Shown here: piece after piece, positions 1 to 64,000 of the stretch | Position numbering within the stretch: the stretch's first letter is position 1 | Layout of the letters: the number at the start of each line of letters is the position of its first letter | IMG/VR virus record: IMGVR_UViG_3300003323_001324 | Span: 1 to 64,000 of that record | Strand: one strand, 5' to 3' | DNA length: 64,000 nucleotides | Origin: a virus | The notes under the pieces: generated by a model | The model's database searches: none | What the model was told of the DNA's origin: nothing | Seen by the model: the letters and a program-made list of their open reading frames with translations, nothing else | Program-made: the position numbers and the translations under genes

Positions 1-1
1 C

Positions 2-469
2 TTCGACGCCGACACCGCCGAGGAGGACCTGACCAAGAAGTACGAGGTCGCCCTCCGCCCCTCGGACGTCCGCATGTTCAAGGCCCTGACGGGGGACCAC
101 TCCGACAAGATCCCGGGGGTCCCCCGCCTCCGCAAGAAGGTCGCCGCCCCCCTCTGCCGGCACCGGAGCGTCGACGACCTGATCGCGACCGGTCTGCCGG
201 GCTTCTCGAAGGTTGAGAAGCAGAAGACGGAGGACCTCAGGGACCGGATCGCCCTGAACCTACTTTTGATTACCCTCGACTCCACCGTAGACTACGGCGC
301 CTGCCGGATGCGCGCTCTTGCCGACTACGAGATGGCCGGAAGGGTCCTCCGGGAGGACCTCGGGATAGGCTACGTGTCTCCCCGCTCCTTTGCCTTCGCC
401 CCCTCCGGCAGGCGCGTCGGGGCCCCGGTCGAGTTCAACTCTCTGCCCGACTTTCTTCGCGACATCTGA
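2..469 (+). CDS. 5'-3' exonuclease / flap endonuclease (PolA-N/RNase H-like), 5'-truncated
   Basis: Frame is open from base 2; H3TH motif ALTGDHSDKIPGVPRL. Confidence 0.85.
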   Translation, partial: FDADTAEEDLTKKYEVALRPSDVRMFKALTGDHSDKIPGVPRLRKKVAAPLCRHRSVDDLIATGLPGFSKVEKQKTEDLRDRIALNLLLITLDSTVDYGACRMRALADYEMAGRVLREDLGIGYVSPRSFAFAPSGRRVGAPVEFNSLPDFLRDI

Positions 470-595
470 TCTCGGTAGTGTTTCAACGGGCCCTCCAGCC
501 CAGACGTATACCGATACTAAGACCGCCGGTCCTGCGATCTATACGAATACGCATATGGAAACTACCGCGGCGGGGCCGCGCTGGCTGGAGAGTGC

Positions 596-1372
596 TTGTC
601 CCACATAGTAATTTCCGATCCGCAGGATATCTCTTCTCGTTTTAGCAACAAGCAGCGCCTCGGGGGAGACGGCGAGTCCGCCTTCGAGATGGACGACCTC
701 GCCAACATCATCGAGAGGTCGCTCGCGCCCGCCCCGGAGGAGGAGCTCCTCACCGAGGGCGTCATCCTCGACTTCGGGTCCATCGAGCGCCACCTGGAGC
801 GGATCCCGCCCCGCGAGGCTGACCTGATCGAGATGTACTACCGGGACTCCCTGAAGCAGGAGCAGATCGCCCGGTACTTCAACATCACCCAGGCGGCCGT
901 CTCCTACCGCCTCCATCGCGGCATACGCCGTATCCAGTTCCTGCGCACCATCCCGGAGCTGGACCGCGACGAGTTCGAGGCAGAGCTCGGCTCGAAGTTC
1001 TCGGACCAGGACCGCGAGATCCTCTGGCTCATGTACGAGACGACCTGTCAGTCCGAGATCGCGAAGCGCCTCGGCCTCACCCAGGGCCGCGTCCGCCATC
1101 GCTTCTTCAGGGCCCTGACCAAGATCAAGGAGCTCATCGCCGACGAGGCGCGCCTGGTCGAGGAGGTCATCCGCCGGGAGCAGAAGCGCGGCACGCGCGA
1201 CGGCGGGGAGGAAGAGGTCCTCCGCGAGGTCGAGGAGGCGACCAGGACGTCCTGTTACGCCAAGTACTGGACCGTGTACTACGCCATCTCGGACAAGCAC
1301 TTCAACATCCTACACGAGGTCTCCCTCCCGCAATTCCGGGACCGCGGCGTCGCGCAGATACTCGCCGTCTGA
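596..1372 (+). CDS. Transcription regulator with two sigma70 region-4-like HTH domains
   Basis: PPREADLIEMYY..KQEQIARYFNITQAAVSYRLHRG and SDQDREILWLMY..QSEIAKRLGLTQGRVRHRFFRA; no region 2 evident; TTG start after GGAG. Confidence 0.75.
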   Translation: MSHIVISDPQDISSRFSNKQRLGGDGESAFEMDDLANIIERSLAPAPEEELLTEGVILDFGSIERHLERIPPREADLIEMYYRDSLKQEQIARYFNITQAAVSYRLHRGIRRIQFLRTIPELDRDEFEAELGSKFSDQDREILWLMYETTCQSEIAKRLGLTQGRVRHRFFRALTKIKELIADEARLVEEVIRREQKRGTRDGGEEEVLREVEEATRTSCYAKYWTVYYAISDKHFNILHEVSLPQFRDRGVAQILAV

Positions 1373-1399
1373 TTAGGCCTGCTATCCCCGGACCCCGTC

Positions 1400-1804
1400 A
1401 TGAGCCCCGAGTCTGTAGCCTCGCGCCTCCGCGCCATCGCTGAGGGAATCCGTCGCTCCAAGAGCCCGAGCGTCTCCAAGGTCGCCGCGGCCCTCCGCGA
1501 GGTCTTGGCTGCCGTCGACGTCCCCGAGCCTGCGGTCGCGGCCCCGGCCACCAAGGTCGTGATCAGCGACCACTGGACCGCCGAGGACCTCCCGACCCTC
1601 GTGTCGGAGCACAAGGGGACCGCGGTCCGCCAGGGCTACTTCGGCGAGTACGGCATCGAGATGCCGGCCGACGAGGCCGCCCAGTTCGAGGCCGACGTCG
1701 GCGAAGGCGCGCACGTCTTCAACTCCTGGGAGGACGCCTCGAAGGCCGCCACGGACCCCGCCGACCCGGAGCCCTACGAGTTCGAGCCCGTCCCAGGCTT
1801 CTAG
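1400..1804 (+). CDS. Hypothetical protein, putative internal head protein
   Basis: Typical codon usage; N-terminal VASRLRAIA..SPSVSKV module is shared with ORF 49229. Confidence 0.65.
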   Translation: MSPESVASRLRAIAEGIRRSKSPSVSKVAAALREVLAAVDVPEPAVAAPATKVVISDHWTAEDLPTLVSEHKGTAVRQGYFGEYGIEMPADEAAQFEADVGEGAHVFNSWEDASKAATDPADPEPYEFEPVPGF

Positions 1805-2151
1805 CGCCGGAAGGCCGTCTTCACCAGGGCGAGGGTCATCGCCAGGGCGAACACGATTATCCCGACGATGAGCCACCCGAGGGGGTTGTTGGGGACGATG
1901 ACCCTGATGGCCCCGCGCGGCGGTATGGACTCCTTGCTGACCTCGATGCTGGCCCTCTCCATGCGCGCCTCGAGGTCCCGGAGGACCTTGCTGTCCTCCT
2001 CCCACTCCTCCTCCTCGGTCTTCTCCCGGATGACGGGGTCGGAGAACTTCGGCTCCGTCCCCGTGTAGGGCTTACGGCAGAGAGAGCACCGCTTGCTGCC
2101 GATGGTGTTGGCCGCCTGACAGAGCGGGCACCTCCACTGCGTTTCCGGCAT
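1801..2151 (-). CDS. Zinc-ribbon (RanBP2-like) membrane protein
   Basis: WRCPLC..N..RCSLC; C-terminal hydrophobic helix; GTAAAGT motif 6 nt before ATG. Confidence 0.7.
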   Translation of the reverse strand: MPETQWRCPLCQAANTIGSKRCSLCRKPYTGTEPKFSDPVIREKTEEEEWEEDSKVLRDLEARMERASIEVSKESIPPRGAIRVIVPNNPLGWLIVGIIVFALAMTLALVKTAFRR

Positions 2152-2196
2152 GCGGAGACTTTACGCTAATCAGCTTCTTTTCGGACGCCATGTCCG

Positions 2197-3099
2197 ATGG
2201 CCTCCGTCTCAGGAAGCGCGTTCGAGTTCTCCGTCGAGTCCACCGGCGGCCTCTGGAGATGGAAGGTCGTGTCCCGCAACGCCGGCGCCGGCGTCGAGTA
2301 CGACGTCGAGGACGTCTGCACCCCGTGGGGGTCCCTCTACCAGACCGCCATCCCGATCCCCGACGCCGTGGTGACGGAGATGGCCGCCGGAATCGTCGCG
2401 ATGAAGCAGCAGCTCTCCCCGCTTCTCGTCCTCGACGACCCGGGGAACGTCTCCTTTGTCGTGGTCATCACCGAGGGCGACCCGAACCTGGTGGTCGCGG
2501 ACCTCCCCTTCCACAACGGCGGGGCCTTCGGTTCCTCCTTGACCGCCACCGCGACCCCGAGCGCCCCCTGGCTCAAGGCCGAGCCGGGGCAGCTCTCCGG
2601 CATCGGGAAGAACGAGGCCGGCCGCTTCACCGTGACCCTGCTCACTGGGTCGCTCCTGGCCTCCGGCGCCCCGTACCTGGCCGTCGTGAACCTCCAGGAC
2701 AACCGGGTGCCCTCCACCATCATCCCGGTCGCCTTCTCGGTCTCCGTGCTCCCGAAGCCCGTCATCGCCGTCGACCAGCCGTCGCTCGACTTCGTCTGGT
2801 ATCAGTCGACCTCCACCGGCACCGGGCCCTTCACGGTCCACGTCTCCAACGCCGGCCCTGCCAACTCGACCCTGGACTGGACGGCGGGTCGCCTGCACGG
2901 GACCTCCCCCTGGCTTAGCTTCTCCCCCGCCTCGGGCGGCCCCCTCGCCTCCGGGGACGACGAGGCCGTCCAGCTCTCCCTGGTCTCTGGCTCCATCCCG
3001 TCCATCCCGGGCACCTACGCGGACTCCGTCCGCTTCTCCTGCCCGAACTCCGCCAACGGTTACGTCGACGTCCCGGTGACCCTGAACGTCATCCCATAG
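2197..3099 (+). CDS. Ig-like/BACON-type domain protein, likely on the virion surface
   Basis: Two beta-rich repeats with N-x-G..L....PWL..P.SG and Y..V.L/F pattern. Confidence 0.7.
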   Translation: MASVSGSAFEFSVESTGGLWRWKVVSRNAGAGVEYDVEDVCTPWGSLYQTAIPIPDAVVTEMAAGIVAMKQQLSPLLVLDDPGNVSFVVVITEGDPNLVVADLPFHNGGAFGSSLTATATPSAPWLKAEPGQLSGIGKNEAGRFTVTLLTGSLLASGAPYLAVVNLQDNRVPSTIIPVAFSVSVLPKPVIAVDQPSLDFVWYQSTSTGTGPFTVHVSNAGPANSTLDWTAGRLHGTSPWLSFSPASGGPLASGDDEAVQLSLVSGSIPSIPGTYADSVRFSCPNSANGYVDVPVTLNVIP

Positions 3100-3133
3100 C
3101 CTTGTTGTCCCTGCCTCCTTTTGAGGCACAGGC

Positions 3134-3412
3134 ATGAGCAAGCGCGATATCACCGACCTCCGCTATTCCTCGTCGTCGTTCGACGACTTCTTCGCCCCGA
3201 AGGCCGCCCCGGCGCCTTCGGTCAGGTCGGCTTCCTCGGGCCCCGTCCGCCACAGGGTGGCCAACCTCCGTCAGCTCGCCGGGTTCCACCTCGCGGACTC
3301 CGACACCCTCGTCAGGGTCTCCCAGAACGACTTCTGGAAGCTCGGCCAGGACGGCGAGGGCTACTTCATCGAGCGCCTGGTGTCGGACGACGACGGGCCG
3401 GTCAAGGGCTGA
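3134..3412 (+). CDS. Hypothetical head-module protein
   Basis: Typical codon usage, GAGG RBS, position in the operon. Confidence 0.7.
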   Translation: MSKRDITDLRYSSSSFDDFFAPKAAPAPSVRSASSGPVRHRVANLRQLAGFHLADSDTLVRVSQNDFWKLGQDGEGYFIERLVSDDDGPVKG

Positions 3413-3413
3413 C

Positions 3414-4169
3414 ATGACCTCTCTCCAGGGCCAGCCGACCCCGGTCGCCAACTTCGTGGAGCTCGTGGAGCTCTACCGGACCGCGGCCATCGCCCTGGAC
3501 ACGTACTTCTGCAAGGACGAGAAGGGCCGGGATAAGAAGGATCCGGTCTATCAGTACGTCGTCGAGAAGCGCGACATCCCTCCGACGTACGAGCACTACT
3601 CCTCCTGCGGCGACCGCGCCCACGCCCGCCTCTGGCGCCTCGGTTGCCGCCTCCCGTTCGTGAACCGCGAGGAGCGCACTCCCTCCCCCAACGACTGGAA
3701 GCAGGGCTGGAACATCTCCCTACTCCACGACGTGGGGCGCGGCTCTCCCTGCCTGACCAGCACGGGCATGAACGGCCAGCGCTACGCCTGCCCTCCCGGG
3801 GCTGGCTGGAAGCCCGCTCCCGCGACCGAGATGCTCATCTGGAACTCGCCCACCGGCGGCGACGCCCATAGCCTCTCCATCCTCGACTTCGACGGGAAGA
3901 AGGCCAAGACCTTCAACTACGGGGCCGCGGGAATGTCCTCTTCCTCCTTCCCGGGCGCCAAGATATCCGAGGCCCCGCTTACCTGGGACGGCAGGTTCTG
4001 GCGCTACGGCCCTCCCGGCCACGTCCGTATCGTGCAGCGCATCATGACCATCGAGGCGGTCGTGCCGACGCTCACCCTTCTCCCGGACCTGACCTACATC
4101 GACGGCGACATGCTTCCCGGCATGTCCGAGGTCTACGACAGGATCGTCCGGCTCCGGGCGGCCGCTTGA
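3414..4169 (+). CDS. Hypothetical protein, possible Cys/His (NlpC/P60- or CHAP-like) hydrolase
   Basis: YSSCGD at a helix start and a later DAHSLSI; function is inference. Confidence 0.5.
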   Translation: MTSLQGQPTPVANFVELVELYRTAAIALDTYFCKDEKGRDKKDPVYQYVVEKRDIPPTYEHYSSCGDRAHARLWRLGCRLPFVNREERTPSPNDWKQGWNISLLHDVGRGSPCLTSTGMNGQRYACPPGAGWKPAPATEMLIWNSPTGGDAHSLSILDFDGKKAKTFNYGAAGMSSSSFPGAKISEAPLTWDGRFWRYGPPGHVRIVQRIMTIEAVVPTLTLLPDLTYIDGDMLPGMSEVYDRIVRLRAAA

Positions 4170-4209
4170 CCCCGCACCCTCGCTCTTTGATGCCGCCTCC
4201 GGAGGCGAC

Positions 4210-5505
4210 ATGAAGGACCACGATCTTCAGAGTATGGCCGCGCGCGTTGCCGGCGTTGCCGCCAGGGTCCGGACCGCGGGCAAGATCGAGTTCATCCGCG
4301 ACCAGGGCCCCCTTCGCCGCGACATCCGCGTGCAGGGCTTCCGCTGGGACCCCGAGATCCACCGTAACCTCGCCAAGACCCTCTGGGCCGTCGACCGCGC
4401 CCACAGCTACGGGATGGCCGCCCTGCGCCTCTTCTCGAAGATGTCGTCCTCCGACTTTTCTCCGGACGGCCTCCTCGGCGGCGTCGGCTACATCCAGAAG
4501 GTGAAGGACATGCGCTCCGGCCTCTCCCAGGCCGTCGAGGTCCTCTCCGCGTGCGCCGACACCATGCACGACGAGGTCAACGCCGACCACTGGCACTCCG
4601 CGATGGAGGAGGACCCGACCACCAAGGACATCGTCCAGGAGGCCAACGAGGCCAACCCGGAGCAGTACGTCCAGCAGACCTTCCGCGAGGAGGTCCCCTC
4701 CGCGGAGGAGGGCCTCGACGCCTTCAGGAACCCCGAGGCGGACGACTTCAACCCGTTCGTCGAGGGCGAGGAGGACGAGGACGAGGAAGAGGACCAGTGG
4801 TGGAGCACGCCGGACTCCGGCGGGCAGGTGGCCACCGAGGTCCCGCTCCCCGGACCCAAGTCCGCCGTCCCGACGGACGACTCTCTCCAGGAGGAGGGCG
4901 TCTCCCAGGTCGAGATGACCATGAACACGACGGGCGAGGCGCCGCGCGGCAACTACGCCTCCGCCGTCGAGCGCCTGATCGAGCGTGAGCCGCGCCTGGC
5001 GGCCTTCCGCCGCTCGGGCGACGCCGTCCGTATCGCCGACTCGTCCGTGGACCCGGCCACCCTCCCCGGGCCGCGCATCATGCACATCGGCCCCGCGGAG
5101 TCCCCGGAGGCCATGGGTGGCTACACCGACGGCGGGGCCGTCCCGTCGGACGACCCAGCCTACGAGGGCTTCATCGAGCTCGACCGCATCTACCAGGGCC
5201 AGGACTCCAACAACGATGGCGTCACCGGCTACTCCGACCCGACCGACGGCGACGTGACCTCCTTCAAGGCCTCGGCCATGGCCGCCCGCGTGGCGGACGG
5301 GACCTACTCCTGGCTCCCCGGGTCCCGGAACGAGAAGCTGATGCCGTACTACGACCTCTCGGCCACCGACGAGGACGTCCAGTGGATGGCCGCACACGAC
5401 TCCCCCCAGCCTCCGGCGGGGATGGTCCCTCACCCCGTCAAGCCGCGCGAGGACCCCCTATGGGAGGCCGTGAGGAAGAACATTGCCGAGCTCTCTTCCG
5501 ACTGA
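4210..5505 (+). CDS. Acidic putative virion/internal head protein
   Basis: GGAGG RBS; D/E-rich; several RVA/RTA/RIA motifs. Confidence 0.7.
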   Translation: MKDHDLQSMAARVAGVAARVRTAGKIEFIRDQGPLRRDIRVQGFRWDPEIHRNLAKTLWAVDRAHSYGMAALRLFSKMSSSDFSPDGLLGGVGYIQKVKDMRSGLSQAVEVLSACADTMHDEVNADHWHSAMEEDPTTKDIVQEANEANPEQYVQQTFREEVPSAEEGLDAFRNPEADDFNPFVEGEEDEDEEEDQWWSTPDSGGQVATEVPLPGPKSAVPTDDSLQEEGVSQVEMTMNTTGEAPRGNYASAVERLIEREPRLAAFRRSGDAVRIADSSVDPATLPGPRIMHIGPAESPEAMGGYTDGGAVPSDDPAYEGFIELDRIYQGQDSNNDGVTGYSDPTDGDVTSFKASAMAARVADGTYSWLPGSRNEKLMPYYDLSATDEDVQWMAAHDSPQPPAGMVPHPVKPREDPLWEAVRKNIAELSSD

Positions 5506-6664
5506 GGACGCCCTCACGAAGTCCGTGGACACCTTCGGACTCGGAACCTACGACGGGCTCTCCGACGGGTCCCTTCACGGCGAGGACGACGAGCAGCGCG
5601 AGCCCGTCGGCGACTCCCTGCCGACCGAGGTGACCGACGAGTTCGACGTCGAGTACTACCTGAGCTACCCTCAGGAGAAGGCCCTCGGCGGCCCGAAGCA
5701 CGCGTCCCTCGACTGGTTCTTGGCCTCCATCCTTCCCGGGGACGGGGACCGCCCCGCGCGCGCTCCGAAGCCGGCGGAGAAGGTCCTGGACGACCTGGCC
5801 GCCCCTCCCTCCGACGTCCGCACCTCCGAGTCGGAGCTCCCGAGCGACTCCGACAACCCCTCCGCCCGGTCCGACTACTACGACCGCATGACAATGGGGA
5901 AGGTCCTCCGGTCCCTGGACGAGGGACGGTTCTGGCCCTCCGAGGACTCTGGCTCCTACGTCACGCAGGAGCAGAAGGACGTCGAGCCCGCCCCATCCGA
6001 CGACGTGGCCCCCTGGAAGGACGGGGACGGCCACTACGTGGACGACGACGGGGCCATCGAGAGCACGCCTACCCCGGAGTTCAACGACAACGTCATGGAC
6101 AACTCGCTCGGCGCCCTCGGCAACTCCGACTCCGGGTACGTCGTCGAGGACCTGTCGAACCCGCGCGGCTTCCCGAACCAGGACTTCATGGAGGAGGCCG
6201 ACTTTCTCGACGAGAACCCCATCCTCCCCGAGCTCTGGCATCTTCAGCCTTTTGGGTACGCCGCAGAACAGAGGAAAACTATGTCAACCAGGGTGTCAAC
6301 CGACATCGACAAGGTTCGGGACCTGACGAAGGCCTTCCTGAAGGAGCACGGCCGCAAGAGCATTGTGCGCCGCAGCGTCCTGGCCTTCCTCCAGTCCAAG
6401 GGCCTTCCTCAGTACCTCGCGTCGGACGTCATCCGCTGCATGAAGCATGACCATGACATCCTCGTCCCGGACGTCATGGACGCCTTCCCCATCGCCCAGG
6501 ACGCGCCGGACGACCTGCGCCGCCTGGCCTCCATCCACGGCCGCCTTCTCGAGCTCAGCCTCACCGTCCCGGACCGGGAGACGGCCTCGAGGCTCAACCG
6601 CTGTGCCGCCAGCGTCGCCGGGGCCATCATGAAGCTCGAGCGCGCTGCCCTCGGTAACATTTGA
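5483..6664 (+). CDS. Acidic putative head-module protein (start uncertain; possible internal start at 6281)
   Basis: Long ORF with typical codon usage; GAGGAAAACT-ATG at 6281 is in frame. Confidence 0.65.
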   Translation: MPSSLPTEDALTKSVDTFGLGTYDGLSDGSLHGEDDEQREPVGDSLPTEVTDEFDVEYYLSYPQEKALGGPKHASLDWFLASILPGDGDRPARAPKPAEKVLDDLAAPPSDVRTSESELPSDSDNPSARSDYYDRMTMGKVLRSLDEGRFWPSEDSGSYVTQEQKDVEPAPSDDVAPWKDGDGHYVDDDGAIESTPTPEFNDNVMDNSLGALGNSDSGYVVEDLSNPRGFPNQDFMEEADFLDENPILPELWHLQPFGYAAEQRKTMSTRVSTDIDKVRDLTKAFLKEHGRKSIVRRSVLAFLQSKGLPQYLASDVIRCMKHDHDILVPDVMDAFPIAQDAPDDLRRLASIHGRLLELSLTVPDRETASRLNRCAASVAGAIMKLERAALGNI

Positions 6665-6686
6665 TCTTTCATCGCGTGTGAGGACG

Positions 6687-8663
6687 ATGTCCAGCAGGAT
6701 ACCTGACAACTTCGAGTCCGGAATCGGAGACATCACCGAGGTGATGAGCAGCCAGGGCGTGTCCGACCTGTCGTGGCTCAACGTGGACGAGGAGATGTAC
6801 AGGGAGGCCGAGGCTCTTCCGAAGCAGAACCTCGACATCATCCCCGAGCTCCAGTCTGCCCTCTCCTGGGACGGCAAGGACGACCGCGTGCCTGTCGTCA
6901 CCCCGCTGCGCCCGCACGCGGTCGTGAACCGCAACCCGCTGGACAACCCCGAGGCGACCCTCCGCTCGAACTCCTCGGTCCCGAACCGCCTCGCCGCCTA
7001 TGTCATCGCGGGCCTCCCCGACGCGACGATCGCGAGCCGCCTTTCGCTCGAGTTCAGCCCCGCCCAGCTCTCCGCCTCTCACGCCGAGGCCTCCAAGGTC
7101 CTGGACGAGAAGGGGCTGCTCGGGAACGTCTACGTCGACGCCTCCCACTTCCCGCGTTGCGCCCAGGAGGGCCCGCACCGGGAGTTCGTCGCCAAGAGCG
7201 CGAAGCGCGCCCTGTACGTCCTCGCCAAGACCGCCTGCGGCGGGTGCGTCTGCAACAAGTCCGGTACCTGCTCCTCCTTCAAGAAGAGGCTGGTCACCGA
7301 GGTCCCGTACGACCACAAGACCGCCGCGCACTACGTCCCGCAGCTGACCTCGGAGAACCGCATCGCCCCCGGCGAGCTCAAGGCGGCCCTCGCCTCCGGC
7401 CCGTCCGGCGTCAAGGCCCTCCTCCGACAGTCCTTCCTGCGGCCCGTCGCCACCCGCTTCGAGTCCCCGCAGACCATCCAGCAGCGCGCGATCCCGAAGC
7501 CCGCGGAGTTCACCGAGGCCGACGTCCGCTCCTTCTGGGAGCGCCGCATGGCGTCCTCCGACGCCGAGGCGATGCCGGGGACGATGCACCTCCTGGCCGC
7601 CCGCCGCATCATGCAGGGCCGCGCCGACGCCCGCTCCCTCGTGGCGTCCTCCGACGCCGGCCTCCGCGCCCTGGCCCGGGAGAACGGCCTCCTCGGCCAC
7701 ACGTACGTCGACGCCGACGCTCTCGGCGGCGTCCACGAGGCCCTCAAGCACGTGCAGGCCGGGATCAAGTCCGGACGCGGCGCCCCAGACTTCGTCCTCC
7801 TCCGTAACCCGACCCAGGCCGACGCCACCTCCCCGGACATGGCCCAGCTCGTGCAGCTGTCCTCCGTCGTCCGCAAGCGCCCGGAGCTCGGGATCTCGCA
7901 CTTCGCGTCCGCCCTCGAGCGCGCCGTCGCCTCCGGGCGCATCACGCCCGAGATGGCCGCCGCGGCCTCCTCCAAGGTCGCCGCCGCGCCCTTCGCCCCC
8001 GCCGACTGGCCTTCGGCCATCGCCCACGTGAACCTCGCCTCCGCCCCGGCCCCCGAGGCCCGCCAGGTGGACGTCCAGACCACCATCGGGACGACGGTCC
8101 ACCACGGGACCGCGCCGACGGAGACTCCGGTCGCCGTCATGGACCCCGAGGAGGTCCGCCGGACCATCTCGCACCTGATGAACACCGGCTTCTCCGGCCG
8201 GAAGCTCCAGGCCGTCATCCTCCAGAGGTACTCCAGGTCGGACCTCGCCCAGGTCCCGGAGGTCGGCGCCGCCCTGTCCCGGGATGACGGCGTCCAGGGC
8301 CATTACTTCATCGATCCGACCGCCTACAAGGACTACGGGCGCGGCTGCCAGACCGGCGGCGACAAGTTCCGCAAGCTCAACCCCGTCCCGAACGTCCTCG
8401 CGGCCTCCGGGTGCACCGGCTGCCGGAGCCAGACCCGCCCCGGATGGTGCTCGCGCTACGCCAAGACCCTCATCCGCCAGGTTCCCGAGGCTGTCCGGAC
8501 CGAGGCTGCCGAGCGTCGCCGCCTCCCCGTCGTCCGCGAGACCGCCCCGATGACGAACCCCGTCACGGAGTTCGGCCTCACCGCCTCCCTGGAGGTGGAG
8601 ATCGCCGCTCCCCCGAAGGCGAGGCCCGACGTGGTGGTCTCCTCCCAGTCAATCCCGGACTGA
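6687..8663 (+). CDS. Cys-rich virion-module protein with three internal repeats
   Basis: EKGLLGNVYVD, ENGLLGHTYVD and DDGVQGHYFID; CxxC clusters. Confidence 0.75.
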   Translation: MSSRIPDNFESGIGDITEVMSSQGVSDLSWLNVDEEMYREAEALPKQNLDIIPELQSALSWDGKDDRVPVVTPLRPHAVVNRNPLDNPEATLRSNSSVPNRLAAYVIAGLPDATIASRLSLEFSPAQLSASHAEASKVLDEKGLLGNVYVDASHFPRCAQEGPHREFVAKSAKRALYVLAKTACGGCVCNKSGTCSSFKKRLVTEVPYDHKTAAHYVPQLTSENRIAPGELKAALASGPSGVKALLRQSFLRPVATRFESPQTIQQRAIPKPAEFTEADVRSFWERRMASSDAEAMPGTMHLLAARRIMQGRADARSLVASSDAGLRALARENGLLGHTYVDADALGGVHEALKHVQAGIKSGRGAPDFVLLRNPTQADATSPDMAQLVQLSSVVRKRPELGISHFASALERAVASGRITPEMAAAASSKVAAAPFAPADWPSAIAHVNLASAPAPEARQVDVQTTIGTTVHHGTAPTETPVAVMDPEEVRRTISHLMNTGFSGRKLQAVILQRYSRSDLAQVPEVGAALSRDDGVQGHYFIDPTAYKDYGRGCQTGGDKFRKLNPVPNVLAASGCTGCRSQTRPGWCSRYAKTLIRQVPEAVRTEAAERRRLPVVRETAPMTNPVTEFGLTASLEVEIAAPPKARPDVVVSSQSIPD

Positions 8664-8681
8664 ACGCCGGTAGAGTCCGTC

Positions 8682-9326
8682 ATGGATGATGACGGCCCCA
8701 TCGACGGGGACGACGACGATCTCGGCGACGACAGGCCGCCGAAGCCGTCCCGCGGCACCCTGGTGGTCCTGCCCGGCGGGAAGGTCCACGACCCGCGGCC
8801 CGACGTCGGCGCCGACTACGTCGTCGGGCAGTCCAAGGCCAACAATGCCGTGACTCCCGAGGTCCTGGACCCGATGGTCATCGACCGGGCCCTCAAGGAG
8901 CGGGAGGACTTCGTCGAGAAGTCGCGCCTCGTGGAGGCCGTCAAGGACACGAAGAAGGGCGGGAACTTCTCCGTCGTCGAGGACGCCGCCCTCCTGGAGA
9001 TAGCCGAGGAGCTCGCCCACATAAAGTACGAGCGCCGCCGCGCCGCCAAGGACGGGAAGAACACGTCCCCGTTCAGCCTCGGGAGGATAGCGGGGCTGAA
9101 GACCCTCGCCGACCTTCTCCTGAAGCGCCGCGAGGCCGCCCGCGGCGAGCGCATGGACCTGAAGTCCCCGCGCTTCCAGGCCGTCTTCAAGATCTGGATG
9201 GAGTTCTTCTACGAGGCGATGGAGAAGTCCGGGGTTGAGTCCCACATCATCGACCTCGTCTTTCAGCAGATGAAGGCCGACATGGTCAACTGGGAGAGGC
9301 GCATGGACGGCCTCGAGGACACCTGA
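8682..9326 (+). CDS. terS: Probable terminase small subunit
   Basis: Helical 214-aa protein whose stop overlaps the TerL start; call is by position only. Confidence 0.5.
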   Translation: MDDDGPIDGDDDDLGDDRPPKPSRGTLVVLPGGKVHDPRPDVGADYVVGQSKANNAVTPEVLDPMVIDRALKEREDFVEKSRLVEAVKDTKKGGNFSVVEDAALLEIAEELAHIKYERRRAAKDGKNTSPFSLGRIAGLKTLADLLLKRREAARGERMDLKSPRFQAVFKIWMEFFYEAMEKSGVESHIIDLVFQQMKADMVNWERRMDGLEDT

Positions 9327-11305
9327 TGCCCAGCATTGAGAAGGCGGACAAGAGCCACCTGACCGGGGCGGTCGAGGAGATCATCGCCAAGAAGCGGCGC
9401 CAAAAGCACATAGACTCCGGCTCCTCCGACATATACGACCCCGGGTTCCTGAACATCCTGGAGTTCATCGACAGGTACAAGCTGCTCCCGAACGGGCTCT
9501 TCCCCGTCCAGCGCTTCATCCTCAAGATGTACTACAACATCCCCCTGGACTCGGTTCTCCCGCCGAACCCCCAGGACCGGATCGTCATAAGCAAGACTTT
9601 CCGGAAGGCCAAGAGCGTCGAGCTGACCGAGGTCGAGTACCTCAAGTACCTCTACGACAACGGTCGCTGCAACATCGCGGTCCAGGACTTCAAGCCGCGC
9701 CGGGAGCTCATCCTCGTCCTCGGCCGCCGCTCCGGCAAGAGCATGATGTCCTCCATCATCTCGGCCTACGAGCTCTACAAGCTCATCGCCCGCGGACATC
9801 CTCAGGCCTACTACGGGATGCTCCCGACCTCGAAGATCCAGATCATCTGCATCGCGAACGACAAGTCGCAGGCCGAGATCGTCTACGGCGAGATCTCGAA
9901 CCACGTCCAGCAGGTCGACTACTTCCAGAGCGCCCTGAAGCGCGCGACCTCGACCTTCATGCACTTCCGGACCGAGAGCGACAACCAGCGCTTCAAGTCG
10001 GATCCGAAGAAGTCGTCCATCGTCGCCACCTTCAAGAGCTCGAACGCCGGCTCCATCCGCGGCCGCGCCTGCATCGCCTGCATCCTGGACGAGCTCGCGT
10101 TCTTCATCCACGAGGGGAAGGGCTCCGACGGGGAGGTCTACAGGGCCGTCAACCCCGCCCTCAAGCAGTTCTCCCCCAAGGACCCGAAGAACCGCCGCAG
10201 GTCGCTCGGCCCCTCTGAGGGCCGCATGATATCCATCTCCTCGCCGAACGCGAAGGAGGGCCTCTTCTACAAGCTCTACGAGCTCTCGAAGTCCGGCGGC
10301 ATCGCCTCCTCCCAGATGCTGATGATCCAGGCCCCGACCTGGGAGGTCAACCCGACCATGGACGAGGCGGAGTACGAGGTCGAGCGCGCCAAGGACCCGC
10401 GCGCCTTCGAGACCGAGTTCGGGGCCCAGTTCTCGGACCGCGTCCGCGGCTGGATCGAGAACGCCCAGGACCTCCTCGACTGCTGTATCAAGGACCTGAG
10501 GCCCCTCGTGCGCGGCGCTCCCCGGGAGCCTTTCTTCGCCGGGGCGGACCTCGCCATCTCGGGAGACGGGACCTGCATATCCCTCTCCCACATCGTGGAC
10601 GGCCGCATTCAGCTCGGCTATCATGAGACCTGGTGCGCCGGCGTCCCCTGGGAGGAGTCGAACCCCCATCTCTCGAGCCCGCCCGTCCCCTATGCCACGA
10701 CCCTCGCTAGTCAGAAGAGGCTGGACGTCGACGAGATCGTCGACTGGTTCTACGCCCTGACGAGGCGCTTCTACATAGTCGGGGGTCTCCTCGACCAGGC
10801 CTTCGGCGTCATCTTCGAGCAGAAGCTGCACAAGAAGGGCCTTACGCAGTTCGAGTGCCGGCGCTTCAGCACCTCCGACAGCTCGGACACCTACCAGAAC
10901 GCCAAGATGCTCATGTTCATGGGGCAGCTCGGCATCTACGACTACCCCGTTCCGGCGGCCGACGAGGAGTCCCTCCTCACGACCGCCCGTCACTCGCCCC
11001 ACATCGAGGAGCTCCTCGAGCTCCAGGCCACCTCGGGCGGCAAGAACATCGTCATCGTCACGAAGCCGAACATCATCGGCAAGAAGGACGACTTTTCCGA
11101 CAGCCTGGTCCGGAGCCTCTCTCTGGCGGCGGACTACGTGAAGGCGAACCCGGCCGTCCTGGAGCTCTCCAAGGTGTCGGCCGGCCTCGCCCCTCCTCGC
11201 CGTCCGGTCGCCCCGAGCCCCTACACGCAGCGCCTCCAGAAGATCCGGATGCACGGCCCTCCCCCGAAGGAGAGGCGGATCCCCGCCTCCATGCGCCGTA
11301 GGTAG
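9326..11305 (+). CDS. terL: Terminase large subunit
   Basis: Walker A LGRRSGKS, Walker B CILDE, motif III ISSP, nuclease GADLAISGD, KDDFSDS. Confidence 0.93.
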   Translation: MPSIEKADKSHLTGAVEEIIAKKRRQKHIDSGSSDIYDPGFLNILEFIDRYKLLPNGLFPVQRFILKMYYNIPLDSVLPPNPQDRIVISKTFRKAKSVELTEVEYLKYLYDNGRCNIAVQDFKPRRELILVLGRRSGKSMMSSIISAYELYKLIARGHPQAYYGMLPTSKIQIICIANDKSQAEIVYGEISNHVQQVDYFQSALKRATSTFMHFRTESDNQRFKSDPKKSSIVATFKSSNAGSIRGRACIACILDELAFFIHEGKGSDGEVYRAVNPALKQFSPKDPKNRRRSLGPSEGRMISISSPNAKEGLFYKLYELSKSGGIASSQMLMIQAPTWEVNPTMDEAEYEVERAKDPRAFETEFGAQFSDRVRGWIENAQDLLDCCIKDLRPLVRGAPREPFFAGADLAISGDGTCISLSHIVDGRIQLGYHETWCAGVPWEESNPHLSSPPVPYATTLASQKRLDVDEIVDWFYALTRRFYIVGGLLDQAFGVIFEQKLHKKGLTQFECRRFSTSDSSDTYQNAKMLMFMGQLGIYDYPVPAADEESLLTTARHSPHIEELLELQATSGGKNIVIVTKPNIIGKKDDFSDSLVRSLSLAADYVKANPAVLELSKVSAGLAPPRRPVAPSPYTQRLQKIRMHGPPPKERRIPASMRRR

Positions 11306-11327
11306 GCTTGTTGTCCTGAGTCAACCC

Positions 11328-11576
11328 ATGGACGCCGGAGTCAAGGACACCGCTGCCTACCGGATAATCCGGCAGATCACGGACCACACCTGGGGGTCCG
11401 ACGTCGAGTACTCGGACGACGACATCGTCCTCCTCTGCCGCTCCTTCACCGCCAAGGGCGGCTCGTGGGAGACCCTGATGTCGGGCGACATGGGCAGCAT
11501 CGTCCGCCTCGAGGAGGCCATCGACTCCCTGGTCGCGCCGCGCAAGGTGGAAGAGGCACGGGCGGAAGGACGGTAG
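11328..11576 (+). CDS. Hypothetical protein
   Basis: Typical codon usage; fills the gap between TerL and the next gene. Confidence 0.65.
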   Translation: MDAGVKDTAAYRIIRQITDHTWGSDVEYSDDDIVLLCRSFTAKGGSWETLMSGDMGSIVRLEEAIDSLVAPRKVEEARAEGR

Positions 11577-11585
11577 GGTTCCGGC

Positions 11586-12218
11586 TTGGCAGCCAGGAAG
11601 TCCCCGAAGGATCCGGGCGTCGACAAGGACGTCGAGGCGCGCCGTGCCCGGGAGCGCGAGTCTAGGAAGCGCGAGTCGTCCGCCTCCAGGCGCCGGGAGG
11701 AGACTGCCCAGCTCTCCTCCTCCGTCTCCGCGTTCAACTCCGCGCTCAGCACCATCGAGGGGGCTACCCGCTCCCTCGCCCGGGGGTCGAAGGCCCTCGC
11801 CTCCGCCGCCAGGCAGGCCTCCTCCCCCTCCCTCGTCCAGTACGGGGTGGCCGGCCGCCTCCGTCCGGCCGTCCTCCAGCGCGCCGTCGCCTCCGTCCAC
11901 CGGGACCTTCAGGCCAAGATCCGGTATGTCCGCCTCCACGGGGTGACGGTCCCGGACGGCCGGGAGAAGCCCTACGAGGACCTCCTCGCCGGTCTGGCCG
12001 CCGTCTCCGACGCCTTCGGGAAGGTCCTCTCCGACTTCGAGAAGGCCATGCCCGAGCGCTCCGAGGACGGTCCGAAGCAGGTCCGGGAGCTCGTCATCGC
12101 CGCCGCCAAAGCGTCCGTCTTCCTGAATCGCCTGACCAGGAGGGGCAAGGCGTCGTCTTCCGTCCACTCGGCCGCCGTGGCCTCCGAGATCGCCGGCGGG
12201 GACGTGTCCTTCTATTGA
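11586..12218 (+). CDS. Hypothetical helical protein
   Basis: TTG start preceded by the GTAGGGT motif; typical codon usage. Confidence 0.6.
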   Translation: MAARKSPKDPGVDKDVEARRARERESRKRESSASRRREETAQLSSSVSAFNSALSTIEGATRSLARGSKALASAARQASSPSLVQYGVAGRLRPAVLQRAVASVHRDLQAKIRYVRLHGVTVPDGREKPYEDLLAGLAAVSDAFGKVLSDFEKAMPERSEDGPKQVRELVIAAAKASVFLNRLTRRGKASSSVHSAAVASEIAGGDVSFY

Positions 12219-12234
12219 GAGATGACCACCGCGC

Positions 12235-14046
12235 ATGGCACAGCGAAAGAACGATAGGCCGCGCTTCGGCGTGAAGACCCAGTCCGGGGAGCAGGACGCC
12301 TCGCGCCAGCAGCTCACCAAGCTGGAGCGCCAGGCGCGCCGCGAGGCCCGTCAGTCCATCCGCGTCGCCCACTACGGGGGCGGAGGCGGGTACGGCGGCG
12401 GCTTCTCCGGGTACGGGAGCTCTCCGACAAACATCGCCGACGCCCACTCGCAGTTCTACAGCCCGCAGCTCTCGACCGACTTCCTCGAGCTCCCGCAGTC
12501 CGAGCGCGAGAAGCGCGAGCTCTTCCGGTTCTGGTACACGACGCACCCCATCGTCGGCGCGGCCATCGACTTCCACACCGACGTCCCGATGTCCAAGATC
12601 CGCCTCTCCCTCCCTAAGGGGAAGGACCGGAAGCGGAACAAGCAGATCTTGCACTTCTACGAGGAGATGTGCAAGCGCGTCAAGATGTTCCAGGTCCTCT
12701 ACGACGCGACGCACGAGTACTGGCTCCAGGGGAACGTCTTCATCTTCGCCGAGGACCAGGACATGCAGCCCGAGATCCCCCAGGACCTCACGATGAACGT
12801 GAGGGAGGAGGAGATCGGGGAGGTGGACTACGTCGGGCGCCCGAGGAAGAAGAGGGTCCGCCGCCTCGAGCCGAAGCCGGCCGAGCAGCAGCAGAAGGCC
12901 ATCACGGACTACGTGGCGAAGCACTACCGGGGCTGGGAGCAGCTCCGGATCCTTCCTCCGGAGCAGGTGAAGCTGGAGGTTTTCCAGTTCACCAACATGA
13001 CGAAGATGGAGCTCATCCCGTCCGAGAAGGACCGCCTGATGGTGCTCCGGGCCCAGAACACCGCGGACCCTGAGGCCGCCCGCATCGCGGCCGACATTCC
13101 GGACATGATCCGGGACCGTCTCCTGAACGGTCAGCCGATCCCGCTCGCCACCTCCCCGTACGACGACTTCCTCTGCTCGTCCTTCTGCTACCACCTGGCC
13201 CACAAGAAGGCCGCCTACGACGACCGCGGGACCTCCATCCTCGAGCGCTGCCTCCGGACCCTCCTGTTCCAGGACAAGCTCCGTCAGGCCCAGACCTCCA
13301 TCGCCTCCCGCGCGATGACCCCGAAGCGCGTCGTCTGGGCCGACAAGATGTCCGAGACGGACGTCGACGGCATCCGCGACCAGATCGACCAGGCCCTCCA
13401 GGACCCGGACTTCGCCATCGTCGCGAACTTCGAGCTCCACTGGGACGAGATCGGCTCCCGGGACCGTCTCCTCGACCTGTCGACGGAGTACGAGATAACC
13501 AACAAGCTTCTGTTCATCGGCCTCCGCATCACTGAGTCGATGCTCACGGGCGACGCCACCTACGCCGGCGAGCGCATCCACCTCGACGTCATGAACACCA
13601 TGTACCTCCTCTACCGGGAGACGATGGCCCAGTTCGTCGAGGAGCAGCTCTTCGCCCCGGTCGCCGAGAAGAAGCAGTTCTTCGAGATCGACGAGGACGG
13701 CAACCGGGTCCTCCTCTACCCGAAGCTCCAGTTCACCCGCCTGGCCCTCCGCGACAACACGGAGCTCCAGGACTTCATGTACAACCTGTACCAGAAGGGC
13801 TCCATGCCCATCGCGTACATCTACGACCTTCTGAACATCGACGTGGACGACGCCCACGACCTGCTCCAGAAGGACGCGTTCACCCTCAAGGACGCGAACA
13901 TGAACGAGCTCGTCCGGGCCGCCCTGACCGCCATCGGCGACTCCCTGGCGGACGAGACGGACGTGAAGGACAAGGTCTACAAGAACCTCGGCCTGAAGAA
14001 GCAGGGTAAGGACGGGGACCGCTTCGGCAGCGGCAAGGGTGAATAA
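12235..14046 (+). CDS. Portal protein
   Basis: HPIVGAAIDFHTDVPMS, YWLQGNVF, RGTSILERC, FTRLALRD; 603 aa; follows TerL. Confidence 0.85.
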   Translation: MAQRKNDRPRFGVKTQSGEQDASRQQLTKLERQARREARQSIRVAHYGGGGGYGGGFSGYGSSPTNIADAHSQFYSPQLSTDFLELPQSEREKRELFRFWYTTHPIVGAAIDFHTDVPMSKIRLSLPKGKDRKRNKQILHFYEEMCKRVKMFQVLYDATHEYWLQGNVFIFAEDQDMQPEIPQDLTMNVREEEIGEVDYVGRPRKKRVRRLEPKPAEQQQKAITDYVAKHYRGWEQLRILPPEQVKLEVFQFTNMTKMELIPSEKDRLMVLRAQNTADPEAARIAADIPDMIRDRLLNGQPIPLATSPYDDFLCSSFCYHLAHKKAAYDDRGTSILERCLRTLLFQDKLRQAQTSIASRAMTPKRVVWADKMSETDVDGIRDQIDQALQDPDFAIVANFELHWDEIGSRDRLLDLSTEYEITNKLLFIGLRITESMLTGDATYAGERIHLDVMNTMYLLYRETMAQFVEEQLFAPVAEKKQFFEIDEDGNRVLLYPKLQFTRLALRDNTELQDFMYNLYQKGSMPIAYIYDLLNIDVDDAHDLLQKDAFTLKDANMNELVRAALTAIGDSLADETDVKDKVYKNLGLKKQGKDGDRFGSGKGE

Positions 14047-14078
14047 GCTTCCTGTCCCTCGCCCAGCTCGAGCCCGAG

Positions 14079-15350
14079 ATGGCCACTGACCTGACCCCTG
14101 CCGAGCGCGACGACCGGGAGGCCGAGCGCCTCCTGGACCATAAGCCAGCCCCCTCCCGGAAGTACCGGGAGCGGCGCTCTCCGCGCCCGTACCAGCGCCG
14201 GCGCCGCGTCCGGGACGAGGACACGAAGACCAGCGCTCTCTCCGACCGGGAGCTCGACAAGTACCTGGCGGACATGGAGAGCGTCACCCGGGAGACGGAG
14301 GAGGACCTGGACGACTTCGACTTCGACGGGGTCATCGACGCCCTCTCGGACGGCGAAGACATCCCGCCCGAGGTCGTCAAGCGGGTGGTCGAGGAGTCCG
14401 GGGCGGACTCGGTCGCCGACCTTCTCAGGGGCACGGAGAAGACTCTCGACTTCGACCAGGCCAAGCTCGACGAGCTCGACCGGGCCCTCGGCCTATCAGC
14501 GGCTTCTTATGGGAGATCACCCCTGATGAGCGCGAGGACTGGAACGTATCATGGCGTCCGCGACGTCCGGGGTAACCCGACGGACTCCCCGAACACCGTC
14601 TCGCTCCCCGACCGCCGCTATTTCACGGACAAGGACTACGACGTCATCGTCAAGTTCGCCGGGAAGCTTCTCGAGCAGGACGACTGGCTGAAGTACGGGT
14701 GGGACGGCGGCGCCGAGGACGCGCCCCTCCGCGCCGCCCTGGACCTCGCCATCCAGACCGCCAACGGTAACGCCTACCAGTCGAAGATCGACCCCGAGAC
14801 CTACGACCTCCTGCTGAACCGTCTGGCGAAGTGGGGGTACGACACGTTTTCCGACACAGTCCTTCCCATGAAGGCCCTCAGGAGCGCTTCCGCCATGAAG
14901 AACACCGAGTCATATCAGCAGATCCTCAAGGTCGCCAGCGACCTCCGCACCACCAATCCCGCCGCCTCTCTGAGCATCCTCAAGAACCTCCGCGCTCTCG
15001 TCAGCTCGGACGCCGAGCCTGCTCAGACCATCTCCGAGGCCGCCGCCGTCGGGGCCCCGAAGGCCGCCGTGGCCGCCGCCCCCGCCCAGCCCGCCGTGCC
15101 GGCGGTCGCCGCCGAGACGGACGCGGACCTGGCCGAAGTTCCCCTCAACGTCCTCATGCGCGCCGCGGCCTCAAGCCCCGACGTGAAGGCCGCCCTGGGC
15201 CCGTACATCCTGGCCGCCGCCAAGAAGAAGAGCAAGAAGAAGGGCAAGGTCCCCCCGCAGTTCCTCAAGAACATGAAGGGGAAGGGCGACGCCCCGCCGA
15301 AGGGCAAGAGCAAGAAGGCTTCCATCGCCGCGGAGGACGCCTCCTGGTGA
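14079..15350 (+). CDS. Putative head protein (possible internal start at 14526)
   Basis: Long ORF; Lys-rich C-terminus KKGKVPPQFLK. Confidence 0.7.
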   Translation: MATDLTPAERDDREAERLLDHKPAPSRKYRERRSPRPYQRRRRVRDEDTKTSALSDRELDKYLADMESVTRETEEDLDDFDFDGVIDALSDGEDIPPEVVKRVVEESGADSVADLLRGTEKTLDFDQAKLDELDRALGLSAASYGRSPLMSARTGTYHGVRDVRGNPTDSPNTVSLPDRRYFTDKDYDVIVKFAGKLLEQDDWLKYGWDGGAEDAPLRAALDLAIQTANGNAYQSKIDPETYDLLLNRLAKWGYDTFSDTVLPMKALRSASAMKNTESYQQILKVASDLRTTNPAASLSILKNLRALVSSDAEPAQTISEAAAVGAPKAAVAAAPAQPAVPAVAAETDADLAEVPLNVLMRAAASSPDVKAALGPYILAAAKKKSKKKGKVPPQFLKNMKGKGDAPPKGKSKKASIAAEDASW

Positions 15351-15407
15351 GGTGATCCCGAACTAGGCCATTAATCGTCGTCCCCGACTGCTGGAGTCCA
15401 CACCCTC

Positions 15408-15929
15408 ATGACCATCGACAAGAAGATCGCCGCCCAGGTCCTCGACACCCTCGACGCGACGGGTAACGAGATCGCCGCCCTCGCCGCCTCTGGCTTCCTG
15501 AGCCCCGAGGTGACCGGCGAGCTCCTCCACAACATCGACTCCTCCGCCGACCGCCTGCAGCTGGCGGCCTTCGGCCCCGAGGCCTTCGCCGCGTACAAGG
15601 CGAAGATTGCGAAGGTCATCAAGCAGGACTCGGACGAGCCCTACATGAAGACGTTCGACAACGTCAACGCCCCCGAGAAGGTCGAGGCGGACGAGCCGTA
15701 CATGCACAAGACGGAGCCGAGCTTCAACTCGAAGTCGATCCCGACCTTCGACCAGGACAACTCCGCCGCCGTCTCCGAGCGCAGCGAGTACGACGTCCGG
15801 GACCTCTCGGAGTACGCGGACAAGACCACGAAGCAGCCGAGCTGGCCCGGCGGCTCCTCGGGCAAGAGCACGAAGCAGGGCGCGACGCGCCAGGCCTCCG
15901 CTCCCGCCCGCAAGACCTGGTCTCGCTGA
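15408..15929 (+). CDS. Putative internal head protein
   Basis: GGAG RBS; duplicated DSDEPYMK/EADEPYMH; KIA motifs. Confidence 0.75.
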   Translation: MTIDKKIAAQVLDTLDATGNEIAALAASGFLSPEVTGELLHNIDSSADRLQLAAFGPEAFAAYKAKIAKVIKQDSDEPYMKTFDNVNAPEKVEADEPYMHKTEPSFNSKSIPTFDQDNSAAVSERSEYDVRDLSEYADKTTKQPSWPGGSSGKSTKQGATRQASAPARKTWSR

Positions 15930-15966
15930 ACCGACAACCCGAACTCCCGTTAGGGGCTACTCCAGC

Positions 15967-17799
15967 ATGCTCCGCACCGCGTTCGTAGACGACGTCGCCG
16001 CCGCGAAGGACTTCGCGTCCGGCGACGTGGTCCGTAAGACCGACTTCCGAGGGTTCTTCCCCAGCCCGTACGCGGGCAGGGTGGTGTTCGTCGACTACCG
16101 GAACGGGACCGTCCAGGTGCAGTGGCCCTGGGGCTCCGAGCAGGAGTACCCGACGGAGCTCATCCGCGACACGTCCGGCGACGTGATGCCCCCGGACTCC
16201 CTCGACCAGACCTACTCCAGCTGGGCGGAGTCCCGGTTCAGGAACGACGAGGCGACCGTCAAGGCCGACCAGAAGTGGCGGAAGAAGCTCGCCTCCGCGG
16301 TCGTCGCCCGCTACGAGGACGCCACGATGCCCGTCTGGAGGGCCGCCTGCAAGGCGCACCACTCCGGCATGGACGAGGTCTCCGCGTACCTCTCCGTGTG
16401 CGCCTCCCACGCCGACGAGTTCGGCGACGACGCCGTGCGCCTGACCGTCGCCAACCTCTACGAGGCCGGACGCTCCGTCCCGGCGAGGCTCGCCCTGTAC
16501 TGGAAGGACAAGGGCCGCCGCTACAAGGTCACGCAGCGCGAGAAGAGCGTCGGCAAGATCCGCTGCCCCCGCTGCTCGACCGAGGGCATGAAGCCCATGA
16601 CCTACCGGGCCGGCAAGAAGGTCCTGAACTGCCGCAGCTGCGGGTTCTCGATCTCGCCGAAGGACCTCATCTGGGACGACTCCGGGGAGGCCCAGGCCCC
16701 CGATCCCGCCCCCGAGCAGGTCAAGGCCGCCTCTCCGAAGCGCCGCGCCCAGGCGGCCGCCGAGGCCCTCCTCTGCATCGCCGCCTCCGTGGCCTCCGCC
16801 TCCCCCGCGGCCGCGGCCGCCCTCCACGCCGCCGTGGCCGGCCGCATCGCGGTCGTGAACCCCGGCGTCAAGGGCTGGGAGCGCTACATCGACGAGATGC
16901 TGGCGGTCCTCAAGTCCCTCGACCAGGAGCTCGACCAGGCCCTCTCGGATTACGAGACGGCCGAGGAGTTCTCCAAGTTCTTCGAGGACGGCATCGCGGA
17001 GGAGGACGAGCTCCGCAAGATCCTCGACAGCACCAAGAAGCTCGGGAAGGTGGCCTCCGCGGTCGCCGCCGACGACCAGACCTCCGGGTTCAAGGACTTC
17101 TTCAAGACGATGAAGAAGAAGTTCTTGAAGGACTGGGATGGCGCCCCCGACGACCCCGACTCGACCTCCGTCCCCGCCCAGTACCACATGGACGAGAAGG
17201 CGATGGACGACTTCGTCGAGGGGTCCCGCGACTGGCTCGACGCCTCGCAGTACGTCGAGATGGAGTACTCGGAGAACCGCGACTTCTTCGACTCCGCCCG
17301 CGCCCTCCTCGCCGACATGGACGACGTCCGCATCGAGCCCTCGAGGGAGAAGATCCGGGCCATCCGCGACCGCATTCCCGCCATCGTCAAGCGAGGCCAG
17401 GACATCCTCGGCCGCGCCCGCGAGCACCTGCGCGCCGAGTCCGTCGAGACCGAGGACCAGGACGAGGCCTCCGGCGACGACGTGAACCCGAGCAGCAAGT
17501 CGATTCAGATCGAGGACGACGACGGGCCGAAGCCCCACGGCGACTCGCACGGCGAGAAGGACCCGAAGCACCTTCAGTGGACCGTCAAGCACTACGTGGA
17601 CATGCTCCGCGAGAGCCTCGACGACCCCGAGAAGATGAAGAAGTACCTCAAGGAGCTCTACAACGAGGTCGGTCCGCAGCTGAAGGCCGCGTCCGACGCC
17701 CGCAGGCTCCTGACCCCTCGCCTCATCAAGCTCGCCCGCGCCCGGCAGGACCTTCGCCCCGTCATCCTCCCGGCCGTCCGCGCCTACGCCGGCCGCTGA
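15967..17799 (+). CDS. Multidomain head-module protein with a zinc ribbon
   Basis: SH3-like N-terminus (GRVVFV..VQVQWPWG); CPRC..CRSC. Confidence 0.75.
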   Translation: MLRTAFVDDVAAAKDFASGDVVRKTDFRGFFPSPYAGRVVFVDYRNGTVQVQWPWGSEQEYPTELIRDTSGDVMPPDSLDQTYSSWAESRFRNDEATVKADQKWRKKLASAVVARYEDATMPVWRAACKAHHSGMDEVSAYLSVCASHADEFGDDAVRLTVANLYEAGRSVPARLALYWKDKGRRYKVTQREKSVGKIRCPRCSTEGMKPMTYRAGKKVLNCRSCGFSISPKDLIWDDSGEAQAPDPAPEQVKAASPKRRAQAAAEALLCIAASVASASPAAAAALHAAVAGRIAVVNPGVKGWERYIDEMLAVLKSLDQELDQALSDYETAEEFSKFFEDGIAEEDELRKILDSTKKLGKVASAVAADDQTSGFKDFFKTMKKKFLKDWDGAPDDPDSTSVPAQYHMDEKAMDDFVEGSRDWLDASQYVEMEYSENRDFFDSARALLADMDDVRIEPSREKIRAIRDRIPAIVKRGQDILGRAREHLRAESVETEDQDEASGDDVNPSSKSIQIEDDDGPKPHGDSHGEKDPKHLQWTVKHYVDMLRESLDDPEKMKKYLKELYNEVGPQLKAASDARRLLTPRLIKLARARQDLRPVILPAVRAYAGR

Positions 17800-17816
17800 C
17801 CCGGTAGCGTGCGGGG

Positions 17817-18344
17817 ATGCGAATCCCCAACGCCCACGAGCTCTCCGCCGACCAGATCGCCTCCCTCGCGGAGGCGGTCGAGACGGCGCACGCCGGCCTC
17901 TCCGCCCTCCACCCGGAGCTGGAGGCCCAGCGCCTGGAGCAGCTCGACCTCGTCCTCGACGCCGTCCGCGCCGCCCTCGTCCCCTCCCATCCGACGAACA
18001 AGGACCTGGACTCCATGGTCCGGGAGATCCTCGGATTCGTCCAGAAGGCCCGCGACAGCGGCTTTTCCCCGACGGTCCTTTCGGCGGACACTCCGGAGAC
18101 CCTCTGCGTCGGCTACGCCGCCTTCTACGTCGCGGACGGGAAGGAGACCCATATCCTCCGCAACGTGAAGATCACGGCGATGAAGGAAGCCGGGATCAAA
18201 TACCCGCACCTCATGGCCCTCGAGCTCTTCAACTCCGGGAAGGGGAGGAAGAAGTGCGCCGCCCTCCTGACCGCCGGGGTAGACATCCTGGATCCCGCTG
18301 CCGTGGCCGCCGCTCCTCAGTTCCTGGTGGAAGCAATCCTTTAA
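17817..18344 (+). CDS. Hypothetical protein
   Basis: GTAGCGT motif upstream; typical codon usage. Confidence 0.65.
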   Translation: MRIPNAHELSADQIASLAEAVETAHAGLSALHPELEAQRLEQLDLVLDAVRAALVPSHPTNKDLDSMVREILGFVQKARDSGFSPTVLSADTPETLCVGYAAFYVADGKETHILRNVKITAMKEAGIKYPHLMALELFNSGKGRKKCAALLTAGVDILDPAAVAAAPQFLVEAIL

Positions 18345-18359
18345 TCGGCGGACTCCCGT

Positions 18360-18920
18360 ATGGCCGACGACCCCACCGACAAGCTGTTCCGCGAACTGGA
18401 CCGAGAGTTCCCGAAGTTCAGGTTCGTCTACAAGGACGAGAGCTGGCTGATGAGGGCCATCGACGTCTTCCTGAAGGTGGTCTCGCTCGGGATGATGCGG
18501 ACCTTCATGACGAAGTTCACGACGGTCGTCGGCTACACCATGTACGTCTCGAGGAAGGGCTGGTACGACCTTCCTCCGGTGGGGAGGGCCATCGTGATGC
18601 GCCACGAGCGCGTCCACATGCGCCAGCGCCGCAAGTACGGGATGCTCCTGTACTCGCTGCTCTACCTCTTCGTGCCCCTTCCCATGTTCCTCTCGTACTT
18701 CCGGATGAGGTTCGAGCGCGAGGCCTATGAGGAGAGCATCCTGGCGGCGGTCGAGCTCGGCCTCGACTCGAAGGACGGGAAGTTCCGGGCCGGCGTCATC
18801 CGGGCCTTTGTGAGCCCCTCCTACCTCTGGATGTGGCCCTTCCGAAAGTCGACCGAGGCCTGGTACGACGAGGCGGCCGTCCGCGCGATGGCGAAGGCCT
18901 TCGCCGCTAGGACTCCATGA
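18360..18920 (+). CDS. HExxH zinc-metallopeptidase-like membrane protein
   Basis: RHERVHMRQ followed by a hydrophobic segment and FEREAY. Confidence 0.7.
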   Translation: MADDPTDKLFRELDREFPKFRFVYKDESWLMRAIDVFLKVVSLGMMRTFMTKFTTVVGYTMYVSRKGWYDLPPVGRAIVMRHERVHMRQRRKYGMLLYSLLYLFVPLPMFLSYFRMRFEREAYEESILAAVELGLDSKDGKFRAGVIRAFVSPSYLWMWPFRKSTEAWYDEAAVRAMAKAFAARTP

Positions 18921-19452
18921 CGTCCTCGACGATCTGCATTCTCATCGCCTCCGCGTGAGCTTCCGCGGTCTTCTTCCAGAAGCTCTCCCTACCCCAGAAG
19001 CCCGGCTCCCTTAGCCTTTTCACCGCAGACTTCGGGACGTCCCCGCCCGTGCAGAGCTTGACGGCCGCCTCCGCTGCGGCCGTCCTCAGTCCGACGGGCC
19101 CTCCTTTTCCGTCCCAGTCTATTGTCCCCCTTCTCGTTATCCAGTACGGCCTCGTCCTCCCGTTCTGGTATTCCCTGAACCTGTAGACAAGCCCGTACCT
19201 CTTGTCGTGCTTCCCGACATGGAGGCACTCTTCCGGGTCGAAGACGTGGGCTTTCCCTCCTCCCGGGAGGCCTATCTCGTATCTTCTCTCCTTCTTCCCC
19301 TCCTTTATCCGGGCCGCCATCGTCCCTCCTAACAGGGACTCGACCCTCTCTATCGACCCGGGGCTCGTCTTCTCTCTCGGGACCCTGACCTTCCTCTTCT
19401 TGCCGTCCCTGAGGCGCTTCTCCTTCACGCCGGAGAGTACGCCTTCGGCCAT
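18907..19452 (-). CDS. Hypothetical basic protein with C-terminal VMES tag
   Basis: Purine-rich minus-strand ORF ending IVEDVMES*. Confidence 0.65.
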   Translation of the reverse strand: MAEGVLSGVKEKRLRDGKKRKVRVPREKTSPGSIERVESLLGGTMAARIKEGKKERRYEIGLPGGGKAHVFDPEECLHVGKHDKRYGLVYRFREYQNGRTRPYWITRRGTIDWDGKGGPVGLRTAAAEAAVKLCTGGDVPKSAVKRLREPGFWGRESFWKKTAEAHAEAMRMQIVEDVMES

Positions 19453-19484
19453 CGGACTTTTGTGGGGCGCCGGTAGAGCAGCTC

Positions 19485-21047
19485 ATGGCCTTCCGACGTA
19501 CTGCCAACGCGCTTGTCTCCAAGAACGTCATCGACTTCGACGAGTGGATGGACGAGATGCGCCAGCAGCACGAGGGCGCGGTCTCCAAGGACCACGTCGG
19601 GAGGGTCGCGAAGGAGGTCCTTCGGAAGTGCGACCCCAAGCAGTACCTGCTGTCGCACGCGACCATCGTGGCCTCGGTCGACACCTACAACCCGAAGGGC
19701 GCGGTAACCGGGAAGCGGATGGAGCGGGGCGTCCAGATCGACGTCCGCCACCCCGACTTCCGCGTGAAGCCCGCCTGCCAGGAGATCATCAACAACAACG
19801 GCGACGCCTGGGAGCGCTCGCTGCTGCTGACGACCTACCGGACCTTCATCGGCGCCCCGAACTACCTGGAGCACATCCAGATCCCCGAGCTGTCGAAGGG
19901 CTTCATCGTCGACGCCATCGCCCGCGACCTGGGCGAGACCTGCTACATCGACATCCTCGTCGCGACGGACCGGAAGCACCAGATCCTCGTCCGCGACATC
20001 ATGGCCGGCAACATCAAGGCCATGTCGATGGGCTGCATCAGCCTCTTCACGATCTGCAACAAGTGCGGGAACGTCGCCTCCGACGACACCCAGCTCTGCC
20101 CCTGCATCATGTACGACGGCAAGGGCAACAAGTTCGCGGACGACGACGGCGTGGAGCATCGCCTCGGCGAGCTCATCGGCCACGTCTCCGTCCCGAACAG
20201 CAACACCTTCATCGAGGCGTCCTGGGTCCGCAACCCCGCCTTCGCCGGCGCCGAGCGCCGTAACTTCCTCAACGAGGACATGTCGTCCTCCGTCGCCTTC
20301 TCGGACGCGCTGTCCCGCGGCGAGCAGGTCTCCATCCGCCGGTCCATGGACCCGCTCCCGATGGGGAACGCCAAGGCCGCCTCCACGAGGGTCGCCGAGG
20401 GCCAGGACCAGGGCGGCCAGGGTCAGTCCCAGGCCCCGTCCGACGACGCCGAGGGCGACTCCGGCGATGCCATGGACGACGCGGCGTCCGAGAAGGACTC
20501 CCCGCCCCCTCCTCCCGCCCCCGAGCCCGACTCGGGCGAGAAGATCCAGAAGATGGTCGACCAGGCCCAGGAGATGCTCATGGAGGGCATCGTGAAGGGC
20601 CTCGCGGACAAGCTCGCCCCGAAGCCCGACGACGTCCCGGCGGCGACCCCGTCGTTCGAGGACGCCAACCTGAACGAGACCCTCCTGACCGGCTCCTCCC
20701 GCTGGTCCTCCGAGCTCCGCCGCAAGTTCGCCGGCAACGACTCGCTCGTCGCCTGGTCGCTGCGCGTGGCCTCCCTCGTCCGCAAGGGCCGCGCCGCCGT
20801 CCGCGCCGCCGGCCTCACGCCGCGCGACCTCGTAGTCTTTTCATGGATTGACGACACCGTCAAGTCCGCGGCGAAGCCCGCGGCCATGTACCAGGCAGCG
20901 ATGAGAGCAGGCGCCTCCTCAGACTTCCCCAGCGAGCGGTCCTACGTCGCCGCGTGCGGGGCGAGGCTCGGCCGCAGGCTCACCGCGGCCGACCAGACTT
21001 TCTTCGCTAGGATCGGCAGGATCGCCTCTGCTTCCTGCAGTATTTAA
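19485..21047 (+). CDS. Prohead (head maturation) protease with a C-terminal extension
   Basis: INNNGDAW, NYLEH, MSMGC with CxxC insert, FIEASWVRNPAF; upstream of scaffold and MCP. Confidence 0.75.
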   Translation: MAFRRTANALVSKNVIDFDEWMDEMRQQHEGAVSKDHVGRVAKEVLRKCDPKQYLLSHATIVASVDTYNPKGAVTGKRMERGVQIDVRHPDFRVKPACQEIINNNGDAWERSLLLTTYRTFIGAPNYLEHIQIPELSKGFIVDAIARDLGETCYIDILVATDRKHQILVRDIMAGNIKAMSMGCISLFTICNKCGNVASDDTQLCPCIMYDGKGNKFADDDGVEHRLGELIGHVSVPNSNTFIEASWVRNPAFAGAERRNFLNEDMSSSVAFSDALSRGEQVSIRRSMDPLPMGNAKAASTRVAEGQDQGGQGQSQAPSDDAEGDSGDAMDDAASEKDSPPPPPAPEPDSGEKIQKMVDQAQEMLMEGIVKGLADKLAPKPDDVPAATPSFEDANLNETLLTGSSRWSSELRRKFAGNDSLVAWSLRVASLVRKGRAAVRAAGLTPRDLVVFSWIDDTVKSAAKPAAMYQAAMRAGASSDFPSERSYVAACGARLGRRLTAADQTFFARIGRIASASCSI

Positions 21048-21089
21048 GACATTGATGAACAGCAGCCCGAGTAGGAGACAGAGTAAGCC

Positions 21090-22370
21090 ATGAACCGTCA
21101 GCGCAGCACTTGGTCGAAGCCTGGAAGCGTAGCAGCGGCCCCGCGACAGGCGGCGACGTCTCGCCGCGCGGACGTTTACACCATGAACCAGGAGCACCCG
21201 CAGCCGGGCGTCCTCGAGTACGAGAACGGCGACCCCGACAAGTGGGCCGAGACTCCCACCACGAACAAGAACGTGGAGATGGACTACGAGGGCGATCACG
21301 TCCGTCGTAACGAGGTCGGCTTCGGCGAGATCCGCAAGGACACCTTCGACCACAAGGACTCGAAGGAGTGGGGCGGCTCGGGCAAGTACGACAACGCTCG
21401 CGAGGCCGCCGCGGTCCGCAAGGCGAACTACGCGCTCGACCTCTCCCGCGAGCTGCTCCGCACGGACGACGCCGAGGCCCTCATGAGCCAGGCCTCGGAC
21501 CTGATGGCCCTCCCGGCCCGCGCGATCGCCTCGACCCTGAAGAGGATCGAGTCGCTGTCGCCCGACGCCCTCCCCCGCGACCGCAAGATCCGCCGCGCCA
21601 CCGCGTGCTGCAAGCTCGCCTCGCGCGTCCTCCCCGAGGGCGCCCCCGAGCAGGCCGTCGAGCGCCTCGCCTCGCTCTTCATGCGCGTCGACGACCCGAC
21701 CCTCCGCGCCATGCTGAATGTCGTGGCCTCCGTCCACGTCGCCAAGGACGAGGAAGAGAAGCCCGAGGGCCAGCAGGCGGGCGAGAAGAAGGAAGAGAAG
21801 CCCGAGGGTCAGCAGGCCCAGGCTCAGAAGGACGAGAAGCCCGAGGGTCAGCAGGCCCAGCAGGCGCCGCAGGCCCCCCAGGGCCAGCAGGCCCAGGGCG
21901 ACGCGGCTTGCATGACCGCCGAGGACATGCAGGCGCTCGACCAGATGTTGGCGGAGGAGGGCTGCGGCCCCGCCGTCGCGCCGGCCCCGGCCGTCGCCCC
22001 CGAGCTCACCACGATCTTCCAGCCGCCCGTCGCCGCCCCGGCGATGGCCTCGGAGACCCCCGCGGTCGCCTCGGACGAGTCCTCGGACATCACGTTCGAC
22101 GACGGCGACGAGGAGGAGGCCCACGTGGCCGGCGAGTCCGCGGAGCTCGCCTCGCTCTTCGACGAGCACCCCGAGGTGGTCGCGCAGCGCGAGATCCAGG
22201 CCGCCGAGCACCAGATCGCCGCCCAGCAGGGCGGGTACGGCGCCTCCCCGGCGACCCGCACGGCCTCGACCTCCGCCAAGCGGATCGGCAACGTCCGTCC
22301 CGAGCCGGCCCAGCGCCGCAGCGGCGACGACGACCTGGCGAACCTCTGGGAGCGCCCTCCGGCGATGTGA
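21090..22370 (+). CDS. Probable scaffolding protein
   Basis: Acidic low-complexity protein between protease and capsid genes; AGGAG RBS. Confidence 0.65.
   Translation: MNRQRSTWSKPGSVAAAPRQAATSRRADVYTMNQEHPQPGVLEYENGDPDKWAETPTTNKNVEMDYEGDHVRRNEVGFGEIRKDTFDHKDSKEWGGSGKYDNAREAAAVRKANYALDLSRELLRTDDAEALMSQASDLMALPARAIASTLKRIESLSPDALPRDRKIRRATACCKLASRVLPEGAPEQAVERLASLFMRVDDPTLRAMLNVVASVHVAKDEEEKPEGQQAGEKKEEKPEGQQAQAQKDEKPEGQQAQQAPQAPQGQQAQGDAACMTAEDMQALDQMLAEEGCGPAVAPAPAVAPELTTIFQPPVAAPAMASETPAVASDESSDITFDDGDEEEAHVAGESAELASLFDEHPEVVAQREIQAAEHQIAAQQGGYGASPATRTASTSAKRIGNVRPEPAQRRSGDDDLANLWERPPAM
21756..21898 (+). repeat. Intragenic tandem repeat, 39-nt period (EKPEGQQA x3 plus a degenerate tail)
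   Basis: gagaagcccgagggYcagcaggc at 21756, 21795 and 21834. Confidence 0.9.
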
Positions 22371-22377
22371 CTACGTC

Positions 22378-22397
22378 CGGGCCCTCCGGGGCCCGGT
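22378..22397 (+). other. GC-rich hairpin after the scaffold gene
   Basis: ccgggccc-tccg-gggcccgg; no U-tract. Confidence 0.55.
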
Positions 22398-22576
22398 CCA
22401 TACTGAATAAAGGATACGCACACAGGCTTCCAACGAAGGTGACGAGAGAGACGGACGAGCGACACGACCTCCTGAGATCGACGGCTTCGCGGCCACGCCG
22501 GACTGAAGCCCGGCCTCAGTGAGGGGATGAAGCGCGGACGAGGATTTCGGGCTCCGACGCAACTGGAGAAATCATC

Positions 22577-23272
22577 ATGGGATCTATTGGCGGACAAGAA
22601 TCAGGCCCCGGCCTGAGCCAGGGAGCCCTGCGAATCCTCTACTCCTTGATCAAGGACACCATCGCGGTCCTGAGCTCGGACGGGTTCACGCAGGCCAACC
22701 CTAGCGTGGTTACCACGCCGTCTGCAGTGTCTACGACGCTGCCGGCGAACGTGAAGCGTGGCGTGCTCGGCGGCTCGGTGGCGTTCACTCGCCCGGACGT
22801 CGGCGAGAACACCATCGGCGGCGCGGCGCTCGTGAGCGCGGCGTACGTCGCGAAGACTCGGCCCCTCGGCCTCTTCATCAACGACGCGGCCGGCAACGCG
22901 TACGAGAACCTGCCGGCGGTCGCGTCGGGCAAGTGCCCGTACCTGCGCGGCGGCGCGGTCGGCGTGAAGATCTACGAGACGGCCAAGCAAACTGCGGCCT
23001 CGGTCTCCGCGGGCGCCTTCTCGGCCTCCGGCGGCACCGTCGGCACGGCCCTCACCTACAGCGTGGGCGACAAGCTCTACGCGTCGGTCAACGGCCTCCT
23101 CACCAACGACTGGACCGACTCGTACGAGGCCCAGTGGATTCACGCCGGCCTCTCCGGCAGCGCGTCCAGCGGTGAGCCCATCGAACCGAACGTGTCCCGT
23201 CTCGGGACCGTCCTCGCTCCCCCGGACTCCGAGAGTTCGGAGATGTTCGTCTCCCTGGCCTTCGTAGGCTGA
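22577..23272 (+). CDS. Head decoration / minor capsid protein
   Basis: RPLGLFINDA, SGKCPYLRG, YSVGDKLYASVNGLLT; directly upstream of MCP. Confidence 0.7.
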   Translation: MGSIGGQESGPGLSQGALRILYSLIKDTIAVLSSDGFTQANPSVVTTPSAVSTTLPANVKRGVLGGSVAFTRPDVGENTIGGAALVSAAYVAKTRPLGLFINDAAGNAYENLPAVASGKCPYLRGGAVGVKIYETAKQTAASVSAGAFSASGGTVGTALTYSVGDKLYASVNGLLTNDWTDSYEAQWIHAGLSGSASSGEPIEPNVSRLGTVLAPPDSESSEMFVSLAFVG

Positions 23273-23299
23273 GCTGAACGGAAAGAAAGGAAGAAGAAA

Positions 23300-24202
23300 A
23301 TGAACGCTTCTATGAATCCGTTTGGCGTGCAGGTCGTCGACAACTCCATCAGGGAGTCGATCGTCGACAAGCACATCGGGACCTCGCGCGGCCGTGCACG
23401 CCTCGCAGCCTCGATGATTCAGCCGCTGCGCGAGCGCCGCGACTACTCGTCCGTCGGTCGCAAGACCTTCCTGGTCGAGCAGATCCCGGACGGCGCGCTG
23501 GCGATCTACGACAAGGACCCGAACGTCACGGCGTACGTGATCGGCGAAGAGGGCGAGAGCATCACCGCGGTCATGAAGCCGCGGCGCGTGATCTTCCCGC
23601 TGTTCGAGATCGCGGCCCTGCCGAAGGCCCCGCTGACGCAGATCAAGGAGCGTCGCTACGACCTCCTGAAGCGCATGCAGGACCTGGGCAAGGCTCAGAT
23701 CCAGGCGGCGGAAGACGACCGCGTCTTCTCGATCATGGACGCGATCGCGGTCAACGGCTTCGACGAGCTGGCTGGCGGCACGAACCCGGACATCCCGGTG
23801 GTCGCGCCGATCTCGCCCGCCGTCCTCGCCGACGCGTTCGCCGAGATCGAGTACCACGACCTGCGCGTGGCTCGCGTCTACATGAACGCCCGTGACTACG
23901 CGGACATCCGCAAGTTCGGTCGTGACGTGCTGGACATCGAGTCGCAAGCCTCGCTGTGGAAGACGGGCATGATGGCTACCGGTTGGAACGCGCAGTTCAT
24001 CGTCAGCAGGCTCGTTCCTGCCGGCGTCGTGTACTGCTGCTGCGAGCCGGAGATGTTCGGTCGCATTCCGGTGCGCACCGAGCTCACGGTCCTCTCGGCG
24101 GACAACCCCGAGGAGCGCACAATTGGTTTTTCAATGTTCGAGAATCTGGGCATCGGCGCGTACAACCCGCGCGGTCTCGTCCGGTTGATCGTCACTCGCT
24201 GA
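23300..24202 (+). CDS. Major capsid protein (compact HK97 fold)
   Basis: LAASMIQPLRERRDY, QIQAAEDD, C-terminal IGFSMFENLGIGAYNPRGLVRL; strong RBS; distinct codon usage; followed by a terminator. Confidence 0.88.
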   Translation: MNASMNPFGVQVVDNSIRESIVDKHIGTSRGRARLAASMIQPLRERRDYSSVGRKTFLVEQIPDGALAIYDKDPNVTAYVIGEEGESITAVMKPRRVIFPLFEIAALPKAPLTQIKERRYDLLKRMQDLGKAQIQAAEDDRVFSIMDAIAVNGFDELAGGTNPDIPVVAPISPAVLADAFAEIEYHDLRVARVYMNARDYADIRKFGRDVLDIESQASLWKTGMMATGWNAQFIVSRLVPAGVVYCCCEPEMFGRIPVRTELTVLSADNPEERTIGFSMFENLGIGAYNPRGLVRLIVTR

Positions 24203-24225
24203 ACCAATCCTGAGCTTAACGGCTC

Positions 24226-24267
24226 CTGAGCCCCGGCGGCGTAAGTCTCCGGGGCTCAGTCGTATTT
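24226..24267 (+). terminator. Probable intrinsic terminator after MCP
   Basis: ctgagccccgg (24226-36) pairs with ccggggctcag (24249-59); GTAA loop; tcgtattt tail. Confidence 0.7.
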
Positions 24268-24273
24268 GAAATC

Positions 24274-25030
24274 GTGGTGCCGAAGAGAATCTGCAAGGGT
24301 CCGTGCGGTCTTGAGCTCGACGCGACGGAGGATTATTTCTACTTCCGCGTCTCCTCCAAAAACGGGAAGTCTTATCCGTCGACCTACTGTCGGACTTGCG
24401 AGAAGGACAAGTCGTCGAAAAAACGGCGTGACATCTATGCCACCGACGAGGGGAAAGAGAATCCTTTCCCAGAACCAGACTTGGAGAGATGCTAATCCTG
24501 ATTACGCCGAGCGAAAAAGGATAAAGCAAAACGAGCGGTATGCTCTGGACGAGGACTTCCGGGAGCGGAGGAAGGCTCTCTCCAAAAACTGGAGAGAGCT
24601 GAACCCCGAACGGAAAAGGGTCCTTGGGGCCGCTTGGTTCTTGAAGAACCGCTCTCGTCTTCGTGAAGAGTGGAACGAGCGCTTCCGTACGGACCCTGCT
24701 TTCCGTCTTCGGAGCAACCTCCGTCACGCCATCTGGGAAGCTCTAACCGTTCATGGGGGTCGAAAGGGAGGTCGTTCTATCCTGAAATATCTTCCTTACA
24801 CGATGGAGGAACTGGTCACTCATCTCGAGTCTCTCTGGGAGCCTTGGATGTCCTGGGACAACTATGGGGTCTTGGACCTGGAGCGAAGGACGTGGCAGAT
24901 CGACTATGTCGTCCCCCAAGCAAACTTTCCGTATTCTGACTTCGACGATCCGAACTTCCTGAAATGCTGGTCTCTCTCGAACCTCCGTCCGCTCGAGTCC
25001 TCGAAGAACGTGTCGAAGGGTTGCCGCTGA
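24274..25030 (+). pseudogene. Degenerate HNH homing endonuclease (frameshifted, catalytic His lost)
   Basis: Zn-finger N-terminus in one frame, then RSNLR..MSWDNYG..WQIDYVVP..NLRPL..N in the next, with the junction near 24450-24462; DH replaced by DY; lower GC. Confidence 0.8.
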
Positions 25031-25045
25031 GTGTAACTATGCGTG

Positions 25046-25441
25046 ATGCCGTCCATTGACGAACTTGCCGCCCTCAGGAAGAAGGCCGAAGAAGAGAGAG
25101 CCTCATCCCAGTCCCGGAAAGACGAAGAGAAGGCGGTAGATATCGCACGTTTCCGGAACCTTTATGGTACTTTTCCAGCCCGTCTCGAGGACTTTGCCCG
25201 GAGATGCAAAGTTAAGGGTCTTCGAGCTCGCTGGGATCCCAATAATATGCTTTCTGTGTCCGCTGATGGAGCGCGCTTGACCTTCAGTCTGTCCTGGTCT
25301 GGCATCCCTGGGCAGTGTGGATTTGAAGTGAAGGACTCCGTCGCTAGGAATAGTCGTCGCCAACGTGTCGCCATCGACGTACTTGAGGACGATTCGAAGC
25401 TCGAGGAGTTCTTGGTCGGGGTCTTAGAGCTCTACCTGTGA
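25046..25441 (+). CDS. Hypothetical protein (low-GC)
   Basis: GTAACTA motif upstream; stop overlaps the next start. Confidence 0.6.
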   Translation: MPSIDELAALRKKAEEERASSQSRKDEEKAVDIARFRNLYGTFPARLEDFARRCKVKGLRARWDPNNMLSVSADGARLTFSLSWSGIPGQCGFEVKDSVARNSRRQRVAIDVLEDDSKLEEFLVGVLELYL

Positions 25442-26346
25442 TCTCTCCCGTGATCCCCGTCCACTTCGATATGGAGACGCAGGATCCGGACGACGTGATG
25501 ACGCTCGCCCTCCTGGCGACTCATCCGCGCGTTCGCCTCGTCGGCGTCACGCTCACTCCGGGCGGACGGGAGCAGCACGACCTCGTCCGGCACGTCCTGG
25601 GCCTTCTCGGCCGCCCCGACGTCCCCGTCGGCTCCGGCGACCCCGCGAGGACGAAGCCCGCGGTTTCGGACTTCCACTATTTCTGGCTCGGACGCCCACC
25701 AGCCTCCGAGGGTTACTTCCCCTCCGCCCTGCAGGTCCTCCATGAGGTCCTCGGCGACTACCCCGACGCCGTCCTCCTCACCGGCGGACCGTTAAAGAAC
25801 TTCCGGGTTCGCGACTTCCCGGACTTCTTCCGGACCTGGGTCGGCCAGGGAGGGTTCGCCGGGGACTCCGTCGTCCCTCCCGAGCACCGCCTCCCGAAGT
25901 TCGCCGGGCGCGAGACCTGCCCGTCCTTCAACCCTAACGGGGATGTGAAGGCCTTCCTCGGCATGCTCTCGGAGCCTCGCCTCCACGAGCGCGTTCTCGT
26001 CTCCAAGAACGTCTGCCACGGCGTTGCCTGGGACCGGGACTTCCACGAGCGCGTGAAGGCCCTCCCTCGGCGGACGGCGGGCCTCGAGCTTGTCCTCGGA
26101 GGGATGGAGCTCTACCTCCAGAAGAACCCCCTGGGGAAGCTCCTGCACGACCCTCTCGCCGCTTGCGTGGCCATCGACCGCTCCGTCTGCGGGCTCGCGC
26201 GCGTGGAGGCCTACCGCGAGAAGGGCGAGTGGGGCTCCCGCGTCCCCGAGCTCCCTTCCCTCGGCGACCCCGACGGCGGCGCCAACGCCTGGATAACGAC
26301 CTCCGTCGACCGGGAGCGCTTCTTCTCCGTCCTCACGGAGTGCTGA
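25438..26346 (+). CDS. Nucleoside hydrolase (IU-NH family)
   Basis: DMETQDPDD, LTGGPL.N, SFN, LHDPLAA. Confidence 0.85.
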   Translation: MISPVIPVHFDMETQDPDDVMTLALLATHPRVRLVGVTLTPGGREQHDLVRHVLGLLGRPDVPVGSGDPARTKPAVSDFHYFWLGRPPASEGYFPSALQVLHEVLGDYPDAVLLTGGPLKNFRVRDFPDFFRTWVGQGGFAGDSVVPPEHRLPKFAGRETCPSFNPNGDVKAFLGMLSEPRLHERVLVSKNVCHGVAWDRDFHERVKALPRRTAGLELVLGGMELYLQKNPLGKLLHDPLAACVAIDRSVCGLARVEAYREKGEWGSRVPELPSLGDPDGGANAWITTSVDRERFFSVLTEC

Positions 26347-26358
26347 CCGAGAGCCCCG

Positions 26359-26940
26359 GTGCTCTGTGTACTCTTCCTTGTGTCTCGCAAGAGCCCTGCC
26401 GCGCCCTCCGTGGACTGGACAGAGCACCCCCTCTGCCTTGCCTTTTACTCTGACGCTCCGCCGATCGGAGCCCCGATCTACGACACTGTGCTCGGGGAGT
26501 GGAACCTTGTGGAGAGGTCCGGATCCCGCGTCTGGGTCGCGTCCCCGCCGCACCGCTCCACGACGCGCGTTGACTATTGCGTCGATGACCTGCACGACGT
26601 GTGCGGGAGCCTCCTGAAGCTGGCATCGGCCCTCGGGAGCTTCTTCGTCGTCCCTGGGAAGGACTTCCTGAAGGTTGGGGAAGTCCACTTTGGGAGCTCC
26701 CCCGAGTTCAGGCTTTCCCTCGTTCATCCTGGCGAGAGGAGGTTTCTGCACTGTGGTAAGAATGTCGAGTGTGCGGGCGTGCCTCCCGGGCACGCCGTCT
26801 CTTTCCATCTCGACGCGGACCGCGCTGGCCGTATCTCCTTCGACGTCTCGAGGAAGCGCTATGGCATCACGGTCTTCGACCGGTTCTTCGTCTTCCGCGT
26901 CCGCGAGGACGTTGGCGAGATGGGTCCGGTCCCTGCCTAG
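26359..26940 (+). CDS. Hypothetical protein (start uncertain)
   Basis: The only plausible + ORF filling the gap. Confidence 0.5.
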   Translation: MLCVLFLVSRKSPAAPSVDWTEHPLCLAFYSDAPPIGAPIYDTVLGEWNLVERSGSRVWVASPPHRSTTRVDYCVDDLHDVCGSLLKLASALGSFFVVPGKDFLKVGEVHFGSSPEFRLSLVHPGERRFLHCGKNVECAGVPPGHAVSFHLDADRAGRISFDVSRKRYGITVFDRFFVFRVREDVGEMGPVPA

Positions 26941-27050
26941 CTGTACTTCCCTCCCGTGCACTCCGAGCCGTCGACTCTTGACGCCCAGCGTTTCCTGAAG
27001 CTTCAGGACCTCTGCCGGAGGTGGGTAGGTCCCTGTCTGTAACTTCGGGT

Positions 27051-27431
27051 ATGCATAACATCATCGACGAGTGCCGTGACTTTCTGGACAGACTTCGCTC
27101 CCTGGATGCCGTCAAGGCCAGGAAGGCGGCCGAGGAGGCCAGGGCCCGGGAGTTCAGGGACAACCGTGTCAAGAAGTTTCGAGACGACCTACCGATGGCG
27201 CTCGCCGACCTGGCCTCGCTCCTCGCGGAACGGAACGCCTCCAGCGACGACTCCTCCATCACCATCGACGGGCTCACCCTGGCGTTCCTCGTCCGGATCG
27301 ACGACTCGATGCGCATCCAGTACGACATGATGGAGGAGAGGGGTGAGGTCGATGTTTCCTCCCTTGACTCTCCCGAGAAGATCCAGTCTTTCGTGTTGAG
27401 GGTCTTCCGGGCTCCTCTCGGCATCGCCTGA
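27051..27431 (+). CDS. Hypothetical protein
   Basis: GTAACTT motif 5 nt before ATG. Confidence 0.6.
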   Translation: MHNIIDECRDFLDRLRSLDAVKARKAAEEARAREFRDNRVKKFRDDLPMALADLASLLAERNASSDDSSITIDGLTLAFLVRIDDSMRIQYDMMEERGEVDVSSLDSPEKIQSFVLRVFRAPLGIA

Positions 27432-27467
27432 TTGCGGCGCGCCTAGGCTCGGCTGTATCTCTCCTCC

Positions 27468-27728
27468 ATGGCATCTGCCAAGAAGAAACCCGCGTCCTAC
27501 GAGGACTCCTTCCGCCCTCTCTCCTGGATAGTCAGGAACGCCCCGAAGTTCGTCCGCCGGGACTCGGGCGGGCAGGACGCCCGCCTCGCGGCGGCTTCTG
27601 CTATAACGGAGGCCGGGGTCGTCGACCTCGTCGACGCCTACCTCCTCGGCGCGAAGAGGACGCGCCAGACCATCGACAGGTACCTGGAGCCGGTCTGGGC
27701 CAGCCTCAGGACCATCGTCGGGAAGTGA
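27468..27728 (+). CDS. Hypothetical protein
   Basis: GTATCTC motif upstream; typical codon usage. Confidence 0.65.
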   Translation: MASAKKKPASYEDSFRPLSWIVRNAPKFVRRDSGGQDARLAAASAITEAGVVDLVDAYLLGAKRTRQTIDRYLEPVWASLRTIVGK

Positions 27729-27752
27729 CGGCCTCCCCTCCGTATCCCGCCC

Positions 27753-28043
27753 GTGCCCCGTCCCGCCCTCTTCCTTCTCCTTCTCGCGGTCGTCGGCTGC
27801 AGGCGCCCCTTCCTCGACTGGGTCGTGGTCCGCCCTCCCGAGCGCCCTCCGCTCGTCCTCCTTCAGTGCAGCCTGCGCGAGGACTGCCTCTCTGCCGCGG
27901 ACCGTATCTGCCGCTATGGCTTCGACGTGGCCGACGGCGGCTTCGAGGTGAGGAGCAGCGACGACTCCCGAGCCCTGGAGGCCGCCCTCGACCAGGCGTG
28001 GAACCGAGGCGCTTCGTCGCGCGTCTCGACTCCTCGATGGTAG
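27753..28043 (+). CDS. Putative lipoprotein
   Basis: Signal peptide with lipobox-like AVVGC; C..C..C pattern. Confidence 0.5.
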   Translation: MPRPALFLLLLAVVGCRRPFLDWVVVRPPERPPLVLLQCSLREDCLSAADRICRYGFDVADGGFEVRSSDDSRALEAALDQAWNRGASSRVSTPRW

Positions 28044-28158
28044 CCCGCTGTCGCGAGCCCGGCCCTCCTCCCACGCCGCCGAGGGTGACCGTGACGAGGA
28101 GCGTCCCGGCCGTGATACCCTCGACGGCCTCCGACCCCGGGTTCTAGCGCCTTTCTCC

Positions 28159-28338
28159 GTACGCTCGCGGTAGGGTTGGCTTACGGCCCTCCCTCGGGCC
28201 GGCACCGCAAGGGCCAGCCCTCACCGGCCCGCAGGAGCGGCAGAGCGAGTACGAGCTCGCGCAGGGGCTGACACGGTCCTTCCCGGACCGGACGGCGAGT
28301 GAGGGTCGCGCGGATCCGGTCCGAGCAAGAAGGTCCGC
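28159..28338 (+). ncRNA. Candidate structured 5' leader RNA
   Basis: Nested stems: cggt/accg, agggttggc (28172-80)/gccagccct (28213-21), ggccc/gggcc, and a GCAA-capped hairpin. Confidence 0.5.
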
Positions 28339-29454
28339 ATGTCACGCAAGTTCAAGAAGCTCGTGCGCTCTGTCTCCGAGAAGTCCGGCGTCTCCCACGC
28401 CGGGGCCGTCAACCTCCTTCGCCGCGGGAACCCCGCCCCTGTCAGGGCGCTCGACCCCGTCCTCATCCGCTCGGGCGCGAAGGCCCTCGCCGGGAAGCAC
28501 ACGCACGAGGCCGGCGTCGTCTCCGCCGTCCTCGACGACGGGGACGTCATGGTCACCCCGGCCGAGCCCCGGTCCACGCAGGGCGGCATCTCCTTCTGGA
28601 GGCACGAGGAGCCCGCCCGCTACTCGGCCGCGGACGTCCGGCACTTTCCCCTCAAGAAGGGGGAGAGGTTCGCCCGGTTCGTGGAGGACGTGTTCGACGT
28701 CCGCCTTTGCTTCTCCCAGTCCTCGGACGAGCCCGTCCTCTACGGGCACAACCGTCCGGCCATGTACGAGAATGGGACTCCTCTCCACTATGTGATCATG
28801 GATAAGCCCGTCGGGAAGACGTCGTACGTGATCGGCGAAGAGGGCGAGAGCATCCTCGCGATAGCGAAGCCGCGCCGTGTTATCATCCCCCTCTGGAAGA
28901 CCTCGGCGGACTTTCTCGACAATGATAGGATAGTCGGCTTCGACGCGGTGAAGATCCGCCGCGCTGTCCGCGATCGGATGCTCGCCCTCATCGACGCCTC
29001 GAACTTCGTGCACGACCTGCTCGCGGCCGGCCCCGACTGCGGCCCGCGGGGCGAGCCTGTCCACCTCTCCTCCCCTCCGGACGGGGCCGAATGGTACGTC
29101 GCCGACCTCGACGACCACCTCTCCCCGGACTGCGGTATGCTCCTCGACGCTCCTCCGCTTCACTCGCCGTTCCGCTACGGATGCGGTCGCGGGAAGATCG
29201 GGAGGTGGGTGTCCGGCCCGACCTTCTCCGGCCTCTATCTCTGCGAGGGCGAGACCTCGGTCGTCTCCCCGAGGACATGCCGGGCCTGCCGCTCTCCCCT
29301 CCGTCCGGAGAACCTCCGGATTGCGGACGGTTGCCCGTGTAACTCCCCGCGCGGGGTGAACCACGGCCTCGTGCCGACGGACACCTGCACCTGCCCGGAG
29401 TGCGATCCTGCGCAGACCGGGAGCACTCGCTATTCCGCCGTCAGCGGACCCTGA
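28339..29454 (+). CDS. Mosaic protein: basic N-terminal helix domain, MCP-derived segment, C-terminal Cys cluster
   Basis: SYVIGEEGESILAIAKPRRVIIPL aligns with MCP AYVIGEEGESITAVMKPRRVIFPL; C-terminal CRAC..CPC..CTCPEC. Confidence 0.75.
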   Translation: MSRKFKKLVRSVSEKSGVSHAGAVNLLRRGNPAPVRALDPVLIRSGAKALAGKHTHEAGVVSAVLDDGDVMVTPAEPRSTQGGISFWRHEEPARYSAADVRHFPLKKGERFARFVEDVFDVRLCFSQSSDEPVLYGHNRPAMYENGTPLHYVIMDKPVGKTSYVIGEEGESILAIAKPRRVIIPLWKTSADFLDNDRIVGFDAVKIRRAVRDRMLALIDASNFVHDLLAAGPDCGPRGEPVHLSSPPDGAEWYVADLDDHLSPDCGMLLDAPPLHSPFRYGCGRGKIGRWVSGPTFSGLYLCEGETSVVSPRTCRACRSPLRPENLRIADGCPCNSPRGVNHGLVPTDTCTCPECDPAQTGSTRYSAVSGP

Positions 29455-29629
29455 TCGTCGGGCCTCCCGTCAGGAGCCCGAGCCCCTGAAGGACCCAGAG
29501 CAGGAGGCAGACCACGACGACCACGGACAGGAGGGTCTTTATCCTCGCGTCCATGGGGATGAACGTCTGGATCGCCCAGACGAGGAAGCCGACGAGGGCG
29601 AGGACCAGGATCAGGGTTACGAGGCTCAT
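29441..29629 (-). CDS. Small two-TM membrane protein (Thivi_2564-like)
   Basis: LILVLALVGFLVWAIQTFIPMDARIKTLL..VVVCLLLWVLQGLG. Confidence 0.8.
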   Translation of the reverse strand: MSLVTLILVLALVGFLVWAIQTFIPMDARIKTLLSVVVVVCLLLWVLQGLGLLTGGPTIRVR

Positions 29630-29757
29630 GGTAACCCTGACTGTGCAATGAGCGTTCCATCCCCCTCTCGGGGGATCCGGGGGTCTCCCCCGTTGCGCGG
29701 TCGCCCCGCCGTTCACCTCCGCCACGTTCCTGGGCACCTCGGGCGTAAGCTCGCCCC

Positions 29758-30048
29758 GTGACGGACCATGACTGGGAGGAGGTGCCCCTCGAGCCCACGA
29801 CGCGCTCGACGTCCGAGTTCGAGGTTCCGTCCCGGGAGGACCCCTCTCTGCTCCAGCGCGTGAGCGTGAACCTCGAGCTCAACTGGGTCTACGCCCGGAA
29901 GGTCGGGGAGAGCGAGGACGGCTCGGCCGTGCTCGGCCGGATCACGAGCCTCCGCAGGTGCCGCGCCTGCCTCCAGGAGTCGACGAACGGCGAGGAGCCG
30001 GAGGAGGGTTGCGGGGCCCGGCAGGTCCGGAGGGTGATGGAGGAATGA
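29758..30048 (+). CDS. Hypothetical Zn-binding protein with C-terminal VMEE tag
   Basis: HDW..CRAC..C; ends QVRRVMEE*. Confidence 0.7.
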   Translation: MTDHDWEEVPLEPTTRSTSEFEVPSREDPSLLQRVSVNLELNWVYARKVGESEDGSAVLGRITSLRRCRACLQESTNGEEPEEGCGARQVRRVMEE

Positions 30049-30449
30049 CCTGCCGGCACCGCTTCGTGGCCGTCGGCCCCTACGTCCAGTGCGACCTGTG
30101 CAAGGGCGGCAGGGAGCTCCGCGGATGGAAGGCCGCCTGCAGGCGCCTCCTCGGGCCGCGTCCGGCGGAGCGCACCGCCATCATCGTCAACGACCGGGGA
30201 GAGGTCTTCGTCGGATGGCGATCCGCCGTCTCGCTCTCCGAGAGCGGCTACGAGACCTATTACTCCGTCCCGTGCTTCGCGAGGGTCAAGAGGGTCGTCG
30301 TGGAGCCGGGCCACCTCCGCCCGATGGGGACGGAGGTCGGGGACGTCTACTACCTGAACTCCCCTAAGGTCTACGGCTCCGTGCGGGCGGCCGAGCGCGC
30401 GGCGAGGCGCATCGGGGGCTTCCCTAGCCGCCTCGCCGTGGTCTACTGA
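30045..30449 (+). CDS. Hypothetical protein
   Basis: ATGA overlap with the upstream gene; CxH..CxxC. Confidence 0.65.
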   Translation: MTCRHRFVAVGPYVQCDLCKGGRELRGWKAACRRLLGPRPAERTAIIVNDRGEVFVGWRSAVSLSESGYETYYSVPCFARVKRVVVEPGHLRPMGTEVGDVYYLNSPKVYGSVRAAERAARRIGGFPSRLAVVY

Positions 30450-30682
30450 GTCGGCCTTTCCGCCATTGCCCTCTCTATCGCCTCCCGGAACTCTTCCCTG
30501 AACCCTGGCCGCTCCTCGAACGCCCTGTTGACGGCGGCCTCCATCGCGTGGGCGACGGGCCCGCAGTGCGCGCACCAGTGCATGACGGCCCCGCCCTTCA
30601 CGTCCGTGTAGTCCATCCGGTAGCGCGGGTCGGCCTCCTTCAGGCACGCGGGGTTGTCCCCGTAGTCGTGGCAGAGCTCCAT
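30443..30682 (-). CDS. Hypothetical Cys-containing protein
   Basis: GTACGCT motif 6 nt before ATG on the minus strand. Confidence 0.65.
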   Translation of the reverse strand: MELCHDYGDNPACLKEADPRYRMDYTDVKGGAVMHWCAHCGPVAHAMEAAVNRAFEERPGFREEFREAIERAMAERPTQ

Positions 30683-30687
30683 GAGCG

Positions 30688-30699
30688 GAGCGTACGCTC
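30688..30699. promoter_or_regulatory. Palindromic bidirectional promoter (-10-like GTACGCT on both strands)
   Basis: Perfect palindrome gagcgtacgctc in a 21-bp gap between divergent start codons. Confidence 0.7.
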
Positions 30700-30703
30700 G
30701 GCC

Positions 30704-31222
30704 GTGGACGAACCCTGTAACTGCTACGACTGCCAGCTTGTGAGGGCCGGGTGCGCCCCTCCGGACCTTCACGCCATGGGGGCCCTAAGCGTGTGGCAGA
30801 GGCACTACCCCGAGGGCGCGAAGGTCGCCGCCCTCCCGGCGGTCGTCCGCGGCTCCCCTGGCGAGGGCGGCGCGTTCTCGATGGAGAGGGCCAACGTGAT
30901 CCTCCGGGCCGCGAGGGCGAGGAGGAGGTTCGAGCGCGGGGTCCCCGTCGTCCCCCTGGAGAGGGCCGACCTGCTGGCGACGCTCCAGCGCCGGCGCGCC
31001 CAGTACATGCAGACCGCTCCCCCTCCGGAGCTCCCCGACTGGATGACGACGGAGCCCGAGGTCCTCCGCATCGCCTCCCCCGGGACCTCCTTCCCCTGCC
31101 AGTGCGGGAGGCCCGCCGTCGCCCGCCTACGCCACAAGGGGGCCGGGATCTTCACCATCTCCGCCGTGACCGGGAGCATGTGCTGCTCTCACGTCGTCCC
31201 CGAGCTGGAGGAGACCGAGTAG
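30704..31222 (+). CDS. Hypothetical Cys-rich protein
   Basis: GTG start 5 nt after GTACGCT; CNCYDC and CQC..CCSH. Confidence 0.65.
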   Translation: MDEPCNCYDCQLVRAGCAPPDLHAMGALSVWQRHYPEGAKVAALPAVVRGSPGEGGAFSMERANVILRAARARRRFERGVPVVPLERADLLATLQRRRAQYMQTAPPPELPDWMTTEPEVLRIASPGTSFPCQCGRPAVARLRHKGAGIFTISAVTGSMCCSHVVPELEETE

Positions 31223-31252
31223 GTCCTCGGGACGGCGGCTGTAACGTCGGCC

Positions 31253-31465
31253 GTGCCCAAGACCAAGTCCTCCCCGTCCCCGTCCTCCAAGGCGGGGATC
31301 ACCAGGAAGCGCGGCTTCGTCAAGCCTCCGTCCGCCCGGACCCCGGCGGCCTCCCTGCCTCCCCTCTCCCAGACGGAGGCCCTTCACGAGCGGCTGGAGG
31401 AGCGCGCCCTCAACAAGGCCTGGGAGGAGAACCGCCTGACGGCGCCGCTCAAGGGCATGCACTGA
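31253..31465 (+). CDS. Hypothetical basic protein
   Basis: GTAACGT motif 5 nt before GTG. Confidence 0.6.
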   Translation: MPKTKSSPSPSSKAGITRKRGFVKPPSARTPAASLPPLSQTEALHERLEERALNKAWEENRLTAPLKGMH

Positions 31466-31502
31466 CCCCGTAGGTCTCCCCTCCGCCCCCGTAGTCTCGG
31501 GC

Positions 31503-31823
31503 ATGCGGTTCTACATCCTCACCCGTCAGCCCGGCGAGGGCTGCGACTACACCATCGGCTGCGGCATGCGCTGGGCACTCATCGAGGCCGGCACTGTCGA
31601 GGAGGCGGCGATCATGGCCGCCCAGAAGGTCCGGGACCGAGGCTGGCGCGGGGAGGGTGCCGACAAGGCCATCCTCGTCCCGGCCGACTCCGCCGTCGAC
31701 CTGGCTCCCCTCCTCGACGCGGACGTCGCCCGGGAGGCGGCCGAGCGGGACTTCGCGGAGCGGCAGAAGACCGAGGCCTCCGAGCGCGCGGAGTACGAGC
31801 GCCTCCACAAGAAGTATGGCTGA
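31503..31823 (+). CDS. Hypothetical phage protein
   Basis: QPGEGCDYTIGCG; C-terminal EYERLHKKYG. Confidence 0.75.
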   Translation: MRFYILTRQPGEGCDYTIGCGMRWALIEAGTVEEAAIMAAQKVRDRGWRGEGADKAILVPADSAVDLAPLLDADVAREAAERDFAERQKTEASERAEYERLHKKYG

Positions 31824-32241
31824 GGTCGTCCACGTCCGACAGCCCGCCGGGAAGCCGTACTGCGGCCAGTCCGTGCTCGCCATGGTCCTCGGCCTCGACC
31901 TCTGCGCCGGCATCGTCAGGATGGAGCACGCCCGGAGCACCAGGACCCGCGAGCTCGTGGACGCCCTGGGCGACCACGCCCTCGACACGCGGCTTCGGCT
32001 CGTGAACAAGACCCATCTCCTGGACCTCCCCGACCCCTGCGTCCTGAAGGTCCGGTGGAAGAAGGGGAGCCACTACGTCCTGCGCGTCGGCCTGACGGTC
32101 CACGACCCCATCATGCCGCGGGGCCTGGACGTCCTCTACTGGGCGGAGTGGCTGGCGACGGTCGGCGGCCGCGTCACGAGCTACCTCCGCGTCCGCCTCG
32201 CCGAAGGTCCGCCCTCCATCGTCGTAACGCCGGGCGCATGA
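31816..32241 (+). CDS. C39/papain-like cysteine peptidase domain protein
   Basis: RQ....CGQSVLAM, HYV, HDP (Q-C-H-D set). Confidence 0.7.
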   Translation: MAEVVHVRQPAGKPYCGQSVLAMVLGLDLCAGIVRMEHARSTRTRELVDALGDHALDTRLRLVNKTHLLDLPDPCVLKVRWKKGSHYVLRVGLTVHDPIMPRGLDVLYWAEWLATVGGRVTSYLRVRLAEGPPSIVVTPGA

Positions 32242-32660
32242 GGCTCTACATCCCTGCCTGCGGCGACCGCCTGACCCTCTCCGCCCCCTGGACCTTCCAC
32301 CTCTACCTCGAGCACCGGAACGCCGAGTTCGCGAAGATCAGGGGCGTCTGGCCCGACGGGGCGAAGGGCTGGTCCCTGTATACCGCGGGGGACCTCCGCC
32401 GCGAGGAGGTGACCCTCCCGGCCGGCACTGTCCTTTGCTGCGACCGCGTCTACATCCGCACCCAGAACAAGTCTCGCGTCCACGCTGAGGACGACTACGA
32501 CAGCGTCACGTGGAAGGTCCTCGGCCCGAACGGCAAGCAGCTCAAGAAGCAGCGCTTCTGGGCGAAGCTCCACCAGGTCATCGAGATCGAGTACGACCCC
32601 GAGAGCCTGATGACCTACCGGGACATGGTGAAGCTCCCGAAGCTGATCATGGAGTCGTGA
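32238..32660 (+). CDS. Hypothetical phage protein with C-terminal IMES tag
   Basis: LYIP..GD.L.L..WTF.L..E.RN, LPAGT.L..DRVYIR, RFWAKL; ends PKLIMES*. Confidence 0.75.
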   Translation: MRLYIPACGDRLTLSAPWTFHLYLEHRNAEFAKIRGVWPDGAKGWSLYTAGDLRREEVTLPAGTVLCCDRVYIRTQNKSRVHAEDDYDSVTWKVLGPNGKQLKKQRFWAKLHQVIEIEYDPESLMTYRDMVKLPKLIMES

Positions 32661-32684
32661 GGCTCCCCGACCGTAAGGTCGGGC

Positions 32685-32972
32685 ATGACGTCAAGAGACT
32701 TCTGCTACTGGCTGCAGGGCGCCATGGAGCTCGGCCAGGTCAAGAGCCTGAGCGAGGAGCAGACCACGGTCCTACGGAACCACCTGAACATGGTGTTCGT
32801 CCACGAGATAGACCCGTCCCTCGGCGACGAGGCCCACAAGGAGGAGGTCCGGAGGGCGCACGAGGGGCCGGAGGCCTCCACGGCAACCCCCGCCGGCCGC
32901 CCTGGCCTCGTCCGCCCCGGCCTCCCTGGAGGAGGGTCCTTCGACCCCCACACGACCAGGATCATGTGCTAG
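32685..32972 (+). CDS. Hypothetical phage protein
   Basis: MTSRDFCYWLQG..HLNMVF; GTAAGGT motif upstream. Confidence 0.75.
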   Translation: MTSRDFCYWLQGAMELGQVKSLSEEQTTVLRNHLNMVFVHEIDPSLGDEAHKEEVRRAHEGPEASTATPAGRPGLVRPGLPGGGSFDPHTTRIMC

Positions 32973-33421
32973 GACTCGAGGACCGACCGGACCACCGCCG
33001 CGTCCACGAGCTGCATAAGCTCCTCCCTCGTGACCCCGACGTCCAGCAGATAGACGAGGAGATCCTCTATCTCCGTGGCGAGCTTTCTCGGCTCGTTCTT
33101 GAGCCTGGCGATGACCACCTCGGCCTTCGCCTTGTCGCCCTTCACCGCCATCTCGAACTCCACGAGGGCGCCTTGCGGCCTCACCTCCTCGATGAGGACC
33201 TCCGTCATCGCCCCGTCCTTCTCCTTGAAGGAGACCTTCGACCGGCGGACGGGCTCCCTCCCCGGCGCCGACGGGAGGACGTGGTAGACGTGGGTCGCCG
33301 CGGCGGACCTTATCCGCCTCCCGCCCCTCGCGGACGGCCAGCCGTCCCTCAGGTGCTCCAGGGCGCGGCCGACCTCCCGGTCCACCTGTTCTCTCATCGC
33401 GCGGTCGAGCGGGGACGTCAT
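32969..33421 (-). CDS. Hypothetical protein with C-terminal VLES tag
   Basis: GAGGAG RBS; ends VVRSVLES*. Confidence 0.7.
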   Translation of the reverse strand: MTSPLDRAMREQVDREVGRALEHLRDGWPSARGGRRIRSAAATHVYHVLPSAPGREPVRRSKVSFKEKDGAMTEVLIEEVRPQGALVEFEMAVKGDKAKAEVVIARLKNEPRKLATEIEDLLVYLLDVGVTREELMQLVDAAVVRSVLES

Positions 33422-33467
33422 CCCCTCCTCTATCCCGGGCGACCCCGGACCTCCGTAGCGTTTCCTT

Positions 33468-33698
33468 ATGGATTCCACCTGCATGCGCGTCGTGTCGACG
33501 GGCGACGTCAACATCACCTCGAGCTCTCCTCCCGCCGTCGTCGGGACCTGCTCCCAGTGCGGGGGCCGCGTCTGCGTCCCCACCTTCGTGCAGGTCGGCG
33601 TGACCGACGAGACCCCGACCTGCGCCGACTGCGGCGCCCGGAAGGTCTTGCCGGCGCACGGGCCCGTCGTCGAGACCCGCGGCGGGCGTAAGGGATAG
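33468..33698 (+). CDS. Zinc-ribbon protein
   Basis: CSQCGG..CADCGA; GTAGCGT motif 6 nt before ATG. Confidence 0.7.
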   Translation: MDSTCMRVVSTGDVNITSSSPPAVVGTCSQCGGRVCVPTFVQVGVTDETPTCADCGARKVLPAHGPVVETRGGRKG

Positions 33699-33700
33699 GG

Positions 33701-33874
33701 ATGCCGAGGTGCGTCGACTGCGGGGACAAGGACCTTCCTGAGAGCGCCTTCTACCGGGCTACCGGGAAGAGGCTCGGGAAGAGGTGCAAGGTGCACGAGA
33801 GGGCCCGGAAGGACCGGGTCGCCGCGGAGAAGGTCGACCGGCAGAACCGGCAAGAGCACGGGAGGCCCGCGTGA
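33701..33874 (+). CDS. Small zinc-finger protein (57 aa, below the ORF-track cutoff)
   Basis: MPRCVDCG..CKVH; stop overlaps the next GTG. Confidence 0.6.
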   Translation: MPRCVDCGDKDLPESAFYRATGKRLGKRCKVHERARKDRVAAEKVDRQNRQEHGRPA

Positions 33875-34173
33875 GCAAGCCATGGGCCCAGGTCGCGGCC
33901 GTCGCCTTCTACGCGCTGGCCCTCGGGTTCACCGGGTGGGCAGCCTTCATCCGCGAGGACTACGTGGCCTCGGCCGACCCGGAGGTGGTCGCCCAGCTCC
34001 AGGAGGCCGACCCGTCCGGCGCCCGCGCCAAGGCCTACGAGGCCGGCCTCGCCCAGCTCACCGAAAGCGCCAAGAAGAGGCAGGACCTGGCCTACCAGAG
34101 CTTCTCTTTGCTCCTCGGGGCCGCCATCGGGTACGTCGCCGGCCAGGCCTCCCGGCGTAACGTCGCGCGATGA
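33871..34173 (+). CDS. Small two-TM membrane protein
   Basis: GGAGG RBS; two hydrophobic helices. Confidence 0.65.
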   Translation: MSKPWAQVAAVAFYALALGFTGWAAFIREDYVASADPEVVAQLQEADPSGARAKAYEAGLAQLTESAKKRQDLAYQSFSLLLGAAIGYVAGQASRRNVAR

Positions 34174-34751
34174 CAAGCCCCGACTACGACGCCGAGTGCC
34201 GCGACTACCTCAAGTCTCTGATCCGCCAGTACTCCATCCGGGTCTCGGAGAGCGAGTTCACCCTCTCCTCGGGCGAGAAGAGCAAGGTCTACTGTGACCT
34301 GAAGAAGAGCGTCCTCCGTCACGACGCGGCGGAGGCCCTGGCGAGGCTGATCCATCGAGCGTCCGAGCCCTTCGGCCCCGTCGACGCCTACGCGGGCGTC
34401 GCCCTCGGCGGGTGCCACCTTGCCTCCGTGGCCTCCACCCTCTCGGACCGGGCCGCCGCCCTTCACGTCCGCAAGGAGGCCAAGGACCACGGGACGAAGA
34501 ACCTGGTCGAGGCCCCCGAGCTCCCTCCGGACTCGAGGGTCGTCCTGGTCGAGGACGTCACCACGACCGCCGGCTCCGCCCTCCGCGCCCTCGAGGCCCT
34601 GAAGGCCGGCGGCCACAACGTCGTGGCCGTCGTCACCGTGGTCGACCGCCGCGGCGCCTGGACCTTGGAGGAGCCCGCGCCCGAGGTCGGCGGCGTCCCG
34701 ATCGTCGCTCTCTACAGGCTCGAGGAGTTCTTCGACTCCAAGCCCGTCTAG
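34170..34751 (+). CDS. pyrE: Orotate phosphoribosyltransferase
   Basis: FTLSSG..S..YCDLK, RKEAKDHG, VEDVTTTAGS. Confidence 0.92.
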   Translation: MTSPDYDAECRDYLKSLIRQYSIRVSESEFTLSSGEKSKVYCDLKKSVLRHDAAEALARLIHRASEPFGPVDAYAGVALGGCHLASVASTLSDRAAALHVRKEAKDHGTKNLVEAPELPPDSRVVLVEDVTTTAGSALRALEALKAGGHNVVAVVTVVDRRGAWTLEEPAPEVGGVPIVALYRLEEFFDSKPV

Positions 34752-34818
34752 AAGACGGCCTCGTTCGAGAGGCCGACCTTTCCCGGAAGAAAGTCGGCCT
34801 CTCCGTGCATCCCGGGCC

Positions 34819-36771
34819 TCAGTCTTGCTCGTCCTCCTCTCCGAGGGCGCTGCTCGTTCTGCGTACCTTCCGGTTCCCGGCCTTATACTCCTCGGCCTCG
34901 AGGAGGAGCGGTGCCCACTTCAGGTACTCCGCCCGTGTCCTCGGGTCGTTGAAGAACTGTCTGAAGTCCCCGGGCTGATAGGCGTCGACGTTCAGCACGG
35001 CCGAGGAGTGGATGGTGATGGTCGTGAGGATCCGGGGCTCTCGCTCTCTCCAGTCCGAGACCCTTCTCCTCCACCACTTGTACGTGAGCTTTCCCGTCTT
35101 GGTCGCCGCGGCGATCCGGGCGAACTGGCCCGGCCCGGGGTTCCCGTACGGCTCGTGCTCCTCCGGGAGGTACGTCCTGTCCCGCGTCCTGTAGTCGGCC
35201 TGGAGCCTCTTTCTCTCCTTCTCGCCCTCGTGCCTGCGCCAGGCCTTCTGCTGGCCGACCGTGACCGTCCCGGCCCTGATCGACGCGTTCAGCCTCGCCC
35301 GGTACGCCTCGAAGTCCGGCCTCTCTCCTCCGACCAGGGCGCGCGACTCATCGTACTCGAGCTCGAGGGCGGCCTGGAACCCCTCGGGCGTCCAGATCTT
35401 CCATCCGGGGTGCGGGTGCAGGACCTCCGAGCGGTCGAGCAGGCCCTGCAGGACGAGCACTATCCGGTTGTGGTGCTCGATCTCCTTGTGCCTCTTCCTC
35501 AGGATGTCGTCGTACAGGACGTTGGTCTGGTCGAAGGGGACGTACTCCTTGTGCGGCGCCCTCTCCTCCCAGCGGTTCGCCATTATCCCGCTCTCGTCCT
35601 TCGCCCTCTTCGCCGCCCTGAGGTCCTCCTTCCTCTTCTTCTCCCTCTTCTCCCACTCCTTCTTCATCTGGAGGTACTCCCCCTCCGTGATCATCGGGTC
35701 TTTCGTCAGCCCGACGAAGGTCTTGGCCCACATCCTCTCCGTCCCCTTGAGCGAGACGTCCATGTCGGGGAAGAGCTTTTCCCCGAAGTCGATGGCCGTC
35801 CTCATGCGGTATAGGCGCTCCCCGTTCCGGATGTAGAGGAACGTCGTCTCGTCGGCCTTGCTCTCGTCGTTCATCAGCATGCTGATGAACCCTTGCAGGC
35901 TCGTGGCGGCTCGCTCCTTCCTGTCCCTCCGGACCCTGAACGCCGTGACGCACCGGGGGTGCGGGAGGAGCCTGGACAGGTTGGCCTCCCTGGCTATCCA
36001 CTCGTCGAAGTCCCCGATGTCCTTGAACTCCATGCCTCCGACCTCGTACTGGGCCAGGCACTCTTCGTCCATGTAGCACCGGCGCTGCATGAGGTGGACC
36101 TTCTCCGCCACCCCCGCGGGCTCGCCCTCCCTCACTACCTTGACCTGCTCCGAGAGGCCGGCGTAGAGGTCGACGTTGAAGATCCTCCCCTCGATGAGGT
36201 CTATCGTCCCCTTCAGGCTCTCGGCCTCCGCCCGTAGCGGGATGAGCTTCGCCTTCATCCAGAGGGACGTCGTCTTGTTCGAGTCCTTGATCTCGTCGAA
36301 CAGCTTGGGGAGGGTCTCCTTCTTTGCCCTCACCAGGGCCGCCTTGTGCTCCTCGGCCGAGACCGACGAGTCCATCCTCGCCAGGGCCTGCCCCTCGCTC
36401 CCGGTCCCGAGCCCGGGCGCGCTGGTGAGGGCGAGGCGGGCCGTGATGTCCCGGACCTGCTCCATGAGCTGGTTCGTCCGCCGCTGCGAGGACTCGATGC
36501 CCTGCGCGATGACCGGGTCCGGGTCCGGCTCCGGGCGACACCTCTCGTCCCAGTGGTCGAAGTGGATGCGCTCGGTCTCGCGCCCGACGACCGGGTCGAC
36601 CTCGGCGTAGTTGGACCCGACCTTCACGATGCAGGACAGGAACTCTTCCTCCTCTCCCTCCCGGTTCTGGAACTTCGTCCAGAACCACTGCCCGACCTCC
36701 AGGTCCCGCCCTCCGTCCTCGAGGGACTGCCTCCCCGCCGCCTTGGGGACGACCTGGATCTTCTTCGTCAT
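34819..36771 (-). CDS. Large hypothetical coiled-coil protein (650 aa)
   Basis: GGAGG RBS; uninterrupted frame; LYAGL, QRRCYMDEE, LQGLLDRS. Confidence 0.8.
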   Translation of the reverse strand: MTKKIQVVPKAAGRQSLEDGGRDLEVGQWFWTKFQNREGEEEEFLSCIVKVGSNYAEVDPVVGRETERIHFDHWDERCRPEPDPDPVIAQGIESSQRRTNQLMEQVRDITARLALTSAPGLGTGSEGQALARMDSSVSAEEHKAALVRAKKETLPKLFDEIKDSNKTTSLWMKAKLIPLRAEAESLKGTIDLIEGRIFNVDLYAGLSEQVKVVREGEPAGVAEKVHLMQRRCYMDEECLAQYEVGGMEFKDIGDFDEWIAREANLSRLLPHPRCVTAFRVRRDRKERAATSLQGFISMLMNDESKADETTFLYIRNGERLYRMRTAIDFGEKLFPDMDVSLKGTERMWAKTFVGLTKDPMITEGEYLQMKKEWEKREKKRKEDLRAAKRAKDESGIMANRWEERAPHKEYVPFDQTNVLYDDILRKRHKEIEHHNRIVLVLQGLLDRSEVLHPHPGWKIWTPEGFQAALELEYDESRALVGGERPDFEAYRARLNASIRAGTVTVGQQKAWRRHEGEKERKRLQADYRTRDRTYLPEEHEPYGNPGPGQFARIAAATKTGKLTYKWWRRRVSDWREREPRILTTITIHSSAVLNVDAYQPGDFRQFFNDPRTRAEYLKWAPLLLEAEEYKAGNRKVRRTSSALGEEDEQD

Positions 36772-36814
36772 TCCTCCCCGTACGCTCGGAGTCCCCCGGT
36801 TTCCGGTTGTACCG

Positions 36815-37804
36815 ATGTCCTCGATGATCGTGCGCGGAATCGACTTTGGCCGTGTCCTCAACTCCTCCGGCGCCCGCGGGTTCTTCGGGGAGGGCTACTG
36901 GTTCCACCGGCTCTTTCCCGGGCTCGACTATCGCGGCTCCACCTTCGTGGCGAAGACCACCACCCTGGAGGCCCGCGCCGGGAACATGCCGCTGCGCGGC
37001 GACTACACCCCGGCGGAGGTCTCCCCGAAGTGCATCGTCGTGAAGCCGTGGAAGGGCGTGGTCCTAAACTCGGTCGGCCTTTCGGGCCCCGGCATCGCCC
37101 CTCTCCTCAGGCGATGGTCGGGCTATCACGGCTTCCCGGACTCCCCGGGAGGGAAGATGATCTCGGTCATGTCGGTCCTCCCGGACTCGAAGGACCGGGC
37201 CGACGAGATGCGAAAGATCGCGGACGCCGTCCACGCCTCTGACCTCCCTCGCGATGTCGGCGTCCAGCTGAACCTTTCCTGCCCCAACGTGGGCCTCAAC
37301 CCGTCCTACCTCGTCCAGGACGCCCAGGCCCAGCTTGACGCGCTTCGCCCTCTCGGCCGCCCTATCTTCCTGAAGGTGAACGTTCTCTTCCCGGTGGAGG
37401 CGGCCCTCGAGCTCTCGAAGCAGCCGGGCTGCGACGGGTTCGTCGTGTCCAACACGATCCCCTGGGGGAAGCTCCCGGAGCGCATAGACTGGCGCCGCCT
37501 TTTCGGCTCCGACGTCTCCCCGCTCGCCTCCATCGGCGGCGGTGGCCTCTCCGGCAAGCCGCTCCTTCCCCTGGTGACCGAGTGGGTCCGCTCTGCCCGC
37601 GCGGCCGGCGTCCATCACTTCGCCAAGATCGTGGGCGGAGGGGGCATTCTCTCCGTCCGCGACGCGGCCGAGATGGTCTCCTCGGGCGTGGACGCCATCG
37701 AGCTCGGCTCCATCTCCATCCTCCGCCCCTGGCGCGTCGCCTCCGTCATCCGGTACGCCAACGACATGATCCCCCGCTCTATGCCGCTGAGGGCCCTGAC
37801 TTGA
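36815..37804 (+). CDS. pyrD: Dihydroorotate dehydrogenase (class 1-like)
   Basis: AKTTT, NSVGLSGPG, NLSCPN, SNT, GGLSG, GGGGI; start at 36815 or 36824. Confidence 0.9.
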   Translation: MSSMIVRGIDFGRVLNSSGARGFFGEGYWFHRLFPGLDYRGSTFVAKTTTLEARAGNMPLRGDYTPAEVSPKCIVVKPWKGVVLNSVGLSGPGIAPLLRRWSGYHGFPDSPGGKMISVMSVLPDSKDRADEMRKIADAVHASDLPRDVGVQLNLSCPNVGLNPSYLVQDAQAQLDALRPLGRPIFLKVNVLFPVEAALELSKQPGCDGFVVSNTIPWGKLPERIDWRRLFGSDVSPLASIGGGGLSGKPLLPLVTEWVRSARAAGVHHFAKIVGGGGILSVRDAAEMVSSGVDAIELGSISILRPWRVASVIRYANDMIPRSMPLRALT

Positions 37805-38892
37805 CCGACAAGATAACCATCCGAGTCCCCGACGACATGCACGTCCACTTTCGGGAGGGCGACATGCTCCGGAAGGTCGTGCCGTGCACGTCGTCCGTGT
37901 TCGGCCGCGCCCTGGTGATGCCGAACACGGCCCACCCGATGCTGGGCGGGGCGGACGTCTGCGCCTATGCCGAGGAGATCAACCTCGCGGCCAACAGGCT
38001 GAACCCCTCCGTCCCCGAGGGCTGTCCTCCCTTCCGTCCCCTGACGACCGTGAAGCTCCTAAGGAGCTCCACGCCGGACGTCCTGCACGACGCCGCGGCC
38101 GGCGGGGCGGTGGCCGCGAAGTTCTACCCCGAGGGCGTGACCACGAACTCGCACGACGGGGTGGCGGACCTCCGCGAGCTCGCGGTGTCCCTGGCCGCGC
38201 TCGAGAGGCTCGACATGGTCCTCTGCCTGCACGGCGAGGTCCCGGGCGCCTTCTGCATGGACCGCGAGGCCCTCTTCCTCGACTCGCTCCGCTGGGCGGC
38301 CTCCTCCTTCCCGAACCTGCGCATCGTCCTCGAGCACGTGACGACGGCCGCGGCCGTCCGCGAGGTCCGGGCGCTCCGCCCTGGCGTCGCCGCGACCATC
38401 ACGGCCCACCATCTCTTTCACACCCTGGACGACGTCGTGGGAGGGATGCTGAACCCCCACGCCTTCTGCAAGCCCATAGCGAAGACCCGGGATGACCGTG
38501 CCGCCCTGCGCTCCGCGGCGGTCTCGGGAGACCCGAAGTTCTTTTTCGGGTCCGACACCGCCCCTCACCTGCGGGGCAAGAAGGAGTGCGCCAGCGGCTG
38601 CGCCGGGGTCTTCTCCGCGCCATGCGCCATCGAGTCCCTCGCGACGGCGTTCGACGAGTGCGGCGCCCTGGATAGGCTCGAGGACTTCGTCTCCCACTTC
38701 GGGGCGGACTTCTACGCCGTTCCTCGCAACCCCGGGACCATAACCCTTGCCCGCGAGGACTGGCGCGTCCCCGACGAGGTCCACGGCGTGGTCCCGTTCA
38801 TGGCCGGGAAGTCCTTGCCCTGGCGCGTGACCTCCGATCGTCATATGTCGTTCGTCGCCTCGCGCCCGACTGTAGAATCTGGCCATGTCTAG
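37801..38892 (+). CDS. pyrC: Dihydroorotase (homodimeric, E. coli type)
   Basis: DDMHVHFR, MPN, KFYPEGVTTNS, LHGE, LEHVTT, GSDTAPH; TTGA overlap with pyrD. Confidence 0.93.
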   Translation: MTDKITIRVPDDMHVHFREGDMLRKVVPCTSSVFGRALVMPNTAHPMLGGADVCAYAEEINLAANRLNPSVPEGCPPFRPLTTVKLLRSSTPDVLHDAAAGGAVAAKFYPEGVTTNSHDGVADLRELAVSLAALERLDMVLCLHGEVPGAFCMDREALFLDSLRWAASSFPNLRIVLEHVTTAAAVREVRALRPGVAATITAHHLFHTLDDVVGGMLNPHAFCKPIAKTRDDRAALRSAAVSGDPKFFFGSDTAPHLRGKKECASGCAGVFSAPCAIESLATAFDECGALDRLEDFVSHFGADFYAVPRNPGTITLAREDWRVPDEVHGVVPFMAGKSLPWRVTSDRHMSFVASRPTVESGHV

Positions 38893-39394
38893 CCTGACCA
38901 TTTCCCAGGGCCTTCGGCAGGTCGCCCGCCTCAAGGGCAAGATCGCCGAGTCCAAGACGCGCCTGGCCGGCTCGGTCTTCCATCGCGACGACCAGCCTCC
39001 GGCCTTCCAGTTCTCCGCCACCGTGGAGCGCCTGAAGGTGGACAAGGCCGAGCTCATTAAGCTCGAGTCGCGCATCGCCCTCACCAACGCCTCCACGAAG
39101 GTCGAGTTCGAGGGCCGGCAGATCACCCTGTCCGAGGGCATCAAGCGCCTTCAGGAGGCAAAGGACGACATCGCCTGGCTCAAGGCCATCCCCTGTCAGG
39201 CTGCCTCCACCGGCTTCATCCTGGAGCACGTCCGCCTCCCGAACGGGGAGTACGGGCACCAGAAGGCCTCGACGACCTGCCACTTCACGGAGCAGCAGCG
39301 CTCGGACGAGGTCGACAAGGTTCAGGCCGCGTTCGACGCCCTGAACGACCTCATCGAGAAGAAAAACCACGAGACGGAGCTCGTCGCTCTGTAG
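38885..39394 (+). CDS. DIP1984-like coiled-coil protein
   Basis: LTISQGL..RL.......PP..F..IALTNAST..TLSE.I and C-terminal VDKVQ..DALNDLIEKKNHETEL match the family pattern. Confidence 0.7.
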   Translation: MSSLTISQGLRQVARLKGKIAESKTRLAGSVFHRDDQPPAFQFSATVERLKVDKAELIKLESRIALTNASTKVEFEGRQITLSEGIKRLQEAKDDIAWLKAIPCQAASTGFILEHVRLPNGEYGHQKASTTCHFTEQQRSDEVDKVQAAFDALNDLIEKKNHETELVAL

Positions 39395-39408
39395 CGTGCA
39401 GCCTGCCT

Positions 39409-39626
39409 AGGGCAGGAGGAAACGAACAGAGGTGCCCGGCGTGCGACCCGCCCTTCGGGAGCGGGAAGCCAAAGTAATCTTCGGATTACAACCCTCTAAA
39501 ATCGTCACGGTTCTGGTATCCCAGCATTCAGCTTTCCGACCAGAAGTAAGCTCTAAGCCCCGAGCCTCGAGCGACGAACCGTGAGCCCTCCTCAAACCGA
39601 GCACATCCGTCACGACCTCCTGCCCT
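39409..39626 (+). ncRNA. Candidate structured ncRNA with a heptamer-repeat tract
   Basis: 11-bp closing stem, two cUUCGg hairpins, six 7-nt units; lower GC than the flanks; no credible ORF. Confidence 0.75.
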
Positions 39627-39674
39627 TCGCAACGTTCCCCGGTAACGTCATCCCGCAAGGAGCTACGAAATCAA

Positions 39675-39761
39675 ATGGCAGACAAGAAGACCTCGAAGAA
39701 GACCGCGAAGAAGACCCCCGCCAAGAAGGCGGCCAAGAAGGCTCCCTCCAAGAAGAAGTGA
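39675..39761 (+). CDS. Histone H1-like Lys-rich microprotein (28 aa)
   Basis: MADKKTSKKTAKKTPAKKAAKKAPSKKK*; AAGGAG RBS; GTAACGT motif upstream. Confidence 0.75.
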   Translation: MADKKTSKKTAKKTPAKKAAKKAPSKKK

Positions 39762-39763
39762 GC

Positions 39764-40384
39764 CTATCGTCCGGGCGCGCCGAGGGACCTGCCCAGTGCG
39801 GTCGACCTCGCCGTGCTCCGGACGATCGCCCTGGTCGTGAGCACTCCTCCCACGAGGACGGCCGCGGCCAGGGCGAGGACCAGGAGCCCCCAGTTCCCGT
39901 CAGAGTCGTCCGAGTCTGAGCTGAAGATGGAGCTCACGTTGCCGGCGGCCTCGGGGACGTATCGCATCGCCCCTCTCATGTTGTATACCTGCGCCCAGGT
40001 GTCGTAGGCGGCCACCGCGGCGGAGCCGAGGTTCCTCTCGCGGTACGCGACTCCCCACGCGTGGACGGTGATGGCGATGCCCGATCCCAGGACCGGAAGG
40101 ATTATTGCTAGGTAGACGAGCGACGTGACCCCGTCCGCGACGACGGGCGGAAGGAGCGCGTGCGCGGGCGCGCCGTTCTCCCCGTCGACGGTGATCGCGG
40201 CCGCGGCGTTCGCGATGACGACCATGTAGCACCAGCTGAACCCGCAGGCCGACATGATCGCGCCCATCCAGTTCATGAAGTGCGGGACCCCTCCCGAGTG
40301 CCTCGTCTCGTTCCAGGTCTTACCGCAGCCCCACGCGTTCGCCCAGGAGATGGCGAAGTTCAGGATCCACATTAGCACTATCAT
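39764..40384 (-). CDS. Multi-pass membrane protein
   Basis: About five hydrophobic helices; NFAISWANAWGCG. Confidence 0.75.
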   Translation of the reverse strand: MIVLMWILNFAISWANAWGCGKTWNETRHSGGVPHFMNWMGAIMSACGFSWCYMVVIANAAAAITVDGENGAPAHALLPPVVADGVTSLVYLAIILPVLGSGIAITVHAWGVAYRERNLGSAAVAAYDTWAQVYNMRGAMRYVPEAAGNVSSIFSSDSDDSDGNWGLLVLALAAAVLVGGVLTTRAIVRSTARSTALGRSLGAPGR

Positions 40385-40401
40385 GGGTACCGTCCCTCGT
40401 T

Positions 40402-40755
40402 GTGATCGGGTTCTACGGTACCGCCACGTCGAGCTACGACAACGGCCCCTATGACGTGGGGACGACGTCCTCCTCCGTCCTGTCCCTGAACGGCCAGACC
40501 GCCGTCTCCGTCCCCGTCATCTACGTCTACGAGTATCGCCGCTCTGAGGAGCTCGTCGTCGAGGAGAGGGTCCGTGACAAGGCCCAGGTCGCTCGGGAGA
40601 AGATGGCCTTCCACGTCGCCTCGCTCTCCCCCTCCTGGTCCAGGGAGAGGCCTCCCTCGCACCGGCCTGCCCCTCCCTCCCAAGCCCCCCAGATGGTCCA
40701 CCGGAAGCGTTGTTTCGCCCGCTGTGGGACCAGGCGCGAGCGCGTCTCCGGGTAG
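40402..40755 (+). CDS. Hypothetical protein
   Basis: GTACCGT motif before GTG. Confidence 0.5.
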   Translation: MIGFYGTATSSYDNGPYDVGTTSSSVLSLNGQTAVSVPVIYVYEYRRSEELVVEERVRDKAQVAREKMAFHVASLSPSWSRERPPSHRPAPPSQAPQMVHRKRCFARCGTRRERVSG

Positions 40756-40793
40756 CCCTTCCGATGTAATATCTCCTCTAAGGAGATATCCTC

Positions 40794-43082
40794 ATGCAGG
40801 CTACGACGTACCCGGTCTCGAGCAACCTTCATCTCGTCCATCTTCCGGTCTCGAAGGCCCCGCCGGCGAAGCCTAAGGAGGTGCCGACGAACCACGTCGT
40901 AATCATCGACTGCTCGGGCTCCATGAGCTGGGAGCTCCCGAAGATCCGCGAGCAGCTGAAGAGGAAGCTCCCGAAGCTCCTGAAGGAGAAGGACACCATC
41001 TCCATCGTCTGGTTCAGCGGCCGCGGCCAGCACGGGGTGCTGCTCGAGGGCGAGCCCGTCGCCACCCTGGCTGACCTGAAGGACGTGGAGAACGCCATCG
41101 ACCGGTGGCTCAAGCCGGTCGGCCTCACCGGCTTCAAGGAGCCTCTCGAGTCCGTCCCGGCCCTGGCGGAGAAGGTCGCCAAGAAGACCCCCGGCAGCAC
41201 CTTCTCCCTGTTCTTCATGTCCGACGGCTGCGACAATTGCTGGCCGCGCGGGGACGTCCTGAAGGCCGTCGAGAAGGCCGGATCCGTCGTCTCCGCCGCC
41301 ACCTTCGTGGAGTACGGGTACTACTCGGACCGCCCCCTCCTGACCCAGATGGCCGAGAAGTGCGGCGGCGCCGTCATCCACGCCGCGGACTTCGACGCCT
41401 TCGCCCCCACCTTCGAGGCCGCGATGCAGCGCCGGCTCTCCGGCGCCCCGCGCGTGGAGGTCAAGATCCCGGACGACGTCGTCGGCGGCTTTGCCTACGC
41501 CGTGGTCGGCGACGAGGTCCTGACCTTCGCCGTCGAGTCCGGGGCCGTGCAGGTTCCGGAGGACCTCTCGGGCGTCTACTATCTCGCCCCGGGCCTGGCC
41601 TCCGGCAAGGCCGTCCCCGACCCGTTCCCCCTCTACGCCGCGCTCTCGCTCTACGCACAGCGCATGAAGTCCGACGTCGTCCTCTCGCTCCTCAAGGTCA
41701 CCGGGGACGTCCGCTTCATCAAGAAGTTCTCCGGTCTCTTCGGGAAGCAGAAGTACTCGGAGTTCGTGGACGACGCCCGCCTGGCGACGTTCGACCCGTC
41801 CCTCCGCCTCATCGAGGGCTGCAACCCGAACCTCGTCCCTCCGGACGACGCGTTCACCGTCCTGGACCTGCTCCACGTCCTGTCCGAGGACGACGGCAAC
41901 CGCCTGCTCCTCGAGTCGCCCGACTTCAAGTACTCGCGCATCGGCCGCTCCACCATCGACGCCTCCGAGGTCCTGACCCTCGAGGAGCAGGCCGAGGTGG
42001 ACGAGCTGACCGCCAAGATGTCGGGCGAGAAGAACGCGAAGAAGGTCGCCGAGCACGCGGCCCGGATCGCCGCCATCACGGCCGGGAAGGAGGCCCTGAA
42101 GTTCGAGGCCTACCCGGCCCCGGACGGCTACTCCGTCTCCAACCTCGTGTTCAACGAGGACCGCCCAAACGTCTCCGTCCAGGTCCGCAAGCCCGGGAAG
42201 GTCGACATCTCGTCGCGCGTCCCGTCGGAGCTCAAGGACCAGCTTCCGAAGGAGGTCGACACCGCGATCACGCGCAACTACGCGATCGTCAAGGACGGCC
42301 TGGTGAACGTGAAGATCCTCCCGGTCCGCCTGACCAAGGAGACCCTGAAGAAGCTCGAGGACAAGGGTTTCTCTCTCAAGGAGACCTCCGTCGCCGCCGA
42401 CGGCACTTGCCTCCTCGACCTCTCGGCCCTCCCGGTCATCAACCGCAAGATGGTCAAGGCGGTCTCGGCCAAGGAGTTCTTCGAGCTCAGCTACGAGCTG
42501 ACCCGCGCTCAGGCGGCCCAGAAGGTCTACAACTCCTACGCCAAGGAGCTCCTCCCGGCGAAGAAGCAGGACGGCCTGGCCGACAAGTACGGCCCTGCGG
42601 CCGCCGCGTGGCTCGACGAGCAGGGCTTCAAGGACTACGGGTTCAACCCCAAGCGCGTCGTCGCGCCCCCGACGGACGTCTACCTCAGCAAGGAGCTCAA
42701 GGTCTCGCTCAAGGGCCTCTCCAAGCTCCCGTCCCTCAAGGAGTACCGGGAGGCGGCCGCGAAGGGCAAGCTCAACGCGGGGGCCCAGCTGATGAAGAAG
42801 ACCGTGGACGAGGTCGAGGCCTTCCTGGCCTCGGACATCTACTCGAAGGCGGCCGCGAAGGAGAAGGTCCTGGAGGCGTGGCTCGAGGGGCAGCAGAAGG
42901 CCTCCAAGGTCCGTGCGCGCGAGCTCCTCTATTTCGTCTCCCAGACCACGTTCGTCGTCATCGTGGGCCAGGTCTGGTTCTCCGAGTTCTCGAGCCTGGA
43001 CGAGAACACCATGACCATCACCGTCGACGGGGTCTCCGTCGAGTGCAAGGTGGAGCAGCTCGAGAAGGAGGTCAAGATCTGA
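40794..43082 (+). CDS. vWA-domain protein
   Basis: MIDAS motif DCSGSM, GLT, FMSDG; AAGGAG RBS. Confidence 0.85.
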   Translation: MQATTYPVSSNLHLVHLPVSKAPPAKPKEVPTNHVVIIDCSGSMSWELPKIREQLKRKLPKLLKEKDTISIVWFSGRGQHGVLLEGEPVATLADLKDVENAIDRWLKPVGLTGFKEPLESVPALAEKVAKKTPGSTFSLFFMSDGCDNCWPRGDVLKAVEKAGSVVSAATFVEYGYYSDRPLLTQMAEKCGGAVIHAADFDAFAPTFEAAMQRRLSGAPRVEVKIPDDVVGGFAYAVVGDEVLTFAVESGAVQVPEDLSGVYYLAPGLASGKAVPDPFPLYAALSLYAQRMKSDVVLSLLKVTGDVRFIKKFSGLFGKQKYSEFVDDARLATFDPSLRLIEGCNPNLVPPDDAFTVLDLLHVLSEDDGNRLLLESPDFKYSRIGRSTIDASEVLTLEEQAEVDELTAKMSGEKNAKKVAEHAARIAAITAGKEALKFEAYPAPDGYSVSNLVFNEDRPNVSVQVRKPGKVDISSRVPSELKDQLPKEVDTAITRNYAIVKDGLVNVKILPVRLTKETLKKLEDKGFSLKETSVAADGTCLLDLSALPVINRKMVKAVSAKEFFELSYELTRAQAAQKVYNSYAKELLPAKKQDGLADKYGPAAAAWLDEQGFKDYGFNPKRVVAPPTDVYLSKELKVSLKGLSKLPSLKEYREAAAKGKLNAGAQLMKKTVDEVEAFLASDIYSKAAAKEKVLEAWLEGQQKASKVRARELLYFVSQTTFVVIVGQVWFSEFSSLDENTMTITVDGVSVECKVEQLEKEVKI

Positions 43083-43101
43083 CCCGGTGTAAGGCCGTCC
43101 T

Positions 43102-43302
43102 ATGTCGATGGCCAAGTACATGAAGAAGAAGCAGCTCCAGGAGTACGTGGTGCTCCTGGAGTCCGCTCTCGACGCCGTGTCTCCCGTCCGGAACGAGGCT
43201 ATGCTGCGATCCGGGGACTCTCCGAACGCCGAGGCCGCTATTAGGCGGTTCGACGCCGCGAACCTCGCGAGGCTCGAGTATGTCACAAAGATCCCGGTCT
43301 GA
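43102..43302 (+). CDS. Hypothetical protein
   Basis: GTAAGGC motif upstream; typical codon usage. Confidence 0.6.
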   Translation: MSMAKYMKKKQLQEYVVLLESALDAVSPVRNEAMLRSGDSPNAEAAIRRFDAANLARLEYVTKIPV

Positions 43303-43603
43303 CAGGCACTCCTCCCCCTGCGTGCACGCCCTGGGCTCGGCCTCCTCGCGCCCGACCTTCCTCTACCTCCGGGACGGCTCGAGGGTCGTCATCCGGAGGG
43401 ACGAGGACTCCTGCTGGCTCGAGGTCGTCCCCCAGGCCACCCTGTCCACGGCCTCCCCTTCGCGCGCCTCCAGGCCGTACCTCTTGGGGACGCTGGCCTT
43501 CGGCATGACCGGCGCCGCCGTGGCCGGCTTTTGGGGCCTCCTGGCCGGCGCCGCCATCGGCCTCCTCGTCGCCCACAGGGCCACTCCCTCCGGCTCCCTC
43601 TGA
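43280..43603 (+). CDS. Hypothetical membrane protein (start uncertain)
   Basis: C-terminal Gly-zipper-like TM segments. Confidence 0.5.
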   Translation: MSQRSRSDRHSSPCVHALGSASSRPTFLYLRDGSRVVIRRDEDSCWLEVVPQATLSTASPSRASRPYLLGTLAFGMTGAAVAGFWGLLAGAAIGLLVAHRATPSGSL

Positions 43604-43626
43604 CCCTTTGATGGGCCCGGGCCGGT

Positions 43627-43962
43627 ATGGCGAAGTCGTCGAAGGCTCACGCGGACGGTTCGGTCCCCGCGCAGGACCAGTCCCTGGAGTCTCTCCTGAA
43701 GGCAGAGCTCTCGGAGCTCCACAAGGAGATCGACTCCCTCGTCTCCGGCGGGATGTCGGAGGAGGAGGCCCGGGCCATCCTCGACTGGGCGGCCGCGCTC
43801 GAGGCCCGCGTCAAGCACGTGGCTGCCGTCCTTCGCGACCCGACCCCCGCGACCGTCTCCGCCTACCTCCGCACCGTGGCTGCCGAGATCGGGACCGTGG
43901 GGAGCCGCCGCCACACGACGGCGAGCCTCAGGCTCCTCCAGGCCGCCATCGCCCGCGGCTGA
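43627..43962 (+). CDS. Hypothetical protein, putative late/head protein
   Basis: CCTTTGAT-N14-ATG motif; TPATVSAYLRTVAAEI module. Confidence 0.65.
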   Translation: MAKSSKAHADGSVPAQDQSLESLLKAELSELHKEIDSLVSGGMSEEEARAILDWAAALEARVKHVAAVLRDPTPATVSAYLRTVAAEIGTVGSRRHTTASLRLLQAAIARG

Positions 43963-44505
43963 TCAGCGACGGCGCGCCGTCGTCCGCATTCCTGGCGGCC
44001 TCATCTGCTCGGAAATCTCGTGCCGGAGCATCTCCGCCACCTCGTCGTTCACGTACTCGAGGAGCGGCTGCTTCGACCGCGCGTAGGTCGCTATCTCCTT
44101 CACGACGCTCGACGAGACGAAGGCCACGTCGGGGAGAGTGGGGATGAACACCGTCTGGATGCCGGAGAGCTTCCTGTTGGCGGCAGCGATGGTCATCTCG
44201 GACTCGAAGTCCGACACCATCCGGAGCCCCCGGATGATCACGGCGTCCTCTCGGCCGGCCCACGCCTCCGCGAAGTCCGTCAGCAGCCCTGAGAAGGACG
44301 TGAACCTGAGGTCCTTCGGCTTCCTCGGCCAGTAGCTCCGCGCCGCCTCCAGCCTCTGCTCGGTCTTGAAGAGACCGGCCTTCTTCGAGTTCTTTCCGAC
44401 GGCGATGACGGTCTTCCGCGCGATCCGCCTGGCCGCCTCGGCGATCGCGAAGTGTCCGAAGGTGAACGGGTCGAACGATCCGGCGTAGATGGCCCACCCG
44501 ATCAA
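43963..44505 (-). CDS. coaD: Phosphopantetheine adenylyltransferase
   Basis: AIYAGSFDPFTFGH, N..K..LF, IIRGLR.VSDFESE, VSSSVVKEIA; TTG start overlaps the upstream TGA. Confidence 0.9.
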   Translation of the reverse strand: MIGWAIYAGSFDPFTFGHFAIAEAARRIARKTVIAVGKNSKKAGLFKTEQRLEAARSYWPRKPKDLRFTSFSGLLTDFAEAWAGREDAVIIRGLRMVSDFESEMTIAAANRKLSGIQTVFIPTLPDVAFVSSSVVKEIATYARSKQPLLEYVNDEVAEMLRHEISEQMRPPGMRTTARRR

Positions 44506-44879
44506 TGGACCGTCCCCGGCTGAACGGACCCTGAGACCCCCAGGATGGAGGCGGCCTTCATATACCCTCGGGCGGTCGGCGTGACGATGGCCGGGAGCCC
44601 CTGGTTCTGGAGCGCCGAGCTGACGACGTTGCAGGTCCACTCGACTTCCAGCTCGAAGCACCGGATCTCCCAGTAGTTTTCGGCCCGCTCCATCTGTGCC
44701 TCCGCGCTCTTCTTTCGCGAGCTCTGGAGCAGGCCGGCCAGCTCGGCAGGGCTCTTGCCGCGGCAGGCCTCGAAGCCCTCGACCGAGCCCTTCAGCTTGT
44801 CGGCCTTCCCCTCGTAGTCGCGCCGCGCGGCCTCGATGCCGTCGTCCACGACGCGTGACAGGAACGTCATGTAGTCCAT
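44502..44879 (-). CDS. Hypothetical phage protein
   Basis: GTAGGCT motif 6 nt before ATG. Confidence 0.75.
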   Translation of the reverse strand: MDYMTFLSRVVDDGIEAARRDYEGKADKLKGSVEGFEACRGKSPAELAGLLQSSRKKSAEAQMERAENYWEIRCFELEVEWTCNVVSSALQNQGLPAIVTPTARGYMKAASILGVSGSVQPGTVH

Positions 44880-44922
44880 GGGCCGAGCCTACAGTCCGTA
44901 CGTTCGCGTTTTCGCCTTTTAA

Positions 44923-44967
44923 TTAACGTATGAAGTACGTAACGTTTTGACGTTCCAAATACGTAAT
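44923..44967. promoter_or_regulatory. Two tandem NrtR-type operator boxes (GT-N7-AC)
   Basis: ttaacGTatgaagtACgtaac (44923-43) and ttgacGTtccaaatACgtaat (44947-67) in an AT-rich gap directly upstream of nrtR. Confidence 0.7.
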
Positions 44968-44987
44968 TCGGAGTGTAAGATCCCGAC

Positions 44988-45806
44988 ATGGCTAAGCCGA
45001 TCCCCAACGACCCGCCTCCCGTCTTCTTAGTCAAGGACTGCGAGAAGGTCCCTCCCGGATATCCGGGCTACTACGTCAACGAGGTCCCGCACTACGTCTA
45101 CCGCTACAGGCGCGCTGCCCTCACGGTCGACGCCGTCGTCTTCGGGGTCGACCGGGACGGCCTGAAGATCCTCCTCATCAAGCGCAAGGAGGCCGACCCG
45201 TCCGTCCCGAAGGAGGAGCAGGCCTACCCCGGGCACTGGGCACTGCCGGGCGGTTTCGTGGACGTCGGCGAGAGCCTGGACGACGCCGTGAAGCGCGAGC
45301 TCCGGGAGGAGACGGGCATGACGGACGTCTACCTCGAGCAGCTCTACACGTTCGGCGACCCCGGCCGCGACCCGCGCGAGCACGTCGTCGACGTCTCCTA
45401 CCTCGCCCTCGTGAGGCCGGACAAGCACCCTGTCTCGGCCGACTCGGACGCCTCCGACGTCCGCTGGTTCCCGGTCTCCGCCCTGCCCGACAAGATGGCG
45501 TTCGACCATCGGAAGATCTTCGACGTCGGATTCCGGCGCCTGCAGGCGAAGGTCCGCTACGCGCCCATCGGCTTCGAGCTCCTCCCCGAGGCCTTCACGA
45601 TCGGCGAGCTCCAGCGCATCTACGAGGACGTCCTCCAGCGCGAGCTCGACAGCCGCAATTTCCGCAAGAGGATCCTCCTGACCGGGCTTCTCCAGGACAC
45701 CGGCAGGAAGAAGGCCTCGGGCTCGGGGCCGAAGGCCTCGCTCTACCGCTTCAACAAGGACGAGTACGAGAGGCAGACGCGCCTCGGCATCAATTTCGAG
45801 ATCTGA
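44988..45806 (+). CDS. nrtR: NrtR-family Nudix + wHTH regulator
   Basis: WALPGGF..RELREETG, LEQLYTFG.P.RDPR, AFDH, LLPEAFT..ELQ..YE, RNFRKRI, A.LYRF. Confidence 0.9.
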   Translation: MAKPIPNDPPPVFLVKDCEKVPPGYPGYYVNEVPHYVYRYRRAALTVDAVVFGVDRDGLKILLIKRKEADPSVPKEEQAYPGHWALPGGFVDVGESLDDAVKRELREETGMTDVYLEQLYTFGDPGRDPREHVVDVSYLALVRPDKHPVSADSDASDVRWFPVSALPDKMAFDHRKIFDVGFRRLQAKVRYAPIGFELLPEAFTIGELQRIYEDVLQRELDSRNFRKRILLTGLLQDTGRKKASGSGPKASLYRFNKDEYERQTRLGINFEI

Positions 45807-45817
45807 AAGGAAAGACC

Positions 45818-47230
45818 ATGAAGACCGACTCTGTTCTCCGCATGCACCGACTCGTCGGGAACATCCTCGACACCGACAGTTACAAGTTCAGCCACTGGCT
45901 CCAGGACCCTCCCGGGACCACAAACTCGGGTTTCTACCTCTCCTCGAGGGGCGGGAAGTTCGCGAACACGATCTTCTTCGGCCTTCAGCGCTTCTGCAAG
46001 GAGGAGCTGGCGGAGCCTGTCACCCTCGAGCAGATCGACTATGCCTCGGCGAACCTGCCGAAGCATGGGACGCCCTTCAACCGCGAGGGGTGGCTCCGCG
46101 TCCTGGAGAAGCACCGCGGCTACCTCCCTATCCGCATCCGCGCCGTGAGGGAGGGGACCGTCGTCCCCTCCGGGAACGTCCTCCTCGACGTCCGTTCCAC
46201 CGACCCTGATCTCCCCTGGGTCTCTGGCTACGTCGAGACCCAGATGGTCCGCGGCTGGGCGCCGATCACCATCTCCACGAAGAGCTATTACGGCAAGAAG
46301 ATCATCTTCAAGCACCTCCTGAGGTCCTCGGACGACCCGCTCGGGGAGCTCCCCTTCAAGCTCCACGACTTCGGCGGCCGCGGCGTCACGAGCCGCCAGC
46401 ACGCCGGCATTGGCGGCATGGCCCACCTCGTCAACTTCATGGGGACGGACACGTACATGGGCGTCCTCTATGCAGAGGGCTACTACGGGGAGCCCATGGC
46501 CGGCTTCAGCGTCCCGGCCGCCGAGCACTCGACTGCCTGCAAGTGGGGCAAGGCCCGCCATGGCGAGTTCTATCGCCACATGTTCAAGGCGTTCGGGAAG
46601 AAGGGGTGCGTCTGGGCCTGCGTCTCGGACACCTACGACTACTACGACACGGTCGAGAACGAGTGGGGCGGCTCCCTCGGCCGCGAGATCGCCGAGAGCG
46701 GCTCGACCGTGGTCTGCCGCCCTGACTCCGGCGTCCCCGTCGACGTCGTCCTCAAGACCCTCGAGATCCTGGACCGGAAGGTCGGGACCGTGAAGAACAA
46801 GAAGGGCTACAAGGTCCTCCCGCCCTGGATCCGCATCATCCAGGGCGACGGGGTTGGCCTCGACCCTATCGACGAGATCTACGAGGCCATCGAGGCCCGC
46901 GGGTTCTCCTCGACGAACGTCGGGTTCGGGATGGGCGGCGAGCTCCAGCAGAAGGGCATCGACCGCGACACCAACAAGTTCGCCTACAAGTGCTGGGACG
47001 CGACCATCGACGGCGAGGTCCACGAGATCTTCAAGGACCCGGCCACCGACCCCGGGAAGCGAAGCCTCGCCGGGCAGCACTCTCTCATCCTCGAGCGCGG
47101 CCAACTCAGCACCGTGAAGGGCGAGCTCCCCGGCAACCTCCTGGAGCCCGTGTGGGACACCGGGGACGTCCTCCGCGACCAGAGCTTCTCCGAGGTCCGC
47201 AAGTTGGCCGGCGCGGAGTTTACCCTCTGA
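45818..47230 (+). CDS. nadV: Nicotinamide phosphoribosyltransferase (NAMPT family)
   Basis: DTDSYKFSH, HDFGGRG, PAAEHS, SDTYD, RPDSG, IQGDG, FGMGG, RDT..FAYK. Confidence 0.9.
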   Translation: MKTDSVLRMHRLVGNILDTDSYKFSHWLQDPPGTTNSGFYLSSRGGKFANTIFFGLQRFCKEELAEPVTLEQIDYASANLPKHGTPFNREGWLRVLEKHRGYLPIRIRAVREGTVVPSGNVLLDVRSTDPDLPWVSGYVETQMVRGWAPITISTKSYYGKKIIFKHLLRSSDDPLGELPFKLHDFGGRGVTSRQHAGIGGMAHLVNFMGTDTYMGVLYAEGYYGEPMAGFSVPAAEHSTACKWGKARHGEFYRHMFKAFGKKGCVWACVSDTYDYYDTVENEWGGSLGREIAESGSTVVCRPDSGVPVDVVLKTLEILDRKVGTVKNKKGYKVLPPWIRIIQGDGVGLDPIDEIYEAIEARGFSSTNVGFGMGGELQQKGIDRDTNKFAYKCWDATIDGEVHEIFKDPATDPGKRSLAGQHSLILERGQLSTVKGELPGNLLEPVWDTGDVLRDQSFSEVRKLAGAEFTL

Positions 47231-47231
47231 C

Positions 47232-48365
47232 ATGTTCCCTCACGCCCCGATGTTCCGGTCCGCCGGAGTAAGCATTCACGTCATCTGCGCCGGAGCGGGC
47301 GCCGGCCTGCAGAAGCGCCTCTGGGAGGTCCCCGGGTCCTCGGACTACCTGTCCGGGGCCTCCCTTCCCTACCGGGCGAAGGAGACGAACCGGACCCTCG
47401 GCTTCGTCCCCGGGAGCTACGTCTCCCAGGCCACGGCCGTCGACTTCGCCTGCGTCGCGTACGGCCGAGCCTACGACTTCGGGGAGAAGAGGCCGATCGG
47501 CCTCGGCCTCACCGCCTCGGTCGCCAGCGAGCACGAGCACCGGGGCGACCACCGCATCCACGCCTGCGTCATCTCCGACGAGAAGGTCATCGTCGTGAAC
47601 ATGACGCTGGCAAAGGGGGTCGGGTTCGATGCGAGGGAGGCGGACGGGGAGATCGCCGACGCCCTGGGCCTCTCCCTCCTCTGCGCCGTCATCGACCCCG
47701 GGTGGCACGACGCGATGGTGAAGATCGGGGTCGGCGACGAGACCGAGTACTCGGTGCAGATGGAGGACGGGACATCCTACGCCCTGGAGAGATTCTACGA
47801 GCGCCCCTTCTTCGGGACGAACGGGTCCCGCTCCTCAACCCTCCCGGAGAAAGGGTGCGTCCTCTATCCCGGCTCCTACAACCCTCCCCATCCCGGCCAC
47901 CACGAGGTCGCGAGGGCGGTCGAGCTCGCCTCCGGCAAGCCCGTCGTCTTCCACGTCACCGCGGACGGCCCCCACAAGGCCCCGCTCGGCCTCCAGGACC
48001 TGCTGAAGCGCGCCCGGGGCCTGAGGGGGCACGACCGGTTTTTCACCCGGGGCGACGCCCTCTACGTCGACAAGGCCCGCCGTTTCCCGGGGACCCCCAT
48101 CGCCATGGGGGCCGACGCCATGGCGAACATGCTGGACCCGAAGTGGGGCCCCTCGGTCATGCCCATCCTCTACGAGATGGCGCAGCTCGGGACGCGCTTC
48201 TACGTCTCGGACCGGCCGGTCGCGGGCGAGCTTCTGACGATGCAGAAGGTCCTCGAGAGGTCCGGGGTCTCCGACGTCGACCTCGTCCACCAGCTGTTCG
48301 TCCGCGTCGAGGGGAACTGGGACTTCTCCTCCACCCGGGAGCGCGCCTTGGTCTCCCGGACGTAA
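47232..48365 (+). CDS. CinA-like domain fused to an HxGH nucleotidyltransferase (probable NMN adenylyltransferase)
   Basis: VPGSS..L..A..PY at the N-terminus; YPGSYNPPHPGH, MGAD, SST. Confidence 0.78.
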   Translation: MFPHAPMFRSAGVSIHVICAGAGAGLQKRLWEVPGSSDYLSGASLPYRAKETNRTLGFVPGSYVSQATAVDFACVAYGRAYDFGEKRPIGLGLTASVASEHEHRGDHRIHACVISDEKVIVVNMTLAKGVGFDAREADGEIADALGLSLLCAVIDPGWHDAMVKIGVGDETEYSVQMEDGTSYALERFYERPFFGTNGSRSSTLPEKGCVLYPGSYNPPHPGHHEVARAVELASGKPVVFHVTADGPHKAPLGLQDLLKRARGLRGHDRFFTRGDALYVDKARRFPGTPIAMGADAMANMLDPKWGPSVMPILYEMAQLGTRFYVSDRPVAGELLTMQKVLERSGVSDVDLVHQLFVRVEGNWDFSSTRERALVSRT

Positions 48366-48377
48366 TCTCCCGCCGCG

Positions 48378-48593
48378 ATGGCGACGGAGAGGATCGGAGA
48401 CTGGGTGTGCACCGACGAGAATGGCTTCAGGGCCGCCTACTGCATGCGCGGTCCTGAGGCCATGAGCGTCAGCTACGACGTCAGGGACCCCCACCTCCTC
48501 GCCTACGGCCGGATCCCGCGGGAGGTCGTCCTCTGGATGATCAGGGACCCCGAGCCGGCCAAGGAGCCTTTGGTCGAGCCGGCCCCGGGCTGA
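48378..48593 (+). CDS. Hypothetical protein
   Basis: GTAATCT motif upstream. Confidence 0.6.
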   Translation: MATERIGDWVCTDENGFRAAYCMRGPEAMSVSYDVRDPHLLAYGRIPREVVLWMIRDPEPAKEPLVEPAPG

Positions 48594-48637
48594 CCATGTC
48601 CTGCAGAGGCCTCGGATGTAGGGGAGCCGGAGAACAG

Positions 48638-48931
48638 ATGCCCGAGAACAAGGAGATCCGGAGCGTGCTCTCGAAGTGCCGGGCCCGGCACATGGAGGCA
48701 GAGCGCCAGCTCATGGCCGAGAGCCCCCACGCGCTTGGCGACAGGCGCTACCTCGTCGCCGGCACAGCCGAGCGCGGCTGCTATCAGGCCGGCTATCTCG
48801 CCGCCCTGAGGGACGTGATGTCCCTCCTGGAGGTAGGCGGGGACTTCCCGTCCCTCAGGCCGTCATCACCCAGTGCGTCAGCAGCTTCTCTCGGTGCTGG
48901 AAATGCCAGTCCCACTCGATCGTCAGGCTGA
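48638..48931 (+). CDS. Hypothetical protein
   Basis: GGAG RBS before MPENKE; 3' end overlaps the convergent gene. Confidence 0.55.
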   Translation: MPENKEIRSVLSKCRARHMEAERQLMAESPHALGDRRYLVAGTAERGCYQAGYLAALRDVMSLLEVGGDFPSLRPSSPSASAASLGAGNASPTRSSG

Positions 48932-49169
48932 CGACCGTGTCCGACCCGATGGTCGCCCGGGCGGGGATGGCGAGCACTCGCTTCGCCCCCACGAGGCCCG
49001 AGCTCTTGAACGCCTCCCTCGCCCCCTCGTCGGGGAACTCGTACCATCTTCCGGCGACGTTCCCCTTTCTCTCCTTGTAGTCCTTCTCCGATATCATCCG
49101 AAGGCGAACGGAGCCTGGGAAGATGAGAGCTACCTCCCTGATCCGGACCCGAGTAGTATCCGTCTCCAC
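48855..49169 (-). CDS. Hypothetical protein with C-terminal VMTA tag
   Basis: GTAGGGC motif 5 nt before GTG; ends LTHWVMTA*. Confidence 0.65.
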   Translation of the reverse strand: METDTTRVRIREVALIFPGSVRLRMISEKDYKERKGNVAGRWYEFPDEGAREAFKSSGLVGAKRVLAIPARATIGSDTVVSLTIEWDWHFQHREKLLTHWVMTA

Positions 49170-49228
49170 TCCTGGCCCTACGCCGCCCGGCTCCCGACCT
49201 CCGCGGCCTTTTATCGCCCCGGCCTGGC

Positions 49229-49633
49229 ATGCGCAGGGTAGCTAGCGGTGACGCCGTGTTCGAGGCCTTCGACAAGGCGATCGAGTCCTATCTCGCCAAG
49301 AACCGCGCGGCGATAGAGAAGGAGTACAAGGCCGCGGCCGGGAGGCCCGTCCAGGACTCCGAGATCGACTCCTTCATCTCCGGGCTCGGCGACTCCGTCT
49401 ACTCCGGTATCTCCATCGACCCTGGTCACCTGAAGCGCTTCGTCGACTTCTACGTCGGCGACGACAAGATGCAGAAGGTCGTCTCGGCCGCCATCGAGCA
49501 GGCGACCCAGTACCCTCCCGCCCGCGCGGCCTCGGACATCTCGGCCATCGCGGCCGCCCTCGACTCCTCCAGGAGCCCGAGCCTCTCCAAGCTCTCTTCC
49601 GCGATCTCCTCGGTCCTCCGCCGCCTCGGCTGA
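49229..49633 (+). CDS. Putative late/head protein
   Basis: CCTTTTAT-N14-ATG; starts MRRVAS; C-terminal module shared with ORF 1400. Confidence 0.7.
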   Translation: MRRVASGDAVFEAFDKAIESYLAKNRAAIEKEYKAAAGRPVQDSEIDSFISGLGDSVYSGISIDPGHLKRFVDFYVGDDKMQKVVSAAIEQATQYPPARAASDISAIAAALDSSRSPSLSKLSSAISSVLRRLG

Positions 49634-49634
49634 C

Positions 49635-50165
49635 TCAGAACGGCGCGACGCACACGACCGCGTCCTCGGTCGTGTCCCTGCCCGTCTCCACGCGCTCGAC
49701 CCACTCGGCGGCGGCGTCGAGAAAGCGCTTCGCCCGCCCCTCCATCTCCTTCCCGGAGAGCTCTCCGGCCTGTATCTTCCGGACCCCGGACCCGAGCTCG
49801 TAGAGCGCGGCCAGGAGGTTCCTCGGCATGTACGCCATACCCCTCTCCATCCTCTCTGCCAGGAGGTCCTTCAGGTCGTCCGGCCGCTCCGCCAGGTCTG
49901 CTTTCCACTTGAGCCTCATGGAGGTCGCAGCCAGCAGGTTCGCGGTCTTGTTGTGCCCGGCGTCCGCCGCCCAGTCGTCGAGGGAGAACTCGGCCGTCCC
50001 CGCCGCCGTGCACAGGGCGGACACCGCCCTGTCGCCGGCCTCTCCGGCCGCCCTTCGGATGGCCCGGACGAGCTTTACCCTATAGGTGACGTCCGTGACT
50101 TCCCGAACGGCCTCGGCGACCTCCTGCAGCGCCCTCGAGGCCTCTCTTGTTTCCGGGATGTTCAT
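49635..50165 (-). CDS. Hypothetical helical protein
   Basis: Purine-rich minus-strand ORF filling the gap. Confidence 0.65.
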   Translation of the reverse strand: MNIPETREASRALQEVAEAVREVTDVTYRVKLVRAIRRAAGEAGDRAVSALCTAAGTAEFSLDDWAADAGHNKTANLLAATSMRLKWKADLAERPDDLKDLLAERMERGMAYMPRNLLAALYELGSGVRKIQAGELSGKEMEGRAKRFLDAAAEWVERVETGRDTTEDAVVCVAPF

Positions 50166-50210
50166 GTCGTTCTGCCTGTAAGTGCGACCTTCCTCGTTTT
50201 ACGCCCGAGA

Positions 50211-50417
50211 GTGAGAGCCATCGTATTGCTCGCCGCCCTGCTCTCCTCTCCGTCAGACCGGTACGAGGTTCACAGGCAGTGCCACGACTGCCTGAGCGCC
50301 TGTCGTCGCTCGCAGGACCGCACGTCCTGCGAGACGGCCTGTCGGATCTCCAAGGCCTCCTCCTGCCGGTCTCGCGGCCTCGGGCCCGGCCCCACCAACA
50401 CCTGTGATTGCACCTAA
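50211..50417 (+). CDS. Small secreted-type Cys-rich peptide (68 aa)
   Basis: Hydrophobic N-terminus followed by 8 Cys; stop overlaps the next ATG. Confidence 0.5.
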   Translation: MRAIVLLAALLSSPSDRYEVHRQCHDCLSACRRSQDRTSCETACRISKASSCRSRGLGPGPTNTCDCT

Positions 50418-50974
50418 TGGAAATCAGACCCCACCGCCGTCTCGTTGTCGCCTATGAGCCTCCGCGCTTCACCGACCTCGTCTCCGTCTCCGAGTCCGTC
50501 TCCGACCTCTCCGACCACGTCGGGGTGGCGAAGTTCAACCACTCCATGTTCGCGTTCACGGACGTCTCCGTCCTTCGTCGCATGTGCGACAGCATCGCCC
50601 TGAAGCTCATGATCGAGTGCTCCGGGAATCCGTCCGCGGCCCTAGGCGCGCTCGAGGGCGGGGCGAACCTCGTCGTGGTCCGTTCCTCGGACCTGCCCCA
50701 TCTTCCCGACAAGAGTAAGGTCCTCGTGCGCGTCGACGCCCCGGAGGACGCCGTCTTCGCCTCCTCCTGCGCCGGCGTGGCGTGCGGTGGGTCGTTCGTC
50801 CAGGGGGTCCGCGTTGCCTACCCGGACGCCGTCATCTTCGCGACCTCCGGCGACGCCGTCACGGCGGTGAAGAACGGCGCCAACTACGTGGTCGTCGGGG
50901 ACTCTGTCCTGGACGCCGAGGATCCCGGGGAGGCCGCCCGCGACCTCGCCGAGGCCTTCCGCCCCTACACGTAA
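50417..50974 (+). CDS. Degenerate OMP-decarboxylase (PyrF)-like TIM barrel
   Basis: RLVVAYE, VAK, AVKNGANYVVVG.SV..AEDP.EAA; catalytic DxKxxD motif absent. Confidence 0.65.
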   Translation: MEIRPHRRLVVAYEPPRFTDLVSVSESVSDLSDHVGVAKFNHSMFAFTDVSVLRRMCDSIALKLMIECSGNPSAALGALEGGANLVVVRSSDLPHLPDKSKVLVRVDAPEDAVFASSCAGVACGGSFVQGVRVAYPDAVIFATSGDAVTAVKNGANYVVVGDSVLDAEDPGEAARDLAEAFRPYT

Positions 50975-50982
50975 AGTGGAGG

Positions 50983-51336
50983 GTGGTCCGGATTCTCCCC
51001 TTTCCCATAGACGTGGTCCGGACCATCGACGAGATGGTCGACGGCCTCGCCGAATACGAGGTGGTCGACGCCCTGAACCGCCTGGACTACCTCTTCGACT
51101 TCAAGCACGTCGGCTTTCGGGGATCCTCCATCGACGAGGCCCGTAAGGCCGACGCGATCGCCAAGGCCGCCCCCGGAGAGAGCGTCTACGAGTATGCCCG
51201 CATCCTGAACCGCTCCTCGAACGTCGAGGCCGAGGCGGCCCGGAAGGGCCGCAACGGCTTCTTCGGGTTCGTCGTCGCGTCGTCCGAGGAGGAGCTCCGG
51301 AACCGCCTGGCGGTCTACACGGTCATGACCTCCTAA
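50983..51336 (+). CDS. Hypothetical protein with C-terminal VMTS tag
   Basis: GTAAAGT motif 5 nt before GTG; ends AVYTVMTS*. Confidence 0.7.
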   Translation: MVRILPFPIDVVRTIDEMVDGLAEYEVVDALNRLDYLFDFKHVGFRGSSIDEARKADAIAKAAPGESVYEYARILNRSSNVEAEAARKGRNGFFGFVVASSEEELRNRLAVYTVMTS

Positions 51337-51353
51337 TTTTGTAAGGTGGGCGC

Positions 51354-51920
51354 ATGGCTTTCATAGGCCTTCGCGTCCCGCACGACGCCGCCCGTCTCTT
51401 GGAGGGGGTCGAGGTCCCCGGGGACCGCCTGTCCGCCTCGGACATGCACGTCACCATCCTCTACCTCGGCAAGAGCGTCCCCATCGTGGAGCTGGCGAAG
51501 GCCATGGTCGCGGCCTTCTCGGTCGCCCGGTCCACCAGTCCCCTCACCCTCACCCTCACCTCTGCCTCGAGCTTCCCGGCCGGGAACGACGGCGTGCCCG
51601 TCATTTGTCGCATTGAGTCCCCGGAGCTCCAGAGGCTCAACGCGGACCTGAAGGCGGAGTTCGGCCGCCTCGGCCTCCCCTTCTCCGACAAGTGGCCTGA
51701 CTACAAGCCCCACGTGACCCTCTCCTACGTGAAGGAGCAGGTCCCCGAGGGCTACTCCGTGGACGTCCCCTTCGGGCCCCTCGTCTTCTCCGCGCACGAG
51801 CTGACCATCTGGGGAGGGGACGACGGCGACGGCCGTGTGAGCATGAGCCTCCCTTTCGTCCTGACTCCGGCCGAGAGGATGGCCTCCAGGGTGGTGGACA
51901 GCTTGTACGGTCCCGCCTGA
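51354..51920 (+). CDS. 2H phosphoesterase (LigT/Acb1-like)
   Basis: Two HxT motifs: MHVTILYLG and YKPHVTLSY. Confidence 0.85.
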   Translation: MAFIGLRVPHDAARLLEGVEVPGDRLSASDMHVTILYLGKSVPIVELAKAMVAAFSVARSTSPLTLTLTSASSFPAGNDGVPVICRIESPELQRLNADLKAEFGRLGLPFSDKWPDYKPHVTLSYVKEQVPEGYSVDVPFGPLVFSAHELTIWGGDDGDGRVSMSLPFVLTPAERMASRVVDSLYGPA

Positions 51921-51939
51921 GGGACACCTGGTCGACACG

Positions 51940-52377
51940 ATGAGCAAGCGGGCCCGGTCCCGCCTGATGTCCAAGATCCGGAGCTCGGGCACGAAGCCCG
52001 AGAAGCTCCTCCGCCGGCTCGTCCGGGAGGCCTCCGGCCTCTCGCTGCGATACAACGTCCCGACCCTCCCCGGGAGTCCCGACGTGGTCGTCCACTCCCT
52101 CCGGATAGCCATCTTCGCCGAGGGCTGCCTCTGGCATCGCTGCCCGACGCACTTCCGGATGCCCAAGTCGAACGTCGAGTTCTGGGAGGACAAGATCCGC
52201 AAGAACGTCCGCCGGGACCGGAGGAACCGGGCCGCGCTCCGGGAGCTCGGGTGGACGGTCTGGCGGATATGGGAGCACGACCTCCGGGTCTCCACCGCTC
52301 CCCGGACTCTCCGGAACCTCCGAAAGCGCTTCCGGAGGTTAGCCCTTCTTTCGGAGGCCCTCTCTCGTGAGGCCTAG
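51940..52377 (+). CDS. vsr: Very-short-patch repair endonuclease
   Basis: RS.LMSKIRS..TKPE, PGSPD, GCLWHRC, FW..KI..N..RD, GW....IWEH. Confidence 0.9.
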   Translation: MSKRARSRLMSKIRSSGTKPEKLLRRLVREASGLSLRYNVPTLPGSPDVVVHSLRIAIFAEGCLWHRCPTHFRMPKSNVEFWEDKIRKNVRRDRRNRAALRELGWTVWRIWEHDLRVSTAPRTLRNLRKRFRRLALLSEALSREA

Positions 52378-52408
52378 ATCCAGGAAGACCCGCCCCGCCG
52401 GCCGCCGC

Positions 52409-52579
52409 ATGGCCCCGGCCGAGGTCGAGTTCGACGTCACGGACGCCGCCCAGGTCTCCGCCCTCGCGGCCTCCATCGACGGGCCCGTCCTCGCCCGGCG
52501 GGAGGACCTCCGCGCGGGCCCGGACTTCGACCCGGCCACGTTCGTCGAGTCCCTCGGGTCCCTCCGCGTCCGGATGTAG
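52409..52579 (+). CDS. Hypothetical small protein (start uncertain)
   Basis: Typical codon usage. Confidence 0.45.
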   Translation: MAPAEVEFDVTDAAQVSALAASIDGPVLARREDLRAGPDFDPATFVESLGSLRVRM

Positions 52580-52588
52580 TCTCCCTCC

Positions 52589-52747
52589 ATGGGACTCTTC
52601 GAGTACATGAACCAGAACCCCCTTGGGACGTTCCTGATCGCGTCAAGCGCCGTCGCCGGTATCATCTCCGTCTTGAACAACGTGGTGAAGGTCTGGGGGG
52701 CCCGGCACAGGGTCGACCCGGACGAGCTCGAGGACACCGAGGACTGA
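52589..52747 (+). CDS. Small single-TM protein with an acidic tail (52 aa)
   Basis: GTAGTCT motif upstream; MGLFEYMNQNPLGTFLIASSAVAGIISVL. Confidence 0.6.
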   Translation: MGLFEYMNQNPLGTFLIASSAVAGIISVLNNVVKVWGARHRVDPDELEDTED

Positions 52748-52772
52748 GCCGTTCCCCGGTATCGTCCGCACG

Positions 52773-55256
52773 ATGACCGCCCCCGTCTCCTGCTGCTTGA
52801 TCGTCAAGAACGAGAAAGGGCAGATAGAGTCCTGCCTCCAGTCCCTGCGCCCGCACGTCCGGGAGATCGTCGTCGTCGACACCGGCTCGACGGACGGGAC
52901 CTTCGAGATCTGCGCGAAGTACGCCGACGTCCACGAGCGCTACTCCGGGTGCAACGACGAGCAAGGGCGCATCGTCGACTTCTCGGACGCGCGCCAGCGC
53001 AGCTTCTCTCTCGCCCGCCAGCCGTGGGCGATGTGGGTGGACGGGGACGACGAGGTGGTCGGCGCTGAGAAGATCGGCGCCCTCATCGAGGGCTTCGAAA
53101 AGTCCGGGAGCTCTGGCTCGAAGCTCATCATGCTCCCGTACGACTACTCCCGCGACGCCGCCGGGAACACGACCTGCCTGCACTATCGCGAGCGCATCTG
53201 CTCCCCGAAGGACGCCTTCAAATGGGTGAACCCCGTCCATGAGGTCCTTACCCCCACCGGGCACATGGAGGTCCTGAAGACGGACGACGTCCGCATCGTC
53301 CACCGTCGGCAGGAGTCGGGGAAGGTCATCGAGCCGGGGCGCAACCTCCGCATCCTGGAGGCCTACTACAAGCGTGTCGGGGACAGCGACACCCGCCAGC
53401 TCTACTACCTCGGCCTCGAGTACGCGAACGCCGGCGACATCCGCAAGTCCATCGAGTTCCACAAGAAGTACGTAGAGCGCTCCGGGTGGGACGACGAGAA
53501 GTGCCTCTCCTGCCTCGAGGTCGCCAAGCACTACCAGGGCTTCGGCGAGTATGATGAGGCCATCAGCTGGGCCCTGAAGGCCACGACCGTGAAGGAGGGG
53601 TGGGGCGAGCCCTATTTCTCCCTCGGAAAGAGCTACTACTTCAAGGCCCAGGCCGGCGGCGGCCCCGACGCCAGGCGCAATTGGGAGAGGGCTGTCGGCT
53701 TCTTCCGCCTTGGCCTTAGCATGCCGCCGACCGAGACCATCCTCTTTGTCAACCCGATGGAGAGGAACCTCGAGGTCCACAAGTTCCTCAACCTCGCCCT
53801 GAACCACATCGGCGACGTCCAGGGCGCCCTCGAGAGCGCCATGGCCGGACTCCGCGCGGATCCCGAGGAGGGCGGCCTTAGGGGCAACGCCAGCCTCTAC
53901 GTGGAGCACTTGGCGAAGAAGACCATCGAGGAGAAGCTGAACGTCCTGCTCGGTATGGGAAGGCTCTCCGCCGACATGGCCGGGTTCGTCATGGACGCCA
54001 TTCACGGCCGGGTCCAGGTGAAGTCTACTCCGATAAGGTCTGTCCCGACCGCCCCGGTAGCCCCGGCTCTTCCGTCCCCGGCCGTCGAGGCTCCGCAGAC
54101 CCCCGCCCGCCTTGTGTTCGAGCAGACCCAGAACCCGCTCGACATCGTCCTGTACGTGGGCTACGGAGTGGAGCCCTGGACCCCCGCCACCTTCAGCCGG
54201 ACCGGGCTCGGGGGGTCGGAGACCATGGCCTGGGAGATGGCGCGCCGCCTTGCCGCCATCGGCAACCGCGTTCGGTTCTACGGCGACTGTCAGAACATGG
54301 AGGGGACCTTCGAGGGCGTGGAGTTCCTCCACTACGACAGGTTCAGGGACGTCAGCTGTGACGTCCTCGTCTCCTCGCGCCGCCCTCACATGGTCGACGA
54401 CTCCTTCAACGTCCGGGCGCGCGCCCGCATCTGCTGGGTTCACGACGTCACCTGCGGGGACGCCCTGAGCCACTCCCGCGCCCTGCGCCTCGACCGTATC
54501 CTCTGCCTCAGCCAGTGGCACAGGGACACGTTCCTGTCGGCCTACCCCTTCGTCCACCCCGACCAGGTCCTGGTCACTAGGAACGGCATCGACCTCTCCC
54601 GCTTTTCGAAGCAGGTCGTCCGCAACCCGCACCGGATGATCTTCAGCTCGTCCCCGGACCGAGGCCTGCAGACGGCCATGACGGCGATGCCCCACATCCG
54701 CAAGCGCGTCCCCGACGCCGAGCTCCACGTCTTCTACGGCTTCAAGAACTGGGAGACCGTCGCCCAGAGCTCCGGCAACCACGACCAGCTCGCCATCATC
54801 CGCCTGCTGCGCGGCATGATCGAGGAGGGGAAGCAGCACGGCGTGCACTTCCACGACCGCGTCGACCAGGACCGCCTCGCCCACGAGTTCCTTCAGAGCG
54901 GCGTCTGGGGCTACCCTACCTGGTTCACCGAGACCTCCTGCATCACCGCCATGGAGGCGCAGGCCGCCGGCCTGCGCATCGTGACGTCCCCCGTCGCCGC
55001 CCTCAACGAGACGGTCGGCCCGAGGGGCCGGATGATCCCGGGAGACTGGCTCTCCCCCGACTACCTCTCCCAGTACGTCGACGCCGTCGTGGACGCCATG
55101 CAGAGGCCCGGGGATCAGGACCGGGCGGACCAGGCCGCCTACGCCGCCGCAAACTTCGGCCTGGACTCGCTTGCCCTCGACTGGGACGCCATGCTCCATC
55201 GCGTGATCTCCGAGGTCGAGCGCGACATCGTCGTCCCCTACAAGGTCGTGGCCTGA
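52773..55256 (+). CDS. GT2 + TPR + GT4 fused glycosyltransferase
   Basis: LIVKNE, VVDTGSTDGT, DFSDAR, VDGDD, VHE; TPR helices; GGSE, SSSPDRGL, ETSCITAMEAQAAG. Confidence 0.9.
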   Translation: MTAPVSCCLIVKNEKGQIESCLQSLRPHVREIVVVDTGSTDGTFEICAKYADVHERYSGCNDEQGRIVDFSDARQRSFSLARQPWAMWVDGDDEVVGAEKIGALIEGFEKSGSSGSKLIMLPYDYSRDAAGNTTCLHYRERICSPKDAFKWVNPVHEVLTPTGHMEVLKTDDVRIVHRRQESGKVIEPGRNLRILEAYYKRVGDSDTRQLYYLGLEYANAGDIRKSIEFHKKYVERSGWDDEKCLSCLEVAKHYQGFGEYDEAISWALKATTVKEGWGEPYFSLGKSYYFKAQAGGGPDARRNWERAVGFFRLGLSMPPTETILFVNPMERNLEVHKFLNLALNHIGDVQGALESAMAGLRADPEEGGLRGNASLYVEHLAKKTIEEKLNVLLGMGRLSADMAGFVMDAIHGRVQVKSTPIRSVPTAPVAPALPSPAVEAPQTPARLVFEQTQNPLDIVLYVGYGVEPWTPATFSRTGLGGSETMAWEMARRLAAIGNRVRFYGDCQNMEGTFEGVEFLHYDRFRDVSCDVLVSSRRPHMVDDSFNVRARARICWVHDVTCGDALSHSRALRLDRILCLSQWHRDTFLSAYPFVHPDQVLVTRNGIDLSRFSKQVVRNPHRMIFSSSPDRGLQTAMTAMPHIRKRVPDAELHVFYGFKNWETVAQSSGNHDQLAIIRLLRGMIEEGKQHGVHFHDRVDQDRLAHEFLQSGVWGYPTWFTETSCITAMEAQAAGLRIVTSPVAALNETVGPRGRMIPGDWLSPDYLSQYVDAVVDAMQRPGDQDRADQAAYAAANFGLDSLALDWDAMLHRVISEVERDIVVPYKVVA

Positions 55257-56383
55257 TGCGCGTCGCGTTCTTCTATCCCAGCGGGTCCATGAGGCTCCCG
55301 GTGGACATCGGGAACCTCTGGACCGCCGACCGTGGCCTGACCGGGTCCGAGATCGCCTTCTTCATGTACGCGATCGGGCTCGCGGAGCGCGGCCATGGCG
55401 TCACCATCTTCACGAAGACCGGTCGCCCCGCGGACCTCGGCCGCGTCACCTGCCTCCCCTACGAGGAGTGGGCCTCCACCTACCACTCGCAGCCGTGGGA
55501 CGCCCTCTGTTCTTGGATGACGCCGGAGCCCCTGAGGCTGGCGAGCCACGGGGCCCTCCGCCTCTTCAACCAGCAGGTCTCCGACTTCGGGCAGTGCGAC
55601 CCTGGGTGGGAGCAGTGGGTCGACCTCGTCGGCCCCCTCTCGCACTCCCACGCCCGGCACCTCGCGAGCATCTCCTCCGTCCCGAGGGAGAAGTGGCGCG
55701 TCATGTACAACGGCGTCGACACGTCCGCGTTCAAGCCCGCCCCCAAGGTCCCGGGCAAGATGGTCTGGGCGTCCTCGCACGACCGCGGCCTGCACTGGCT
55801 GCTCGAGGCCTTCCCGAAGGTGAGGGCGCGGGTCCCGCACGCGGAGCTCCACGTCTTCTACGACTTCGACGGCATCGAGAAGTTCTCGGGCATCCCCGAC
55901 CGCGAGGTGGTCCCCCTCATGCGCGAGCTCGGCGCGCGCTCCCGCTACAGCCGGGAGGCGCTCGCCCGCCTGGCCGGGAAGGGCGTCCACGTGCACCGCT
56001 CGGTGTCCAGGGCCCGCATTCAGGAGGAGATGGCCTCGGCCGAGGTCCTGGCCTACCCGTGCGACCCCGTCCGGTACACCGAGACCTTCGGCGTCACGGT
56101 CCTCGAGGCCCTTGCCTGCGGGACCGTCCCCGTGCTCTGCACGGCCGACTCCTTCGCCGAGCTCTGGTCGGGGAGCCCGCACGTCCCCGCCCCCTACGCC
56201 GCGCACAAGGACGAGTACGTCGACCTCCTCGTGCGCGCCCTCACCGACGGCCCCTGGCGCGAGGCCCACTCCCGGGCCGGCGTCCTCCGCGCCGCGACCT
56301 TCGACTGGCGGGGCCTCGTCCCCGGGCTCGAGATGGCCTTGCAGACCCGCGGGGCCTCCGGCCTCCCGACGGTGGAGTGGTGA
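55256..56383 (+). CDS. GT4-family glycosyltransferase
   Basis: GLTGSE, NGVD, SSHDRGL, ETFGVTVLEALACG. Confidence 0.88.
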   Translation: MRVAFFYPSGSMRLPVDIGNLWTADRGLTGSEIAFFMYAIGLAERGHGVTIFTKTGRPADLGRVTCLPYEEWASTYHSQPWDALCSWMTPEPLRLASHGALRLFNQQVSDFGQCDPGWEQWVDLVGPLSHSHARHLASISSVPREKWRVMYNGVDTSAFKPAPKVPGKMVWASSHDRGLHWLLEAFPKVRARVPHAELHVFYDFDGIEKFSGIPDREVVPLMRELGARSRYSREALARLAGKGVHVHRSVSRARIQEEMASAEVLAYPCDPVRYTETFGVTVLEALACGTVPVLCTADSFAELWSGSPHVPAPYAAHKDEYVDLLVRALTDGPWREAHSRAGVLRAATFDWRGLVPGLEMALQTRGASGLPTVEW

Positions 56384-57609
56384 TGAGGATAGCCTTCGTA
56401 TACGGACCCTTCTGCCTCGGCGGGAGCGACACCTCCGGCAACCACGTCAAGGGCTTCGACTTCTCCGACATGTGGGGGAACCCGCGGGGCCTCACCGGCT
56501 CCGAGATCTCGTTCTTCCGCATCGCCCAGGAGATGCGCAAGCGGGGCCACGAGGTCGTGGCCTTCACGTTCGGCCTCAACGGCGACCCTCCCGCGACTTG
56601 GGAGGGCATCCAGGTCCGCCCGTTCCCGCAGCTCTACGGCGAGGGCGTGGCCTCGTCCTTCGACGCCGTCTACTCCTGGAACGAGGCCGAGGTCCTTCGC
56701 CCGCTTCCGGGAGGCCCGAAGGGCCCCCTCCGGATGTGCAACCTGCAGATCAATGACTTCGTCCACTGCCGCCCTGGCTTTGGCGAGATCGTCGACCTCT
56801 GGACGAGCCCCTCGGAGTCGCACCGTCAGATGGTGCTGTCGAAGCCTGCCCATCCGGTCCACCTGTACCAGGGTGACGAGCCCTACGCTTACGCCCCCGA
56901 CCCCTCTCGCTGGGAGGTCCTGACCAACGGCTGCGACCCCCAGAACTACGACGCCCTCTACGGCTCTGGCGTGAAGAAGGTCCCGGGCCGCGTCATCTGG
57001 GGCTCCTCCCCCGACCGCGGCCTGCACTGGCTCCTTCAGGAGTGGCCCAAGATCCGCCGCGCCGCCCCGCACGCGCACCTCAAGATCTTCTACAAGGTCA
57101 TGAAGTGGGCGGACAACATCATCGCCCACCCGGGCTGGGACCCGACCATCAAGGAGCAGATCCGGAGGGCCCACTACATTAAGGAGGCGCTCTCCCGCCT
57201 GGCCGCCCACGGAGTCGAGCTCGTCGACTCCGTGTCGCGCCGCGAGATCGACCGCCAGATGGCCGAGGCCGAGGTCCTGGCCTACTGCTGCGACCCTGTC
57301 TCCTGGACCGAGGGGTTCTCCGTCACCCTCATGGAGGGCTGCGCGGCCGGCTCCTTCCCCGTCACCACCGCGGTCGACGCCCTCCCCGAGATCTACGGCG
57401 AGTGCGTCCCGATGGTCCCGGTCCCCGTCCACGCGCACGTTGGCGCCTTCTCGGACCACGTCATTCGCGGCCTGACGGACCCCGTCCACCGTCACGAGGT
57501 GAACGAGAGGGTCCGCAATCTGGCCTGGCGCTATACCTGGTCCTCCCTCGCCGCCAGGCTCGACGGTATTCTGTCCAAGCACATCGCGCGCAAGCGCTCC
57601 GGAGCATGA
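56383..57609 (+). CDS. GT4-family glycosyltransferase (paralog of the previous gene)
   Basis: GLTGSE, NGCD, SSPDRGL, EGFSVTLMEGCAAG; TGATG overlap. Confidence 0.88.
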   Translation: MRIAFVYGPFCLGGSDTSGNHVKGFDFSDMWGNPRGLTGSEISFFRIAQEMRKRGHEVVAFTFGLNGDPPATWEGIQVRPFPQLYGEGVASSFDAVYSWNEAEVLRPLPGGPKGPLRMCNLQINDFVHCRPGFGEIVDLWTSPSESHRQMVLSKPAHPVHLYQGDEPYAYAPDPSRWEVLTNGCDPQNYDALYGSGVKKVPGRVIWGSSPDRGLHWLLQEWPKIRRAAPHAHLKIFYKVMKWADNIIAHPGWDPTIKEQIRRAHYIKEALSRLAAHGVELVDSVSRREIDRQMAEAEVLAYCCDPVSWTEGFSVTLMEGCAAGSFPVTTAVDALPEIYGECVPMVPVPVHAHVGAFSDHVIRGLTDPVHRHEVNERVRNLAWRYTWSSLAARLDGILSKHIARKRSGA

Positions 57610-57610
57610 T

Positions 57611-58075
57611 ATGAACAACGAAGAGTACACGTCTGCAGTGGACCGCGGCGAGTGGCCGTCGGACCCGACCGTCCCCCTTCCCGCCCCGTTCGTGAACCAC
57701 AACGGGAGCATCCAGAACCTGGTCCTCAAGCCCATGCGGTCCGTCACCGCCCTCACGTCGGTGAAGGGGGCCGTCCGGGCGAACCACTACCACAAGACGG
57801 ACTGGCACTACACGTACGTCGCCTCCGGCCGCGTCGCCTACTACGAGCGCGCCATCGGGGCCGAGGACGTCCCGGAGCCGACGGTCTACGGGCCAGGGCA
57901 GATGTTCTTCACGCCGCCCTTGCGCGAGCACACGATGGTCTTCCTGGAGGACTCGCTCATCATCACGATGGCGAAGAACGTCCGGAGCCACGAGGAGCAC
58001 GAGGCCGACCTCGTCCGCGTCCAGGTCATCGACCCGGCCCTCGTCCCCGGTATCATCTCCGTCCTGGCGAAGTGA
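57611..58075 (+). CDS. Cupin (NDP-sugar epimerase/isomerase-like)
   Basis: RANHYHK..WHY.YVASG, PP..EH. Confidence 0.8.
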   Translation: MNNEEYTSAVDRGEWPSDPTVPLPAPFVNHNGSIQNLVLKPMRSVTALTSVKGAVRANHYHKTDWHYTYVASGRVAYYERAIGAEDVPEPTVYGPGQMFFTPPLREHTMVFLEDSLIITMAKNVRSHEEHEADLVRVQVIDPALVPGIISVLAK

Positions 58076-58100
58076 CCGTTCCCCGGTATCGTCGGGCCTG

Positions 58101-59390
58101 ATGGAGAAGATCTCCCCCGACTGCCGGGTCCGGAGCGACTGCCGACTTTGCGGCGGCCGCCTCTCGAAGGCCCTCGACCTCGGCTCGACCCCGCCCGCGA
58201 ACGAGTTCGTGACCCGGGAGACGGTCGAGTCGGGGGTCGTGCAGGACACCTTCCCGCTCTTCCTGAGCGCCTGCCACACCTGCGGGCACGTCCAGCTCCC
58301 GGTGGTGGTGGACCCCCGTCGCCTTTTCTCTAACTACGTCTACGTCTCGGGGACCTCGAAGGTCTTCGTGGAGCACTTCCGCCGCTATGCCGAGTCGATG
58401 ATCGCGCAGCTCGGGCTCGTACCGGGCGACCTCGTCGTCGACGTGGGCAGCAACGACGGCACTCTCCTCTCGTTCTTCAGGGACGCCGGCATGCGCGTCC
58501 TCGGCATCGACCCGGCCCGCGCCATCGCGGCCGAGGCGACCTCCCGCGGCATCCCGACCGTCCCGGACTTCCTGACCGTGAAGCTTGCCCGCGAGCTCCG
58601 CGGCGAGCACGGCCCGGCGAAGCTCGTGACCGCCAACAACGTGTTCGCGCACGCGGACGACCTCAAGGAGGTCGCCGACGCCTGCTGCGCGCTCCTGGAC
58701 GAGAGCGGGACCTTCTCGTTCGAGGTCTCCTACCTCCCCTCGGTGGTGAGGGGCACGCTCTTCGACACCGTCTATCACGAGCACACGTCCTATCACCACC
58801 TCGGCCCGCTCTTTGGCTTCCTCGAGCGCTCGGGGCTCGGCCTCTACGACGCGGAGCTCGTGGACACGCACGGCGGGTCCGTCCGCGTCCTCTCCTCCCC
58901 CGTCCTCCGGCGCGCCACGGACCGGGCGCGCGCCATCCTCGCCGACGAGCAGGCCGCCGGGTACGTCCCGGACGTCCTCGTCTCGGGCGGGAGCGGCGGC
59001 CAGTCCGGGCCCCTCGAGGTCCTCGCCCGCGACGTCGAGCTCCTCGGCCTCCGCCTCAAGCGCCTGCTCATCGACATTAGGATGGCGGGCAAGACCGTGG
59101 CCGGCTTCGGCGCCCCCGCCAAGGTGACGACCCTGATGCACAGGTTCGGCCTCGGCCGCGACGACGTCTCCTTCATCGTCGACGACTCGCCGCTCAAGCA
59201 GGGCCTTTACACGCCTGGCAAGTACGTCCCCGTCCTCCCCTCGTCCGCGCTCTACGAGCGCCGGCCTGACTACGTCCTCGTCCTCGCCTGGAACTTCGCG
59301 GAGCCCATCATGCGCTCCCACAAGAGGTTCTCGGACGAGGGCGGGAGCTTCATCGTCCCAATCCCCGAGCTCAAGGTCTACCCGCAATGA
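58101..59390 (+). CDS. NDP-hexose C-methyltransferase
   Basis: CRLC..CHTC Zn site, DVGSNDG, NNVFAH, YHEH, HGGS, GFGAPAK, LAWNF. Confidence 0.9.
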   Translation: MEKISPDCRVRSDCRLCGGRLSKALDLGSTPPANEFVTRETVESGVVQDTFPLFLSACHTCGHVQLPVVVDPRRLFSNYVYVSGTSKVFVEHFRRYAESMIAQLGLVPGDLVVDVGSNDGTLLSFFRDAGMRVLGIDPARAIAAEATSRGIPTVPDFLTVKLARELRGEHGPAKLVTANNVFAHADDLKEVADACCALLDESGTFSFEVSYLPSVVRGTLFDTVYHEHTSYHHLGPLFGFLERSGLGLYDAELVDTHGGSVRVLSSPVLRRATDRARAILADEQAAGYVPDVLVSGGSGGQSGPLEVLARDVELLGLRLKRLLIDIRMAGKTVAGFGAPAKVTTLMHRFGLGRDDVSFIVDDSPLKQGLYTPGKYVPVLPSSALYERRPDYVLVLAWNFAEPIMRSHKRFSDEGGSFIVPIPELKVYPQ

Positions 59391-60469
59391 ACGACAGCAA
59401 TCACGGCTTCCTGCTCCAGAGCGACATCGAGGACATCGTCGACAAGCTCCCCGCCTCCGTCGTGGAGCGCTTCTACGGCAGCCGCGTCCTCATCACGGGC
59501 GGCATGGGCTTCCTCGGCCGCTACTTCACGGCCTTCTTCACCCAGCTAAACCGCATCCGCCCGGCGCGCTTCATGCCGTGCGAGCTCGTGGTCCTGGACA
59601 ACTTCATCACGGCCGGCGAGCACGGGCGCCTCGCCTCCAAGTCTCGCGAGTTCGCCTTCGTCGAGCACGATATCATCAACCCGTTCTACCCCGAGCGCCC
59701 CGTGGACTACATCATCCACGCCGCCGGCATCGCCTCCCCCTTCTGGTACCGGAAGTACCCGGTCGAGACCCTCAAGGTCTCCACGGTCGGCACCGAGAAC
59801 ATCCTGAAGCTCGCGGCGAAGCATAAGGGCAGCAAGACCATCGTCTTCTCGTCCAGCGAGATCTACGGCGACCCCGACGCCAAGCACGTCCCGACCGCCG
59901 AGAGCTACCGCGGAAACATCTCCTGCCTCGGCGCCCGAGCCTGCTACGACGAGGGGAAGCGCGTGGGCGAGACCTACTGCCGCGTCTTCCACGAGACCTT
60001 CGGGGTCGACGTGAAGATGATCCGCCCCTTCAACGTCTACGGGCCGGGCATGCAGAAGACGGACTACCGCGTCCTGCCGAACTTCGGCGCCAAGATCATG
60101 GACGGCAAGCCCCTCCACATCTACGGCGACGGGAGCCAGACCCGGACGTTCTGCTACGTGACGGACGCCATCCGCGGCTTCCTCCAGGTGCTGATGGACG
60201 GCGTCCCCGGCGAGCCCTACAATGTGGGGACCCCGGACCCGGAGATCTCGATGGTGAACCTGGCCAAGGAGATCGGGAAGGTCCTCGGCAAGGAGCCACA
60301 GTACGAGCTCGTGGAGTACCCGGACAGCTATCCCGGCGACGAGCCTATGCGCCGCTGCCCCGACATCACGAAGGCCCGCACGCAATGCGGGTACGAGCCG
60401 CAGGTCACGCTCCAGGACGGCCTGAAGAGGTTCTTCGGCTGGGCGCAGGAGACCTACGCCCGGGTCTGA
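59387..60469 (+). CDS. NAD-dependent epimerase/dehydratase (UDP-glucuronate decarboxylase-like SDR)
   Basis: TGGMGFLG, SSSEIYGDP, YDEGKR, RPFNVYGP, QTRTFCY, RRCPDI. Confidence 0.9.
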   Translation: MNDSNHGFLLQSDIEDIVDKLPASVVERFYGSRVLITGGMGFLGRYFTAFFTQLNRIRPARFMPCELVVLDNFITAGEHGRLASKSREFAFVEHDIINPFYPERPVDYIIHAAGIASPFWYRKYPVETLKVSTVGTENILKLAAKHKGSKTIVFSSSEIYGDPDAKHVPTAESYRGNISCLGARACYDEGKRVGETYCRVFHETFGVDVKMIRPFNVYGPGMQKTDYRVLPNFGAKIMDGKPLHIYGDGSQTRTFCYVTDAIRGFLQVLMDGVPGEPYNVGTPDPEISMVNLAKEIGKVLGKEPQYELVEYPDSYPGDEPMRRCPDITKARTQCGYEPQVTLQDGLKRFFGWAQETYARV

Positions 60470-60470
60470 G

Positions 60471-61654
<1,184 letters not shown>

Positions 61655-63674
61655 CCCCCGATACGTCCTCGCCCTCGTAGGCGGACGGCTCCCCGAACAC
61701 CGGCCGCTCCTTGACACCCTGCTCGTACTGGGCCTGCGTGATGCTGCCCCGGTCGAGCATCATCTTCATAATCTTGCGCAGGAACCCGAGCCGGCCCTCC
61801 CCGACCTTCTTCCCCTCCTCGAAGCCCGCGGACTTCGGGCTCGGGAGGAGCGAGGCCAGGAACAGGGACTGGCTGAGCGTGAGGGCCGCCGGATCCTTCG
61901 AGAAGTAGCGCTTCGCCGCCGGCCCTATCCCGTAGAGGTCGGGGCCGAACTCGACGACGTTCAGGTAGAGCTCCATCTCCTCCGTCTTCGTCAGCCTCTG
62001 CTCCAGGTACGTCGTGAGGAAGAACTCCTGGATCTTCCGGGAGATCGTCTTCTCCCTCGCGAGCCAAAGGTTCTTGGCCAGCTGCATGGAGATGGTGCTC
62101 CCTCCCCGGACGAACCTCCCGGCCGAGATGTTCTGCTCCATCGAGTTCTCGAGGGCCTGGACGAGGATGCCCCGGTGCGACATGAAGCTCGGGTCCTCGG
62201 TCGCCATGACCGCCAAGGGCATGTAGGGGGAAACCATTCCGAGAGGAACCCAGTCGGGCCCTCCCGGGCCTGTCGTGTCCGTGACCCTCTTCCCCTTCGA
62301 GGAGTAGACCTCGCGGGCGAACGGCCTGCGGAGCCTCGAGACGCGGAGCTCCTCCGGCACCTCCTTCACCCTGCAGCGGTTCTGGAGCCATATGGAGACG
62401 TCCGGCTTCTTCCTCTCCGGGAGGTCCACCTGGACGCTCGCCCGCCACGAGATGGTCCCCTCCACGGCCGATCCCCTGATCCTGGGGACCATGTTGTTCG
62501 GCAGGGACTCGAGCAGGCTCTGGCAGTCGACCTCCGGCATCTCCGCGTCGGCCCGGAACTCCGCCGGGCTAAGGAGGGCCGTCAGGTTCACCTCGGCTCC
62601 CCCGACCTTCACGTTCGCGCGCTCGAGGGACAGGGTCTCCCCGTCCCTCTTGACCTCCGCCTTCAGCCGGACCTTCTCCACGGAGAATTCCCCGTTCGAG
62701 AGCTTCTCGTTCGCGGTCTCTATGCTCTCTGCCAGGAGCTCTACCTCGGCGGTTTCCGCCTCGCCCTTGTCCCTGCGCACCCGCAGGACAATCTGGGACG
62801 CGGCGCTCCCCTCCGCCTCCGCCTTCCTTGCCTCGAGCCCGACGAGCGTGCTCTCTCGGCTCACCTTCACGTCGACGGTCGCCGACTCGGCCCTGGCCGT
62901 CCGTCCTCCCATCTCCACGGAGATGGACTCGGCCTTGAGGCTCCCCTCGATCTCCCGTCCTCCTGTTCCCGCTCCCCCTCCTTTCCTCTCCGCCCTCCCG
63001 ACCTTCACCTTCACGGTCCTGGCGCTCGCGTCCACCCTCTTCCCCGGGTCCACGTCCTTCATCGTCACCTTCTCGGCGACCGCGGAAGAGCCTCCGGACT
63101 TGACCTCCGCGTCCCCCTGGAACGACACGAGCCCCTCGGGGCTCAGGCTCGCCTGCCGTGCCTTTGCGTATATCTCCAGGCTCCCCTTCTTGATCGCCAC
63201 CTCGGACTCGAGCACCTCCACCGGGGGCCTCCTTGACGCCCTCCCCTCCCGGGGCTCCTCCGAGAGCTCGGCCGTTACCTTGGCCCCCGTCACCAGGACC
63301 TTCAGCACTTCAAGGCTGGCGTCGACGAGGACGACGACCTTCTTGGCCTCGACGTCCTTCTTCCTTCCCGACGCCCTGACGTCCAGGAGCTCCACCCTCC
63401 AGGGGCGGACTCTCGTCTCCCCGACCTCGAGCTTGAGCCCTGCCCGCGCGGCCTCCTTGACGGCCGTGGCCTCCGCGGCCGCGGCCAGCGTCCAGGGCGC
63501 CGTCGCAGCGGCCAGCGCCATCGCGGCCAGCGCCGCCTTCTTCCATGTGATCCTCATGCGTCCCTGCCTACCTCTTCCTCTCCCTGACTTCCGCATCCGC
63601 CGGCCATTCGGTTGTCTTTTTATAACCGTCGCCGCGACCGGCTCGTAGGATCGCCCTCGGAGGATACGACCAAC

Positions 63675-64000
63675 ATGCCGCCATCAGCAGCCCGCCCGCA
63701 GACCGCCCCGAACAACATTCCCTGGAAGCGGGGAGAGTTCCTGACCTTCTTCGCCAAGATGAAGATGCGCGTCGGCGGCCACAACGGGAACGAGACCGTC
63801 GAGATCTACGCCGGGGACGAGTTCGAGTACGACGGTAGCATCGTCAAGTACGCCGGCCGCGAGTTCCCGCAGCCCAACATCCGGGCGGCCATTCGCGACG
63901 GCTGGGCGACCATGAGCCAGGAGGACAGCGGCACCCCGGCCCCCTTCGTCGCCTCTCGCGACGTCGCCAAGTCCCAGTCGAAGACTACGGACCTCAGCCG
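63675..64000 (+). CDS. Hypothetical protein, 3'-truncated
   Basis: GGAGG RBS; frame is open to the window end. Confidence 0.7.
   Translation, partial: MPPSAARPQTAPNNIPWKRGEFLTFFAKMKMRVGGHNGNETVEIYAGDEFEYDGSIVKYAGREFPQPNIRAAIRDGWATMSQEDSGTPAPFVASRDVAKSQSKTTDLS

Follow-up and report, generated by a model that had tools for sequence, protein, structure and literature searches.

A probable fast-evolving paralogue of the major capsid protein in a huge phage, with a likely gene-conversion patch at its E-loop tip

The protein encoded at positions 28339–29454 (P0001, 371 amino acids) is very probably a complete paralogue of the phage's major capsid protein (MCP), under selection and evolving fast, and not a gene into which a piece of capsid sequence has been pasted. 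The 32 nt that its gene has in common with the MCP gene are probably the trace of a recent, short and lineage-specific gene conversion, from MCP to paralogue, at the tip of the E-loop. It is possible, and we say this more tentatively, that the protein acts as an accessory of head assembly or DNA packaging. For the complete reading (MCP paralogue, conversion patch and head or packaging accessory) we estimate a probability of roughly 40%. The window analysed is the first 64 kb of a 157,577-bp IMG/VR virus record. Because a record of this length is estimated by CheckV to be only 37% complete, the source is a huge phage. The features of the two genes are as follows.

28339–29454, + strand: open reading frame of P0001 (371 aa), composed of an N-module, an SH3/KOW-like barrel, a compact HK97-like domain and a Cys module; dN/dS 0.34 against the sister phage
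28339–28428, + strand: N-module, residues 1–30, two basic helices (3–16 and 20–30), helix-turn-helix-like; dN/dS 0.14, pLDDT >90
28429–28671, + strand: small beta-barrel, residues 31–111 (SH3/KOW/Tudor-like), in long forms of the family only; from Foldseek and VIA
28672–29274, + strand: compact HK97-like domain, residues 112–312; AF2 model with pLDDT >90 over most of the range
28786–29013, + strand: MCP-homologous segment, residues 150–225 against MCP 66–153, with the E-loop hairpin, the following strands and the spine helix; from hhalign
28823–28854, + strand: 32-nt MCP-identical tract (second base of codon S162 to I172), probably a gene-conversion patch, at the E-loop hairpin tip
29278–29433, + strand: Cys module, residues 314–365, CRxC...ADGCPCNSPRGVNHGLVP...CTCxxCDPxQTGSxR, with 7 Cys and 1 His; 70–85% identical to a widespread module
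23300–24202, + strand: MCP gene (P0002, 300 aa), the probable tract donor; phrog_2522 E 2.3e-45, dN/dS 0.07
23532–23563, + strand: the 32-mer of the probable donor within the MCP gene; an exact copy is also found in the MCP gene of the sister phage L004

The AF2 model of P0001 was built on an alignment of 42 sequences (pLDDT 82, pTM 0.78) and replaced a poor first model made from 14 sequences (pLDDT 59.7). It comprises helices at residues 3–16 and 20–30, a barrel at 40–102 and a beta-rich domain at 112–312, with the Cys-rich tail unmodelled. The beta-rich domain includes a hairpin (residues 162–175) and one long helix (residues 203–220). Its best matches in VIA-align were HK97-fold capsids and encapsulins, aligned over 125–140 residues with Z-scores of 5–6.1, which are middling by the calibration of the tool. 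They include the MCP of Adephagia (8ec2_A; Z 6.1, rmsd 3.7, 128 aa) and HK97 gp5 (1ohg_A; Z 5.8, rmsd 3.2, 126 aa), and further matches were returned for a GTA capsid, encapsulins and a cf-PICI capsid (9gyi_B). Despite the middling scores the HK97 reading was accepted, because independent sequence homology agrees with it. A weak match to phage G gp27 in BFVD (probability 0.87, E 0.097, rank 19) came from the first, low-confidence model (pLDDT 59.7).

The sequence homology was seen most clearly with hhalign, in which the family aligned to 65 MCPs of the clade with a probability of 98.3% (E 2.2e-14, 74 columns) and with a 14-residue deletion in the paralogue relative to MCP. The short forms of the family reached E 7e-19 against the MCPs, with alignment confidence that fades past approximately MCP residue 160. 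Taken together, hhalign and the model place the MCP-derived segment on the hairpin of the E-loop and the beginning of the spine helix, where the original prediction had expected it. Only about 75 of the 371 residues of P0001 are alignable with MCP by sequence. The MCP itself is 75% identical to that of the 485-kb uncultured phage LR745208.1, 44% identical to that of Tunturiibacter phage Tunturi_5 and 36% identical to Bacillus phage G gp27. P0001 resembles the phage-G-type major head proteins (phrog_2522) in its homologous E-loop and spine-helix segment (E 2e-14), but differs from them in that the whole protein has no Pfam capsid match at E≤1 (PF05065, Phage_capsid) and no PHROG match at E≤0.1. 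In the model the A-domain appears strongly reduced, with one long helix and no A-domain helices. Since the model contains little of this domain, which provides the contacts around the axis of the capsomer, incorporation of P0001 into hexamers or pentamers as a regular subunit seems unlikely.

P0001 had originally been described as a mosaic gene with one copied capsid fragment. That description does not hold, as the entire stretch of residues 112–312 models as an HK97-like domain and the protein belongs to an old, diversified paralogue family. The family has about 13 close and at least 40 distant members, all metagenomic. P0003–P0012, of about 300 aa, are 47–82% identical to P0001 and cover its residues 1–311, the closest relative being P0003 at 82%. 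A profile search of 1.84 billion representatives with the family gave 63 matches, among which are 384-aa long forms, many short forms of 200–260 aa, members lacking the N-module, and partial MCPs. The start MSRKFKKL is conserved across all long-form homologues. The short forms carry the N-terminal motif M-x-x-K-R/F-K-K-L-x-R ... G-V/M-S-x-A-G-A-x-N and continue directly into the MCP-like core. In Pfam and PHROGs there was no assignment for P0001, its parts or 42 relatives, and a sequence profile search of the PDB returned nothing.

The family appears to be patchily distributed. A tblastn search of cultured phages gave MCP matches only, or nothing, and no member of the paralogue family, and the paralogue is absent from LR745208.1. 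No relative was found in two scans of genome contigs, and none in a scan of viral contigs with the short forms; a metagenome scan yielded one 3.3-kb locus. Five large relatives were searched with a short-form profile (A2) that matched the P0001 gene in its own record, and in four of them, three of these being complete, it found the MCP alone. Only the fifth, a 512-kb relative, has extra mini-MCP-like ORFs, and their shared terminal motif differs. The record that contains the window also holds a second conserved, MCP-derived mini gene (133348–133719), which is related to the A-domain stretch.

Between this phage and the sister phage L004, the MCPs are 97% identical (dS 0.39, dN 0.028, dN/dS 0.07) and the paralogues 61% identical (dS 0.93, dN 0.32, dN/dS 0.34), and by dN (0.32 versus 0.028) the paralogue changes approximately 11 times faster than MCP. 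Judged from these substitution rates, the paralogue is under purifying selection. Neutral decay, which the original prediction had named as the outcome that would speak against it in a dN/dS test, is refuted by a ratio of 0.34 and by intact ORFs in all relatives. A pseudogene was rejected on the same two observations.

The exact match between the two genes was recovered as claimed: cgtacgtgatcggcgaagagggcgagagcatc is found at both 28823–28854 and 23532–23563. A repeat search identified it as the core of an 89-nt stretch of 80% identity (28819–28907 versus 23528–23616). It exceeds chance, the longest repeat expected in 64 kb of random sequence with 67% G+C being about 17 nt. The protein similarity reported for the flanks of the tract was also confirmed, with 40% identity by BLASTP between P0001 residues 153–220 and MCP residues 69–148 (E 5e-12). 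Within the E-loop hairpin, the tract covers the first strand and the acidic tip (GEEGES). The E-loop motif GEEGE is invariant in 25 MCPs of the clade, and the peptide YVIGEEGE is conserved in MCPs and in the paralogue family.

The silent sites argue for gene conversion. Among codons for identical residues, MCP and paralogue use the same codon in 10/10 cases within the tract versus 10/23 in the rest of the aligned segment (Fisher one-sided p=0.002; the flank rate to the tenth power is 2.4e-4), and nucleotide identity over the aligned codons outside the tract is 56%. Among the codons common to the tract and MCP are GAA, AGC and GTG, which account in this phage for 2% of Glu, 18% of Ser and 23% of Val codons, respectively; the chance of drawing the ten codons of MCP from the codon usage of the phage is 2.8e-4. 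The orthologous stretch in L004 reads TTC GTC GTC TCT GAG GAC GGC GAG TCC ATA, with other residues as well as other codons, and that of a further phage, L084, is similar. The paralogues of these two phages depart from the tract at 10–11 of 30 bases and encode Ser with TCN, as in the TCC of L004 where the tract has AGC.

In L004 the longest exact match between MCP gene and paralogue is 9 nt, so that no tract is shared, while the MCP genes of this phage and of L004 both carry the exact 32-mer. Since a sister phage has the paralogue without the tract, the 32-mer is best read as a recent, lineage-specific conversion. We read its direction as running from MCP to paralogue: among MCPs the tract is conserved, in the sister phage as in others, and it is the orthologous paralogues that differ. 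Of the gene-conversion idea in the original prediction, the conversion itself is supported by the silent-site pattern, but the paralogue appears as recipient and not as a donor for MCP. The donor gene lies 5.3 kb upstream of the recipient tract.

Together with these results, two further patterns point to sporadic conversion, specific to single lineages, from the conserved MCP into the paralogue. The MCP-likeness of a 25-residue E-loop segment is at odds with the family tree of the paralogues: P0004 agrees at 23/25 positions, P0001 at 20/25, P0006 at 18/25, P0003 at 17/25 and P0005 at 13/25. Contigs from X3, a sequencing run in which the gene for P0003 occurs, agree with the window at about 90% until the tract is reached and then diverge sharply over 28823–28998. 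As only two other paralogues could be compared as DNA, part of the case for when and how often conversion happened comes from protein-level patterns.

The alternative is that no conversion took place and that the identity reflects ancestry kept by purifying selection and codon bias, or a shared nucleotide element. Such a history could draw on the conservation of YVIGEEGE in both families, on the presence of AYVIGEEGE in the closest protein relatives (P0003, P0004 and P0006), and on the strong codon bias of the phage, under which two independent draws would agree at all ten codons with P=0.022. It accounts poorly, however, for the rare codons in common, the contrast between the inside and the outside of the tract, the mere 56% identity beyond it, and the TCN serines and 10–11 differing bases in L004 and L084. 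As for a nucleotide element, other MCPs of the clade are 1–12 positions off the 32-mer, mostly at silent sites and several with 1–3 mismatches; the silent sites of the tract are free to vary among MCP genes, which implies that no element is conserved at the level of RNA or DNA. We therefore regard an origin without conversion as rather improbable.

An assembly artefact or a decaying relic is extremely improbable: in no run among those examined did a read or contig agree fully with the window over the tract, and the record is a metagenome assembly put at 37% complete, but both flanks of the 32-mer are paralogue-type sequence, where a chimeric join would switch context, these flanks are collinear with independent assemblies (L004, L084 and a 4804-nt contig of run X3 that spans the site), and a relic is opposed by intact ORFs and dN/dS <1. 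A chimeric assembly was rejected on the strength of the paralogue-type flanks and their collinearity with these three assemblies. A repeat of 32 nt would moreover be shorter than the reads and k-mers usual in metagenome assembly, which counts against a chimera. In read mapping over the runs, none covered the tract at near-identity, and runs X1 and X2 gave only short exact pieces elsewhere in the gene.

A basic helical N-terminus and a C-terminal Cys cluster, both part of the original prediction, are present in P0001. The N-module is nearly invariant across the family and is the most conserved part of the protein. The same module, over 35 residues, also heads proteins from other huge phages that resemble the ATPase of the terminase large subunit (TerL), namely P0104 (396 aa), P0091 (420 aa) and P0095/P0133, which match phrog_2 with E 5e-12 to 3e-6. 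P0104 is located on a 475,623-bp contig, and its residues 39–335 are 44% identical to the TerL of this phage, the N-terminus of which is unrelated to the N-module:

9326–11305, + strand: terminase large subunit of this phage; phrog_2 E 6.5e-22, without N-module

A scan of viral contigs with P0104 returned only ordinary TerLs, all without the N-module. A search for helix-turn-helix (HTH) families with the N-module gave no profile, only sub-threshold Pfam matches of single members (LacI 0.056, HTH_58 0.078 and HxlR 0.098). We infer from its sequence that the module may bind DNA. Short basic modules are known from the N-terminal HTH domains of small terminases and from the basic helix-turn-helix coat-binding domain of P22 scaffolding protein. 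The N-module is similar to these in being a short, basic, two-helix element at the end of a head or packaging protein, but it has no detectable sequence relationship to either.

The barrel that follows is missing from the short forms of 200–250 aa. Its best Foldseek match is uL24 (E 5.7e-3, probability 1.00), and VIA gave Z 5.0–5.7 to the KOW domains of Spt5/NusG, with Tudor and SH3 domains scoring equally; there was no Pfam KOW match. A search of the ESM Atlas with residues 1–150 produced only weak SH3/KOW leads, and one with the Cys module nothing usable. The Cys module, presumably Zn-binding, recurs as a unit of 52–55 aa in about 55 metagenomic proteins that are otherwise unrelated, where it may stand at the N-terminus, at the C-terminus or in between. 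P0003–P0012 lack it except for P0006, a partial relative; it is present in single copy in the 157-kb record and matches no family in Pfam. On this distribution in sequences, the module is to be seen as a separately acquired mobile domain.

The P0001 gene lies on the + strand, 4.1 kb 3' of the MCP gene, and the genes upstream of it on this strand include a protease-like gene (19485–21047), two unassigned ORFs (21090–22370 and 22577–23272) and the MCP gene. The approximately 4 kb separating MCP from the paralogue contain, among others, a nucleoside-hydrolase-like gene and are absent from L004, where the order of genes near the paralogue differs; the stretch is rearranged and variable. PHROG scans of the ORFs neighbouring P0001 gave no functional context. 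The paralogue is preceded by a conserved leader:

28148–28338, + strand: conserved leader 5' of the paralogue; 78% column identity among this phage, L004 and L084

Over its approximately 190 nt the leader shows higher conservation in these three phages than the coding region of the paralogue does, and its predicted consensus structure takes in the start codon. It matches no Rfam family, and a scan for promoters and terminators together with a count of the motif GTACGCT was uninformative.

How P0001 might work as a head or packaging accessory can be outlined from its predicted domains. The HK97-like domain has retained the E-loop hairpin and spine helix of MCP, and its A-domain appears much reduced. 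Its MCP-type face of E-loop and P-domain could serve for docking, either on MCP or procapsids or on a partner that binds the acidic tip (GEEGE) of the MCP E-loop, while the basic N-module, with the barrel, could hold DNA or the packaging machinery. We propose that an MCP-like E-loop must be kept, which would be why the E-loop is the best-conserved MCP-like stretch and why conversion from MCP is tolerated there. The link to packaging was drawn from the N-module at the head of TerL-like proteins in related huge phages. For the head role we counted the position of the gene downstream of the protease-like gene and MCP on the same strand.

Two kinds of relationship between an MCP and a second protein of its fold are already known and offer partial precedents. 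T4 gp24 is the vertex protein, a paralogue of the major capsid protein gp23; it is full-length and MCP-like and forms pentons. P0001 is similar in that its gene, too, is a second one for the HK97 fold that goes back to the MCP of the same phage and is located in the head module. It differs from gp24 in its reduced A-domain, foreign N-terminus, fast evolution and absence from most relatives, and an alignment over all domains, as for gp24, was not obtained, the sequence homology of P0001 to MCP extending over about 75 residues with the N-arm region replaced by other domains. SaPIbov5 Ccm is a satellite-encoded MCP homologue that redirects the capsid assembly of its helper. Like Ccm and the capsid-forming PICIs (PDB 9gyi), P0001 is related to MCP without being the main protein of the shell, and it could co-assemble or interfere. 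Those proteins, however, belong to satellites and are directed against a helper phage, whereas the P0001 gene lies in the phage's own genome near its own MCP, with which it exchanges sequence. Nor does its setting resemble a satellite, as the gene stands between phage head genes and other phage genes and is collinear with the sister phage. A literature search found no description of a shrunken HK97 domain with an N-terminus that looks nucleic-acid-binding and is shared with terminase-like proteins, nor of a conversion patch of this kind.

The fast rate of change, variable location, absence in relatives and swapping of accessory domains are seen more typically in accessory or conflict genes than in genes for core structural proteins. 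P0001 could conceivably be a conflict protein: an MCP mimic that serves as a decoy or blocker for host capsid sensors, or that poisons head assembly of competing related phages. In such a scheme the proteins joining the N-module to a TerL-like ATPase would be the counterpart for terminase sensors, and conversion from MCP would keep the mimic matched to its target. Fast evolution under selection, a patchy distribution, a variable region and domain shuffling would all fit, and the mimic keeps exactly the E-loop motif that is invariant in the clade MCPs. MCP and TerL are established triggers of bacterial STAND sensors, Avs7 and Dsr1 sensing MCP and Avs1–3 sensing terminase (PMC13581612). These sensors, and with them CapRel and Lit, recognise the folds that huge phages fuse to the N-module, but they are host proteins, unlike the phage-encoded P0001 (Avs7/Dsr1 and Avs1–3, PMC13581612). 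Moreover, Avs-type sensors are activated by binding of the fold (PMC13581612), and a mimic must then bind without activating. The most conserved part of P0001 is the N-module and not the mimic surface, and an assembly poison would also strike the phage's own, nearly identical MCP. Pfam and PHROGs contain no match to a defence or anti-defence family, and no phage-encoded capsid decoy was found described in the literature search. We know of no phage-encoded mimic of the targets of MCP or terminase sensors. On balance a role in conflict is unlikely, though it is the best placed of the alternatives to an accessory of head assembly or packaging.

A broader form of this idea takes the common N-module of phage-G-like huge phages as a unit that is fused either to a cut-down MCP core or to a TerL ATPase, both fusions being self-mimics; we hold this generalisation to be improbable. 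Within it, and with the same low probability, the proteins would be decoys or blockers of MCP and terminase receptors, or else an HK97-fold replacement of the small terminase, the MCP mimic being updated by conversion either way.

Slightly less probable again is that P0001 is by itself a small-terminase (TerS) analogue, an HK97-like ring with N-terminal DNA-binding modules on its rim that recognises the packaging start site for a TerL lacking the module. The N-module is found on TerL-like proteins of other huge phages and not on the TerL of this phage, and no recognisable TerS adjoins TerL, the ORF beside it (8682–9326) having no PHROG match. The usual size range of small terminases takes in 200–250 aa, the size of the short forms. 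Nonetheless, the gene is 17 kb away from TerL, neither P0001 nor 42 family members match a TerS family in Pfam or PHROGs, and several members lack the N-module. Four of the five large relatives (three of them complete) have no family member by the short-form profile, yet must package DNA.

Should P0001, in keeping with the head or packaging role tentatively proposed here, dock on capsids, then very large capsids, the assembly of which is poorly understood, would prove to have a minor component for head or packaging of a new type. As a self-mimic used in conflicts, it would instead be the first capsid decoy encoded by a phage. In either case the E-loop tract would offer a clean natural case of short-tract conversion in which a structural gene of a phage and its paralogue are the partners. 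The analysis also draws attention to two mobile protein modules that are uncharacterised, the N-module and the Cys module of 52 residues.

The 5' leader of the MCP paralogue (window 28148-28338) has 78% column identity among the phage studied here, its sister phage L004 and the further relative L084, and this exceeds the identity of the coding sequence. With only these three sequences as input, RNAalifold predicts a fold of -64 kcal/mol in which the start codon lies within a helix, and seven base pairs of the predicted structure are altered on both sides. The leader matches no Rfam family. Between the MCP gene and the paralogue is located the following gene:

25438-26346, + strand, gene resembling inosine-uridine nucleoside hydrolases (PF01156 in Pfam, E 2.4e-11)

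The entire 24.3-28.1 kb stretch of the window is missing from L004. Synonymous divergence between the window phage and L004 is 0.39 for the MCP gene (23300-24202) versus 0.93 for the paralogue (28339-29454), a contrast that reflects either constraint on silent sites in the MCP gene or a different recombination history in the region of the paralogue. The closest protein relative of the paralogue, P0003 (82% identity), was assembled from an RNA library as part of a 4804 nt contig from a soil metatranscriptome (run X3), which also contains an MCP contig; this establishes presence of the gene only and is no proof of its transcription.

Both terminal modules of the paralogue recur in other proteins. 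At the C-terminal end of the window copy is:

29278-29433, Cys-rich module of 52-55 amino acids, CRxCG...ADGCPCNSPRG[VI]NHGLVP...CTCxxCDPxQTGSxR

The module, for which there is no Pfam family, recurs at 60-85% identity in about 55 proteins whose architectures are unrelated (among P0014-P0071) and in which its placement is N-terminal, internal or C-terminal; this phage record contains a single copy. The basic N-terminal module of the paralogue family is present on four TerL-ATPase-like proteins encoded outside the window (P0104, P0091, P0095 and P0133). These are 370-420 amino acids in length, versus 659 for the window TerL, with which they do not align outside the ATPase region, and they may be split genuine terminases or ATPase-only paralogues.

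Small MCP-like ORFs were also identified in a complete 512-kb phage (IMGVR_UViG_3300028654_000001), about 300 kb from its MCP, and in the full record of the window phage, outside the window:

L104:854-1429 and L104:1453-1989, two tandem mini-MCP-like ORFs of the 512-kb phage
L104:257-643 and L104:1999-2361, two small adjoining ORFs, unrelated to the tandem pair
133348-133719 of the window phage's record (L003:1432-1803), + strand, P0137, 124 amino acids, similar to an MCP A-domain stretch

All four L104 ORFs share a C-terminal motif, RP[NT]RFERE[EPD]VI or RSRFDRDDVI, which looks like a common tag. In P0137, the similarity is to MCP residues 190-226 of the A-domain (43% identical, E 6e-9; E 5.6e-8 with a profile), and this stretch corresponds roughly to the portion missing from the paralogue. 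Two homologues, each likewise of 124 amino acids, are 79% and 76% identical to P0137. Besides the paralogue, the phage lineage has in P0137 a second conserved mini gene derived from the MCP.

Follow-up and report, generated by a model that had tools for sequence, protein, structure and literature searches.

The genes nrtR, nadV and a third gene encoding a PncC-fold/NadD-fold fusion (gene 3) appear to form a three-gene operon for rebuilding NAD+. The whole arrangement is best explained, with a probability of roughly 0.6, as an autoregulated, ADP-ribose-derepressed variant of the phage pathway NARP2, with NrtR-gated NAD+ rebuilding. The window, i.e. the whole stretch of 64,000 nucleotides analysed, comes from the fragmentary genome of a very large phage from soil or roots; the whole record contains 157,577 bases (157.6 kb), at a completeness of approximately 37%, and gene absences there prove little. 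No paper describing an NrtR-gated phage NAD operon, nor any description of an inducible counter-defence acting via the defence product, was found in the literature searched.

Operon layout and promoter region

On the + strand, nrtR (44988..45806) is followed after 11 nt by nadV (45818..47230), and gene 3 (47232..48365) starts 1 nt past the nadV stop. The coordinates, these short gaps and the domain scores bear out the contiguity of the three genes that the sequence-only reading had claimed. The ribosome-binding site of nadV is AAGGAAAG, and no + strand terminator was found inside the nrtR–nadV–gene 3 segment. A megablast of the region against GenBank phages gave no match, and exact pieces of the stretch are present in a public root metagenome run. 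In one soil metatranscriptome library, contigs cover positions 47169–48600 at approximately 98% identity, and nrtR and nadV are matched only by short pieces fitting conserved motifs; contigs from an RNA library are no proof of transcription, and no expression conclusion is drawn for the operon.

The 108-nt gap upstream of nrtR was described from the letters alone as markedly AT-rich, and its G+C content is indeed 46%, with 35% in its 74-nt core, compared with 68% for the genome. The element GTAAGAT (44975..44981, + strand), located 6 nt before the ATG at 44988, is the -10-like element of the nrtR operon promoter and is one instance of a leaderless-promoter motif spread over the genome. Within 30 nt upstream of the 145 predicted starts, GTAnnnT is present 36 times versus 1.8 expected (20-fold enriched), and 22 of these 36 elements are situated at a distance of 5–6 from the start, which sustains the earlier proposal of a -10 just downstream of the boxes. 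A strict sigma-70 scan revealed no classical sigma-70 promoter. Because GTAAGAT stands only 6 nt before the ATG, the first cistron, nrtR, is predicted to be leaderless; since the promoter motif is fixed 5–6 nt before starts, the second box described below comes to lie at -41 to -21.

Two predicted NrtR operators, neither assigned to a strand, are arranged in tandem in the gap. Box 1 (44923..44943; TTAACGTATGAAGTACGTAAC, TTAACGT-N7-ACGTAAC) has its centre at -55 from the nrtR start and at -54 from the leftward start, i.e. midway between both. Box 2 (44947..44967; TTGACGTTCCAAATACGTAAT, TTGACGT-N7-ACGTAAT) has its centre at -31 and covers -41 to -21 of the nrtR promoter. The centres of the two boxes are separated by 24 bp, and their sequences are 75% alike across 20 nt. 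Simple palindrome scoring fails to single the boxes out in such a GC-rich genome; hence, they were assessed by the uniqueness of an extended pattern and by local shuffles. The pattern T.ACGT-N7-ACGT.A has two sites in 157,577 bases, both at the nrtR promoter, with 0 expected, and when the 108-nt gap alone is shuffled with its dinucleotides preserved, 0.025% of the trials yield at least two ACGT-N7-ACGT sites. The pair of GT-N7-AC boxes noticed earlier is thereby confirmed as unique in the 157.6-kb record and rare in local shuffles. With 21-bp palindromic sites carrying a GT-N7-AC core before the target genes, the sequence supports a regulator of the NrtR family whose own promoter carries operator-like boxes.

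On the opposite side of the gap, a divergent unit starts from GTAGGCT (44886..44892, - strand), a member of the GTAnnnT set located 6 nt before the start at 44879 and the -10-like element of a leftward leaderless promoter. The first gene of the unit (44502..44879, - strand) encodes 125 aa without any Pfam, NCBIfam or PHROG match; its GC3 is 0.90, and its product shares 59% identity with a protein encoded by the syntenic contig L001. The second gene (43963..44505, - strand) encodes a coaD-like phosphopantetheine adenylyltransferase (TIGR01510, 121 bits against a cut-off of 103; PF01467, 59 bits); its TTG start at 44505 and the stop of the preceding 125-aa gene overlap in TTGA. The divergent coaD unit supposed earlier is thus present, but coaD comes second, behind the 125-aa gene. 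With box 1 situated at -54 of the leftward promoter, the case for a control region shared with the coaD unit is weak, although such sharing is possible. Homologues of coaD also exist near nadV in L001, L010, L035 and the Myxococcus phage Mx1.

The regulator and the two enzymes

NrtR comprises an N-terminal Nudix-fold effector domain (PF00293, 85 bits, residues 47–178) and a C-terminal winged helix (PF21906 NrtR_WHD, 82 bits, profile positions 1–61 of 61). It aligns to Shewanella NrtR 3GZ5 over residues 40–258 with 116 bits, and to Bacteroides AraR 5BS6, the best-scoring solved relative, over residues 44–264 with 138 bits. Against the NCBIfam equivalog NF050029, the protein reaches 158 bits versus a cut-off of 400; on these profile scores, it is a family member but not an NF050029 equivalog. 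AraR is an NrtR-family member sensing arabinose, and the NdnR of C. glutamicum binds DNA better with NAD+ (PMC6800001); therefore, family membership does not fix the effector. ADP-ribose takes NrtR off DNA (PMC2330246, PMC6800001), and by analogy with this literature the phage NrtR may be released in the same way.

The Nudix box of the phage NrtR, read as GFVDVGESLDDAVKRELREETGM, is complete (GX5EX7REUXEEXGU), in agreement with the REL.EE retention seen earlier, and RExxEE is kept in all phage NrtRs examined. NrtRs characterised from bacteria have degenerate Nudix boxes and no activity (PMC6800001); the full box in the phage protein resembles that of Slr1690, unlike those of the So, Ms and Ss NrtRs. 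Given the full catalytic box, NrtR may also hydrolyse ADP-ribose, and nrtR is the sole Nudix gene in the 157.6-kb record.

NadV contains NAMPT_N and NAPRTase domains and scores 511 bits against NF006629 (cut-off 405). In the tree, it lies with other NMNAT-partnered NadVs on the side of the KVP40 Nampt, and the Prs-partnered Namat, FADO included, are located on the opposite side of a 100/100 split; the identities are 41.6% to KVP40 and 31.8% to the FADO Namat. The NAMPT identity first assigned to nadV therefore holds, with placement in the NARP2-type Nampt clade and not with Namat. This placement suggests a nicotinamide phosphoribosyltransferase with the corresponding substrate specificity. No Prs-like gene (PF13793) was found in the 157.6-kb record, which is approximately 37% complete, and Adps gave no match in the related loci carrying the full trio. 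NARP1 is rejected on the clade of NadV and on the lack of a Prs partner in the fragmentary record.

Gene 3, with the Pfam match CTP_transf_like, combines a PncC/CinA fold (residues 1–155) with a NadD/NMNAT fold (residues 205–377). Model residues 1–155 match 2A9S (Z 15.4, rmsd 2.4 Å over 143 residues), 4CT8 (Z 14.6) and 6L19 (Z 14.5). Compared with the A. tumefaciens CinA 2A9S (PMC5384747), gene 3 shares the fold and the phosphate-binding residues, S48, Y58 and R145 of AtCinA having the counterparts S37, Y47 and R135, which are invariant in the gene 3 family. In contrast, the catalytic dyad S31/K63 of AtCinA appears to have no counterpart: K63 corresponds to position 52, which is Thr, Gln or His in 33 family members, and S31 to position 20, which is Ala here and Thr or Ser in relatives, in sequence alignments that are weak (E 0.16; hhalign probability 23%), although their spacing relative to the conserved PGSS and Tyr is consistent. 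Of the CinA-like label given earlier, the fold stands, but the NMN deamidase dyad is missing. The family possesses invariant residues of its own, namely H16, H103, H107, K128 and D138. A deamidating PncC–NadD route is rejected given the missing dyad together with the lack of an NAD synthase (NadE) gene in the 157.6-kb record at its approximately 37% completeness.

The C-terminal domain of gene 3 matches NadD structures (Foldseek E 1e-5; VIA Z 11–12) and carries the motifs GxxNPPHxGH, PHK and SSTxxR, with HPGH at 220–223 and SSTRER at 366–371 both invariant in the family. It thus displays the (H/T)xGH and ISSTxxR signatures of NadD/NMNAT enzymes on a Rossmann-like fold, and the HxGH nucleotidyltransferase expected after nadV is borne out. 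Bacterial NadDs (B. subtilis 1KAM/1KAQ and B. anthracis 3E27) have the same fold with the motifs GxFxPxHxGH, PPHK and ISSTxxR; however, gene 3 is only 16–23% identical to them, stays far below the cut-off of the NadD equivalog TIGR00482 (16 bits versus 112) and is fused to the PncC-like domain. NadD enzymes often prefer NaMN. Adenylylation of NMN by gene 3 is predicted from fold and motifs.

The fusion family has at least 345 members, mostly on large phage-like contigs; the closest relatives (P0005 and others) are 60–70% identical and lie on 125–296-kb contigs. Among the matches listed for the gene-3 profile in cellular genome contigs, distant or partial relatives with identities not exceeding 25% across most of the length were obtained, which is no proof that the fusion is phage-only. 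No description of this family was found in the literature searched.

Known systems and recurrence in other phages

NARP2 consists of Nampt and Nmnat, exemplified by NadV and NatV of the Vibrio phage KVP40 (Osterman et al., bioRxiv 10.1101/2024.02.11.579819). The present operon resembles it in the KVP40 Nampt clade of NadV, in the adjoining adenylyltransferase gene and in having no Prs or Adps partner found. The NMN adenylyltransferase may be supplied in the same phage by the NadD-fold domain with its catalytic motifs, but in an architecture that differs from NatV: the NMNAT of NARP2 is of the NadM type and fused to Nudix, whereas here a NadD fold is fused to a PncC-like domain and the Nudix domain is situated on a DNA-binding regulator. 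Furthermore, predicted operators exist here, whereas no regulation is described for NARP2. In the case of bacterial NrtR regulons, Shewanella oneidensis has nrtR-prs-nadV with tandem sites and Synechocystis has Slr1690 with nadM-nadV (Rodionov et al. 2008, PMC2330246). The phage operon shares with them the Nudix and winged-helix regulator, the tandem 21-bp GT-N7-AC boxes before the nadV operon and the linkage of nrtR to its target, but differs in the ACGT-type box flanks, in the partner enzyme and in being encoded by a lytic-type huge phage, by which the regulator is absent at entry.

The NAD+ module recurs in other large phages. Adjacent nrtR and nadV are found in at least eight IMG/VR phage contigs (the window, L001, L008, L009, L010, L028, L033 and L035), located by a profile scan, a single-protein scan of IMG/VR having given no match; in the 636-kb GenBank phage LR756504, nadV lies 2.6 kb downstream of nrtR. 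The full trio is present in five contigs, several with their own GT-N7-AC boxes, and such boxes precede nrtR in L009, L010 and L030–32. The upstream region of the sister contig L001 is different: it contains a GT-N6-AC-like site together with an inserted ORF that weakly matches GIY-YIG. An NMNAT-Nudix fusion adjoins nadV in most IMG/VR loci. The tandem ACGT-type operator pattern occurs at 18 loci across IMG/VR, all of which are unrelated repeats lacking nrtR and nadV in their vicinity, and no other IMG/VR contig was found to have an ACGT-type tandem operator adjoining nrtR. In the Bacillus phage G, an NrtR-like gene (gp273) heads a pncA/pncB/nadD-type salvage cluster, and no clear GT-N7-AC box was found upstream of it.

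Proposed circuit and alternatives

From the observed genes, folds, motifs, operator uniqueness, promoter geometry, clade and recurrence, we infer NrtR binding, its effector, both enzyme specificities and a counter-defence benefit. A leaderless operon mRNA would be transcribed from the GTAAGAT-type promoter. The operon's own NrtR would bind the two tandem 21-bp GT-N7-AC operators and repress its own operon, since box 2 overlies the -35 and spacer region. ADP-ribose, the cleavage product of NAD+, would free the operators of NrtR. NadV would then convert nicotinamide and PRPP to NMN, the NadD-like domain of gene 3 would adenylylate NMN to NAD+, and any hydrolysis of ADP-ribose by NrtR would set the switch back and recover ribose 5-phosphate and AMP. 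The sequence-only reading had the phage switch on NAD rebuilding after detecting the defence product; a switch-on only after detection is not expected, as a phage-encoded repressor is absent at entry. For this reason, the circuit is better viewed as an autoregulated brake with ADP-ribose release: with no NrtR at entry, the operon would fire once and then be throttled unless ADP-ribose persists. NAD+ would probably be made on demand by the phage, with rebuilding matched to breakdown.

Such matching would fit counter-defence against NADase systems and limit the PRPP cost of NARP2. NARP2 counters NAD-depleting defences but is costly, with excess NAD+ and toxicity; in the published description, it operates whether or not it is needed, depletes PRPP and shows toxicity on cloning (10.1101/2024.02.11.579819). 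If the proposal is true, an NrtR that the phage itself encodes would act at the NARP2 promoter as an inherent switch set by demand, and the virus would time its counter-measure by sensing a product of host immunity. A stronger version can be offered only tentatively, in which a bifunctional NrtR senses and degrades NADase-released ADP-ribose, the NARP2-like pathway is on only during NAD+ destruction, and the N-terminal domain of gene 3 has a new non-deamidase role (e.g., NMN capture or channelling).

The same circuit could serve another purpose, a self-limiting NAD+ supply for phage metabolism, in which NrtR only caps the PRPP cost and ADP-ribose reflects ordinary NAD+ turnover. The homeostatic role of bacterial NrtR regulons (PMC2330246, PMC6800001), the NAD synthesis clusters widespread in jumbo phages (PMC7824862, PMC11662467), the rise of NAD+ caused by KVP40 NARP2 even without a defence system (10.1101/2024.02.11.579819) and the cluster headed by the NrtR-like gene of phage G all suit it. 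However, neither an NAD-dependent ligase gene nor a macro-domain gene was found in the 157 kb of this fragmentary record, uninfected cells have little ADPR, and NARP2 overcomes Thoeris, DSR and SIR2-HerA (10.1101/2024.02.11.579819); a metabolic purpose is considered rather unlikely. It is quite improbable that NrtR is mainly an enzyme, i.e. the ADP-ribose pyrophosphatase partner that classical NARP2 fuses to NMNAT, with the winged helix serving simple autoregulation or with NAD+ as co-repressor. It has a well-conserved winged helix of full length, and operator-like boxes are present, against which stand the complete Nudix box of every phage NrtR examined, compared with the degenerate and inactive bacterial ones (PMC6800001), the lack of any further Nudix gene in the record, the NMNAT-Nudix fusions adjoining nadV in most IMG/VR loci and the NAD+ response of NdnR (PMC6800001). 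Since the Synechocystis NrtR joins both roles (PMC2330246), an enzymatic function would supplement the autoregulated brake and not replace it.

That the boxes are not NrtR operators but chance matches, sites of another factor or promoter elements, with the operon a constitutive early gene set, is very improbable. Their palindromes are imperfect (5 of 7 positions match per half-site), the AT-rich gap holds six ACGT copies, and the same box type was not found adjoining nrtR elsewhere; nevertheless, the 21-bp sites with their GT-N7-AC core are unique in the record and lie exactly at the nrtR promoter, their tandem arrangement is that of Shewanella (PMC2330246), and analogous boxes precede nrtR in unrelated phage contigs. 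Two proteins of the proposed autoregulated NARP2-like operon are worth assay, namely the possibly active ADP-ribose pyrophosphatase NrtR and the widespread PncC-fold/NadD-fold fusion, and the cultured Bacillus phage G could act as a laboratory model.

The operon and its candidate operators

The three contiguous genes recognized in the sequence-only reading, namely nrtR, nadV and a nucleotidyltransferase-type gene, are borne out by domain matches and coordinates. On the plus strand, nrtR (44988–45806) encodes a Nudix domain and a full-length NrtR winged helix, nadV (45818–47230) encodes NAMPT_N and NAPRTase domains (NF006629, 511 bits), and gene 3 (47232–48365) encodes a protein of 377 residues that weakly matches a cytidylyltransferase-like domain. 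The nrtR–nadV gap of 11 nt contains the ribosome-binding site AAGGAAAG; nadV and gene 3 are separated by 1 nt, and no plus-strand terminator was found within the operon. The following gene, at 48378, possesses its own -10-like element overlapping the gene 3 stop codon; hence, the operon most likely comprises three genes.

The -10-like elements GTAAGAT (44975–81, plus strand) and GTAGGCT (44886–92, minus strand) precede nrtR and the divergent 125-aa gene, respectively. Genome-wide, within the 30 nt before each of 145 predicted starts, GTAnnnT is seen 36 times versus 1.8 expected (examples in the window: 8682, 17817, 34170, 38885 and 51354), and 22 of the 36 are situated 5–6 nt ahead of the start codon. 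Such spacing is the signature of predicted -10 elements for leaderless mRNAs, and suggests that -10-only promoters giving rise to leaderless transcripts are widespread in this phage.

Two candidate NrtR operators, box 1 (TTAACGT-N7-ACGTAAC, 44923–43) and box 2 (TTGACGT-N7-ACGTAAT, 44947–67), lie 24 bp apart, center to center. The record contains the pattern T.ACGT-N7-ACGT.A at two places only, both in the gap upstream of nrtR, with 0 expected; when this 108-nt AT-rich gap alone is shuffled with dinucleotides preserved, at least two ACGT-N7-ACGT sites arise in 0.025% of shuffles. By sequence, both boxes agree with the published description of NrtR operators as palindromes of 21 bp built around a GT-N7-AC core (PMC2330246). 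Tandem sites also exist in the Shewanella prs-nadV operon, where binding by NrtR has been shown (PMC2330246). Counting the A of each ATG as +1, box 2 occupies positions -41 to -21 relative to nrtR, and box 1 is centered at -55 on that side and at -54 relative to the leftward start, making repression of the nrtR operon geometrically plausible. The leftward unit consists of the 125-aa gene (44502–44879) and then coaD (43963–44505), coupled via TTGA. Shared control of this unit had been suggested; box 1 is indeed midway between the two starts, and an influence of the boxes on the unit is possible but not indicated.

The NrtR regulator and the proposed induction

The nrtR product aligns end to end with Shewanella NrtR and Bacteroides AraR, and its catalytic Nudix box, described earlier as retaining REL.EE, is complete. 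In contrast, the characterized NrtRs of Mycobacterium, Streptococcus and Shewanella have degenerate Nudix boxes without activity (PMC6800001, PMC2330246). RExxEE is kept in every phage NrtR read (the related loci L001, L008, L009 and L010, the phage LR756504, and gp273 of Bacillus phage G). No Nudix gene other than nrtR occurs in the record. In the common phage layout, nadV adjoins an NMNAT–Nudix fusion, whereas in the window the Nudix domain resides on NrtR; the Nudix function may have shifted onto the regulator.

As the best reading, we infer an autoregulated operon that its own NrtR would repress and ADP-ribose would derepress, such that NAD+ synthesis would be paced to NAD+ cleavage. The choice of ADP-ribose as effector is drawn solely from family precedent. 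The NrtR family shows flexibility in its effector, because AraR responds to arabinose and NdnR to NAD+ (PMC6800001); induction upon NAD+ loss would follow if ADP-ribose is the inducer, and equally if NAD+ is a co-repressor. The phage-encoded repressor would be absent at entry; hence, the operon would be expressed first and throttled later. NARP2, the phage Nampt and Nmnat route, overproduces NAD+ even when no defence system is present, draws on PRPP and was toxic in E. coli (10.1101/2024.02.11.579819), a gap in its logic that an NrtR-gated operon would answer. Both NARP2 and the presence of NAD salvage clusters in large phages are already known (PMC7824862, PMC11662467, 10.1101/2024.02.11.579819, PMC13464706); among the papers retrieved by a literature search for NrtR together with phage, none describes an NrtR encoded by a phage or a NARP pathway under regulation.

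NadV and the gene 3 fusion

Maximum-likelihood analysis of 14 NadV homologues separates two groups with 100/100 support: a Prs-partnered group, including the Namat that has been defined by experiment in Bacillus phage FADO, and an NMNAT-partnered group, including KVP40 Nampt. The window NadV falls in the latter, upholding its earlier NAMPT-type (NARP2) assignment, and the NadVs accompanying gene 3 homologues form one cluster inside this group (91/96 support). A Prs-like gene is absent from the 157,577-base record (~37% complete).

The gene 3 product is one member of a protein family that numbers at least 345, with lengths of ~365 residues. In an AlphaFold model built from 33 members (mean pLDDT 86.5), residues 1–155 can be overlaid on NMN deamidases of the PncC/CinA type (2A9S, Z 15.4, rmsd 2.4 Å) and residues 205–377 on NaMN/NMN adenylyltransferases (Z 11–12; NadD Foldseek E 1e-5), with the NadD motifs GxYNPPHxGH, PHK and SSTxxR invariant in the family. 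In the A. tumefaciens enzyme, S31 and K63 are required for catalysis, and S48, Y58 and R145 bind phosphate (PMC5384747). By weak alignments with consistent spacing, the phosphate binders have invariant counterparts in the gene 3 family (S37, Y47 and R135), whereas K63 is replaced by Thr, Gln or His, and S31 by Ala in the window protein and Thr/Ser in relatives; hence, the PncC-like domain is probably a mononucleotide binder rather than a canonical deamidase. This, together with the absence of an NAD synthase gene from the 157,577-base record (~37% complete), speaks against a route leading from NMN via NaMN to NaAD.

A profile search of species-representative cellular genomes gave no close fusion relatives among the matches listed. 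In the ESM Atlas, stand-alone proteins of ~190 residues, many from Chloroflexota, resemble the PncC-like domain (47232–47830, residues 1–200; score 0.86–0.88, TM 0.80–0.81). PF02464 is carried by only 17% of one cluster of them, and they hint at a separate subfamily with the CinA fold.

Recurrence in other phages and the source phage

In IMG/VR, nadV directly follows nrtR in the window, L001, L008 (= L034), L009 (= L037), L010, L028, L033 and L035; in LR756504, a 636-kb GenBank phage, nadV lies 2.6 kb downstream. The window, L001, L008, L009 and L010 contain all three genes, and synteny between L001 and the window extends from a phrog_2426 gene through coaD to genes past the operon. In L008 (3354–7000), ~3.7 kb of other genes separate nadV from the gene 3 homologue. 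At least 80% of NrtR is matched in only 4 of 50,697 GenBank phage records; a NadV homologue occurs in ~2,000.

Candidate operators with the GT-N7-AC core, flanked unlike those of the window, precede nrtR in L009 (TTTGTGT-N7-ACACTAA and adjoining boxes), L030–32 (two boxes) and L010, a 448-kb contig, where four overlapping CCATGGT-N7-ACCATGG boxes in 15-bp steps (4748–4813) form an unusually dense array immediately ahead of nrtR. In L001, a lower-GC ORF (4166–4549, minus strand), whose weak similarity to GIY-YIG (20.4 bits) stays below cut-off, is situated between the 125-aa gene and nrtR, leaving ~30 nt before nrtR, and may be a homing endonuclease inserted in the control region. In the cultured Bacillus phage G (L128, 4950–10669), gp273, an NrtR-like Nudix and winged-helix protein, heads a gene run in which isochorismatase-type hydrolase, nicotinate phosphoribosyltransferase, KptA and NadD-type genes are included; no clear GT-N7-AC box was found upstream of gp273.

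At a distance of a few kb at most from nadV, a coaD-type phosphopantetheine adenylyltransferase gene occurs in the window (43963–44505, minus strand), in three related IMG/VR contigs (L001 3040–3531; L010 12143–12601; L035 1154–1699) and in Myxococcus phage Mx1 (L014 1750–2259), a recurring link of this CoA-pathway enzyme with phage NAD salvage. In Mx1, the gene adjoins a second cytidylyltransferase. Beside coaD, ORFs on opposite strands overlap (43363–43914, minus; 43627–43962, plus); the 111-aa plus-strand ORF has a conserved counterpart in L001 (52% identity), so that the 183-aa ORF on the minus strand is probably spurious.

The record (157,577 bases, 68% G+C), whose first 64 kb form the window, is classed as linear by IMG/VR and estimated by CheckV as ~37% complete. 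Terminase, portal and prohead protease genes are located upstream of the operon inside the window, and the terminase matches best LR745208, a 485-kb uncultured phage (38.7% identity), and next a 308-kb Tunturiibacter phage; hence, the DNA is a piece of a very large phage. Exact pieces of the operon region are contained in a root metagenome run.
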